DNA of 61,629 nt, the filler included, from Sphacelaria rigidula (Eukaryota), in assembly GCA_964200075.2 (NCBI GenBank). It is 7 parts of 7 records of this genome, joined end to end, with 100 filler letters (N's around TTAATTAATTAA, not from the genome) between each part and the next. Parts side by side here need not be neighbours in the genome. Positions count along the whole stretch, not along the records: positions 17,642 to 26,360 come from CAXNAA020010282.1; 6 more parts are not named here. One strand, given 5' to 3'. Of this stretch, positions 1-61,629 are shown piece after piece. Within the stretch, counting starts at the first letter, position 1. The number at the start of each line of letters is the position of its first letter. The notes below the pieces were generated by a model, which searched no databases, was not told the DNA's origin, and saw nothing but the letters and a program-made list of their open reading frames with translations. The position numbers were made by a program, and so were the translations under genes.

Positions 1-63
1 GTCGCTCCCAGACTTGTTTATTATTATTTCACTAACACGTCGTGGACGTGGTGTTAGTGAGCT

Positions 64-272
64 TCAGTCCCAAAAGGGTTGAGCAGCCGACTCCCGCCCT
101 TTCGTGTCATCGTAAGCCAGGTCGACTGGTGTCTCGGCTCCCCCGTTCGCCTCCAAGTCTTCCTCGTAGTCTCGGGCCACCCTCGTAAACGGGCTGCTAT
201 CACCAGCGCTGTCACGGGCGTTCACGGCATCCGCCATCGCCTCACTCACGATATTTGTTTTACGACTGTGTT
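64..272 (-). CDS. possible isolated terminal exon, unknown product
   Basis: Acceptor-like gttacag| at 272 on the minus strand, then an open acidic frame HSRKTNIVSEAMADAV...QPFWD* to the stop at 64. No recognisable family; may be transposon-derived. Confidence 0.25.
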
Positions 273-539
273 CTGTAACATTGGTCGTTATGGGGCAGGG
301 TGTCTAGTTCCGTTTCCTGACCCTGAGTTGGACACCAATGCTTTGGGGTGTGTAGCAACTCAGGGTTTATTTGAAAATTTTCAAATTAATCCTGAGTTGT
401 TGCGCACGTCTCTTCTCACAGGTTCAGTTTTCGGGGTTCACCTAGTGGGATTCATCATATCCTGGCCTTAAATCCCAACTTCTACATCCTAACCCTGAGT
501 TTTTCCGGCCGGTTTTTTGTTTCCGAAACTCTCTACGAA

Positions 540-805
540 ATGTTACATTCGAACTTTACACGTGTCAACGTAACGTTATATTGGGAATTAGACGTTACAT
601 GAAAAGTTTCATATCACGTTATATATAACGAAACGTAACGTTGAAAACATTTCACGTGATGAAGGTAACGTGAACGTAACGTGAAATTTTCAAATGAAAC
701 GTCAACGTTACGTGTTCTTTTTTCAACGTGACATATGTAACATAACGTAAACGTTTTTTTTTTTACGTGATGAACGTAACGTGAACGTGGAGGTGTAACG
801 TGTAC
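540..805. repeat. ACGT-rich degenerate short-motif array (acgtaacgt/acgtgaacgt)
   Basis: Dense, irregular repetition of ACGT-core motifs in both orientations. Confidence 0.7.
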
Positions 806-1372
806 AAAAACCCACAAGCGCAAAAGACCGACGCGTTGTGAGTTGCGAGTCCAGTCCTCGTGTCGATGCGGAGGGACTCAGGAACCATTTCCGGGGAGAA
901 GGAGGTGTGGTCTTTGTGGCGTTGGTGAACGGCAAATGGGCGGGAAAAGAGCCGAGTGTTTGGGTGCCATGGTTGGAGTTGGCGCGTGGATTCCCTTGCG
1001 CGCAGTGTGCCGCATCAGGTACAGTGTGGGAAGTGATGGCCTAGGATAGGTACTTTCTGGACGGACTGGTGGCCCAAATAAGGTACAATTGAAAAATAAT
1101 CCCTAGATCAGGTATACTTGGCCGAAATTTGGCCTAGAGAGGGGAAGTGGTTTCTCGAGGCGAGACGTCCTTCTGCGCATGGCCATATCTTGCGAGTAAC
1201 CTGCTTTGTTCTGTTTTTTTTCGAGGCCCGGGTGCGGAGGAGCCCCCCGATTGCAGCGCGTGAAAAATTCGGAGGGAAATCGGCCCACGTTGTGTATTTG
1301 CTGTTTTCGCGTGTCTGGTCAGTTTTCGTACCCTTCTTGGGCAAAATACGAGACGATATACCTTTTCTGGGC

Positions 1373-1759
1373 CATTGCCTTTTGTTTTTGTTCATCTGCG
1401 TCCCCTTTTATGCTCAGGTACATGCGTTTCTTTGTCAAGAGGTGACCGTACCTCGGGCCCCGCAGAAGATACGCCGAACAGTCACAACCATACATTTTTT
1501 TTTGTGAAATTATACAAGCATTTGCGCCGTGCATGCATCGTCGGATATTTAGGGTCTGCGGGGCAATCAGCAGCGGGCTACAATATCTTGGTCGTTGGGT
1601 TTCGGCCTCTTCGGCAGGTGTTATTTCACAAGAACAGTGCGTGGTTGTGACTGTTCGACCTATCTCTTGCGGAACCCGCGGTACGGTCACCACTTGACAA
1701 AAAATGGGTATATTATTGAGCATGAAAGGGTACGCAGATGAACAAAAATGGAAATAATG
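1373..1759. mobile_element. foldback/MITE-like element with long inverted arms
   Basis: Left arm ttttgttcatctgcgtcccctttt...gtgaccgtacc...gaacagtcacaacca is reverse-complemented at 1610-1759 (tggttgtgactgttc...ggtacggtcac...gcagatgaacaaaaa). Confidence 0.75.
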
Positions 1760-1844
1760 TTTTAGCAGAGTCGGCTGTACCCTGCTGTGTTATTGACAAA
1801 AAAAAGGGTGCTCTAACGGATGCCCCCTTTCCGCGCCGGAAGTA

Positions 1845-2190
1845 GCCCGTCGCCCTGGTGGCTCAGCTGGTAAGCTAAAATCCTTCTGACGGTTGGATCG
1901 TGGGTTCGAATTCCGGTGCACACGCAACACTGCACACGATCTGGGATTCTTCCAACACAGTGTCTAACAGTGGAGAGAGACTATGTCGTGGATTCACAAT
2001 TTTCGTCTTTTCGGTCGAGGAGGGAAAGGGACTGCTGAACCCCACTCGCGATAAAAAAAATAGGAAGGTGGGGAACCACAACAAAAGAAGACAGAAAAAA
2101 AACTCCTGTGCTGTCCTTCCTCCTGTGTGACCCCGGCTGATGCGCCCACATAAACCGAAAGGTGTAGACTGGCGTTCAGAATATATGGGA
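1845..2190 (+). mobile_element. tRNA-derived SINE
   Basis: A box TGGCTCAGCTGG (1859-1870) and B box GGTTCGAATTCC (1903-1914). Body and 3' end (cctcctgtgtgaccccggctgatgcgcccac...cagaatatatggga) are shared with the copy at 18340-18660. Confidence 0.75.
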
Positions 2191-3184
2191 AGACAAGGCA
2201 CAACGAAGCACAGTTGAGCCTATCGACATGTATCACGAAGAAAAAATAAGTCGAGCATGCTGCCCAGGCACCTTGGGGGTGAGGTTGAGACTCGGGAACG
2301 TGTTTTCGAGGCACTCAGCCCGCGTGAAGCGCCGCGCCCACAACCGAAAAGTGCGCTGCCCCGTTTTGTAAAAAAAAACACAGGGTACTCGTACCTTTTT
2401 GATGTATTCCCTTTAACAGTTACGGGCGGCGGGGTTCATAGCCGTGAACGGCGTGTTGGGAGACGCGTGAACCCGCGGCCCCGCGTGTGGCTTGTGCGGT
2501 CGCACACGCGCTATCCTTTCTGATTGATACTAGTCAAACCATTCGCAGTACCCGTACCATTCCGCAATACCCGGTTCAAAGATGGCCATGGAGAGTTTGC
2601 TCTGCGACTTAAAAATCTTGATAAAATTCACCTCCCCACATGGTTGATATTACTTGATTTGAGTGTGGACACGAGGTTCGGATCTTCAGTCGGCTGACAG
2701 TCCCAAGTGCTTCTCTCGTGTGCAGAACGCATTATTTTGGTGTCTGCTCACACACACTTTACCTGGAGAAACCTTGCATCTCCCTTGCCAGAGGGTTTTC
2801 GCTATGCCTTGGGTGGGGATCAGAGCTAGAGTAAGGGGTAGAGTTACTTCTAAAACATATGAATCATGAGTAGAGTGTAGCCGAACTGGGAAAACCCCAC
2901 CTCATCAGCGGACGAAAACTCTGAACAAGTAGCGTGGACACACACAGGCGAACCGACGACCTTTGTTTCTGAAGACATTACAAAGGGGGTAGTCTCCGCG
3001 AGGTTTCACGAAAAATTCAGCTTCCAGCAACGAGGCACTTGTCTTGGTGAGCCATGCAAAAGACAAGGCCAATAACATCGACAACCGATTCATGAAGTCA
3101 TGGGTGGTCACTGAAGGTCGACAGCTCGTTAAGACCATACACATGGTGAAATAATGTTCCGATATTTTGAGTGTCCTGACTCAC

Positions 3185-3289
3185 CGGACCTCCACCTTGT
3201 TCCATCGCATTACACTGAAGGATCGTACTGCCACGGCAGAATTCCTCCACATAGGCCCGTGCCGTCTCCACCTCCGGCAGTTCAGGCAT
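3185..3289 (-). CDS. FPG: formamidopyrimidine-DNA glycosylase (Fpg/MutM), first coding exon only
   Basis: Begins MPELPEVE, the diagnostic Fpg/Nei N-terminus with catalytic Pro2/Glu3. Ends EQGGGP|gtgagt donor at 3184. Downstream exons were not found in this contig. Confidence 0.85.
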
Positions 3290-4152
3290 ATCACGCGTTA
3301 TGTATCAGTACGACACCCTAATCAGTCGGTGAATCTCCGAATCTGCCAATGTAGACTGGGCAGGCGAAGACAAGATATCCCTCTGTCGACAAGATATCCT
3401 TCTGCTGTCATGTTCCTGCGCAGTGAGATATTTGTTAGTGGGCCATGAGTACCCGCAGTCATGAAGAGGCTTGCGGAGTTGAGATATTATCTCTGGCACG
3501 AAACTTGCCGCTGTAGTTCAGGATATCGTTCTTTACTGCACTTCACTTCCTGCATTGGTCACGTTTACTGTTGTTGATGGTAGTATGATGCATGCGTACC
3601 GGTGGTGCATTTTGTAATTTTCATCATACAAGTGCGCCAAAATCAATGAGAACGATCCATGAATCAGGTGTACCCCTATAACCAGTGTCTTGATCGTCCT
3701 TCTTGTGGTCAAGAAAATAGGTTTCACGCTACAGCCAACAAATATCACGGGAGTATTGCTATATTGCCATATCTTTCGGTCATAGCTGAGGAGGGGAAAC
3801 ATCTGTTTATAACAATAGGGAATGTAAACCATGGTGAATGACCAAAGGGCGAAGGCCTTCGCTGCTTGTGTCATTTACCATGGATGGAGTGTAAATAAGG
3901 GTGCTGCTGAGCCTGGAGCCAGGAGCTGGATGGAATTACGCATGGTTGCAGCCGCTCCGTCGCAGAATACATCAAAACTCGTTTCAGTGCAGATAGTGCT
4001 ATTACTCGAGTGTTTTCTAGTCGGCAGAGTCTCGTTGCGTGCCTTCAGCGTGTCGAAAATCTTTGTCGATGCTGCACAGCGCACAGTAGGGTATAATACT
4101 AGGTGTATCGTCTGCGGTTCAAAATTCAAATTGTGAGACCAAGTTTGAGGCA

Positions 4153-7100
4153 ATGGCCTCCTACTCCATGGCGATGACGCCAGACCCTCCGAGCTTGTGT
4201 ACCATGCTGAGGCAGACGGGACAGCGCAAGACCATCGCGAATGCCTTGACCCAAGTGACTGCTCTCTCTTGCTCTGCTGAAGGGCTCAGGTTGAGAGGCC
4301 AGATTGCGGCGATTGGGTGAGGATGTCGATACAGGCCAAAGGGTATGACTCTAGCTGCTAGAGTCATACCCTTTGATACAGGCTGATCTCACTTTACACG
4401 AGTACTTCAGCAAGACTTTAGACCAAAGGAAAGTGTCGCCAGCGCGAAGACAGGAGCAAAAAGTAACAAACAGGTTTCCCGTAACCGCGTAGTAAAGCTG
4501 GAGTGTGCCGTGCGCTCTGATCGGGCATCCAGCTGCCGCCGTCATATCGAACAATCCCTGGACACCAAATACAGCCCGGTGGCGGTACCCGCTGGTGGCG
4601 ATTTGGTACAAAAATCAAGATGCATGGTTTTTTGTCCGATTACCGCAGGACTGGCGGACCTGTGTAATAGCTGACATTGAGGCTAGAACAACGACTCATC
4701 GTCATTCGAGAACTACAAACTGTTGAGGGAAATATCTACAAAAAGTGTGTCGGGTTTGCGTTCATTATTGAGATTTGCATATGTTGGATTTTTCGCTTAA
4801 GGTTTGAGAGTGAGGGTCTGAATTTTGAGGAGAGGACCAAATCGTTATTTTTCACGTCACCCTTGACGTAGTCAACATATATACTCGTATATGAATGTCT
4901 TTGTCCGAAAATAAGGGCAGATATTTTCCCCGTAATTCAGTAGAATAGACTTGACTCTAAAAAAGAGAGGCAGAACTTGTTCGAAAATTGCTTCGCAAAT
5001 ACCGATTTGCATCTCTCCTCAAAATCGCAGGTCCTAACTCTCAATCTTCGAGCGAAAAACCCGGGGTCGCGCTTTTTGGTCTCAAGTAGTGGGACCAGCC
5101 TGTACAAGATATATATATATGATGCTTATGGGCATACGTCTCACCATCTCCTATAGCTGTCATCCCACTCGTGTTCGTGGGCGTCTACAACGGAATGCGG
5201 CGGTGACGTTACAGTGAAGACGCTGCTGTTGACCCTATACATTGCCGCGTGTCCCCATTATGAGAGTAGTTCCCTGCGAATTAGGGTGCTCTTATCGTGT
5301 GCGAATAATAATCGCCAACCTCAGTTTACTCACATTGCGCGGTAGCACTAGCCAGGTACGATCCAGTGGAGGCTCCTTTCCCTTGCACGTGGTATGTGTT
5401 TTTACCGTACTGTGTAGTTCATAGGTGCATCAGAAAAAAGTAATGCATCCGTTCATTAGATCACGCTCGCAAAGCATCCCCAACATTCAACATTCCATGT
5501 CGTGTGTATGTTGTGTTGTCATCTCATCTATCCTGCACGCCAGTCGACACCTTTCGATACGTGCGCGCATCAGCCGGGGTACAACCGAGAGAAGCTACAT
5601 ACCACCATGATACCCGCATTGCCAGTTATACTGTACTGTACATGATGACCCACCACCACTTGACCGTCCCCACTTCGTCGTCGCGGCATGTGCGCTCCCG
5701 ATCAATGTACTGTGAAAGAGGGCTTGAGTCGATAGAAGCTATCGTCATCTCGTCTGACGATGACGTACGTCTACAGTGCAAGGCCGCCAGCGCCCTTGGT
5801 TCTTTGTGCAACTCGGCTGAGGTGGCTAGGCGCTTCATCTCCAACGCAAGGAGTACCGCGGTCATGGAAAAGTAAGTCGTTGATGTCACTTCATATATGT
5901 ATGACACGGCGGTAAAGATTCTGAACGTAAACCCTGCAGAAATATGAAGGAACTACGATACATGGTCACATCTGGCGGATAGCTGCCATTTCACCATTTT
6001 CTGGACAAGGTGTGCCCGGCGTGCGACGCCCGACTTGAACACGCACGTGCTGACATATAGTATCCACTGCGCCATGTTTGGGCCCAATCAGCTTCACACT
6101 TCTTGGGTAACATCCGCCACCCTATATTTTAGTCTACCTAGAACCAGAAAAGTAATTATAAGCGATCCGACCTGATGACGTTTAGGCCCCCGCTCTTTTT
6201 TCGCAGGCTTGGTGGTATGCTGAGATCGCCCAATGCATGGGCGCAGGCGGACGCTGTGGGATGCCTAGGGTGGCTCGTGGGGAATGGCATGACCTCCGAC
6301 GCGCTTCATGAGCTGGTTCCCATCGTGACGCGTCTGCTGGGTAAGCACAACGAGTGTCCTCCGCTCCTGTCGAAGGATGGGAAAAGAGGAAGTAGGGCGA
6401 CGAGCGCCGTTGGAAACGGGAAAGGAGGGGCGGGCTACAGGCGGGAAAAGGTTGGCGAGGTGGAAAGACGACAAGAAGTTGCGCAGGAGCAGATGGATAA
6501 CCTTCGCGTCTACACGTTAATATTTCTTCTCAAGGTGCGCACGGGCTGCTCGAGAGTGTTGTGATTTTTTTGTCCATTTGCCCCCCTGTCGTCTGCAAGC
6601 ACTTGGCAATCGCGGCTCTAAGCGCTCCGTACCTCCGTCGATCAAAACCATGCTACGTCCTGTCGCCGTTCCCTGAGCAAAATTTAGCAATACGATGACT
6701 GTCGATCGAGGATTCTAGTTTCAAACTGCTGCTCACAAGCTGCACACGGATGTTTTCCTAGTTCCAAAACGCGAGAAAGAGCACGCAAAAAGAGCATGCG
6801 CGAAGTGCTGAACACAACGAAACATGAATTTATTTTGTCCTCTCCTTGTGTTTTATTCCACATCTCAACATGTGTATTTGCACGCACATAGGCCACAAGC
6901 GCGGATCCTTCGACCATGCCAGTGATGCTGGCCAACGAGGCCCTTGACAACCTGTTGGAGATTCTTTCGACTGCGTGCGTTGATCGTCCTACGCACAAAA
7001 ATCCAGACCCTAATGGTCGCGCGACCGCAAGAAGCGGGGGAGCACAGGGCGAGCACACGGTAGACGAGCAGGACCCTTCTCTCGTGTTATGCGCAAAACT

Positions 7101-7997
7101 GCTCGGCGCGTTCTCGTTGGAGCCTACGTGTGGGTGCGTTTCGTTGTGTTACAGTTGCCCGTTGTTCCCCCGACCTGCGGCGTTTAAGTCGAGGCAGAAC
7201 ACCTACGTTTGTCCCCATAATCCGCACATGCTCCCTTCATTGCATGGAAGATTACATGAATTTGGGTTCTCGGTTGATCGGGGGAGACATCTTCACCAGG
7301 GCTGAATCACGGTGCTGCCCACGAGCTTCGAAAAGCTCAAGGGCAGGGTGTACATTCCCGAAATGACTCGGTAGGGTTGAGACTGGCAAGTCCGTCATGT
7401 TTGACGTGGTGAGATTTTGCTGAAAAGTTTTGTGTTTCCATTGAAACATCCCGGTGCTTGTTGATGCCCTTTCCTCGGCCGTGACATGTTCCAGGGCTTT
7501 CCTTCTCAAGGCGAAATGCGTGCCGAAGCTGTTGTCCTTCCGGAAACGGTTAAGGCAACATCGTAAAATTTCTTCCGAAACATCTGGGGTGGTAGGGCAA
7601 CATCAACGCCACCACGATGATGACCACACGTGCGGCTCACCGGTCGAACATGAGCCTCCACGATCTACGAACGTATCTAAGAACCTTATGAAACCGTCAG
7701 CTGCTTCCACGAAGCCCATCGATTCGTCGGGATGTGCAATTCATAAGGGTAGTGGAACGAGCGCCGTCAGTGGAAGTATTGCGGTAGGACGAAAAAATAT
7801 GACTGTAAAGGATCAATCGGCAGAGGGAGGAGATTGCGGCACTGGAAAGTCAACCTGTGATGGCAGCGACCGTGGCCGCAATGGGGACGACAGGGATAGG
7901 GAACAAGAGTACACTTCACTGCAGGAGCTACAGCAGCCAGAGCTGGATGAATTATTAACGTTTGCTGTCGAGCAAGTCTTGTCTTGGGGGATGACAA
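4153..7997 (+). CDS. ARM/HEAT-repeat-like protein, 5' part (multi-exon, runs off contig)
   Basis: Phase-compatible GT-AG exons 4153-4289, 5719-5871, 6207-6534, 6892-7133 and 7495-7997. Helical-repeat-like segments VRLQCKAASALGSLC, AQADAVGCLGWL, LDNLLEIL, VLCAKLLGAFS. Exon 1 and the exon 2 acceptor are less certain. Confidence 0.65.
4786..5064. mobile_element. MITE-like inverted repeat in intron
   Basis: ggatttttcgcttaaggtttgagagt...ttttgaggagaggaccaaatcg (4786-4850) pairs with cgatttgcatctctcctcaaaa...ctctcaatcttcgagcgaaaaacccgg (4997-5064). Confidence 0.65.
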
Positions 7998-8612
7998 GTA
8001 AGAAAAAAGGTGACCAGCAGCTATCGAGAGCCGCTGTTTAATTTTTTTGTTGGTAAATAGTGATTTTCAGCTGAGTCAGCGAAGTCCTCATAGTTTCCAG
8101 TAGTTCAGGTAAATTATGCACTTCACAATACTTTCAACTGCTCGTTTCGTGCCCAACGTCTAGATAGACCATATCCTTGTCTAGTTCGTTCGGATGAACG
8201 GGCGATGTTCAGCTGTTTGGATGTACTCCTCGAAGTATCCAGCAACTCTAGGTGAAGATACACTTCAGAAAATTGCATTCGTGATTGCCCAGTATCAATA
8301 AAACTAGTCGTATACTGTCGTGTTTTTTTACGGGATTGACCTGCGGTTAGCGCTAGGGACATACTGCTGGCGCCTGCGCTTCGGCTTTTGAGGCTACCTG
8401 TACAGTACCTAAAATTTCGGAACACTTGTTTCGGTCTGATCGGCCCATGCCGTGGAACCGACTGATGTTTCCCTCTCAATGATGACTGAAGCCCCTCGTA
8501 ACCACAGCGTTTCGCATTCGGATTAACGTTGATGAGGCTCGTGCGGCTGCGATGTCATATCACCATTCTTGTGTCACGCAGTACCAACTGCGTCTTTAGA
8601 GTCATGGTCATG

Positions 8613-8721
8613 CTACGATGGGGGGGTGGGGGGGGGGCGTACTCATTCGTTGCTTGCCTCAGTCGTTTGACCATTGACCACGCATCCCGTTCGAGACAGA
8701 AAGGAAGAGCGGCGTGAGGGG
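8613..8721 (+). repeat. high-copy interspersed repeat (CTACGAT-polyG-GTACTC...CCACGCATCCC family) at contig end
   Basis: Near-identical to 51070-51155 and 61557-61625. Related variants at 17490-17541, 26282-26360 and 56608-56640. Confidence 0.75.
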
Positions 8722-8821
8722 NNNNNNNNNNNNNNNNNNNNNNNNNNNNNNNNNNNNNNNNNNNNTTAATTAATTAANNNNNNNNNNNNNNNNNNNNNNN
8801 NNNNNNNNNNNNNNNNNNNNN
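8722..8821. other. artificial contig spacer
   Basis: N44-TTAATTAATTAA-N44 (stops in all six frames). Confidence 0.99.
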
Positions 8822-8882
8822 CTCGTCAGGTTGTTTTTTGGTGTCGCCCGCCGTCCGCCGCGCGGGTCCGGGGTCGGGGGGG

Positions 8883-8926
<44 letters not shown>

Positions 8927-8939
8927 CCTCGGGAAGTGA

Positions 8940-11900
8940 ACCCGATACCGCAGTGCGAGAACCTGTACTTGGATGACGCTATCGCCTTCGATGCCTCCCC
9001 TGTTGCGCATGTACGCACTTTACGAGAGTTTCTTTCTCGCCTACCGACGCACGATTTGAAACTGTCTCCATCCGAAGCTCACCTTAGCGCGGCTGAATTG
9101 GATTTCCTGGGACATTCAATTTTACCGGCGGGCTTACACCCGGAGACCAACAAATTCAGAGCAATGACTGAATTGCCGATGCCCACGAACATCACTCAGC
9201 TCTGCTCATTATTGGGTGGACTGCCCTACTATTGAAAACGTTTGCCTAACCTGTCCAAACGGATTCGCCCCATTACGGACTTGCTTTGAAAAAAGCGGCG
9301 CGTTTGTCTTCACCAAAGGCATGGAAGCTATCGTTCGCGATTTGCTGAAAACACTTACGGAGGAACCGGTTCTCTGTTTCCCAGACTGGGAGGCGGTGCA
9401 AGATGGCTCCCGCCTCTTTCAAATGCAGACAGACGCCAGCACCGATGGGTTCGGCGCGGTTTTGAATCAACCTTAACTCGATGACTCTGTTCGACCCATC
9501 CTCCATATCAGCCGCGCCACCCTGCCAAACAAGGCCAGCTGGAGCCCCCTGGAGTTGGAAGGCGGGGTCATCACGTGGGCCATCAAGCGCCTTCGACAAT
9601 ATCTGTTCCACGTGCCCAAATCTACACGGATCACGGAACAGTTATACAACTCGCCAAGGTTGGCGAACACAACTCGCGTGTGCAACGCTGGTTGGAGTTC
9701 CTGACAGCTTATCAGTATCCTGTCAAACACCGCCCAGGCGAAACCAATGGGAATGCTGACCTTCTCTCCCACCTGCTCCTTCCTCCAACGGTCGTAAATT
9801 TCTGCCTAGCTTGTCGACGAACTGAACCCGATGAACCAGGCGTGTACCCTATCCGGCGTTTCTCCACCCCCATTTACGCCGTTGACATTTATGCACAAGG
9901 GCGGCCCTCGCCCCTTACCGTATGATGCAGTCTTGGGTGGGCTGAAGTCCACAGATGCCGATTTCGTCGATTTCCGCACTATCGGCACTCGCGTAAATAC
10001 TTCAGTTCCGCCACCTCCAGCTGTCCATCTCATATCCGACAATACGCGCTCTCGGTCTTCCGCCCGCGCCAACCCTCCCCGCGCACCGCCGCCACCGACA
10101 ATACCTACTGCTCCTACGAGCAACGTAGCACCGGCTCCCCGCGACGTCGAACCACGAGCCTTGGCACCACCCGCCACGCGCAATTCTCGCAACAAGCGCC
10201 AAGCACGCTCCCCGGCGCGTACTACTTCGACAACGCCGCCCTCCGCGGCACTGCCACTGCCCGCTCCTTCTGATGATCCCGATGTACATATCGACATTGG
10301 CACCTCCGCCCCGTCGCCTGTTCCACCGCTCCCTGAGCCGCCATGCCTGGTCGGCTCTCCGGCGGAAGGCAAACTGCGCGAGTTCCTCGCCAGTTACTCC
10401 CATCGTGATTGAGCTCGTGAACAACACGCAGAACCATTATGCCGCGCAACCATGCGGTACCTCCATGCTGGCTGCCCTGCGTCTATCCCGCCCGATGTTC
10501 TGGCTCCCGTTGGTACAATGCCACTACCAAACGCCTCTGAGGTGCACGAACTCGCACGTAAAGGTACTATGTTCACAACTGATGACGGTATTCAACTGCT
10601 TGTCCGCCGCTCTACGCCCCAGCCGGGTATAACTTCACGCGCGACCACTGGACGTCACGCACGCCTACTCGATAATAGACCCACTCCATCTATGTCCCAT
10701 TTGTGATGAGATCGTGGGTACAAAAAAGCTGCCACACTGACCTGCCTTGCCACCATGGTGTCACGCGCACATTAGCGTCGCTCGAACGTTTCTATTGGTG
10801 GATCGGTACGAAAGTGTCCACCCACTTCTGGATTCGGCGATGCTTCAAGTGTCAAGCTCGCAAAACCTCACAGCAGACAATATGTTTGCCAGTCATTTCA
10901 ATGGCACTTCCCAACGCTCCTGGTGATCTCGTGTCTTTCGACTATTTCGGTCTTTTACCGATCGCTGACCGTGGCAACACCTACTTCCTCTTCACCGACC
11001 GCTTCAGCCGTCATGCGTCCGTGACGCAGTCACCGCTAGAGACTTCATAGCAGCAGGCACAGTTAACGTCTTAGTTCACGACTATATTAAGCACTATGGT
11101 TGTCCGAAACGACTTCTCTCCGACAATGGTCAGCAATTTTGCTCCGATCTCTCGGACGAACTGTATAGTTTCCTGTGCATTCGCAAGATAGCCGAGAGCG
11201 CTTACCACCCTAATGGTAACGGTGGTGCTGAGAGAGTAAACCGCACCATGGCCCAGATGCCATCTATGGTAGTCAGCGATCGTCAAAAGCATTGGGATCT
11301 CTATCTTTCACATGCCATGCTGTCTTATAACAACTCGATCAACGCTGCTACCGGTCTTTCTCCGAACGAGTTACATCTCGGTCGCTGCCCCCGTCTGTCC
11401 ATCACCACGTTTAAAAGACACACCTTCGATGGCCGCCAAGGCTTGGGTCAGGATCAGATGCCCTACCATGACCTGGAGCGTGCACGCCAGCGCAAAGTTT
11501 TCATTCTCGTGCGTGAACAACACGCTATCAACGCTTTGCGCATTGAGAGATCTAACAATACTATCTACAACTTGATATACAAACGCCCTACTTGGAAAGT
11601 TGGCGAGTGGGTCTGGGTTGACAAAAGCTTGTCGATCATCCGCCAACGCACCGACAGAACCGCCAAAGAGACAGTCTTTAAGACTAAGTTATCACTTAAA
11701 TGAACAGGAGCATTCAAGATTTTGACCGTAGGGCCCTCGCCATCGTCACCTGATGGTAAGCCTGTTGGTGACAAACTTCTTTATCTCGATCTCCCTCGCG
11801 ATATTCAGGGACATGACGCCAAGTCTCGCGTCTCTGTGCACCGTTGCAAACCTTGCACAAACCCGCATGACACTAGCGACATGTCCAAATATCTGCCTGC

Positions 11901-12585
11901 CGGTCTTACGCATTACGTGCTTAACAGCCACTCGACCAAGTCACCGCCTTACCACGTTACTACTGAGGATGTGACGGAACAACCCCTTCGCCTAGCTGTG
12001 TCCCATACCTCTGGTCCCCAGATCACTCGCGGTCGAGGAGGTAAAATTACTATCAAGTACAAAACTCATTGGCAAAGCCTTCGGAGAGCGTCCGGGGAAA
12101 GTGAATCCGACCTTCAGTTGCATCGCCGAGCTATTCCCCTGTATTGGACACAACCTCAGCAGCAATATCTCGCTAACAACACGAAATGTCGCAACATGCG
12201 CCGCGGCGCCGCAGTCCGCGAACTTCACTGTGACAAAGGTTTGCGCTTTGTCGCCGAGGGATATGAATTGGTACCCACTAAGCATTGGGAAGCAAATATC
12301 CGCGCAAAACAGGGAGTTCTTCCCAAAGGCACGTATCTATGGTACAAAGGCAGAGAAAACCTCTGGTGGCGGGACCAGACCCACTCCGCCAACCTGAACG
12401 CGACGCACACATCCATAGTGCGCTTCATCGATAACCCCGGATCCGTGCGCGCCCAGAGCTATATACCACCAGTCCATCCGCACCACGAGGATCTTGGTGT
12501 CTCTAAAGATACTCAAGTTAAAAGCCTCCGCCGCGGAATCCAAGGTAGTACCGATCGCACACATGGTATCAACGCACTTCTTTGA
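8940..12585 (+). mobile_element. degenerate Ty3/Gypsy LTR retrotransposon pol (RT-RNaseH-integrase, chromodomain-like tail)
   Basis: RT YLDD and LDFLGH. RNase H QTDASTDGFGAVL, WSPLELE and YTDH. Integrase HHCC (CH..HHGVTRT..YWW..CFKC) and core DYFG, SDNGQQF, YHPNGNGGAERVNRT. RT-RH-INT order indicates Gypsy. Many frameshifts and stops; LTRs not delimited. Confidence 0.93.
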
Positions 12586-14124
12586 GCTTCCACCGACCAC
12601 CTGCTTTTTTATCCACGATCTTTTCCTCTTCTTCTCCTTCCCCTACCGTCTAGATGTTCCCTCTGCTTCCATCATTCAGGACACACCAGTGCTATCCACC
12701 GACTTCTTTAACAGCCTACAACCGGAGCCCCTTCGGCGCACAACAACGGACCACGAATGGAACTTGGTTGAAGCACCTTCATCCTCGGCTGCTGAAACGC
12801 TTCGTATTCTCGCTCTTGATTCGAACTACTGGCGCTGGACCCCTTGCAGTCTCAGAGTTGCTGACTCCTTCAACTTTCTCAGCCACCATGCGCTCGCCGC
12901 ATGTGATTGACCGTTTGGCAATTAAGTTTAGTATGCGTAGACGTTGTGCCCCTGGTATGTGTTCCCTTTTGTCTCTTTACTTTGGCGAGCGCGCCGAAGC
13001 ATTTTTGTGTTATTCCGTTCGAGATCTCTAGCCCGCAGCAGCATTGTGTGCTCCTGCGTCTTCAAGCGCACTTGCGCTTTTGGTAGCAAATTTTGCTTCC
13101 CTTGTTTGAGGTGTGGGAGGATTGGGCAACGGAATGGATGTTGCCCTCCTGGCCTGGGGTGTACTGTTTGTCAGCCACTACGGCCGAGTGCTTTTATAGC
13201 ATTTGAGGCCGCCTTCCTTGGCGTTCACGACTTAACGTGGAGAAAAACCTCGATTTTCGTTGCTTTTCGAGACTTCTCATCGCAACTGTAGTACAGGTTC
13301 GTCTGGGTGCGCTAGTGTCATGAGGCTAGGAGGCGTTCATGATCAAGTCCGGGATTTCATAGTTGCGGGTCTGATCAAGCTTGACTAAGTCAGATGTGAG
13401 ATCGATAAAAGGAAACAGGCCACGGTTCTCGCTGCTCTCCCGGGGCACTCGCGACGTGGAGCTGAACAAAGCAGCTATAGTTCGGTGAGCGACATGAAAG
13501 AGCATTTAACAGAGCCATAGCGAATACGAGTGAACAAGAGTCTTCATGATCAAGTGGAGATAGCTTACCGTGTGAAGCTATTGAGGTGTGAGCTATTTCG
13601 GACACGACTAATACGCAGTACCTCTGCGGGGACTGTCAGACTGACCCTTCTGCACACTCCAACGTGCGTTGACGTGCACGCTTCACAACCTCCTCACAGA
13701 ACCTCTCTCTCGACTTCGATTTTCGCCGTTCTTCAAACCCTTGGGCTTTTTTCCTTTTAATATTATTTCGTTCCGTTTTTTTGCTCCTTTCTTTCCTCTT
13801 ATTTTCCGTTTTTCTTGTTCTACAGTAGGTCGGCCATTTCTTTCCGTGCCTTGCTTTTGTTGACTTTTATATTATTTTTTTTCACGTCTCAGTCTTTTAT
13901 GTCGTTATGTTCGACTTATTTTCTGCTTATTCTTTTCTTCAGCGAGCGTTTCAGTTTTTCTTTTCTTGGGGACGTCTATCATGCGAGCACGGCTGGACCC
14001 CTGGGAGATCAGTTGAGGTGCGACAACAAAAAAATCATGAAAAAATAAAAAAATCCTCAAAGGTTACGAAATAACAAAGAGAAAAGTGTATTCCATGTCT
14101 TCATGACACACTTTGTCGCAATTT

Positions 14125-14418
14125 AAACCTCTCCCCTAAGTCGGGACGAATCTGTGGTCTCAAAGGACCAGCCCATCTATCTCTCCCCTGGTACACGCAT
14201 TGCATTTTGATCTCGCGGACAGGGGGTTGGCATTCCTCCCGCACCGTGTTGACTCTCGTCAAATAAACACAACCAAACTTTTCTTGCTACCCACATACTT
14301 CCTCTTCAACGAGAAATCGAATACTTCGAAGAAAAAAGTAAAAAAATACATCTGGCGGGAATAGAACCCAAGTTTTCCCCATCCCAACGGTGTCAGTCAC
14401 CATTAGACCACCGGGGCA
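14125..14418 (-). mobile_element. tRNA-derived SINE (second subfamily)
   Basis: Minus strand reads gccccggTGGTCTAATGG...GGTTCTATTCCcgcc (A/B boxes). Body matches 18768-18832 and 45020-45085. Confidence 0.65.
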
Positions 14419-16018
14419 TATTGAAACTCAAAGACGCACTGTCTTGAGTTTCAGGACCAAGTCGCAATTTGCAGGAGGTTCAAACTCGCACCCGATCAGA
14501 AAATGAAAACCGGCCTGGAAAAAAAGGGCGTATTAACATTAGTAGATATATCTTCAGCGAATGCCTGTACGCTGTGCGGTGAATCCCTCTGTTGTGTGTA
14601 TGTCGTTCACTCGATGACAGAACTGAAAATATCATGATGATGCCAAATAAAGTTCATCGAAGGATCTTGCGATGAGCTTGCCAATACTACGTACGACGGG
14701 AAGAGACACAGTGATGTTCCACGTGTGTTCGGCCGAGAAGAGCTCAGCCCATCACGGCTCAAACGTTATCTGGATGTGTTGCGAAATTTCAAAGAAAAAA
14801 CATGTTGACGTACAAAATGGCACACGACAGTAAAATAAGCAGGAGGACGAGGTGATCCCCGCTATGGACGTTTACTCAGCAGCTGTGTATGTCTCGACTG
14901 TGGGCGAGATCCTACGCGCACGACTATTATTGCTTGTTATTTTATGGCGTATTCTTCACCGAGATGTTGCTCAAAACCTCACGCCTGCATCATCTGATCG
15001 TTGATTCTGTTGCACAACAACAAAGTACACACGAACGATTTGATTCAACGTACACTTGCACGATTTCGACTCGTCAACTTTTGGTCTTATTCATGGCATA
15101 CTTTATTATAACGATGGCGAAAGAATCGCCCACAAACGCCGGCTAGGCATCGTTGTTCATCGTCAAGCAACACACACGACCATATCTCGCAAAGGCACGC
15201 GGTTCGACACTGTAGCCCTTTGCTAGTATAATTGACACAGAAGAGAACGGAAAAAAACACGTAGACTTTGAGGACACGCGGCGACGCACGGACCAACGAG
15301 AATCGGACCGTCGTCACACACGAGAGGCTGCTGTGTCGAGGGCCGCCAATCGAATAACCCTGCCTGCTCATATTGGTTGTTGATTGTGTCCTTAGTCGGT
15401 GGCTCTGCGGTGCCCACTGGTGCGTGTCTGTATCTACTCTGCTGCCCTATATCACTTGGGCTTCACTTCTTTTGCAGAATCCTTCCCTGTATCTCCCTTT
15501 TCCCCATCTTTCTCGCCAAACAAGCGTCCGTTCCTGCCGGTGTATGGCAGCAGAGCAGTGTGGTTGGCACCTCGTGCGACAATCAACGAATAAATAAAAC
15601 CAATCAAGATTCCGGTAGAAACGAGCATTGCCATTAAATCACAGTGCATTCTTGCGGCGCGAACACATCCGCACATTAACGCGACGCTGCAAAGCATATA
15701 AGATCACCACTACAGATACCACGCATACTTAACGGTGTGCAGTGAGAAAAAAACATGCAAAAGTCATGATCCACGCCATGCAGCTGCGGCCCCAAAACAA
15801 AAGTACCCCGAGTTCCGGGAGGGGCACGCGGAACAAGCATAACTAGCACCTCAAGAACGACTGCAAGGGGACAACTCTTTCTTCGGCCTTCACATTGGCT
15901 TGGGAAATACCCTGCACATCTATGGTCCTAGACCGTGCGGTGTGTGTGTCGAAAACGTACTCGGAGTCATCCTACGATAGGGGAGGGGGAGGGGGGGGGG
16001 GGGGATATTTCGGGTCAC

Positions 16019-16143
16019 TTCTTGCACGAAATTCCAAGTCAAATCGTCGTTGAAAACAGCAACCATTGTTCGAACGAGCTTGTTCATACTACTTGGCACC
16101 GTTTTAAACCAAAAACAAGCGCACCGCGAGTGTGGCAGGTCGT
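16019..16143 (-). CDS. possible isolated exon (DLPHSRCACFWFKTVP...WNFVQE), unknown gene
   Basis: tgtcag| acceptor, open frame, |gtgacc donor. No partner exons identified. Confidence 0.25.
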
Positions 16144-17541
16144 CTGACACACCAATGATCCTCTTTTTTCGTGCAATCATACCCCCTCTCCCCCCGCCCG
16201 CCCTCCCTCCCTCCCTGTCGTAGGACGACTCCGCGCCATTCCTTAACTCATCACGACACAGGTAGCACCGCTTGGTCCAAAGATATTCTGTGATTCACGA
16301 TGCTCACCATAATGTAATGATGACACAGAAAATACCGATCCTCCCAGAGATGCCGTAGTTACATCATTAAATGACACACACGCACTTCGCCTTCGAGGAA
16401 GGCACGACCCAATCCACTCTACAAGAATCGACAACGCAAAAAAATCAACAGCAGGAGAAGCCGGAGCAGAAGCAGCACCGGATAGACACGTCAACATACA
16501 GGAAACACTAAAATGCTAACGGGGAACGATAGCAAGGAGTAGCGATCAGTCACCCCGCAATGGGTGAAGGCACGCTGCAGCACACTGCAGCCGCAGGAGG
16601 CGTGCAACCACCACCACGAACGGGAAAAACACTACATTTGGGCTGATTCAGTCAGGCGCAGTTGGGGCTGTACCCATGTCTGAAACGCAAGCTGCGAAGC
16701 TTACTTTATTGCAGACATTTCGTAACACGCAAAAAAGACATATGCACCGTTGAATACATTCAACCTCGAACATGAAAAACAGCCCCGAAAAACGGCAGGA
16801 CAACAGCACAAGTAAAATGCCATTTCATGTTACATCGTATAGATTTGGAGCTCATGACCAATAGGCGGGGGCACATTGCAGCGCTCCTAGAAGCAGGAGG
16901 AACGCTGCGTCCAAAAGAGAATCCACAGCAGCAGCATCCTTCCAATTCAACCACTCATGAATCCAGACGCCACCTTTACAGCTCTTGGAACGTGAGGGCA
17001 ACCCTTACAATCGTGCTGTCGGGAGCTTCCTCGATTTGCCCGTCACACGTGCAAAGACAAGCTGTGAACTGCAGATTTGGGTAACAGGGCAGTAACGGTG
17101 AAACCGCGCAAAAAATACGCCAACCCGTGGCAGAAGGGCCAAAAATACGGCGCGGCATCCGAAACACCTAATAGCTTGGAGTGCTGAGCGGAGCAGTCCT
17201 CCGAGAAATGGATAAGTCGTCACACACGACGCCCTTGTAGCAAGAATCGAAACGCTTGCCTTTGCCGCAACGCATGTAGACGGATGTTTTATATTTTCAA
17301 GGTTCACACACATACATGAATATATATATATATATATATACATATCCATCTATTCCACAAAACTCTCGCAGTCACGGGGAAACACGAGCGTTAAGCACCC
17401 CCCTAGAGGTTTCGCTTGCCCTAAAGAACACTGGAGTTCAGCTCCTTTCATTTCCTGTCGCTGGATTGCCTTCCCTCACATTTCATTGGAGGGAGAGGGG
17501 GAGGGGTGTACTCGTGATCATGCATGCCATAGTCATAAGAC

Positions 17542-17641
17542 NNNNNNNNNNNNNNNNNNNNNNNNNNNNNNNNNNNNNNNNNNNNTTAATTAATTAANNN
17601 NNNNNNNNNNNNNNNNNNNNNNNNNNNNNNNNNNNNNNNNN
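17542..17641. other. artificial contig spacer
   Basis: N44-TTAATTAATTAA-N44. Confidence 0.99.
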
Positions 17642-18239
17642 ATCGTAGGATGACTCCTCAAAAACAAGTTCCAGCGCCTCAGTCACGCCCAAGCAAGGTT
17701 TATGGGCAACATGCCCCACCATTGTTTTTCTTTAATTTCACACGTGGTACAAGGCTTAATATGGCACGGAAAAAGACAACCTGTGGGGGTACCCTCTTCT
17801 TTTTTGTAAACTACGGGTGCTGAGATATTCGGAAGGGCTGAATGAATAAGGTTTTCTTATTTTTCCCTTTCTCGCCAGATATCATCGTGGAACCTCGAAT
17901 ATCTGACGATTTGTTTTTCTAAGACCCCATTCATGTAGCCCTTCCGAAATCTCAGAGCACCTGAATGCAAACTTACAGGGCCTAACTCCAGAAGACGGCG
18001 TGAGCAATCGCTGGGGTGTAACTTCCGGTCGTTCACCCTGAACCAACCTCAATGATCTGTGTGACGCTCTTTCACGCCGAATCTCACATGTTTTGATATT
18101 CCCCGTCTAGATGACAATATATATCTCGACACTCACAGCGGCTGCAGACAGAAATCAGGTTGATATGTGTAGCTTAGACGCATAGCTACCCGCCTTCCAG
18201 GTTCTGGTGGCGTGGATCCTTGCCGCAGATGAAAATATC

Positions 18240-18263
18240 GGGGTAGAGTGCGTGCGTGCGTGC

Positions 18264-18294
<31 letters not shown>

Positions 18295-18832
18295 TTTTGT
18301 ATGTTATCCCATCTATTCTGGACGCCAGTTTACGATGAACCGGTCTTTCCGGTGGCTCAGTTGGTAACTTCGAAACCATCTGACGGTTAGGTCGTGCGTT
18401 CAAATCTCGAAGCGCCCAACAGTGGAGAGCGACTGTGCCGCGGGTACACAAAATATGACTTAACGGTCGACGAGGGAAGGGGACTGCTGTACCGCTCTCG
18501 CGATAATAGATAAAGGCAAGCACCGCAGAAGGAAGTTAGAATAGTACTAGAAACCAGACAAAAACACAAAAACTCCTGTGTTGACCTTCCTCCTGTGTGA
18601 CCCCGGCTGATGCGCCCACATATACCGAAAGGTGTAGACCGGCGTCCAGAATAGATGGGACAAATATGCGGGGGCACAGCAGCCGGGGTCACACAGGCGG
18701 AAGGCCAACACAGGATATTTTTTCAATTGATTTTACGCTTTTTCTTTTTTTGTTCCTCACACTTTGAACCCCTCCCCTTCCTCGGGATGAGTCCGTGGTC
18801 TCAAGGGATCAACCCATATCTCCCCCGGTACG
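18240..18832. mobile_element. cluster of tRNA-SINEs: minus-strand 3' tail with (CA)n, full plus-strand copy 18340-18660, and opposite truncated copy 18662-18832
   Basis: TGGCTCAGTTGG A box at 18353 and a degenerate B box gcgttcaaatc. The shared 3' motif ggcgtccagaatagatggga occurs on both strands. Inverted arms at 18574-18623 and 18664-18715. Confidence 0.75.
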
Positions 18833-20943
18833 TCTCGAAAGTAATAAAGGCTGTCTGAGCTGATTCTGGAGACGTATTCATCACCGGTTTGTGCGCCATA
18901 CTGGAGGGAAAGGGGCCAGACTTCGTTGAGGACATAGCTTCAGAGGTATAGTACAGTGTGCATCAGTATCATCGTGATTTTGTTATCCGTTTACCTCCGC
19001 CACGTCTTCTTTTTGGGGTGGTGATGAAGAACGTGACACTAAATTCGTCGTAACATAAAGAGAAGAGGGTAATGCTGATTCTTCGGCGAACGGAAGATGA
19101 CTTCACATCTTTGTGCACGCTGTCTGTACAAAAGTAAGGCCCTGTTCGATCGGGAACAAAAAAAGAAGCACTGGTGACCAATCACTATGCTGCTCTTGGA
19201 CTCTTGTTTCGTCTCTTGCTCTGTCTCGATGAGGCAGCCGGAGGACCTTCCGTGTCGTATCAAATTGTATTCGACTCAAGAACGTGCGGCGGAATTAAAT
19301 TCGCTCGTAGCTGATACGTCCAAGTCATTTATTTTCTCATATGATTGAGAACATGAATGCCATGCACATCTCATGTGCAAGCGAATTCGATTCCACCGCA
19401 CGTTTTCGAGACGAAAACAGTTTGTTAACGGGACCAAAACAAGAAACATGGAACGGAACAAGCGTCTGAAATCCAAAAGCACATGTTGACTGGTCTGGTC
19501 ACCGCGATACTACCCCGCCCGGTGGCCAATCAACGTGCTGCTGTTGGACGCTTGTTTCGTTTCCCGCTTTTTCTTTCTGTTGTCTCGATAAGACGGAGTC
19601 CAAGAAGTAGTGATTGCGCCGCACACACGCTGCCTGAAGCAATCAGCGAGCGGTTTATGAGCTGTTCCATCACACGCTTGTCTCTTGATGCATGATGAAT
19701 GATAGAGAATATGATACTGCGTCACAGTACTTTCACCGCGAGAAGAGGGCGTATGTGCTGCTTCTTGGGCATACCTTATGACTAACTAGAAAGGGGGGGC
19801 GCTCGTTGTGACGGAGGCGGAGCGAGGGAGGTAGACCACGGAATCATAGATCCAGCATGCTGTCGTCCGGTTGCTGCCTGCTCTCTCTCCTGCTGGCTTG
19901 TGCCATAACGTTCTTACCATCGGGTGGAGCAGAGAATATGCCCGTTGGCTCCTTCATTTCATCGATGGTCAGTGTGGTGAAATCCCTCTCACGAACAAGT
20001 GCCGCGTCTCAACAGATGTGGGAATGCTTGTAGCATCACCCACGGTCTTGCAGAGGTGTGCCTTGGGCAACAACAGAGTGGCTCAAGAGTATACTCGTAC
20101 ATTTGAAGTAGATCACGATCATGAAAACATGTTGCGCCCCTGGCTCCAATCTCGACGGCTGCGTGTCGAATCGATTTGCATGTGACTATAGTACAGTAAG
20201 TAGCTCATGTATATATCATTCTTGTTGTTCGTCACGCTTATGGATGTTGGAAACCGAGGAGGTCAACGCCGCCGCCATTGTACAACTATGCAGTACAGAC
20301 CGGCACTTAGAGAGACCTCGTGCACCACAAGCGCAGGTACGGCCTTACGCCATATAACCAGGAATCAGTACAAGTTCCGAGCGCTGATATGTGTAGCGGT
20401 GTACCCTAGTTGCGGTCGTGTTCTTTTTCTCCGCATTTCAGGGCCGTTCGCAAGGAAGCAATTTTCCCTCGTTGCATGGACAGTAGACAACAGGTTAGGT
20501 TGACCCTTCGACCGCCAGCATCAACGTCACTTGTAATACTAACGGATGAGCTAGACGGCCTACCCTCGCGGTCAAGGAGTTAAAGCGCAGTTTTTTTTTT
20601 CATTGTAGTATTTGTTACCATCAAGGAAATCGCGTCATCAAGGACAAACCTTGGTCCGCAATATGTGTCTCCATCTGCGGCTCGCCGGAAGCGCGCCACC
20701 AAAGGTGACGCTGCGAGTCAGGCAATGCGGTGGGGGTAAATAATCGGATACAAGGCATGACGGGAGGTTTGTTATCGATATCCGCCTCCAGTCGTAGATT
20801 TATACCTCAATGACAAGAGAGTCGTTTAATGCTCGATTTTACTTGATCCTGAAGCGGAAGTGTGTATATTACTGCGTCGATGTACTCTTCTGTGAACGTC
20901 ATACACCCTTTCCTCTTTCCCAATCGATCGTTCCCGATGATAG

Positions 20944-23900
20944 CTCTTCTGGGACAGCACGGACGAGAAAAAGCTCGTTCGCGCCGTTGTAAAGGATGAT
21001 CAGGCGGACGCCACCACTCCGCGACGGGATTTTATGCTGGACATGACCTTGTACTCGGAGTTCAATGAGTGAGAGGCCTCGTTAGCTACATGCACCACTA
21101 GCTTTGACAGTACTCGAGTTATCTTTGCTTGTCGGGGGCAGAACCCCTGTTGTGCCCGGGTCAAGTATTTGCAGGTTAAGACTCAAGCACGAAGGGTAAC
21201 CCATGTTTCGAGGCAAGGGAAGCGATAACCCAAGAACGTAGCTCGTTGCAAATATGTGACATACAATCGTAGCGTGCTTTAACTTGCATTGGTCGTACTT
21301 ATGTCCATACCGTGCACTACCCATTCTTTCACGCTGGAAGTGTGAGTGGTGGTCTGAAAAAAACCCGCGTGTCATCATGATGCAAGAGTACACGAGGGTT
21401 CATATAGTGTAATTAACGTCAGCATGAATTTGGTGTGAATCACGTGCAAGTACCGTACTTGTATTGCAACAGCTGTCCGTCATATCTACACGCGGGCATG
21501 GCAGCATTGATACTACTGTGTAGCCTGGAAGAAATTAACAATCGCACAAAATGCGGCAAATACGTCGCTCCCAGCCTACATGTAGCAAGTCGATTTTTCA
21601 TGCTTGCACTGCAATGACTCTGAACTACATCCATCCCATATCTTCGTCAAACAATTGTAGGCTCGGTGCTGCCCAGTTCAGCATTTTACAAAGTAAAGGG
21701 CTGGACAGCGTGTGCTGGAGAGAGGCAGCGGCATCCATCGAGGCAGACTGTCAGACCATGCCACATGCGCGCAAGCAACGTCTAGCGGTCCAATTAAGCA
21801 ACTGCCACCTTCAGGTGAACGACCTGGGGTTGGCTTTCGGACAACTCGGACATGACGAATCCCCGTTCCTTTACGTTCTCGCTATGCTGCATGCCACATC
21901 TAGAGCAAAAATGACCAGAAATATCGCGCCGAGAAGAAAACTCACTTCACTTCCGTGCCATTTGTAAATCCTGCAGCATGACAAATAATGCTTCCGGAGA
22001 ACATGCATCCTCTCGAAACCCCCTTGATCTGCAGGACTCTGGCAGGAAGACTTCCCTCTGTGGACCAAACGACAGCGATCAAAATTGTGTTGAGTCCACA
22101 AAACACGACGACGTCGCCTTCCAAAGCTACACCACTTACTTTCACCACGTGAGTCTGAATGTGCGAATTTCGCAAGATTGTCCTATAACCACACGCCACC
22201 CTCTGAATTGATACGGTGAGGCTCACGCCGAGCTTCGCGCACAGCCGAATGACTATTACATGTCCGCCAGGATTACCGGGATAACCGACAGCTGTATAAC
22301 GCTTCAGCACTCTGTGACTTCGCGTAGACAGCGCGTAGATATAACTGCTGCTGGCGCATTCGTAGTAACCAGGACACACGATTTTTCACGACATAAAAGT
22401 ATTTCCCCCGCATAACTTTGCACCCGTTGAGAACGCATCCCTCGCTGGGGCGGCCGCGATGATCATGCTTGTGCTACCGTCCACTGCCCCAACGTACAAA
22501 CAACATTCGAAGAATGGCACATAGAGTCGCGGTGGCAGAGGGAGGAGCAGAGATCCAACACGCGGGGAGTTCATGTTAGAGTACACGCTTGAGCTGAGCA
22601 TACACCCCCAGTCTCTACCGGTCTCCAAGCATCTGACTGCTCTCCCTGCCGCTGCCGCGTCCGTACACACAACGTCTACCGTAAGGTGAATACCATATGT
22701 TACCATCTTAGTCATAACACCTGGCAGGATGAAACACAAGCACTGGTGCAAGGGCTGACGGCATCCTCTATCGCAACGTTTGACCGTGCGGAGATGGCTC
22801 TACAGAAGCAAGAGGAAGTGAGTCACTGCTCTGGGAGCTATGGCGTTAACACTGAAGACGAGGGCTACGCATTGCACGCATGGTCCGGACGGTTTTTCCC
22901 GTTTGGCCTACCAGAATATCCATGATTGATGTACGGGATTCAGTGCCCAACAATTACCTAGAGTGCTCTTAGTATATCTGTAAAAGATGTCAACTCCTTG
23001 TGCGAACTTTGCATAGGGCAGATAGTGGCAAGATTCACAGATACGCAGTGCAACATTATGCGCATGTCACGTTTAAATCTGGTTTGTGCAACCGGTCGGG
23101 TCGTTCTATAAACATTCTCCGGCCTTTTTCGCGCCATTGCTTTTCATGGGATCATTCGACGGCGCAACTACGTCCAATATCATATTTAGGTGTTACGAGG
23201 GCAGGAAAGAGCTTTCGAACAGAGCGAAGAGATAGCCTTGGGAGTCATTGAAGCGAGACTCGACTTGACCAAGCTATCGGGAAGCCTGTCCGACGAGCTC
23301 AAGATCGCGCTGGGAGAAATCGAGAAGCAGGTACATTTACAAATACATAACAGTATCATCATTTGGCTGGCGCCATGCTCCGAAAAAATGATGTCGCCAG
23401 CGCAAGTAATGTGCACGCGAGAATGTTAGTCCGCCAGACGAGCATGAGCTAGGTCGATGCCTGGCACACCGTGAGAACGTAAGAGGCAGGAAACGACGTC
23501 ATTTCCAGGGGTTACGTAATTTTTGGAAGTGATTTGCCTAGCGGAACCGTCGCCACGATATTTGTTTCAGAGCATCTAGAATCCTAAACGTCATACTCCC
23601 CTCACCTATTGGGGAGGCATTGGATGTTTGGCACAGAGGTTATCGAACGTTAGGGGTACTGAGTTTCCCTGTCGTATTACACAGTTATTTTCCACAGCCC
23701 GTTCGCATTTCACCCTGTATCCTCGGTTGTTCCGACTTCGTGTTACTCGTCGATGAGCCAGGAAATTCTCATGGCCAACCTTCTCGCTACTCAGGCTATT
23801 GCAGCTAGTCAGGCCAATAGCTTCTCGTCGGAGCTGGACGGTGCCAAGTCAGAGCTGGCAGCGTACATGAACGCTATCGAAGAAGACCGCAGGTAGCGCA

Positions 23901-24864
23901 TCGAGCACACGGTTGGAATGTAGAGTGATACGCTTAGAGATTCAGTAGTCCCAGTAGAGGTCATCTCCGATACGCGTGTAAGTACACCGGAGAAGGTGAC
24001 CAGGTACTCAGTGCACTTTGTGATGAGATGCACAAAAATAAATATGCGCAGCTAGTAGGAAAGTAAATTGAGCATATGTCCAGGTGCTCCGTTTTTTGTC
24101 CTCGAGGCAAACATACTTGACCTCCTGTTGCTTCGCACCGCGGCAATCAAGCGTCCACGTCAAGCACATATGTTGCTCTCCTGGATGCGGTCGCGCGGAG
24201 AAATGTTAAATGGAAAATAAACGGAAATGCAGCTACTGCTCAGCAACCATATTTTATCGCCGACAGAAGCGCGACCCGCTCCCGCCAATCGATCAAACAG
24301 GAAGACACGGGACCAGAATACAGCCTTGGCCGATACGATCGGTTTCATTCACGACTGTCTCGAGAATGCCACTTCAGCGTGGGCCAGGTTCCAGGCCTTC
24401 ACGTGAGTGCTTTCCTACAAAGTCTTCTCTCGCTCGGCATGTAGATTGGGAAACATGAAAAAGCAGCGCCGCCGAGTAGAAACCCACAGGTATTGACACA
24501 GTATTGCCGTCATGTTGCAGAAAAAACACAAAATTGTAATCACTGAGAATGACGACAGTGTGACTGCAAGGAACGTCGGTGACATAACGCCTCCGTGTAG
24601 CTACAAAACCTGGTTAGACTCCCGTGGGGGCTGGAGTATTGCTGAAAGAATTTGATGTGACAGTTTTAGTCTCCGTGCACCAGGTACATGATTCTATCCG
24701 CCAACCTGTGTTGGGTCATGACCACTCCGCCACCGCTGCGCTCGGCGAGAACGGGTCTGTTCGTACTGGTGGCGTTTGGCCTGCTATTGGAGAGACATGT
24801 CTGCGGCGATCCGTCTTCTTTCTCTTCGGATTCTTCCTCACCTTCGGCTGCCGTCGATCCCCTC
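20944..24864 (+). CDS. GEX1: GEX1/KAR5/Brambleberry-family nuclear envelope fusion (karyogamy) protein, partial
   Basis: Phase-compatible GT-AG exons 20944-21068, 21661-21814, 22035-22148, 22686-22817, 23190-23330, 23795-23892, 24244-24402 and 24684-24864. They splice to a six-Cys domain (CWREAAASIEADC...RLAVQLSNCHLQDSGRKTSLC...CVES...AFQSYTTYFHHVNTICYHL), then a coiled coil, then TM helices (YMILSANLCWVMTT..RSARTGLFVLVAFGLLLER). Signal-peptide exon and last exon(s) not located. Confidence 0.88.
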
Positions 24865-25719
24865 GTGAGTTATCCCATCGAGGAAAATCGATGATTCTGT
24901 AGGTGGGACCACATCAAGACACCAATTGATTGCTCTGATAATTGATAATTGCGCACTCACCGAGCAGCTTCCAGCTGTAGTCATTAGATAGACGTGCCCA
25001 AGGGTCAAGAAGCGGGAGAGCACTCCTTGGGAAGGGAGAAAAAGTAGAAAGGAAATTATGGAAGGGAGAGACAGAAATATTGGATGAATCTCGAAAAAAG
25101 GAAAAGAAAAGACAGGGAATGAAGCGGAAATAACACACAAGGAAAATCGACGGGCGCAGATCTTGTACCGGTCCCGAGAGATAAACTCCGACGGGCCCCT
25201 GTCGCATGGTTTGCAAGTACGGAGATCGTATAGAAATGAAATTAACATCCAAACAAAACATAAAACAGATCAAAATATTGAAGGTAGGAAATATATTATC
25301 AAAAACATAGTGAACAAAGACAAGGGGGAAGAGACGAACGAAACAGAAGGTAGGGAAAGGATGAAGAGAGGTTAAGGAGCGAGAACGTTTCTGCGAGGAA
25401 GGCCGAAACCACGATCTGTGGTGTTGCAAAACATGTTTCGTACGCAACGTATCCCCGACTACGCCTCGGACAATATATGGCAAATAGTTGCAACAGACGA
25501 GTAATATACTGCGGAAAGTATAGGACTGTTGCAACTATTTTCGGCCAACAATAGTCCCAATAGGCATATAATTTACGCGGCACATGTCTTGTCTATTGCA
25601 ACTGTTGAGAATATATTGTACGAGGTGTGAATATCTCTAGTTGATGCTCGCAAACGCGAGAGTGGCAACCCCTTGAAAGAAACACCGCTTGAAAGGGTGC
25701 AACGCGCGGTATCGGAAAT

Positions 25720-26140
25720 TCTGTGCGCGGGGGGCGCAGGCATGTAGTCGAGGTTCCTAACGGAACTTGTCATGATGATGGCTGTGATGGTGGTCGGTCA
25801 GCAGTTCGGACTACTGTAACGATATTGGAGAGAAAAAATAGAGACCATGCCCCTCCGGTCTGTCACCAGCTGCCCACCGTCCGCATTGCACATCACGGCA
25901 GCAAGGTAACGCCAAAAGTAGACGACCGCGTTTGTCTACCTTGGTGGTGCTGTCAGCGCAGACGCGAATATTTGAATCGGAATCAAACGCCGCATCAGCG
26001 ACGCGTTAGAACGCCTCCAAAATTACAGTCGCCGACTATACGATCGACCCAACGCCAATTTGTTTTCGAAAACCCGGTTGGTTGCTCGAAGCGGAGGTAG
26101 TGGACACTATGTTGTACAGTTGTGCTACAAGGACACCATG
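25720..26140 (+). mobile_element. RTE-like LINE reverse transcriptase C-terminal relic
   Basis: Degenerate SRFLTELVMMMAV..FGL, FVYLGGAVSADA, IKRRI, LYDRPNA and AEVVDTMLYSCAT motifs with stops and frameshifts. Confidence 0.75.
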
Positions 26141-26186
26141 CCACGGGCAAGATGTTGTTGTGTTGAGTGTCGCCCATATCTACTAC

Positions 26187-26187
<1 letters not shown>

Positions 26188-26239
<52 letters not shown>

Positions 26240-26276
26240 GCAGCAGCCGCAGCAGCAGCAGCAGCAGCAGCAGCAG
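26188..26276 (+). repeat. (CAA)n(CAG)n microsatellite
   Basis: Directly visible. Confidence 0.95.
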
Positions 26277-26360
26277 AGTTTCTACGATGGGGGGGGGGCG
26301 GGAGGGGGAGTAATCCTGATCATGCGTGCCATAGCCATAAGACCATCGACCTCGCATCCC

Positions 26361-26460
26361 NNNNNNNNNNNNNNNNNNNNNNNNNNNNNNNNNNNNNNNN
26401 NNNNTTAATTAATTAANNNNNNNNNNNNNNNNNNNNNNNNNNNNNNNNNNNNNNNNNNNN
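26361..26460. other. artificial contig spacer
   Basis: N44-TTAATTAATTAA-N44. Confidence 0.99.
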
Positions 26461-26530
26461 ATCGGGAATCGAACCCCCGTTCTCTCCACCCTAATGGCGA
26501 CAGTCGAACCACTACACCACCGGGGCACGG
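26461..26530 (-). mobile_element. tRNA-like SINE head (truncated by contig end)
   Basis: Minus strand reads gccccggTGGTGTAGTGGtt...GGTTCGATTCCcgat. Near-identical to 46852-46923. Confidence 0.65.
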
Positions 26531-26919
26531 CACATCCTGTGACTGAGATTGGAGTATTGGCATTTGGCGCCTTATCCTATGTGGCGTAATATGTGGCACA
26601 TTCAGCGTTGTGACATGCCCTGCCTCTGAGGGCCAATGACCTCGCGCTCTCGATAGCATCTCGATATATGAGTAAGTGGTGCCGCGCATGGACTCGATTA
26701 TAGTTTAATACATACAGGTATTGTTGGGATGCATAACAGACGTCCCAAATAGCTTTGGTACGATATGTCATGGTCATGTATCGCGAGTCAATTGGCATAC
26801 GAGTAATCATCTTCGTAACGTTGAATAGCACGGAAACTAGCCTGATACGATCATTAACATTCCGATGCGTACACCTCAGTTGATACCTATATTTTGAGGA
26901 AGCCGTGCATTGTCATAAA

Positions 26920-28330
26920 TCCCCCATCTGGGATACGGATATCCGTTTGGGCTCACACACTCGTCGAGGATGTTGGGAGATCCTTGATGGATATCCATCC
27001 GGAATATCCATCTGGCATCCGAGCTCCATTTAGGACATTCATTTAGGACACGAGCACGCATCTAACAGCCGATCATCGAAATTGAGGACGGAGCTTTTCA
27101 TTGAGGATGAGAACCCGGAGAATTAAAATCTTCGTATCCACACCAAATCTTCGAAATATGGTTCATTTCCTTCACCTTCTGGTAGATATTGACAACTGCT
27201 ACACGCCCTACAAATTTGGATTTCGATAAGTAAAATGCTGGGGTCCTAGATAAAGAAACAAGTGTGGGGGATTCAGGTGATTCAATGATCGCCGAAATTC
27301 CTCGAAATTGTTTTTTCACCGCGGACCCCAACATTCCGGTAATCGAAACCACAATTTGCATGACGTGTAGCGCTTGTCAATAGCTACTATTGGGTGAAGA
27401 AATGGGAGCACATTTCGAAGATGTGGTGTGTATTCGAAGATTTTAATCCTCCGGGTTCTCATCCCCAATGAAAAGCTCCATTCTCAATTTCGCTGATCGG
27501 CTGTTGTCTGCTTCATGTCCAACTAGGATATCCCAGGATCCATCTGGAATATCCGCCTGAGACGTCTATCTGGGATATGGATACCCATCTGGGACCTCTG
27601 TCAGGGACGTCCATGTGAGACATGGACATCCATCTGGGATCTCCATCTAGACCTGGGATATCCAAGATGGATATCCAGTCGAACGTGGACATTTACGTGG
27701 GAAGTCTTGCCCGCCGATACTACTTTCTTCTTCGGCAGCTTCTTACGTATAGCCGAAACCAACCCCTAGAGCCCATATCGTAAGCCTACCCTCACACCGT
27801 GAACAGCTTGTGCGCTGGTGACCATAAGTCTGGGTTGGCGTGCGCTGGAAAAAGCATCGTGAGGAGCGCGTTGGTAGGGCATACATCTGGGCTAGCGTGT
27901 GCTGGTGAAGCATAGTCCAGTGTGCGCTACCAGGGCAAACATCTGAGCGTTGGTGAGGCACAGTGCAGGGTGCACTGGCAGGACATACATCTTGGTTAGC
28001 GCGAGCTGATGAAACATCGTAATGCGTACAACAAGCAAGGTGAATGTTCTGGATAACATCTAAGATGGGCGGGAGCTACCAGATGGGCTTCCCGGGTGGG
28101 TATTGGGTTCCCGAAGAATGCCCCGTTCAGATGGATATCCCACGTGTATGTTCCACGTGGGTATCCTCGAAGAAAGTCCTTATCCCTGACAGATGTCCCA
28201 GATGGGCCTCAGTTCCCATACAGATACATCCCACATGGGTGCCCATACGCCAGATTGGTTTTCGTCTGTGATATCTGAACATACCACACGAATATAAAGG
28301 CCCACATGAATATCCCAGATGGATATTCCT
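26920..28330. repeat. GGATATCCATCTG-motif element with oppositely oriented motif arrays
   Basis: ggatatccatctgg motifs at 26920-27030 and 27525-27700. Reverse-complement cagatggatatcc motifs at 28060-28330. Degenerate internal tandem repeats at 27800-28020. Confidence 0.65.
27064..27505. mobile_element. palindromic MITE (same family as 51562-52003)
   Basis: aacagccgatca...cccggagaattaaaatcttcg is mirrored by cgaagattttaatcctccggg...tgatcggctgtt. Confidence 0.85.
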
Positions 28331-28497
28331 ATTCCGGAGAGAGCTTCCGCGACTGTTTTAACGTGCGTATGAATACCTTATACTCGTCCTAAATACACTG
28401 GCGTACCCTGCAATGACTCCGTCTGTTCGATAGCGGTTGCTGCGTCGCAAGACGGCGACGACAGCACGCTTGACGATTCTGTAATGTCTGGCGGCAG

Positions 28498-31400
28498 GAG
28501 AGATCAGATATTCAACGGTGAAAATACTGTCGCTGACGATGAAGGAAGCGAGGAAAGTCATCAACGCAGCCGCTTAAGGGGCACCTTCGTCCGGTCACAC
28601 CTACTTCCCAACCTGGCTATGGTGAACCAACTCATGTCTAGTAGAAGTGAACTTAGGGCGTCCCACTTCACGGCGAGTGCCTCCCTTGTAAGGTCGGTGA
28701 TACATTTGTCAGCTATTTTTGAAGCGCCATGTAGTGATATCTATGAAGTGGCAATATCCGCAGTAAGGTCGGTGAATTGTTTGTAAACGGCTTTCAACGC
28801 GCCGTACAGCGATTCGGAGGCCTATTATTATCGACACTGTTTCTTCGGCGATCTCCGAAATTGTCGGGACTGGCAAGGTACCTGATGAGTCTCGAATGCT
28901 TGCGAGTGCCACAGCGTATTGACAGAGCAGCTTCCCGAGGTGCTGCGTTGCACTCTGACTTTTTCGGACTCGTTCAAAAATGAAGCTTCAGAGAAAAAAT
29001 CACGCCACTTCATACTCGGAGAAGGCTGAACGTAGAGTCCGAAAACTCTGAAAATTCTGAGAGCTCTAAACAATGTCAATAGTAATGGACCTTAGGCATT
29101 AGCAATATCCACAACAAGGTCGGTGACCCCCTGAGGCAGGGGGAATGCTTGCAAACTATACAGCGGTATCAGGGTCCCTCGACAATGTTCAAGTAAACGT
29201 AGACAATGAATCATTTTCGCTGTTTGCTATTCGTGATGAGTGTTTGTCCGAGATAGGCACATGCAGTCGACAAGAAAAAGTGAAATGTCCCGGGTTCGTC
29301 GCAATAACCCTCGATCGTTGTTCCGCAGAGTACCGCGTTAGCCGTCGACACTACTTTAGTGGCATCCTCTACAGTACTTGTTGTATTGAAAACTTTTCGT
29401 TTTGTGACATTCAGTACAAGCTATGCATTGTCTTGTGTACACCTTGCTGTTGGTGTCTGATGCACTTTGACAAGCTTCGATCGTGATGGGCTTGACGATT
29501 TCACCGAATGGAGGTGTATATCTTGTGGACGGCCCTGAAAGGTAGGTACGCTACTTTACTAAACGATTCTGATTCCATAAAAACAACGTGATACTGTGTC
29601 TAGGCATACAATTTACTGTGCAAGAGCTCTCAGTCCTACAAGCCCTTCTTCCGTGAGAGGGTACCTGAGGCTGTGGCCGGCCTGCTAGAGGAAATGCGTG
29701 CTACGGACAACCCGGCTCATTACCATCCGGAGGTATGCGCATCAAGCATTACTGTGAATGTAAGTATAACACCTTTACATGTAACCTGCACATTCATGAC
29801 CGCAGCGGCGATGCATTAACCCCTTTGGAACTCACAATGGAAAATTCATCATTTGCAGTTGAAGATTTTTGAGCAAGATATGGTTGATGGTTCACAGATC
29901 AGACGCACTAATGATACCCGAGCGAGTGACAAGTGGAACAAAAGAAGGTTTCCTACATACCGATGTGCCATACCAGACCGGGGAACCCATTGCTGTTTTT
30001 CTAATGGAATGTTTCATGGAGTTTTTGCTAATTATTGTCGATGAATAAATACAATTGGACATCCATTGCGTGATATGATTGGACAAACCTCACCCGACAT
30101 CTTCAGGGAGGACATTTTTCCTGCACCCGCCACGTGTGCTACTGGATTCTTCTTCGATCTTCCATTACAAAAATGATTGCCGTCGGCTTTTTCTGTTTCC
30201 ATATTTTCCTTCATGTCAGAGCTTCTCGTAATTTGGCGTTTGGTCCGGGGACAGGGGGGGGGGGGTCCAAAAAGGTCAAGGGGGGAATTATATGTCATTT
30301 TGGAATAGTGGTTCCAACCTCATTGGACAAGTTTCGACATTCAATCGCTCCAAAACAACAAAATCACTCCTCTATGCTGCAAAATCAGGGGTCGTAGTTG
30401 GATTCAGCAGCATATCTGGTTGGTCATGTTCCGCAGAACACATCGCACGGGTGTAGCCGTGTATTGCCAACTGTTGACGATGAAAACAGCGCTATGCAGT
30501 TGACGTTTGAAAAACACAGAGCCACGCCCGTTGTGAGGCACGATGCGAGGAAGGGGTATGAAGTAATATGCACCACAACATCATGTTTCCGCAGTCGATC
30601 TAGCGGGATGGGACAATTCGATGACTAGACAAATGTTCGGTCACCAAGTCTATTCGATCGATGACCCCCTCCATAGTCTTGTTCGCCAGTACATTGTCCC
30701 TCGATGAGACGAGAGCCCGCATTGCGTCCATAATCGCGATTGATAAACACGCCTATGGATTTCTCTGCAGCCAAAGTTCCCAGCTTCGTATGAACTGAAA
30801 ATAATCACGTACGTAGAACAAGAGGGAGGATGAGAAAATCCATCAGCATGAGCTAAAGTCGTGTGTTTCTTGCTGAGATGCGGTTTTCCCGGGTGGAGAT
30901 ATCCATAATTGCTCCGCTGTGCAGTGTCCGTGCAATACAACCAACGGTATTCAGCTTCGTCGGTCGTCATTCGAAATACGAACGACACAGGTGGAATTGA
31001 TGTGCGTAGCGATTCTGGGGTCGCTGATAGAGGATGACGCGTCTGTAAACAAGTTCATCGACCGGCGCATCACTCCGGTCATTGTCCAGGTAACAATAGT
31101 GGAAGGAAAACGACGCAGCAGATACCTCGGATATTTGTAGTAGGGTGACACAAACTATCAGCAGTCACCTTATGCGTGAGATTTACAACCACATGAACGT
31201 AACTGCATGTGTTGCCTATCCGGTTCAAGAGGGTAGACGCCTCGGTCGAAACTATGAGACGTAGGGTAATTTGATCTGCTATGCGTTGTGCGGGCGACAA
31301 GGTTTAAGTCTTTCACAGCGCAGCATTGCAGCATTGTGATACGCTTTCACTTCAACCATGGAGTGCTGATCAATGATTAAACTCAACTGCCACAAAGCGA

Positions 31401-34400
31401 CGCACCACAGGTGCTTGCATCTGATTGCTTGCGGTGCAATACAGTCTCAGAACCTTCCGACGGCTGAGTTTGAACTTCATTTCTCGTATCATCACGTGCA
31501 TACGTACATGCACTCAGTTTTAGGTTATCGTTCTCTACATACCCTCTGATAGTTCCCTACATACACTCTGATACTCGGCATCTGGACGCTGAGAATGTGA
31601 GTTCGATTGTGCTACTACCGTCAACGTGACACCTGCCGTGGCACGCGTTTCAACCTAGCTTTTTCGAGGAGTGCGGCGCTTGTGACGTTGAAAGTGTCAT
31701 CAGTGTCTCCCACATGGAGAAAGTCACAAGCGCTGTGATGGATCATCCCCGCGAGGTCTCGAACCCTTAAGGTAGGCACTCGTGGTGTTCTCGGACTAGA
31801 GCGGAGGGCACGATCATAGAGCGCTGATCGAAGGTACACGCGATGGGTAAAATAAGTATACTGTAGTTTTCTGATCGCAACTACCGGCAAGTAGTCGCTA
31901 AGATTCAGCAGATTCAGCAGCGGTGACCCGAAAACACGAGCTGATCTCAAACCTTTGCCGCAACTTAATTCATCAGCGGTCGCTCCTCCCGCGGTACCCA
32001 TTCCTATGAGTGTCTTGTAGGGCTTGGGCTCCAGAGTGATTCAGGTGCGCCTGGCATCGCTGTGGGCCCTCCTTCTCCTGAGCGTGCCCATCGCCAGCCG
32101 AGCATCTTCTTCATCGAGTCAGGCGGCACGGCCTTGGATGCTGTTCTGCCGACAAGCGGTGATCGAGTGCAAAGCTGTCACCGCTTTATGGACTCTGTGG
32201 GACGACCCTGATATTGACCTGTCGACAGAGGTACAGAGGTGGATTCACCAACCCCCAAAGGAATGGCAAACATTGCAACGTTTACGCCCAGTCTGATGAT
32301 CAGCTTTAGGTGCAACTTGTAAATATTAGATCTCGAAGAAAATGAGGTCAGGTCAAGGACTCAGAGTTGTGCTACTGCAAAATTATCACACCTCTTCTCT
32401 CATAGTGTATAAATTACTGTGCAAGTTAGAAGTCCGTACGAGTGAGAAGGCAGCAAACAACAATAGCCCCTGTAATACACCGGCCCTGTGGTGTTGAAGA
32501 GGACACCGGTGGTCCCTACAACGGCAGTATTAATAGGAGGTTGCCTCACGTCGTGCGTGGGGGTGCTTGCTGAATGGAGGCCGCGCGCAGAATCTTTCCT
32601 GACGCCCTCATTTGAGATATGCGCATGCGCGCTAGATTCACCTCTACTGGTAGTTTAGTGCAAATTCAACCGCGCGCAAGTTGCACTAATTTTTAACTTG
32701 CACACAAACGAATGACTGCCGGAACTGGAGTCAGATGGCAATTCACCTACACCCCTACACCGTGCTGCCTGTTCAATTTTGCAGAGTAGATGTCCTCACT
32801 AACATTCATTTCTAACGCGTTTTGACTACTGGCGTAATCGGGTTCCGACAATCGAGTCTGTGTCCGAAGCTGAGTAGTCGTGATAGCCTGGCCGGAAGCA
32901 GAACGTACCTACCGAATGTTACATGCTATGGCTTTGTTTCAAGTCGTTTTCAAGTATGACCGACACGATGTCCTTACCCCCAGTTGCCCGCTAATTCATT
33001 ACGCACGATACAGCGGCGATTCGAAGGGCTACGCGGCCACAAATTTTGTTTGCAACGCTTCTTTGCGTCGAAGGCGACCACCACCCTTTTAGCAAGCGAG
33101 ATCCGACACTGTCCGCGACGAAACCCGATAGCAAAGCATAGCAAAGCACTAGAGGTTGCAAATGCATCAACACAGTTTCGGTAATCGACTGATATGACGC
33201 GGCATGATGACGTACCCCTCCGTTTCCCCGCCCTTACAAGTCAATTACGCATGATGGGGGGTGGAGGACCATAGATGGCAAGCTCCAAAATACGAAGTGT
33301 AGTACAAAGTGAAGAGGCTAGTGTGGTTGGAAAGTACAACAATCCCTCTACTGTGACACCGAGACAATTAGGGGGGGGGGGGGGGGGCGGCTTGAGCCTG
33401 AGAGACTTTAAAACCAACAAAAAATAAAGGACCAGTGGGGGGGTAGTGGGGGGGACAGACAACACCACGCGCGCCGGTGGAGCGGCCGGGGAGGGGGGGG
33501 GGGGGGGGGGGGGGGGCAGCTTGAGCCTGAGAGACGTTCATACCAACTGAACATTAAGGACCGGAGTCTCACCCGCAAGTATACCTACAGTATATGCAAC
33601 ATGTTGAAGGATCACTCTGTGATATGGCATTGAGCTATGAGTGATACTGAACAGAATACTTCGAGCAAACACTCGTGGGCTCCCAGCAGGGAACACGATA
33701 GGGTATACTATTCTCTGCGGTGTGCTATGTCTATTCCAAAATCCTCTTACCCGATGATCATCGTGCTTTGTACGGTGCAAAACCATGGTGTGCTACACGT
33801 ACGCGTTTCCAGCCTATCGTTTAGATTGCTCCTTTTTCCAGTAGGATAAAATATGGCAAAACATGGTACTATACTGCAACCATAACAGCGCAATGCACGC
33901 TGTATATTTCAGAGTAAAATTCATTGAAACGTGTTCCAATATGAGCCTAACGTGTGCTGTGTTGTGCACAACACCAGCACACTGTACAATATTGCACACT
34001 GTCGCACACACACGACACTCACCATACAATTCATGAACAACAATTTTTGTTCATCGACAACATCGGTTAGAAAATTTTCGCAGGATAACTAGGAAGTCTG
34101 TCTCCATAGTTTCAGACAAATATAAGTTTTCGTTCCTCAAGTATGCAGTGAACATCTATCGAGCTTATCATCGATATCATTGAGTTGGCTAGATTTTCGC
34201 AAAATAGCGCACATCGACGAAGACTACGCCTTTTGAAACACCTCCAGGATTAACAAAAAGCACAAAATATCGTAGAAAGACTACGCACTGCGACGCACTG
34301 AGTGTAGCGACACATCAACCGCTGGACGTTCGAAGGCGCTGATCATTGCGACATGGCAAAACGTAAGACACACACCCACACAACAAGAGACATTGACGTG

Positions 34401-34514
34401 CTGCACATCGAGCAGGTTCGGGAACACGTTCGCTACGCGATGTCTAAGCTCGTGGCGCATTTTTTCATGGATCAGGCAGCCGTAGCAGCTGTGGTGCGGC
34501 AGCGAGGAGTCGAG
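28498..34514 (+). CDS. ARM/HEAT-repeat-like protein, internal exons
   Basis: Phase-0 GT-AG exons 29604-29732, 30991-31089 (VELMCVAILGSLIEDDASVNKF), 32021-32230 (QVRLASLWALLLL...AVTALWTLW) and 34416-34514 (VREHVRYAMSKL). Probable upstream exon from 28498 with an uncertain donor. Confidence 0.6.
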
Positions 34515-35178
34515 GTTGGTGACACGGCAATATCGAGGGTTGTTTTGTGGTGGTGACAGTTCGGCGATATTTTGCCGTACTCCGTCTCAACTTGCCCGTT
34601 CTAGGTAGGGAGTAGCAAGAAGCGATGGCGCCAAGCAAAACCCTACGAACTCGACTCATAGAAGCGAGCTTTCTCCAACCAACGACGACCATAACAGACC
34701 GTATCTTATGTTCCTAACTGGTCTGATCATTTCCGATCATCAACACATCAACGGTCGACTCTTCCTGCTACCGTTTGTCACCACCCAACGGATCCAGTTG
34801 TCTCTTGCTACAGTACGAACATACTAGCAGACTAACACATGGACTGTGTACGGCGTTTTCACTTCGTAGTTGCTGGCAGAAACGATGGAGCCCCCCCAGA
34901 GACACACGATGTACGGGGCATTTGCGGAAGAAGGTTCGGATGACGACGGGAACTGTGCAATATCTCAGGTTTCTACGCTATGCTCTGCTGTGCCAACTGT
35001 GTATCTTCCTGGTATACCGGCACAGTCGGTATACAAGGTGTGTCCGATGTACTGTATAGCATCCACCATTTGGCACAGTAGCAAGTATTCACGGTTGGGA
35101 CAAATCATCACGACTCAAAATCACCAAATTCATGATTTCTTCGACCTGATTGCCAAAAAAAAAAAAAAACGTTGATCG

Positions 35179-35278
35179 NNNNNNNNNNNNNNNNNNNNNN
35201 NNNNNNNNNNNNNNNNNNNNNNTTAATTAATTAANNNNNNNNNNNNNNNNNNNNNNNNNNNNNNNNNNNNNNNNNNNN
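35179..35278. other. artificial contig spacer
   Basis: N44-TTAATTAATTAA-N44. Confidence 0.99.
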
Positions 35279-36244
35279 AGAGAGAAGATAATAAAGGACA
35301 AGAACCAGGAAAAGACAGATGACACGAGGAGAGTAGTAGCATACACCACGCTAACTCTGCAGTATATTGCACCGCACGTATATACACACGATATGGTACT
35401 GTTCTGCACGATATTGTGTAGTCCAGTACAGCATCAAACCATGCTTATTGTTGTGATGGTCATATCGTCATCAACGTAGAGAATAAACCGCGATCATCAT
35501 TTTTTGTGTATTCACCCGAAAAAATGCTTCACTTTGGTCTTCGAATGGTGAACACAGGACTACGGGGTTTTCAAAACCTCTATGTCTACATATACAAGGT
35601 TCGATCCGGTGTCGTAGCATATCCACAAGCTAATGCTACATAGCGTGCCTGTGTGTACATATACTCACAATCAGTGTATGGGATATGAAACCAGCCAAGG
35701 CGCTGAAGACTTCGATCCGCTTGCCTAGTTGAAACATTTAGTGGGGGGCAAGAGGATGAGTTTTGAACGACTTGTGCTGTCTCTCGGTTCTCATCCACTG
35801 ATACGGTGCAGTATGTGGGACTTGAACAGCAGAAACTGCTCGCAAATAAGTCCTTTTCTGCCCGATTTCAGGTATTGGCGGGCAAAATGAGGATTTGTTT
35901 TGAACAGTTTCTGGTGTTCAAATTCTATGTGCGAGAGTATATGGGATTTTCACAGGCTCTGCTGTTCGAAATAAATCATTTTTGCCTGATTCCAATAACT
36001 TCGAATCATGATTTCTTTCGAACAGCAGAGGCTATGAAAATTCCAGATTTCCATAGCACTTGTGCCTCCGAAAAACAACCCAGGGAATTTTAATATCGAC
36101 ACAGACCTTCGAGGGCTCCGACATTGAAATCCTCTAGAGGATTACGAATACCCAAGATCCTCTAGGGGGAATTTCAAAACGGACGGAGCCGAGGATGGCG
36201 TTTGAAAATTCCTCTACGAGGTAGCCGAATGGCCGCGTGTGGAG

Positions 36245-37930
36245 TGTTAATGAGGACATCGCTTTTTGCAGGCACCGCAGTGTGACATTGGAGGGATGCT
36301 GCATAAAGTCCTGATACGTATTTTGTTCGTGCGGCAGAAATTTAGCCCCTCGGCACGCATTGTGATGAGTAAACTTGATTTCAGGGAGGCGTTTCGCCGG
36401 GTGCTGGTAGACCCAGCCCGCGTCGCTTATTTTGGATATGTGTTTGGTGATGTGGCGGTAGTTAATCTATGTCTGGAGTTCGGCCGGCGCAGCAGTCCCT
36501 GATTCTGGGGCCCGCTTGTGGCGGCTTTGGAACATATCGTTTTTCACACACGCGGTGACGGATATCGGTCGTCGCGATGTTCAGTCTACGAGATGGCACC
36601 ACGCCGGCAGGAACGCGTTGCAACTCTACCCGCGGACTGTGAGACCATTCCGGGAGGTCGTGGCGTGGTGGGCGTCCCTTTTTGTATATGCATTTACGTT
36701 GGTGACAATGTATTGGTGGAAGTACGATATTATCCTGACGGCAGGCGATATCTGTGTACGTTAAGGTCCTTAACATCGGATCCTTATCGTTTACTGGGGG
36801 AGCGAGGGCCGGGTGACCCACCGTTGTTAGATGCCAAACAAATGTCAGCCTGACAAACCCGATTGGAAGTGCTGGGATGGGTGATTGATACCGATTCCCT
36901 CTCTATTTCGCCTCCTTTAGAGCCGAAAATCGAGAAACTAAAATCGCTGGTGTGACAATGGCTCGGGATCGCAAATGTGCAACAGAGGGAGAGAGATCTC
37001 GTCGGTGAATGGTTCCTGCTACACGTCTCCTTTGTTTCACGCCCGGGAACGTTTTTTGTGCACCGCATGCTCGGATCGGCAGGGGTGCGCCGTCCCTCCT
37101 CGTCCCGTTTTGTGACAGGCTTTGACTTTCAAAAGAGGGCGGCGACGAAGTCGCGAGTGGTGGTTCTAAACCCGGAGTTTCACTATGATTTAGACGTGCG
37201 GCGTTGGCTGGTCGGCGGCGGATTGTCGCGGTGTGGAGCACGATTACCGTCCCCAGTGTACCGATTGGTGTTGCGCCCATCCACGCTGTCCTTGTTTTCG
37301 GACGAATCGGGTGTCGGTGGATATTTTCTGCAGTCGGGCCTGTGGTGGCCGTATGACTTGTCTGATCAGTAACCATCCCAGTTTGCAGGTGCTGCGGTGC
37401 ACTCGGAGGATAGTATTTCGATCAATGTCCTGGAACTGCTATGTATGGTAATGTCGGCGTGGGTGATACTCATTCTCGGTGGGAGACGACCGCACCAGCG
37501 ACCTCGTTGTGTGCTGTCTCGTGGAGACAACTCATCCGCCGTGACTTGGGTAAGTAAGTGCAGACGGGGTAAGGAGACACGTTCGGGCGCTCTGATGCGC
37601 ATGCTTGGTGTCTTGGATATTGCTTCGGTATGGGTGTTCGAGGCGAAGCATGTGCCGGGGATTTTGAATGAGGTTGCTGATGGTACTTCGCGATGGATAA
37701 TCAATTGTATCTCCGCCAACGTCTCGCCCTGCCATCTCGATGTTCGATGGCATATTCAGGACATCGGGACAGAGGGGGGGCATCTATGTATACGCATTTC
37801 AGCCGCGGGCTCGTCCGAAATGTCATTACGCCGTCGTCTGCGATAACTTTCTAGGAACATTTTGGGTCCTGGGTTCAGTTTCGGCGGGAGATGGACCGAG
37901 TCGTGTTTCGAGTAACAATGGTGAAGCTAC
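36245..37930 (+). mobile_element. degenerate DIRS/Ngaro-type (tyrosine-recombinase retrotransposon) RT-RNaseH relic
   Basis: SKLDFREAFRRV, LEFGRRSSP*FW, YVGDN (degenerate YxDD), LEVLGWVIDT, LFSDES, INVLELL, GDNSSAVTW and HVPGILNEVADGTSR. Stops and frameshifts present; recombinase ORF not seen. Confidence 0.85.
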
Positions 37931-38460
37931 ACAACGCAAGTAGTGGTGGCAGCACGCGTTTTTTCATATATATATATATATATATGTATCCATGAGAAGT
38001 ATCCTACCGTTCTTTTGTCACGGATAGATCCAGGAATTGTCCCAGGTCCTAAGGCAGCATCACGACTTCCTCAGCTTGCTAGGAGTAGACATGTGTCATG
38101 TTCCAGTTTTGAGCAAACAGGGGTTCACAGCCCTCTGGGATCACTTCCTCGTCGAGACTTCCATTCGAGTCTAGGCCTAGCATCAGCAATTAATTCACCA
38201 CACAACTCTGTAATCCTAGGATTTATTTCATACTGCTTCCACTGCCTCATCACTGAGCATCAGCTGACCACAGTTCTAGTGAGCTCTAGGGTCAATGATC
38301 TGATACCGAGAAGGCACTCCCATCCAAGTGCCTCTTAATAGTTTGGGACTCATGAGAAAGGCATCTAGAGGCAGTGAGGTGTACATCCAGACAGCTGCTA
38401 TCGAGAAGCGTTGCTAATACTCTTGGTATGCACCAGCCCTTCTTGAGATCTGTTTCACTA

Positions 38461-39140
38461 TAACTCACCCGCCCGAAATTTGCATCCCTAAGTTATGTTC
38501 CATAATTCACCTGGCCAAAACATGCTCAGATGAGTGACTTTATGTAAGACCAATTTGTATGGCAACCAATCCGTATTTGTACAAATATGAGGATTTCAGC
38601 TCGTGTAAATCCGATTTTCTCCTGTGATTTGATGTTTTGGACCCCAGTCCGTTGGGCAATGTTTTCCGCCCAGCTCTGAGGAAACCAGATCAATTCTCCG
38701 ATTCTCTGGACGCTGACTTTTTAATTATCACTTTTCTGCTCAGATCGGGAGACTCCCGCATCTCCACCGATTTAGGCCCTACATTCGGGGGAGATGCAGG
38801 AGTCTCCCCATCTGAGCAGAAGAGGGATAAATAAAAAGTCAGCGTCCAGAGGATCGGAGAATCGATCGGGTTCCTCAGAGCTAGGCGAAAACATTGCCCA
38901 ATGGGCTGGGGTCGGAAAATCCATCCACGGGAAAAAATCGCATTACACGGCCTAAAGTCCATATTTGTACAAATATGGATTGGTTGCCATATGAATTGGT
39001 CTAACTCAACCTCCTAGAAATTGCACCGCTGAGGTATCTTCTATTACTAACCGGATCGAAATATGCACCTCTGAGCTATGTTCTATTACCCACCCTACCA
39101 GGATGTGCACCGCTGATAAACCTCATAACTCACCCAGGGA
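38461..39140. repeat. degenerate 42-bp tandem repeat (~5-6 units) interrupted by a MITE
   Basis: Units start taactcacc/taattcacc/ttactaacc/ttacccacc with tgcacc-like cores on both sides of the 38548-39001 insertion. Confidence 0.6.
38548..39001. mobile_element. palindromic MITE with TAA target-site duplication (PIF/Harbinger-Tourist-like)
   Basis: gaccaatttgtatggcaaccaatcc...ggattggttgccatatgaattggtc, with arms ~220 bp, flanked by TAA (38545-47) and TAA (39002-04). Confidence 0.85.
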
Positions 39141-39840
39141 GCAGCGAAAGTAAAAGTCTGGACGCGTAGGCCCCAAGATCGAAAACTTGAGTTTTTGAGG
39201 GGGGGAGGGGGGGGCGCACCCCGCCGTGTGTCCCCTGGGTGATCGCCGAAGCGTTGACGGATGCGATTAGCTGCCGTGGACAGTAGATATCCTTATAAAA
39301 TATTGTATAATATTATATGTAATACAACGTGCGCCCTCGGGAGGTTGGTACGGGCCTCCCGGGGGTGACGCAAGTCGAATATATATATATACACACCAGA
39401 CCCATGCTGATCCATCTACAGATGACGTAGTCCCGCATGCAGGACTATGTCTAGGTCATCGGTTTACAGTTTGTGGCGTGGTGTATAGTCAAGCTTATAT
39501 TCTGTGAGCTTGGTGGCATCGTGTGTGTCGGCTTTGAGCTTGGGAGTGAACACAGCTCTGTGGCTCCCGAGGTACACAGAGAGTTCGACAAATCGCCTAG
39601 AGTAGTCTAGCCGACACCAGGTTGATGGCATCGAGTGCCTTGGCTTTGAGCTTGGAGCGTACACATAGCGCCGTGGCTCCCAAGGTACACAGACAGTTAT
39701 TCAACAAAATCTCCTACTACTACAGCAATCTTGCGGACGCCCGAGGAACTTTCCTCGTGGTTAAAGGTTTCCTATGGACAGGACCCTTAAATCTTGTTCT
39801 AGGTACAACGATTATAAGGACTACTGAAATCCTATAACCA

Positions 39841-40352
39841 CTTGTGTTTACTGCTGACTGAGGCCAAGGCAATGTTCAATTGTTTTCAACTGCTTCGCTC
39901 TCATGTTCTCGTGACATTCGCTGCATGGTCGCTGTCTTCGTTCTCCCACATCAACCAGAACGCGACAAAGAGAAAGACGGTGAAAAAGTACCCCGACAAA
40001 ATTTATCCTGTTCGAACGGACTCATCCTTTGTGGTTGGGGTTCCTGTTTGAAGTTTTCCATTATCTTGAAACGAGTTTTGCGATTCGGGATCGACACCCC
40101 GCGAAAACGCGCCAGTGTGGGCGACTTTCGATGGCCAAATCCCGAACCACAAAAGCCTCTTCGAGATGATGGAAAATCTCAAACAGTAACCTAGACAACA
40201 AAAGCCTGTTCGTGGCGGGGTATTTTCTGGCATTCTCGTTGATTCGGGAGCATAAAGACAGCGGTCATGTAGCGAATGTCACGAGAACATGACAGCAAAG
40301 CAGTTGGGAACAATTGAATATTGCCTTCGCCTTAGTCACCAGCAAAAACAAG
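39841..40352. mobile_element. foldback MITE-like element
   Basis: cttgtgtttactgctgactgaggccaaggcaatgttcaattg...catgttctcgtgacattcgct is mirrored by agcgaatgtcacgagaacatg...caattgaatattgccttcgccttagtcaccagcaaaaacaag. Confidence 0.8.
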
Positions 40353-43300
40353 ACCGTGCGATGAGCCGTTGGCGAGTTGAACAAGGCACACACGTGGGCA
40401 AACGTCCTCACTGTGGATCAGCTGTGGAAAACAAGCGCAGGGGGTGACGAAATCCCTCTGATCATGCAGCCCGTAACAGAGAGTTCCCTCAAATGATGCA
40501 CCTGTGAAGTACCGGCGCAGGGATGTCCTTGTGACAGATGGCAGAGATGTCCTTGTGACAAGGATGTATCACTCCACAAGTACCTCAAAGAGTGGACCTA
40601 AAGAAATGTACATGAACAATGGTTGGTACTATGGCAATACCACCAACCCTAACGCTTACCCTCACCCTAACATCGACCAAGGCATACCGAGAACTCTCGG
40701 GCAAGGGGGGTGCAGTTTCTCGAGTTAAGCGTGCGCTGCGAGAGCTCAAATCGACGCCTTTGAGACGATTTTGGACCAAAACACGTTCTAGGCGACCTGG
40801 GTCTACTGCTCACCACTGCTCACATGCCCCAAATCATGAGTTTTCTCGGAACTTTCTTCAGTCTTAAACCAAGTAAAATCGAGTACCAATCGTTGTGTAT
40901 GTACATTTCTCCAGGTCTACCAGTGTTGCGTCAAAAGAAAAAAAGTCAAATGTGTGCGGAGTTTCGCATACAAGAGTCATTGTACAAACTATCAGCTGGA
41001 ATCATCCACAAAGTAGATGTAGTCCATACGAGCGAGGTGCCCCAGAAGGAGGACCTACGGCCCAACATGCAGCATATCTAAAAAGCTATCTTCAAGGCTG
41101 GATTGTCCGCACAAGTTGCAGGCTGACAACGTCATTGTGTCCCGCGTTCGGTGGTGTATAAAGCGTTGCTTGGTACTGGTTCCTTGCGGGCCCCATGGTA
41201 CGACGATAGGTGGCGACCACGCTTCGCGTTCCAGCGCATCACCACGCCTAGGGTGTTGTATATGGAGTGTGCAATCCGCCTGAAAAATAAACATCTCAAT
41301 TGCTTCCGAAGAAACCGAGAACGGCACGGTTGTTTGCATCCATGTCTGGCGGCGTAGCTGATGGACTTGAAATGTGAAAACTCCATCATGACCAATATAT
41401 AAAGTGGAGAAAAATCTGTAATACGCTGATGCAATGTAAGGCCAGCAGACAGTACCCGTACGGTGATACTGCGTATCCGCATCTGAGATGCGGCGTAACC
41501 AGGGCGTAACCTCATCGTATGTTCATTCGGATACTTTTCTACGGTCAAGTCCCACCTTCCAGTGCAACTTTGCTTGTGGATTTCTCGCCTGCGACGGCGC
41601 GTTGCATCATGAAACTTTGCACACTAGTCGGACACAACACAGACAGTATATGCGCCGCGCGGTTGGCCCGAGAGTTCCCTACAACACGGCCACAAGCGAT
41701 TTCGGGGAACGCCGCCCATGCACCCTCAAATCGGCAATACAGCAGCCAAGACTTGGCGCTCTGCAGGCGAATGCATATATGCACGCGCAGATGCATAAAC
41801 TTAGACATGCTGAGCGGCTGGATGGCCGATGCGGTAGCAACCTGCCACCGTTCTGTACTGCGGACCTTTCTGGATCATGACCATCTGTAGTGTACCGATC
41901 GGCATACAGTCTGTAGCTGCGCAGTTCATGACGCACGGCACTACGCGCGCTGAGCCGCTGCGAGGCGCTGAAACATCGCCCATAGGCTGTGCAAACCACA
42001 GTCAACAGTTTCAAGTCGCTATATCTGGTGCTGTGCGCTGTAGCGAGGCGCACTAGAGGGAAAGGCGGTCATATTTTGTTCCGAAACAAATGTTTTGTTC
42101 TTGTGGCGCAACACTGACTCCATCACAGGAACATCTTTGCGCCGATACTTCACAGGTTCATACCCGTGAGTTAGCACGCTGCTTCGGTAAGCATATACAC
42201 AGCAGTGTACTGTGGAGTAATTGTGCAGGGATGCCCCTGGGGGCACTCAACAAGTATAGTGTGGCACAAATAATGAATACAGTAGTTGGGATCACTACAT
42301 CTGTGCAGTCTAATAAGTATACAATACAGGGTGTGGCCCTATATGTATACATCATGCTGTATACTATGGACAGTATATTGCGTTCCCATGCAGCGGGCTT
42401 ATATTGCAAGAGTCTAACATATGACAATAGAAAATTCGGGTATATGATGTAATAAGTAAATCGCGGCCAAAGATGTGCATTTGAAGTCGTGATCTGTGTA
42501 ATTGGAGGCTCCCTCATCGGTTGTGTTTGTTCGTCTATGTCTGTTTATTTTCGTGGAGGGCAATATATACCTGCCCGATCGTCGCGGACAAAGCGAGGAC
42601 TTGCGGGGTTCTTCTCTCTTCATTCAACCGATTATTATAAACGTTGGCCTAGTCGCCCTCGAGAAGGCAGCCTCAGTACCTTTGCCCTGATATGTTCTCA
42701 CGAACAGAGGCTCGAGCGGTATGTGCCAGATTGCAGTGCACAGCTGCGCAGTAACAACTCAACCCAGATCTAATCACAATAGCAGTTCAAATCCAGATGT
42801 TCACAGAAATATTGTATCTCCTTATAGTTTTCAATACGAACCAGAGCCAAAAGTTCCTCAAAACTATAAAACGTACTGGGTAAGGACTCACTTGGAACTC
42901 AGAGCAACGGCGGCAGAAGATGAAAATGTCCTGGGTCCGAGATAGAGTGCTCATGTTGGGCGCTCGGGGCGGCCGAGTGACTACCTTACGCAGGAATCAT
43001 ATCCGTATCTAATCGTGATAAAAAAACCAAAGAATAGAAATCCTCCATCCCACGAACGTTCCGGGAACACTATCTGTTGTGCACATGACCACTCCATGTG
43101 CAGCAGACATCAACCCTACTGTATCTCTCATTGACTATTCAGAACGTCAAATTGGATCTTCCAACGAGCTGACATCTCTCGACGGCTAATCAAGCTTCAA
43201 ATCCGAACGTTGATTTACTCCGAGATATGTATGTCCAAAACGTTGCTGTGCCTTATCGACGCCAGTCCCTTCAAATTCCATAACAATAGCCTACTCTGGA

Positions 43301-43995
43301 ACGTGAGCATGCAGACGCTCGAAGAGCTTCGAAGGCTCACATTCCACCATCATCTTCCACACCACAAAAAAGGTCAAGATAAAATATAAGAAGGGACAAT
43401 AGGGAATTCCCTGATTATGGCAAACAACGGAATCCCCGCTTTGGCGCAGGATCCATGCGGTTGCGCGATCAGGAGGCGCCTGGTTTGCTCACCACGACCT
43501 ACAGTGTAAACAAGTCACCCGGATGGTCGAAGTCAACTGACCAACATGAAATACAAACAAGCTACGCACCGCCGACAAAATCAGCGCGTTACCTGGATGG
43601 TCTCACGATCAAACACTGTGAAAACCCACATAAACCAGGCTATTCCTTAGGCAACGGGAGATGTAGTACCCACGGTCGAACGAACATGAAGGGGTAGCGC
43701 AACACTCTCGGTAGGATTTCACGTTAATTGGTTACAAGGGGCCCGCCACGGCATAACGATAAAGAAGACATGACTTTCAACATCGAGGTGGTGCATGCAA
43801 AAACTCTTACCGGGGGAAAGACCAACGAGAGAGCTCGCGGTATAGGATCTAGGAGCGGCAGCAGTGGCCTGTTAAAGCTCCAGGATAGTGCAACGATAAT
43901 CGCAGCGCGACGCGTACTGAGGAAGCGACACTTTCTACGATAGCCCCCCCCCCAAAAGTGCATGGTTTTGGGAGGCAAAATCTTCACGTAAATCG

Positions 43996-44095
43996 NNNNN
44001 NNNNNNNNNNNNNNNNNNNNNNNNNNNNNNNNNNNNNNNTTAATTAATTAANNNNNNNNNNNNNNNNNNNNNNNNNNNNNNNNNNNNNNNNNNNN
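43996..44095. other. artificial contig spacer
   Basis: N44-TTAATTAATTAA-N44. Confidence 0.99.
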
Positions 44096-45160
44096 GCGGT
44101 AGTCATGGTGCGATATCGAAACGCACGCTGCGTACACTCGGCATATTCAACACAGTACGATCCAGTACGCTGCAGACCGCACGTGCAGCCGCGGCACGAT
44201 ACACTACAGATTGCACAGCAAAATATGAGGCGTAATAATCAGATGGTCGATAACCACACCACCGTCTGTGTTATGACTGCCACAACTATGTGCCTCTAAT
44301 GCACTCCCGGTCCCTTCCGCCGTAGAGTAGGCGTTTTGAGTTGTGACAAAAGAAATATCCTGAACCCAAAAAGTGGAGTGTCTACCTCAGTCTACCAGCG
44401 GGGGAGTCTCCGTCTGAGGGTTGAGCTCTTATCCCTTTTGAGACTAGAGATGAGTAACAAGGGGTTCACGATGTATTGGTAAAATAATAATGAACTAGTG
44501 GTGAGCCACGGCTGACGCGCGTGGCAGCAGTGCCGCAGGTATCAACACCACGAGTCTCGCACACGTGGAGGTTTTGAACTAAAATGGTCGAGGGCAAAAA
44601 GCGACCTTGACCCTAACCATATTTTTCTTGTATCAGCAGATTAATACTTTCAACCCCAAGATGAGGTGCTAGTCGGAGGGGTGCCAAACTCCGGAAAGTG
44701 TCCGGGCTGTCTGAGGACATTTTATCGACCATATACCATGTTTCCTCCTTCCTTTGGATACGCTTGAGTTCAACTACATCCTTGACACAGAGAAATCGTG
44801 CGTTAAAGTCGCACGCCCTCACACCCTCCCTTGTCAGATGCTACATACACCTTCACGCAGCTGACACATCCCGGGATTTCACCTTTTTTTCGAATGTTTA
44901 TCAGGCTTACCCCTAACACCCCGCGATAAAGTACTTTCCCGATTTGTTTCGCTGACCGCAGGACGTTCCCTGAGAAAGGTTACACTTCGCCGCCCTCATT
45001 GCTTTTTTTGTCGCACTTTGAACCCCTCCCCTTCCTCGGGATGAGTTCGTGGTCTAAAGGGATCAACCTATCTCCCTCCCGATACAATTGAATCAAAGCA
45101 AATGGAAAATAAGCACTGACGGAGGGAACTGGAGAGAAAACGTCGGAGGGGAGATCTAAG

Positions 45161-45610
45161 CACATACGCGGGCATTTGGCTACCCCCCAAAATGCCTCCG
45201 GAGGGATACGCGGCCCTCCAGAGGCAAAACAAGCTTCCGGAGGCCTTCAATCCCTCTCGAGGAAACCAAACACTACCGACCTGGAGGGCCGCGTACCCCT
45301 CCGGAGGAATTTGGGGGTACGCGCGACCCTCCAGAGGCAAAACAAGCTTCCGGAGGCCTTCAATCCCTCTCGAGGAAACCAAACACTACCGACCCGGAGG
45401 GCCGCGTACCCCTCCGGAGGAATTTGGGGGTACGCGCGACCCTCCAAAGGCAAAAACATGCCTCCGGAGGCGTTTCATCCCTGTGTAGGAAACCAAAAAA
45501 TCTCCTCTGGAGGACCGCGCACCCCTCCGGAGGCTTTGGATCCCTCTGGAGACTCGGAAAGTTTGTCCACCTGGAGGAATTTGGGGGGACGCCAAATGGC
45601 CGCGTGTGCA
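45161..45610. mobile_element. non-autonomous DNA transposon with ~20-bp TIRs and internal 113-bp tandem repeats rich in CCTCCGGAGG
   Basis: TIRs cacatacgcgggcatttggc and gccaaatggccgcgtgtgca. Repeat phase markers at 45221, 45334 and 45447. Confidence 0.7.
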
Positions 45611-46851
45611 GATAACAACGGAACCACCACGAAAGAAAGAAGTAAGCGTGGCCGTTAGGGATGATGAACGGTGGGGGGGATGTCAGCCCCCGAAAAGTGT
45701 CCGGGCTGTTCGATCACACGTGACCGCCCAGAGACCACTCTTGACGAAGGATCCTGAGAAATGGGGTTGAACATTAAAATGAGATTCAACTTCATAACAA
45801 TGCTAAATATTTCAAAGAGGCCGCAGACGTCGGCGCGGCGGGCACATATGATATATACACGGGACAGGCATTTCAGGGGCGGCGTTGCCCACAAGCGGGA
45901 CGATGGAGATATTAATTGCAACCCTGCCGTCCCGTGATCGTGACGCCTTCCGCGGCATATTGTGCCTTGCCTATCCTTGCCCTGCGACTGAGCACCCGCT
46001 CACGGATGGGGAATACGAAATTCCGAAGCTATTTCCAAAGAACTTCTCCTGCGTTTTGCACATACACACCCTCTTCCAAGTACACAGTGAGACAGCCTAC
46101 AGTGCTGCCAGTGCCATAACATTGGTTTCGAGTCACGTCATAGTCGTGAGTTGTTGCACACTCGGAGGTAAAAGTACCCGACCGGAAAATACGGTTACCG
46201 ACGCGGTAACAAACAGCCCTGTCGCCAGCGCAACGTGCGTGGCATGGCATATCCAAGTCTGAGGACATACATCACCCCAGACTTCTTCACCAACTCTGCC
46301 CTAAAACCTAGTGGGCTGCCACTCACGCTTCATCGCCGGCGTCATTGGTGGCATCCCCCATCTCCACGCCTCGCGAGCGTCTGCCAACACCTGATGAACG
46401 GGGTACGTGCGGTGAACACGGGTGTTCCAGACGGACGACCTAAGGGTTGTTAGTCGTGCATGTTACATGTTGTTGTAGGATAAGCTGTTCGCATCGTGCG
46501 ACCTTGGCGCTGTCCTTACAATTGACACAGGATCGCCGCGCGGAGCCCTCTCGTCACTCCCCGCCATGACTGGTGTGCAAGGGACTTCAGCAATGTCTCG
46601 CAAAATATTCCTCCCCATCTCTACCATTTGCGCGGTGGTATTGTTTGCACGCCCACCCCCCGGATCCATGGTCTGAAGGGGTCATCCCATCTCTTCCCCC
46701 GGGACATGCCTCGCATTTTGGTCTCGCGGATTCGGTCAGCACTCCCACACCGCGTCAACTCACGTCAAACAAACTCAGTCAACTACTTTGTTCACTCACG
46801 TTCTCATGCTTTCCACGGTGGAAATAAGATATTACGAAGAAAAAACCAATG

Positions 46852-46923
46852 CATCGGGAATCGAACCCTCGTTCTCTCCACCCTAATGACGACGTTCGGA
46901 TCATTACACCACCGAGGCGCGGC
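46852..46923 (-). mobile_element. tRNA-like SINE head
   Basis: A/B-box-containing copy of 26461-26530. Confidence 0.6.
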
Positions 46924-48183
46924 GGCAAGCCATATTACCCGATAATGTACATACACTCCGCCACAATGCAAACTGGCCATGAACCGACAACGTGTGGCAG
47001 GGCAGCCTCACACATTCAAGCGCAGTCGAGGTCCCACTTCAACGCCCCAATTTTTTATCGTTTGAATAAATTGATTGTCGCACATAAACCCGTGACGATC
47101 CCAACTGTGGGCACGAGATGGACATGAGATAGACATGCCCATCGTGAAGACTCGGAAACACTCGCTGAAGGATATTTGAGAAAGCGAAAACGGGAGGAAG
47201 AAGGGGGACAGAGTAAGCTGAAACCGCAAAAAGTAAAAATTGGAGGGGTAATTAAAAATGAGGGAAAACTATAACAAAAGCACCAGGCTAAAAAAAGATA
47301 TATGAACCGATGTCGAAAAATGAATAAGAAAACAGCGGGCCCCTGCCGCATGGCTTCCGTTGAGGCGGACTAGCAGGGAAAACACGTGGCCGTCGAAGCA
47401 GGTTGCGACTCAGGTTTCCGAGGACCACAGCTCTCACTCACGAGCACTGCAGGAACAAGACACAGTCACTAATTCAGGATCATAACAACAAAAGTAAGAT
47501 GAGACGAAAGGAGAAGAAGAGAGGGAAAAGGTACGAAAAAGGAACAAAGAGAGGAGAGAGGGAGGAAGCAGAAAACACGAAAAAATGAAATATTGAGAAG
47601 AAACGGAGAGACAAAGACAAGGCAGATCTTTATTGCACAGGAATAATACTAGAGAACATGGCTAACGTTGCAAGACAAGAAAACAGGTCGACAAGCGATG
47701 GAACGAGGCAGTGGCACGCGCTACCCCCGCCTCCCCCGCCCATCCCTAGCTGGCCGGCGGCGAAGCGGGCCACTCTCTCGATCGCTCCCGTCTTGGATTT
47801 CTTGCGAGCTGTTGCTGCTGCTGTAGCTCCACGGGTGGATGTTCTATTTGGCGACTCTGGGCGCAGCAGCCTATTTGTGGAGTAGGTCTTCCGACCTGTG
47901 ACTGTGGCCAGCACATCGACGCTACGAACACGCTGCTTCTCCCCCCAAAGCAGCACAGCAGTGATGTAGCCGTGCATTGCCACAGGATTTGAGACTAAAT
48001 CTCGTGTGCCTGTTTCCTGTTGTTGGAATTTCCTGCCGTTCCGAAAAAAGTGACAATTTTTTCATGTACAAGTGTGTACGTTTTTCATGTCTCGGGCTAG
48101 ATCTCCTCGCGCGCTCGCTACAATTCATGCCTCACCGATATGTGGTCCTTTCTCCTTTTTCCCCACTTAATTTTTCTCATCAG

Positions 48184-49802
48184 GTGATGGATCCCGGGTG
48201 GGAATCAAGGGGGTGGATGCCTTTCTCATCGCCCGACTGAACGACAGCAGCTCCTACTTTTTCACGTGGTTCTGCAAACGCTACAGGATCCGGATGTGCG
48301 ATCCGGACTTAGGAGCGAAATTGGAAATCTACCGGTGCCCAATTTGCATGGACATGTGCTCCAAGTCCGTCGAACTCTCGTGCGGACACGCCTTCTGCCG
48401 TCCATGCCTCACAACCTCGGCCGCCAATAACATGACATCGTGCGCCCTTTGCCGGCGCGAGCAGGAGCTCAACCCTGAGTTGCTGCGTGCTCAGTTTGAC
48501 GAGCGGCGAATGCTGAATCTCGCACAACGCCTGGCAATTCCAGCACCGTTGCGTCCACGCCAGCCCACCACCGGCTTTTCTGCCCCAGTTAATGTCGGGA
48601 AGAAGCCCAACCTTGCGTCTGCATGCTCCGTGATCGGCGGCGGGAAGAGCGTGCAAGGTCAAAGGGGCGACAAGGCAACACCTTCATCTTCATCCGCGGA
48701 TTCCATGACCACCCGCGGCCACTTGCTGTTCGGACCGTGGAGTAATGTCGGCGCAATGACACCGCAGGAACTTCGCCGCCGTTGGAAGCTCACCCGCCCC
48801 ACTTCGGACGTTGGAGCCATGAGTGTGAAGAAACTAGCGTCTTCGTGGCAAGAAGTGCAGCGTATGTCGCGCGCTTCTGCTGTTTCTGTCGGTGAACACG
48901 GTGCTTCAGGTGCTCCGCGTAGTGCTACCTCCTCACAGGAACCGTTACATGCACCGCAGGGACACTCCGCGTATCGTTGGTCCGGAGATATCGCTGCTTC
49001 CCACCACGCGGCACCCGGCGGCAGCTCGTCTGATCCACATGAGTCAGCTGCTGTCGTGACCACCAACGATTTTTCTGTGGGATCGACGGGTCCAGATGAG
49101 CTCTCGACCCGCTGGCGTGCGCTCAGGCGCGTCCCGTCGGCAACGGGCGTTCGGCGACCTTCCAGCGTCTTGTCCGGGATCTCAGCCGTTGATTGGGCTG
49201 AAGTGGAGCCATTACAGACCACCGCATACAAAACGAAGCACATGTTGCCGCTCACCTGCGCCGAGAGAGTTGAGGCAGACCCCGTCGACGTCGGTGCTTG
49301 CTCTCATGATATCATGACCTGTACCCGAACCGTTGGATGCCTTGCAAGTGGCGATCTACGCGAGCGCTGGCATAAAGCGTTCCAAGCGCTAGACAGTTGC
49401 GTGGGGGCTGTGGCAGTTGGTGATCTTGCGGTTCGCCTGGCCCTCGCGAAAGGCCCTCAGGGTGTAGGAGGGATGCCAAGCGCGGACCTAGCTACGCGAT
49501 GGGTTTCAACTGTTGTACAATACTCGGGAGGCCACAAGCACGAGCGTAGGTCGAAGAAAATTCCTCGGTTAGAATTTACGCTTGCACCGGCTGAGGGAGT
49601 CGGGGTTGGCACTGCGAAGCGAGACGCGGAGGGGTGCCCTAGTCACGACACGGTCAGAAGAGAACAGCGTTTTACTTCCGCGTCAAATCCTGTAAGTCCT
49701 ATGTCGTGCCAGGACGTCGGCGCAGCAAGCACCAGTAGCTTGTGTACCAGGTGGCGGAATGCACGCGGGGCTGCGGGACAGCCTGTGACGTTTTTGTGCT
49801 GA
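48184..49802 (+). CDS. C3HC4 RING finger protein (putative E3 ubiquitin ligase) with C-terminal VGxxxxxxLxxRW repeats
   Basis: 1.6-kb open frame. RING CPIC-x11-CGHAFCRPC-x11-CALC at 48336-48452. Acceptor tttttctcatcag| at 48183 suggests this is a long final exon; the first in-frame ATG is at 48294. Confidence 0.85.
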
Positions 49803-51561
49803 GTCACGGGTGGTTTCGCCTTTAAGGTGCACCTCAACAGTGGAAGGTGCCAAGGAAGTTAGCCATCACTGTTATCAATGCCATGTCCGTGATCATGGGC
49901 GAAGACTTCGATGTAATGAGGATGCCTGTTGTCCGAAAACATGGATATATGTACAGTTGTAAATCATCTGCGTTGGTTTTACGGTGTAGTTCAGGTAAAG
50001 TTGCACAGTTCGCCTCCGGAATGGAGCATGCCTTGTCTGTTACTTGCAGTGAATAATGACTGCTTCTGAGTGCACCCCTTTTTCCCGAGTGGGGAGCGTG
50101 TGTGGGCGCTATCTTATTGCTCTCTGTGCAGTTGTATACGAGTACCGATTGGGGACATCCTTGGCAAGCGTTGTTTGTGATGACGTTGTGATAGGTGTAT
50201 CCGACACTCGTAGCCTCCTTGTGTTTTGATCTAACACTTCGTACGTACCCAGGGGACGGACACATTTGGGTGAGAAAAGATTTGAAAAAAAGGGCATTGT
50301 ACAGCAGTAGTCTCATCTCTTGCAGTTGCAGTTCGGAGAGATTCCCAAGAGCCGACTACGGATCAGAGAGACAAAATTGAGATTGCAGCTGAAACAAACG
50401 AGAGGTCGACTGAGTTGCGGAGTTGCCTGGAGACAACCCATCCCCCGAAAGTAAGGGGTAGGAAACTATCGGGTCAACTAGCGAGTTTCTATGTAAGTTA
50501 GGCACTCCTGCAGCCGATGCAAAAACATCAAAAGTGCGGTTGAGCTGCTCTTCGGTCGACGTGAGGAACACCAAAATTTCGTTTTGGGGCAACAAGGGGG
50601 CAGGAAGGTAGGTGCTTTCGTGAATCATTTTGATATACTGAGGTGCCATTTAGTTTTCGATTCCTGGGTGACTGGCAAGAATCCGTCTATTCTGTAGAGG
50701 GGGCAGGGTTGGGGGGTTGGTGCTGGTTCGTTTATATGCGATTCCTTTTTTTACCCCTTCAAACTTTAAAATGCTTTGTCCCGGAACTTCTGGTCGTACC
50801 TACTAGGCGATAGGTCTGCGTAGGCAAAGACTGCAGGTGACGATCGGGGCCGTATTCCAATTGTGCCGAGATGCGGGGCGTCTGAGTACAGTATAATAAC
50901 TGGTCGGATGTTTACTACCGTCACATCTACCTATCGTTGTTGAAGTGAAGCTGAACGTGATGACATTGGAAAATCATGACAACCCAATATACGATGTAAA
51001 AGTAAACAGTGACGAGATATGCTTTTTTTCACCTACTTTCTAATTGCAAGAAAACAAGAAATGTATCTGTGTGGGGGGAGGGGGTGGGGGCGTACTCATT
51101 TGTTGCTTGCCTTAGTCGTTTGACCATTGACAACGCATCCCTTTCGAGGCAGAGCATGTGTGGGGGGAGGGGGGTGCTCAACTTCCTGAGAGTGTCATTG
51201 TATTTTTTTCAGGGACATCGCCATCTTACAGTCCTGCAGGTAGATGGGGAACGTGCGGGTGCTACTTGCGGAAAAGGGGGAGAGGGGATATGGAAACCAA
51301 ACCGGAATTGAAATATCCACGAATATATCGTTCAAGGGTCGGACGAATTAATGACTCCTCTTGAAATTACTTGATCTTCGTGCAATTTATTCGTACCGTA
51401 CGAATCAATCCTTGGGCTTTGCTTTCAGCGTTGCAACCCAGGGACGCGCACCCCAGGCACGTCGTGGAGCGGCCCAAAAATTGCGTGGCGACGTTGACCA
51501 GCGGTCATTTTTTTCTCTCTTTCGAGCAACCAAGCCTGAAAAATCGTAGATTTGGTGACTT

Positions 51562-52003
51562 GACAGCAAACACGGCATTTTACAAATTGGAGGTGGATTT
51601 TTTAATTGGGGATGAAGACCCGGAGGATTAAAATCTTCGTGTCTACACCAAATCTTCGAAGTATGTTTCCATTTTTTCACTTGCTGGTAGCTTTTGACAA
51701 CTACTATACGCCATACAAATTCGGATTTCGATTACCGAAATGTCGTGACCTCAGGTGAAAAACCAATTTTGGGGGGTTTTAGGTGTCCGATCGGACGCCA
51801 AAGTTGGTTTTTCACCAAGGACCACGATATTTCTGTTAACGGAATCTAAATTTGTATGGCGTGTAGTAGTTGTCAATAGCCACCAGCAAGTGAAGAAATG
51901 GAACATGTTCCACAGATTTCGTGTGGAGACGAAGATTTTAATCCTCCGGGTTTTCATCCCCAACGAAAGACCCATCCCCAATTTGTAAAATCCCGTGTTG
52001 GCA
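51562..52003. mobile_element. palindromic MITE (family of 27064-27505)
   Basis: ggggatgaagacccggaggattaaaatcttcg is mirrored by cgaagattttaatcctccgggttttcatcccc. Confidence 0.85.
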
Positions 52004-52812
52004 ACAGTCCGCCAGGGATCCAAGATAAAAATGATGATGAGATTAGCCAGCTTTGCACTGGCTAGGCACGAAGGGGAGAAGGTCAGATAGCACGGAAAGC
52101 TGATACCACTCTTATCCTATCGGTGTTTGAGAGTTCTTCCCTGGGCTTCCAACTTTCGCAGTTTTTTCTAGCTATGTTTTCCTTCTCATTCATCTCCCGT
52201 TTGATTCTGGGTCCCCCATCTTACTATCAATCGTGTTCCGCTTCCTCCTTTCTTTCTCTCCTTCCTTCCCTGTCTTTGTTCCTGTTTTCTCTTTGTTACC
52301 GTCTCGCACTTTTCGCATCTTCTTATCTCTGATCGTGTTTTTTTCACCTTGTCTTTTTTATGTGTCGTCACCCTACCTGAAGCAATGTGGTGAAGGGCTT
52401 TTTGGGATTGATCATCTCGGGACCGTTACGACTAGAGGTCTTAGCCTTTCTCATTTTCTAGTCATAACGCACATTTATATCAACTGTTCCACTACGGATC
52501 CAGTAGTCATCACAAGGGACTCGTTCCCAGGGTAAATAGGTGGGAAAATTCGCTCGAAAGTAGACTAGGGAGAGGCGACAGATGAACAGAAAGGGAGAAG
52601 AGAGTAACCTAAAAAGAAAAGGGTGACGAACAGAAAGAAGACAGGTGGGACAAAAAAGAAGACGAGAAGAGCAGCAAATATTTAATATCAATCGCCTTCG
52701 CACCCTCTATATTGCAGGTGAGTACAGTAAGCAATATCAATGATAAACAGCCGATCCTAATTTTTGGGGTTGAAACAAAATATGAGGTTGAAGTCCCATC
52801 CCTTCATTGCAG

Positions 52813-52912
52813 NNNNNNNNNNNNNNNNNNNNNNNNNNNNNNNNNNNNNNNNNNNNTTAATTAATTAANNNNNNNNNNNNNNNNNNNNNNNNNNNNNNNN
52901 NNNNNNNNNNNN
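52813..52912. other. artificial contig spacer
   Basis: N44-TTAATTAATTAA-N44. Confidence 0.99.
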
Positions 52913-53310
52913 AGGTCATGTGGTCAGTCATCGGTAAGGCGATGGTTTCATGAGTGCAGTAAGTCTTGGCATTTATGCCATGCATTGTCCACCCCTTCCC
53001 TTCGTTAGGCGCGTTTTGCACGTAATGTCGGAAATTTCTGGAAATGGCTGACGAGACTTTCACCGCCCAATGGAAACCGGTAAGCTTTTACTGGTATCTC
53101 ACCACGAGACCCCAACCTCCATGTGAATTTTACATGAAAGAGGTGATGACCCTACCCTATCCGTACTGGGTATATCTGCTGTACTTTTGATTTACATGTA
53201 AAGTGGTCAACCTTTATGCTGTTGCTTACATGTCTAGGCTTTGGATTTATCTTATTCTGCGTTTGTTATAATATGATGGGGAAAAATCTCGGTTCTTTTC
53301 CGCGATTCAA

Positions 53311-53725
53311 TGTCTATATCGGGGCCGTGTTACAGTAGGTTAAAGAAAAAGAAGGGTCAGCTTCTCTATTTAATATCTATGTCAGGGCTGTGTTATGGTA
53401 GGTTGAAGAAGAAGAAGGCTTAGCTTCTCTATTTCATGTCTATGTCCGGATTGTGTTACAGTAGGTTAAATAAAAAGAAGGCTTAGCTTCTTTATTTCAT
53501 GCCTATGCCCGGGCTGTGTTATAGTAGCTTGAATAAAACGAAGGGTGAGCTTCTCTATTTCATGCCTTTGTCCGGGCTGTGTTATCGTAGGTTAAAGAAA
53601 AAGGAGGGTCAGCTTCTCTATTTCATGTCCATGTCCGGGCTGTGTTATCGTAGGTTAAAGAAGAAGGAGGGTTAGCTTCTCTTTTCCATGTCTATGTCCG
53701 GGCTGTCTCATGGTAGGTTAAATAA
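53311..53725. repeat. 63-bp minisatellite, ~6.5 copies
   Basis: taggtt marker recurs at 53336, 53399, 53462, 53525, 53588, 53651 and 53714 (period exactly 63). Confidence 0.9.
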
Positions 53726-53900
53726 AATGTGTTTCCGGGGGGAAACCACCGTGTTGCTTAATGTTTCATGTTGTGTCCGTCGGTACGGGACTGTTTTCTA
53801 GTGGCGGTCCCCGGTATTTGTACGGTGACAGTCTAAACATTTATCTAGGTTTTGGTGATTTGGTTCACAGCGCCGTTGCCACTCGACGCCAACCCAAGAG

Positions 53901-54160
53901 TCTAGAGGGAGGATCTACATTCTACAGTAGTGGTGAAGTGAGATATTGCACGATTACTGAGATTCACAGATGTGCTACACAACCTCACACGCGCTCCACA
54001 CGCGTGTCTCGAGCGATGGCATCAGGCGGTCTAGAGGGGGATCTACATTCTACAGTAGTGATGGAGCGAGATATTGCACGATTACTAAGATTCACGGATG
54101 TGCTACATAACCCTCACACGCGCTCAATACGCGTGTGTCTCGAGCGGTGGCATCAGGCGG
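53901..54160. repeat. 129-bp direct duplication
   Basis: tctagaggg...ggatctacattctacagtagtg...ggcatcaggcgg at 53901 and 54030. Confidence 0.85.
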
Positions 54161-54384
54161 TATGCCCACGTGTGCAATTTGACAATGTGGCGCCTTCGAC
54201 GACCCTTCTAGAGGTTCTCTCTTGGCAACGTGAATCTAACCTCCCCTCCACCCGCCCCCCTACCGCAGAATCAATCGCCCCGAAAAGCAAGTGGAAAGAT
54301 ACTTGAATAAAATCATACCAGGCTTCACGTGATGCGGGGAGTGAAACAGGTAGGCCGATTTGCGGTCCTGGATTGTACAACATC

Positions 54385-55262
54385 CAGGCGGGATATGGAT
54401 CTAACTGGCCTATGGATATCCATCTGAGATACCCGTCTGGGATACGATTGTCCATCTGAGACATTCATCTGGGGTATATATATATATATATATATATTCA
54501 TCTAGGATATGGATATTCATCTGGATATATTTCTGCTGGAGTCTCCTTCTGGGGTGTTGACGTCCATGTGGGATATCCATCTGGAATCTCCCCTCCGCGT
54601 TGGATATCCATGTGAGATATCATATGTACATAGCACATCAACCTGGGGTATTCTGCCCCCAGGACTAGGGATTATGCTTAGGATAACGATGAGGTGTAGG
54701 AGTAGGTGTACCGGGTGGGCATTCACATTCCAGGTGGGTGTGTCATCTGGGAAATATCGGCTTCAGATTGGCACCCAGGATGGATCTGACGTCCTTGCTT
54801 CCGAAGTAGACATCCCGACTGAACATTCACACTCCGGGTGGATGTCGCTGATGGCTATCCCGGGTGGATATCCCAGATCGATATCCCAGATGACGTCCAG
54901 ATCCGAGATGGATATTTCGGATGGGAAAAATACCCCAGATTGGCATCCCAGGTGGACATCCCAGGTGGACATTCCAGGTGGACATCCATATCCTAGATGA
55001 ATGGATGATATCCCAGAAGTATATCTCGGGTGGAGGCCCTACGCTGATCTTCACATCCTCGAAGCATGCTCCAGATCAATGAGCATGTATGTCTCAAATA
55101 GATATATCTAATGGAAGCTCACGTCTCAGATGGACATTCATGTCCCACATAGACATCCCCCGTGAATAACCACGCCTTAGATAGATTTCCATATTCCAGA
55201 TGGTTTTCATGTTCCGGGTGGTTGTGCAAGATGCATGTCCCAGATGGATATGATATCCCAGA
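54385..55262. repeat. second GGATATCCATCTG-motif element with inverted motif arrays
   Basis: Forward motifs at 54385-54640 and reverse cagatggatat motifs at 54870-55262. Confidence 0.65.
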
Positions 55263-55991
55263 CGGAGGTTGTACGATAATGCCGACCTCCAGCGACTCAC
55301 CGTGCAAAGAAAATGTCCAAACAATACGGTCTTGGCGTGCCGACCGTGACTTGAAAGAATCGAGGATTAACATTGTTGCTTGAGGCGATCAGTGGAAGTT
55401 TATCGTGTTTCCGACCGCGTGATGCCCACGGGGAATGATATCGCCCGTCTCGCGGGGTCTGGGGGGCTCTGCCGGTCAAACACGTACTGAAGACCTGCCG
55501 CTGACATGTATGGAGTCTGGAAATATCCAGATAAGAGTGCGTGATGACCTTCACTTGATTCTGGCACTTCGATTGGTGCAAGCATCTTTTGTCCTGCGTA
55601 TATTGCCGCGGGCTGTGAGGTTGCCTACATTTGCGCTTGTAACCTGACGAAGTTTGATTCCGAATTGGTGAGTAAAAACCTTCATGCATTGTCATGGTTT
55701 TCGGCCAAATTTGTACCAAAGTCAAGTGTTGTCCTAGCTCCACGTTTATATATGTTTGCAGTAGAAGGGCAAACGTCAGGCCTATTTTACTGGTGTTCCG
55801 ATCATTTCCCCCCAAGTAAGACGAACAGCGACGTGTTCTCTGCCATCATCGCGTACGGTAACCAACCGTAGACCGACCAATTTCTGCCAGCATGCTCGTG
55901 CAGAGACAACATCGTAACAAACGGCTAATTGGGGAACGTTGTGTGTCTCATACGTGGTGTCCGCAGGTGTCTTACAGCAGAATTATCGCAC

Positions 55992-58900
55992 CTCTTCCAG
56001 TATCTCGAGAGACTCTCCCGATAAGACCATGACGGCGCCTTCTTTCACCATCGCGTCTTGATCTCCACCCAATCCCACGGCAAGATGGTGCCCCGACGGC
56101 GGGGAGAAGACCAACGCTCTAGCCGCAGAGTCGATTCTTGTTTTGGCCGTTGACCGTTTCAGGCTCACGCTCCACACCTGTGGACGCCGACATCATCGGC
56201 ACATCGATACATGAACGCACAAACAACCGTCGTGTGTGAATTTGTTGGCGATATCCACAACTGGTGAACGTGTTCAAAAGTGCAACATCGACGTAAGATC
56301 CGATATGTTTCATGTCACAACTGTAGACAGCATTCTCAACAACATGGGAAATGTGGCCAATACCATTTCCAGGCTAACTCTACATATTTCCTACTTTGAT
56401 TCTGATAGAATGGGGATTTTGCCGCGCAACGGTCTGACGAGAAATATAAGAAACCGTACGTGGATGTCCCAATGTTGGTGAAACTATCGATCGCGTGTCT
56501 CTACAAAACATTATTCACACCAGTTGCGAAAAACGAGACGTCGAAGAAACAAAAGATCGGGTGTAGCTCCGCGAAAATATCGAAACCGATTCCGTCAAAG
56601 TTTTGATGTACTCATGATCATGCATGCCATAGTCATACCACACTTTTAGGTGGGGTAAAACCAGACACCAACACGCTTGATAGTACATGAGACGACTCCG
56701 AACCAAAACTCAGGACTGATGGATTCACCTTGAAAGCACGATCTTCAGTGTAGAATCGGAGATCATACGAAGCTGTGAAACCGTGCTCTCCACGTTTCGT
56801 GGAGGGCGTGCACGTACCGGCATTATATATTGGGACGCTGGGGAACATAAACCATGAAAGCCTCGCAAGATGCCCGAGAGCTTGTTACATGCGTACCCTG
56901 ACAAAGGCATCGTCGCCGACGGTAGCATAAACATCCGGATCCTTCGGATGGGTCGCCAGCCCTTTGAGCTTCTTCTTGCCATGTCCCTCCGCCAGCAAGA
57001 GCAGTCGCCCACTAGTACAATATTTTCACGACGGTGAAAACAGTTGGGGGGGGGGGGGAACAAGAACGGTACCTAGTCGTGGTAGTGGAGAGAGATCGTC
57101 GAAGGATCATCAAGCCGGGCATTTAGTGCTGCGCAGGAGGTACTCTTCATCGTCAAAACCCCTACCCCGCCAGTGTCCCGTTGGCGGGCCTCATGTCCCC
57201 AGAGAGTTTCGATGCAGTTTGAGCACACCGGTTGAAGGTCATGCGGAACTCCATTTTCATGCAGCTTCGTGTGCGCTTACACAGGATACTCACATATCTT
57301 CCCTCCAACGACATACACAAGCAAGGTCACGACCTCAAAACGTGGCCAGAAGCCTTCTTGCGGAGGGCGCATATCATCCACGGCTAGCCCGCAGGTTCAA
57401 ACGTTGCAGTCTTGTGACCTCTAACCCGTTACCGTTCTTGAACGTTGTAAAGTTTTCCCCAAACGTACCTGTCCCTGGAAACTTCGAAAATTTCCCCAGC
57501 GCGCGTGCAAACGACGAACTTGCACGCAGCTCCGACCGCGCAGACGCTGTGCAGCACTGGGCTTGCAGGGCAGGTTTCTTGAATGGCGTACTATTTTCGT
57601 TTCGAATGGTGGACAGCAAAAGGTATATACCATGTCAGAATTTTGACTCGTTGAGACACCCCACTCAGCGAGGCTGTGCATGCCATCTAGTGGAATGGCG
57701 TGCTATGTTCTTCTTGGTTTTCGTGGTAGATTACGCGACCGTGAACAAGATATATTGATGGAGCTGGGTGTGGGGCCGGTACGCGCTACACCGACGTCTT
57801 CGGGATATCAGCCGTTCACCTTGCATTCCTGAAATATGATGAAAAAATGGTACCGTGAGCATCCTCCGGCCGGGGCTGCCCATCTTCGCAAATAGATACG
57901 GTACCAGCTACCGGTCATCCCATTAAAAATTTATGTTCATCCACTGAGTGGATAACGTATCCACGCGTACGTGGGAGTTTGTTTAACTGCTGCACGCTTC
58001 TCAAGATGGCACTCGTCGTGTGCCTTTTGTCATGCATTACAAGTCATGTACCGTATGTAGGGTGTGTACTCCGTTCTCCACCTGCTTCAGCTTTTGGAGC
58101 TCCCCGTCCCATAGCCGAACGAACCCGTCTTTTCCAGCGGTCACATAACCCTTCGCGCCCACCTTGGCGACGGCGTACACCGGACCCGCGTGCCCGGGGG
58201 TGGTCCTCTCCACTCTGTGCGCCTTTCGGGGTTCAGAATATCGAGTATTGCGATTTCGTCCGTTAAACATGAGCGCTATGTTGAGCCTTGTTAACGCGAA
58301 GCTCACGAACGAAGTGTCGACGAACAAGGGATTGAGCCCGTTCAAGAACACCAACCGCTTCCCCGTCCTGTGAAGACTGTAAAAATCCCGGAAAAAACAA
58401 CTCGAATATGTTTGTTGTGTTCTCCATACTATACGTAATACGTGGCGGAGACACGCGGTGAACCTAAGCGGGTGATGCAAGACATAAGTGCAAGTATGGT
58501 ACCGACGCGTGCGCCCTGGCATGGAAGATGGCGCATTTATATTCCCTGGATTCACACGGGCAACAAGTCGGAGTTTAAGCATGCTCGGCCACAGCGGGAT
58601 TGTTTGTACGTACGACAAGAGAGAGGGGGATGATCTATGCAGTGTACAGCGATCGCCATACTTTTGTTCTATTTACCAAAGAGAGCATATGGATCAGGTA
58701 CACTAGAAATGGTGTCTATGATCTACGGATGTCTGCTGATGAGGAAATATAAGTGACTGGGCGCCTAGCTGTAGATCTGTAGTGACCCGGGTTGGCCGGG
58801 TTCTCCACGTCTTGTTTTCGCCGAGCGCTCGCCGTTTCAATTTTGCACAGGTGGTGAAAGGGGAAAAACGAAATGCGACAACTTACATAACTTGACTCTA

Positions 58901-60383
58901 GAGTACTGTAGTACGAGCTAGTCACAAGAAGAGGAGATGAATACGTGATGCGATTCGGGACCACCTCGTTTATTGATTGGACAGCTTCGCGTTATTTCTG
59001 TCGCTGAACACAGAGGTTGTCATGTCTTGCCACATTTCGACACTCGCCATGCGTGTATAGGAGACTACTGACCTTCCAGGAGTAAAGGTGGCCTGAAACG
59101 CTACCGGTAAGCGCAGTCTGATCCTGGACCATCTTCACGCCGCACAACACCGGCTGAATCTTCTTACGGAATCTGTGAGACAAAGGGGGATGGCGGATGG
59201 ATGCTGTGGATTCATCTTATGCCGCACGGGGCCCTGTGGGCTCTTGTTCTCCACGCTAGTCGTATCACTGTAGTCCTGCCTGCACGTCAAGATGGGGTAT
59301 TGCAGTAAAGTGCTACTATTTCTCATGCGTGAATACACGTTCGGCGTTACGGTCATTTTGGAAGTGACGTCAGTGTTGACCTGCTGTGGCAGCGGAGAAG
59401 GAATTGGGTCACGCAGGGAATCATCAGCATAATTTTGTGGAGACCCCCACATGGAAGGGAAAAACATCCCGTAACATATCTGTCGAGGGAAAACACCTTT
59501 CTCACATTGAAGACACCACGAAATAACTTCGCACGCTCCATGAAATCAATGTCCCGGGATCAAATCCCGGCTCCGGTCAACGCAACGAAATACGCAAATC
59601 TTCCAAAGTTAAGAGGGCATGGAACTGTCGCAGAATGAGTAGACGAGCAGAAACCTAGCGTGTGACTACCGAGGAGAGTTCACAATGACAACGGAACGTC
59701 TCCTGCGAAGGTTGTTGACTTGGCCACCCAACACCCGCGAGAGCCATATGAAGACAGTTACATAAATATCCTCACCGTTAGCCGGCGAAAAGCGTTACCT
59801 TTGCAAACGTCTCCTTGTAAAAGAAAAACTGGGAAGAGGCTCATGAGAGGGGCGGTGAATTGGATACCACTACATGGTACGGAACGATTCCCACAAAGTG
59901 TTCGTCTAGGGCAATACTTTTCAAAGCATTCGGTATTGAAACAATTTCTACAATTCCGGGGTTTCGGAGCCAGAACCGGCCCTAGAGCCGTTCCGCGCGA
60001 TCAGATCTGATCCCCATGCTTTGGATCATATGTTTGGGTTCCCGACGGCAACGAGTTGTGATCACGTCCATAAGATCGGCAAAATAGAATCAGGGGACAC
60101 GAAGAATCATCGCAGCAATGAAAAACAGAGAAAACGCGGGAATAATTGAATATACTGAGGGAAAACAACGAGTCTCATTGTGAACAGACCTCACCCAAAA
60201 ACACCTCTTTTTCTTCTGAGGCCTCGAGCTCCTTCCGTGTGCTCGAAAAACATGACAGCCTTTACGCCGCCGGCCAACAGGGGAAACGCCTCTTTCCCAG
60301 TGAAAACCAGGCACAGGAAACGAGTGAACCCCGCCTTGGTCGTCGCGACCGGGAAGGCGTCTGCCCACTCGCCGGATGGACTC
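55992..60383 (-). CDS. echinoderm microtubule-associated protein-like (EML5/6-type) WD40 protein, internal exons
   Basis: Phase-compatible exons 60195-60383, 59073-59172, 58082-58222, 57469-57590, 56897-57011 and 55992-56177. They give GHAGPVYAV..YVTAGKDGFVRLWD, TRAGEIFEV, EGHGKKKLKGLATHPKDPDVYATVGDDAFVRVWS and ARALVFSP..HLAVG, typical EML WD40 motifs. Confidence 0.85.
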
Positions 60384-61319
60384 CTGAAACCAGAACAGGG
60401 CATACATTTTGGTTTGATTTGATTTGATTGATTGATTGATTGCCGCACTTTACCCGACCCTCTAGGGGTCATGATCCAGCCGTGATCACATGACAGACGT
60501 ACCCTAGACAAAACAAAACTGAAACACTCGTAGAAAAAAAAGAGAAAAAACAGACAAAGTCGAACAGAACGACATAGACCAAGGTTTTCGTGTGATATAG
60601 AGTTGGGTGCGGATTGAGCGTGGCTTTGATCATTCGCGTCAACTTGTCCAATTTTGCATTTCGAGTGTGCTTTTCTTCGTCTCATCACTGCCATGTGCTT
60701 ACAGCTACACGTTGATACCCTACTCGAGGGTATCGAGGGCCTCAGCGGCAAGCTATTACAGAGAGAATATTGGGCCTGGTGGAGGTGCGTTTCGGAACTG
60801 AAACGGCTTATTACTCACCCATTGATCGCTTTTCACTCTGTATCATACCTTCAACTCTCAATTTCACGAAAACGTCGTTATTGTAGACTAAGACGTAAAA
60901 AACAATAATGAATAAAAAGTCGAGTTGTCTAAAACAGCAAAGGAAAAAGAAAAGGAAAGGAAAGGAAAGAAAAGAGAAGAACATGAAGCCAAATACGTAT
61001 TGCAGGGTTTTGTGCGAGATTTATCTGCTCATGAAATCGATAAAATGGTTCAAAACGTTTGACTAGGATCGCAGCATTCCACTCATCGATGCATTCTGTT
61101 TCGTGCACAATCTGAAGAATGACGGGAATATCATCTCCCAATCCGGGGACGATGCTCACGAAGCATCTGTGCGACAGGACGTGTTTTTATACGCATTTGC
61201 AAGATGTCTTGCGGTCACAGAAACTAGGCATCACACTTCTGTACACCATCATTATCAGATTGATAGCACCATTTCCCCGACCACCTTCTTCGATCATCCG
61301 GTGAGGATGACAACACTAT

Positions 61320-61629
61320 CTACGATAGCCCCCCAAAAGAAATGCATGGTTTTGGGAGGCAAAACCTTCACGTAAATCGGAATGGGAAAAGCCGAACACA
61401 ACAAGCAGCCGGGAATTCCCACGCTTGGGTTCGTTTTTGCCAATGTCGCCAATATGAGGCGCTTCATGCAGCTTGAAACCAAACATCAGGCGCTGTGCAT
61501 CAGGCGCTGTATGGCCATTTTGTTCGTGACACTTTTGGGCTATTCGTTTTTTTGTAGGGGAGGGGTACTCATTTGTTGCTTGCCTTAGTCGTTTGACCAT
61601 TGACCACGCATCCCTTTCGAGAGGAGCAC
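61320..61629 (+). repeat. CTACGAT-family interspersed repeat (longer form) at contig end
   Basis: 5' part matches 43935-43995 (ctacgatagcccccc..gcatggttttgggaggcaaaa..ttcacgtaaatcg); 3' part matches 8630-8700. Confidence 0.75.

Follow-up and report, generated by a model that had tools for sequence, protein, structure and literature searches.

A very probable GEX1/KAR5/Brambleberry-family gene of nine exons in Sphacelaria rigidula, with the exons of its last third absent from the analysed stretch

Does a series of small exons in the genome of Sphacelaria rigidula (assembly GCA_964200075.2) encode a nuclear-fusion protein of the GEX1/KAR5/Brambleberry family, and how much of such a gene is present? 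We addressed this question in a stretch of 61,629 nucleotides (the window), in which the original prediction had joined eight GT-AG exons between positions 20944 and 24864 (+ strand) in phase. This exon structure was confirmed: all eight acceptors are AG and all eight donors GT (GTGAG in six of the eight), the phases of E1-E8 are compatible (0,2,0,0,0,0,2,2), and the joined exons yield 1080 nt, or 360 codons, with no stop. A signal-peptide exon, which the prediction had left to be found in a better assembly, was located in the window itself as E0, in phase with E1. It carries the start codon and reads MPVGSF after a hydrophobic N-terminus, matching orthologue N-termini; its match to the brown-algal profile described below is weak (E 2.1). 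The extended model comprises 1191 nt and 397 aa, is entirely open and contains eight introns of 220-976 nt. We consider it very probable that the locus is a brown-algal GEX1/KAR5/Brambleberry-family gene of nine exons at 19857-24864 (+), with the exons for its last third missing from the window.

E0, 19857-19967, + strand: exon with start codon and signal peptide, 37 codons, donor GTCAGT; the ATG is the first of the open frame
E1, 20944-21068, + strand: linker of low conservation preceding the Cys-rich domain, phase 0 to 2; profile E 1.9e-3
E2, 21661-21814, + strand: start of the Cys-rich domain with Cys 1-3 (CW-x10-C, NCHL); profile E 5.5e-29
E3, 22035-22148, + strand: Cys 4-5 of the Cys-rich domain; profile E 5.1e-17, also matched by tblastn
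E4, 22686-22817, + strand: Cys 6 (ICYHL) and beginning of the long helix; profile E 1.2e-19
E5, 23190-23330, + strand: helical or coiled-coil region; profile E 2.9e-11
E6, 23762-23892, + strand: helical or coiled-coil region; profile E 3.4e-19
E7, 24301-24402, + strand: 34 codons; profile E 7.3e-16
E8, 24684-24864, + strand: two hydrophobic segments flanking a conserved TPPPLRSAR turn, a Ser-rich stretch and a GTGAGT donor; profile E 5.6e-23
Sequence following E8, 24865-26176, + strand: no recognisable exon by profile, tblastn or motif

The assignment to the family is carried by profile and pairwise comparisons. In a six-frame search of the window, a profile of nine brown-algal homologues matched the eight exons colinearly (profile positions 43-386), with independent E-values from 5.5e-29 to 2.9e-11 for E2-E8 and of 1.9e-3 for E1, while all remaining rows had E-values of at least 2.1. 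The same exon-by-exon colinearity with brown-algal proteins was obtained by tblastn, in which E1 paired with residues 61-117 of the Ectocarpus protein P0003; E2 is 78-80% identical to the Ectocarpus, Undaria and Hapterophycus proteins. In blastp comparisons, the spliced product showed 62% identity over 367 aa to Ectocarpus P0003 and P0014 and 67.5% identity over 311 aa to Laminaria P0008. By sequence comparison, the predicted product is an orthologue of the brown-algal proteins including CBN75731.1 (P0002) of Ectocarpus siliculosus. The earlier statement that no single ORF shows the gene holds for the stop-to-stop ORF track, but not for the annotated gene models of related brown algae. These models are error-prone: among 10 aligned brown-algal sequences, two skip E7, one skips E4 together with a short exon following E8, and one contains an insertion. 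E7 is missing from P0002 and P0004 (Undaria), and is included in P0003, P0005 and P0008.

The relationship extends far beyond brown algae. A profile built from 100 homologues of animals, amoebae and other protists, with brown algae left out, matched the spliced product with 210.2 bits (E 2.5e-63), compared to 6.9 bits for the best of 1000 shuffled sequences, and the match includes the membrane-helix motif as well as the Cys-rich domain. Direct blastp matches of the spliced product include Asterias P0049 (94 bits), Hypsibius P0131 (84 bits), Naegleria P0065 (70 bits) and Pinguiococcus P0165 (65 bits), and UniRef names P0131 “Protein GAMETE EXPRESSED 1” and P0165 “Nuclear fusion protein KAR5”. 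In the ESM Atlas, the Ectocarpus orthologue lies closest to the clusters “Kar5” and “GAMETE EXPRESSED 1-like” (both 0.91). On the opposing side, among 20 clusters whose names were consulted just 2 carry GEX1 or KAR5, the others being uncharacterised or oddly named. A search of a word-indexed protein database with the brown-algal profile returned 13 proteins, none named GEX1 or Brambleberry, namely nine with brown-algal names and four very similar fragments that are unnamed or partial. In metagenome contigs, none of 185 pattern matches was confirmed by tblastn.

Among curated domain models, Pfam PF04163 (Tht1-like nuclear fusion protein; cut-off 21 bits) scored 24.5 bits for P0002 and 24.0 bits for P0003 over the Cys-rich domain, spanning profile positions 57-162, whereas P0004 (20.2 bits) and P0005 (15.6 bits), the other two among four named orthologues of brown algae that were scanned, fell below the cut-off. 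None of the eight single-exon peptides E1-E8 matched any Pfam family at E <= 10, because each covers too little of a domain whose full-length score is only about 24 bits. At E <= 1e-3, PF04163 was detected in only 1 of 101 family members scanned, indicating that the curated model barely reaches this branch.

The family is described by a signal peptide, a six-Cys domain, a coiled coil and C-terminal membrane helices (PMC4291462, PMC7586128). The first three are recognisable in the spliced product, and of the membrane part the window encodes only the first two hydrophobic segments. The N-terminus is hydrophobic over residues 1-25 (Kyte-Doolittle 2.26) and aligns with those of the orthologues. 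The predicted six-cysteine domain is borne out, with cysteines at residues 97, 109, 127, 139, 148 and 173 occupying columns in which conservation among 101 family members is complete or at least 90%; the distant-homologue profile aligns them likewise. The motifs CW-x10-C, LAVQLSNCHLQDSGR-x4-C-x8-C and YTTYFHHVNTICYHL occur literally as quoted in the prediction, but RSAR..LF..L...LER does not, as its spacing was written two residues short; the stretch itself (RSAR-TG-LF-...-LER) is present. In this family, the Cys-rich domain is expected to be followed by one to three coiled-coil regions, and here residues 176-332 are free of proline. A crude heptad test was passed by 66 of 130 windows in this segment versus 33.6 +/- 13.8 in shuffled sequences, a count reached by 6 of 500 shuffles. 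Together with the helices of the AlphaFold2 model of the orthologue, which is all-helical with helices at 155-255 and 270-348 and pLDDT >90 at residues 70-220, this agrees with the long coiled coil originally claimed. As to the claimed membrane helices, E8 encodes two hydrophobic segments, of which one (357-378) passed the hydropathy threshold, while the preceding segment passed in P0003 (332-354) but not in the product, and the third helix of the orthologues was not present in the window. Comparison with solved structures by sequence gave 14 matches (E 0.001-0.0055), all to sodium channels and in the membrane part, which we judged spurious; a Foldseek search against the PDB gave no match at E <= 0.001.

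The closest known counterparts are the GEX1 of Ectocarpus siliculosus (CBN75731.1/P0002) and the 632-aa Ectocarpus sp. model P0003. These, too, run from a signal peptide through a six-Cys domain and helices to the TPPPLRSAR membrane motif, and intron positions agree with those of the window gene wherever read-through fragments reveal them. The Sphacelaria gene differs in having E7, which the CBN75731.1 model skips, and a Ser-rich stretch at the end of E8; the exons for P0003 residues ~385 to 632 are not in the window. CBN75731.1 serves as the Ectocarpus GEX1 query in one publication (PMC6678668), and a 2026 preprint names “E. siliculosis GEX1”. Brown algae were thus already on record as having this gene. 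GEX1 of land plants, Chlamydomonas and Plasmodium shares, by description, the signal peptide, the six-Cys domain, the coiled coils and the C-terminal helices (PMC7586128), but is described with three membrane helices, whereas the window contains only two hydrophobic segments. The six-Cys domain, lumenal coiled coil and C-terminal helices of Kar5p (S. cerevisiae) and Tht1 (S. pombe), the PF04163 proteins, correspond as well (PMC4291462), although these are very distant relatives (24 bits in the brown-algal orthologues and no match for the single exons of the window); Kar5p and Brambleberry are described with two membrane helices (PMC4291462, PMC7586128). Among animals, homologues from Asterias, Branchiostoma, Lingula, Aplysia, Pecten, Sycon and Hypsibius were significant matches of the Ectocarpus orthologue, and those of Asterias (P0049) and Hypsibius (P0131) also of the spliced product; identity to the animal sequences is about 22-23%.

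The original prediction also called for the final transmembrane exons, and these were not found. Profile, tblastn and motif searches of both strands of the whole window recovered none of the last three brown-algal exons. One of these is short, another is long and encodes the third membrane helix together with a low-complexity stretch, and one encodes a conserved C-terminal tail. The missing part includes QE.IRW.TFQ, which is invariant in all brown-algal sequences covering it. The locus as seen is therefore incomplete. The sole motif match for the three exons (RWITF at 6491) was spurious, and an upstream tblastn match of the orthologue tail (18370-18471, E 0.87) was dropped as it was not seen by the profile. 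If the E8 donor were not used, the frame would continue for nine codons to a stop codon at 24892-24894. Two independent assemblies from different studies are continuous for 1.3 kb past E8, with single contigs spanning 19530-25955 (run X1, no differences) and 19530-26176 (run X4). Self-comparison of the window gave no long repeat pair flanking the region after E8. Pfam searches of 201 flanking stop-to-stop ORFs (105+96) matched four, with no transposon protein domain downstream of E8, so that an intact inserted element was not demonstrated. Between the two assemblies, 19857-24864 contains eight substitutions and one indel, all intronic, and no difference in the 1191 exon bases; with a chance expectation of about 9%, this is a weak sign of exon constraint. 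Run X5 gave scattered low-depth pieces only. Run X8, guessed to be RNA, contained repeats only and no gene bins and was uninformative on expression.

How, then, should the locus be read? That the exon series strings together open frames by chance, or encodes an unrelated cysteine-rich membrane protein without a role in nuclear fusion, we regard as extremely improbable. Such a view could draw on the lack of a Pfam match for any single exon and on the literature, in which we found no functional test of the gene for any brown alga, but it is at odds with the colinear exon-by-exon matches, the score of the distant profile against shuffled sequences and the orthologues that pass the PF04163 cut-off. 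For the missing end, three causes come into consideration: an intron that is very long or interrupted, a join made by the assembly beyond 26176, and a genuine truncation. We moderately favour a whole gene that the window does not show, owing either to a mis-join at the repeats or microsatellite just beyond 26176 or to an intron after E8 exceeding 36.7 kb. The short-read contigs of both runs stop at 25955 and 26176, adjoining (AAC)17(CAG)13 and a repeat, and independent confirmation of the window goes no further. At 73.3 in X1 and 30.9 in X4, the gene contig has a depth similar to that of neighbouring unique contigs, giving no sign of a second collapsed copy, and the exons look constrained between assemblies. 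None of the results counts directly against a mis-join. A giant intron, however, would enclose a RING-finger ORF on the + strand (48171-49799), and the other eight introns are far smaller.

The alternative is that the truncation is real, a rearrangement or insertion in the intron after E8 having removed the last three exons and left a decaying remnant or a shorter, two-helix Kar5p-like product whose end follows closely upon the second hydrophobic segment; this appears unlikely to us, though it has several observations on its side. The three exons are untraceable in the following 36.7 kb and elsewhere in the window, the agreement of the two assemblies past E8 exceeds the largest intron of the gene (976 nt), and the stretch after E8 contains repeated DNA (25208-25789) and leads to a microsatellite (26188-26276). 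Substitutions between the assemblies are denser there (11 in 1312 nt vs 8 in 3817 nt of introns), and two membrane helices would be in keeping with Kar5p and Brambleberry as described. Against a truncation, all nine exons remain intact, their splice sites are canonical and the assemblies do not differ within them, and the E8 donor is kept where the orthologues appear to splice, judging from the intron read-through fragments P0061, P0102 and P0119. Moreover, all brown-algal sequences long enough to include the third helix and tail conserve them, and an intron of more than 1.3 kb is in itself not unusual.

The original prediction had called the product the organism's karyogamy factor. Orthology to CBN75731.1 and the distant profile support the family identity within this claim, and from family membership we infer the role itself. 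The product would begin with a signal peptide, followed by an all-helical six-Cys domain, a proline-free helical stretch of about 150 residues resembling a coiled coil, and two hydrophobic segments. If it behaves like Kar5p, GEX1 and Brambleberry, it would be inserted into the ER and the nuclear envelope, with the perinuclear lumen housing its Cys-rich domain and coiled coil. It may act after gamete fusion by bringing about the fusion of the nuclear envelopes of the two nuclei, as the family suggests.

Since sexual reproduction is known in brown algae and the Ectocarpus gene has been published, the present locus adds only another orthologue. That this karyogamy gene has truly lost its last three exons, encoding the third helix and tail, and now specifies a shorter Kar5-like protein with two helices or is in incipient decay, seems to us quite improbable; decay, if true, would fit a lineage that no longer undergoes sexual fusion. 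Few sequence markers of sexual nuclear fusion apply across eukaryotes, GEX1/KAR5 being among them, and the presence of a gene of this family supports a working sexual cycle in S. rigidula.

Reading positions 20500-25400 and translating their three forward frames recovered the open pieces from which the original prediction had built its gene. The window is DNA of eukaryotic type, its exons short and its introns a few hundred bases long. The proposed eight-exon GT-AG model was confirmed in the sequence, with AG acceptors at 8/8 exons and GT donors at 8/8, joining in phase over 1080 nt (360 codons) with 0 stops. Three of the four quoted protein motifs were found literally; the stretch behind the fourth, RSAR..LF..L...LER, exists as well, with its spacing quoted two residues short. 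To these exons (E1-E8) we add an upstream exon, exon 0.

Exons of the gene in the window
19857-19967, plus strand: exon 0, absent from the original prediction; ATG at 19857 in open frame 19812-20030, 37 codons, GTCAGT donor
20944-21068, plus strand: E1, AG acceptor, GT donor
21661-21814, plus strand: E2, AG acceptor, GT donor
22035-22148, plus strand: E3, AG acceptor, GT donor
22686-22817, plus strand: E4, AG acceptor, GT donor
23190-23330, plus strand: E5, AG acceptor, GT donor
23762-23892, plus strand: E6, AG acceptor, GT donor
24301-24402, plus strand: E7, AG acceptor, GT donor
24684-24864, plus strand: E8, AG acceptor, GT donor

The ATG of exon 0 is the earliest in its open frame. A hydrophobic stretch comes next and then MPVGSF, a motif that Undaria and Ectocarpus proteins also have after their signal peptide. 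Because exon 0 carries a start codon and is in phase with E1, the start of the gene lies within the window; the nine-exon model is open over 1191 nt (397 aa). With the E8 donor left unused, a stop is reached 9 codons on. Comparison of two assemblies placed all differences within the gene span (8/8 substitutions, 1/1 indel) in introns, from which the exons look to be under constraint, with a chance of about 9% for this pattern to arise by chance alone.

None of the eight single exons matched Pfam at E <= 10. E2 alone, used as a query against longer proteins, matched five: a 138-aa read-through ORF 100% identical to it, and proteins of Ectocarpus siliculosus (CBN75731.1), Ectocarpus sp., Undaria and Hapterophycus at 78-80% identity. 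In the available text of PMC6678668, CBN75731.1 is the Ectocarpus query for GEX1, and an earlier report of GEX1 in E. siliculosus is stated with citation of a survey; the available part of a 2026 preprint names E. siliculosus GEX1 as well. PF04163 (Tht1-like nuclear fusion protein) scored 24.5 and 24.0 bits on the Cys-rich domain of these two Ectocarpus proteins (curated cut-off 21), and the Undaria (20.2 bits) and Hapterophycus (15.6 bits) proteins fell under the cut-off. All eight exons were matched in order by the orthologues (tblastn) and by a nine-sequence brown-algal profile run on the six-frame window, the latter with E 5.5e-29 to 2.9e-11 for E2-E8, 1.9e-3 for E1 and at least 2.1 for all other rows. 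The spliced product, the protein from the joined exons, is 62% identical to the Ectocarpus 632/633-aa proteins over 367 aa and shares 67.5% identity with a fragment from Laminaria; except for the read-through ORF fragment, no identical protein for this species' gene was found in the searched databases. That such genes are easily mis-annotated, as had been claimed, is borne out by 10 aligned brown-algal models: exon 7 is skipped in two, one contains an inserted stretch, and one omits exon 4 together with the short exon after exon 8.

Beyond the brown algae, exhaustive phmmer with the Ectocarpus protein retrieved 636 proteins at E <= 1e-3, of which 220 reached E <= 1e-10. The query was aligned with 100 distant matches (15-34% identity), and the consensus shows the family Cys-rich domain; each of its six cysteine columns is either invariant or conserved in at least 90% of the sequences. 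Against a profile of those 100 sequences, with brown algae left out, the spliced product scored 210.2 bits (E 2.5e-63), in agreement with the proposed GEX1/KAR5/Brambleberry identity, and the best of 1000 shuffles of the product reached 6.9 bits. The profile alignment spans the Cys-rich domain as well as the membrane-helix motif. Two of 20 clusters looked up carry family names, 'Nuclear fusion protein KAR5' (Pinguiococcus) and 'Protein GAMETE EXPRESSED 1' (Hypsibius); most others are uncharacterised, with Asterias, Branchiostoma, Lingula, Aplysia, Pecten, Sycon, Naegleria, Balamuthia, Acrasis and Chrysoparadoxa among their sources. The three nearest ESM Atlas clusters to the orthologue include Kar5 and GAMETE EXPRESSED 1-like, both at 0.91. 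As a point against membership, PF04163 recognised only 1/101 family sequences at E <= 1e-3; this curated profile is nearly blind to this branch of the family.

In brown-algal orthologues three further exons follow exon 8: a short exon, a long exon and a conserved tail. The long exon encodes a third hydrophobic helix, which contains residues that are invariant in all covering sequences, and then a low-complexity stretch. In the window, the brown-algal profile gave 0 matches to these exons on both strands, tblastn with five further C-terminal fragments gave none, and the translated frames after exon 8 held nothing, with no motif match. The last three exons may be out of view behind an assembly join or a very long intron, or they may have been lost in a real truncation. 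The two 44-base N runs at 26361-26460 are too short to hide the long exon (roughly 570 nt). The 1.3 kb after exon 8 are real, since they are covered in single contigs from two runs of different studies (19530-25955, 0 differences; 19530-26176, 21 substitutions and 2 indels). These short-read contigs end just before an (AAC)17(CAG)13 microsatellite at 26188-26276 and beside a repeat, and independent support for the window stops there. Downstream ORFs held no transposon domains, and the next recognisable gene encodes a RING finger.

48171-49799, plus strand: ORF of 543 codons, C3HC4 RING finger near the N-terminus, 29.5 bits (cut-off 21)

The C-terminal 40 residues (columns 650-690 of A3, the alignment of brown-algal models) form a conserved tail after the low-complexity stretch in the orthologues P0003 (the 632-aa Ectocarpus sp. 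model), P0005, P0007 and P0016, and in other brown-algal GEX1 proteins. Presumably this tail resembles a SAP-like helix-turn-helix motif; Pfam gave no match to such a motif there at E <= 1.

Very high-copy dispersed repeats lie just 5' of the start codon (18224-19678), with summed contig depth thousands-fold over the flanks in 4/4 runs. A 93-nt unit (18568-18660) recurs at 2098-2190 with 93.5% identity and, together with the stretch at about 18680-18720, makes up a long inverted repeat; near 18350-18420 is a tRNA-like stretch in which ARAGORN called no tRNA. These repeats are probably MITE/SINE-type elements. A palindromic hairpin at 19249-19437 matches the Rfam precursor MIR2630 on either strand (37 and 35 bits, far under the gathering score of 144) and is most likely another inverted-repeat element, not a microRNA gene. 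A repeat of about 410 nt (27079-27490 and 51584-51984, 76% identical) is palindromic, as its copies match in both orientations. Six pairs of 44-base N runs, spaced about 8817 bases apart over 8722-52912, have the look of masking rather than of gaps in the assembly.

Other elements in the window
9168-11047, plus strand: LTR-retrotransposon pol remnants, RT_RNaseH_2 22.7 bits (under cut-off), Integrase_H2C2 36.5 bits (over cut-off)
58040-58672, minus strand: open frame with weak WD40 repeat match, 20.2 bits (under cut-off 27)

Four features define the family: a signal peptide, a six-Cys domain, between one and three coiled coils, and C-terminal membrane helices, of which there are two or three (available text of PMC4291462, PMC7586128). 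Signal peptide and six-Cys domain are both in the spliced product; its residues 176-332 are without proline and show heptad-like windows in excess (66/130 versus 33.6 +/- 13.8 in shuffles, with 6/500 shuffles equally high), and around the conserved TPPPLRSAR turn lie two hydrophobic segments, one clear and the other marginal. For the Ectocarpus orthologue, AlphaFold2 gave an all-helical model (mean pLDDT 69.6, pTM 0.40; pLDDT >90 for about residues 70-220), with a 100-residue helix continuing from the Cys-rich domain. No solved relative was found by fold (0 matches at E <= 0.001) or by sequence, where only sodium-channel structures were returned, which we judged spurious. The literature searched yielded no functional study of GEX1 in brown algae. 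This is a well-known family, and the Ectocarpus member has already been published; the gene in the window is a further member. By analogy with the family, its protein would be a component of the nuclear envelope whose Cys-rich domain and coiled coil face the lumen, and gamete nuclei would require it in order to fuse.
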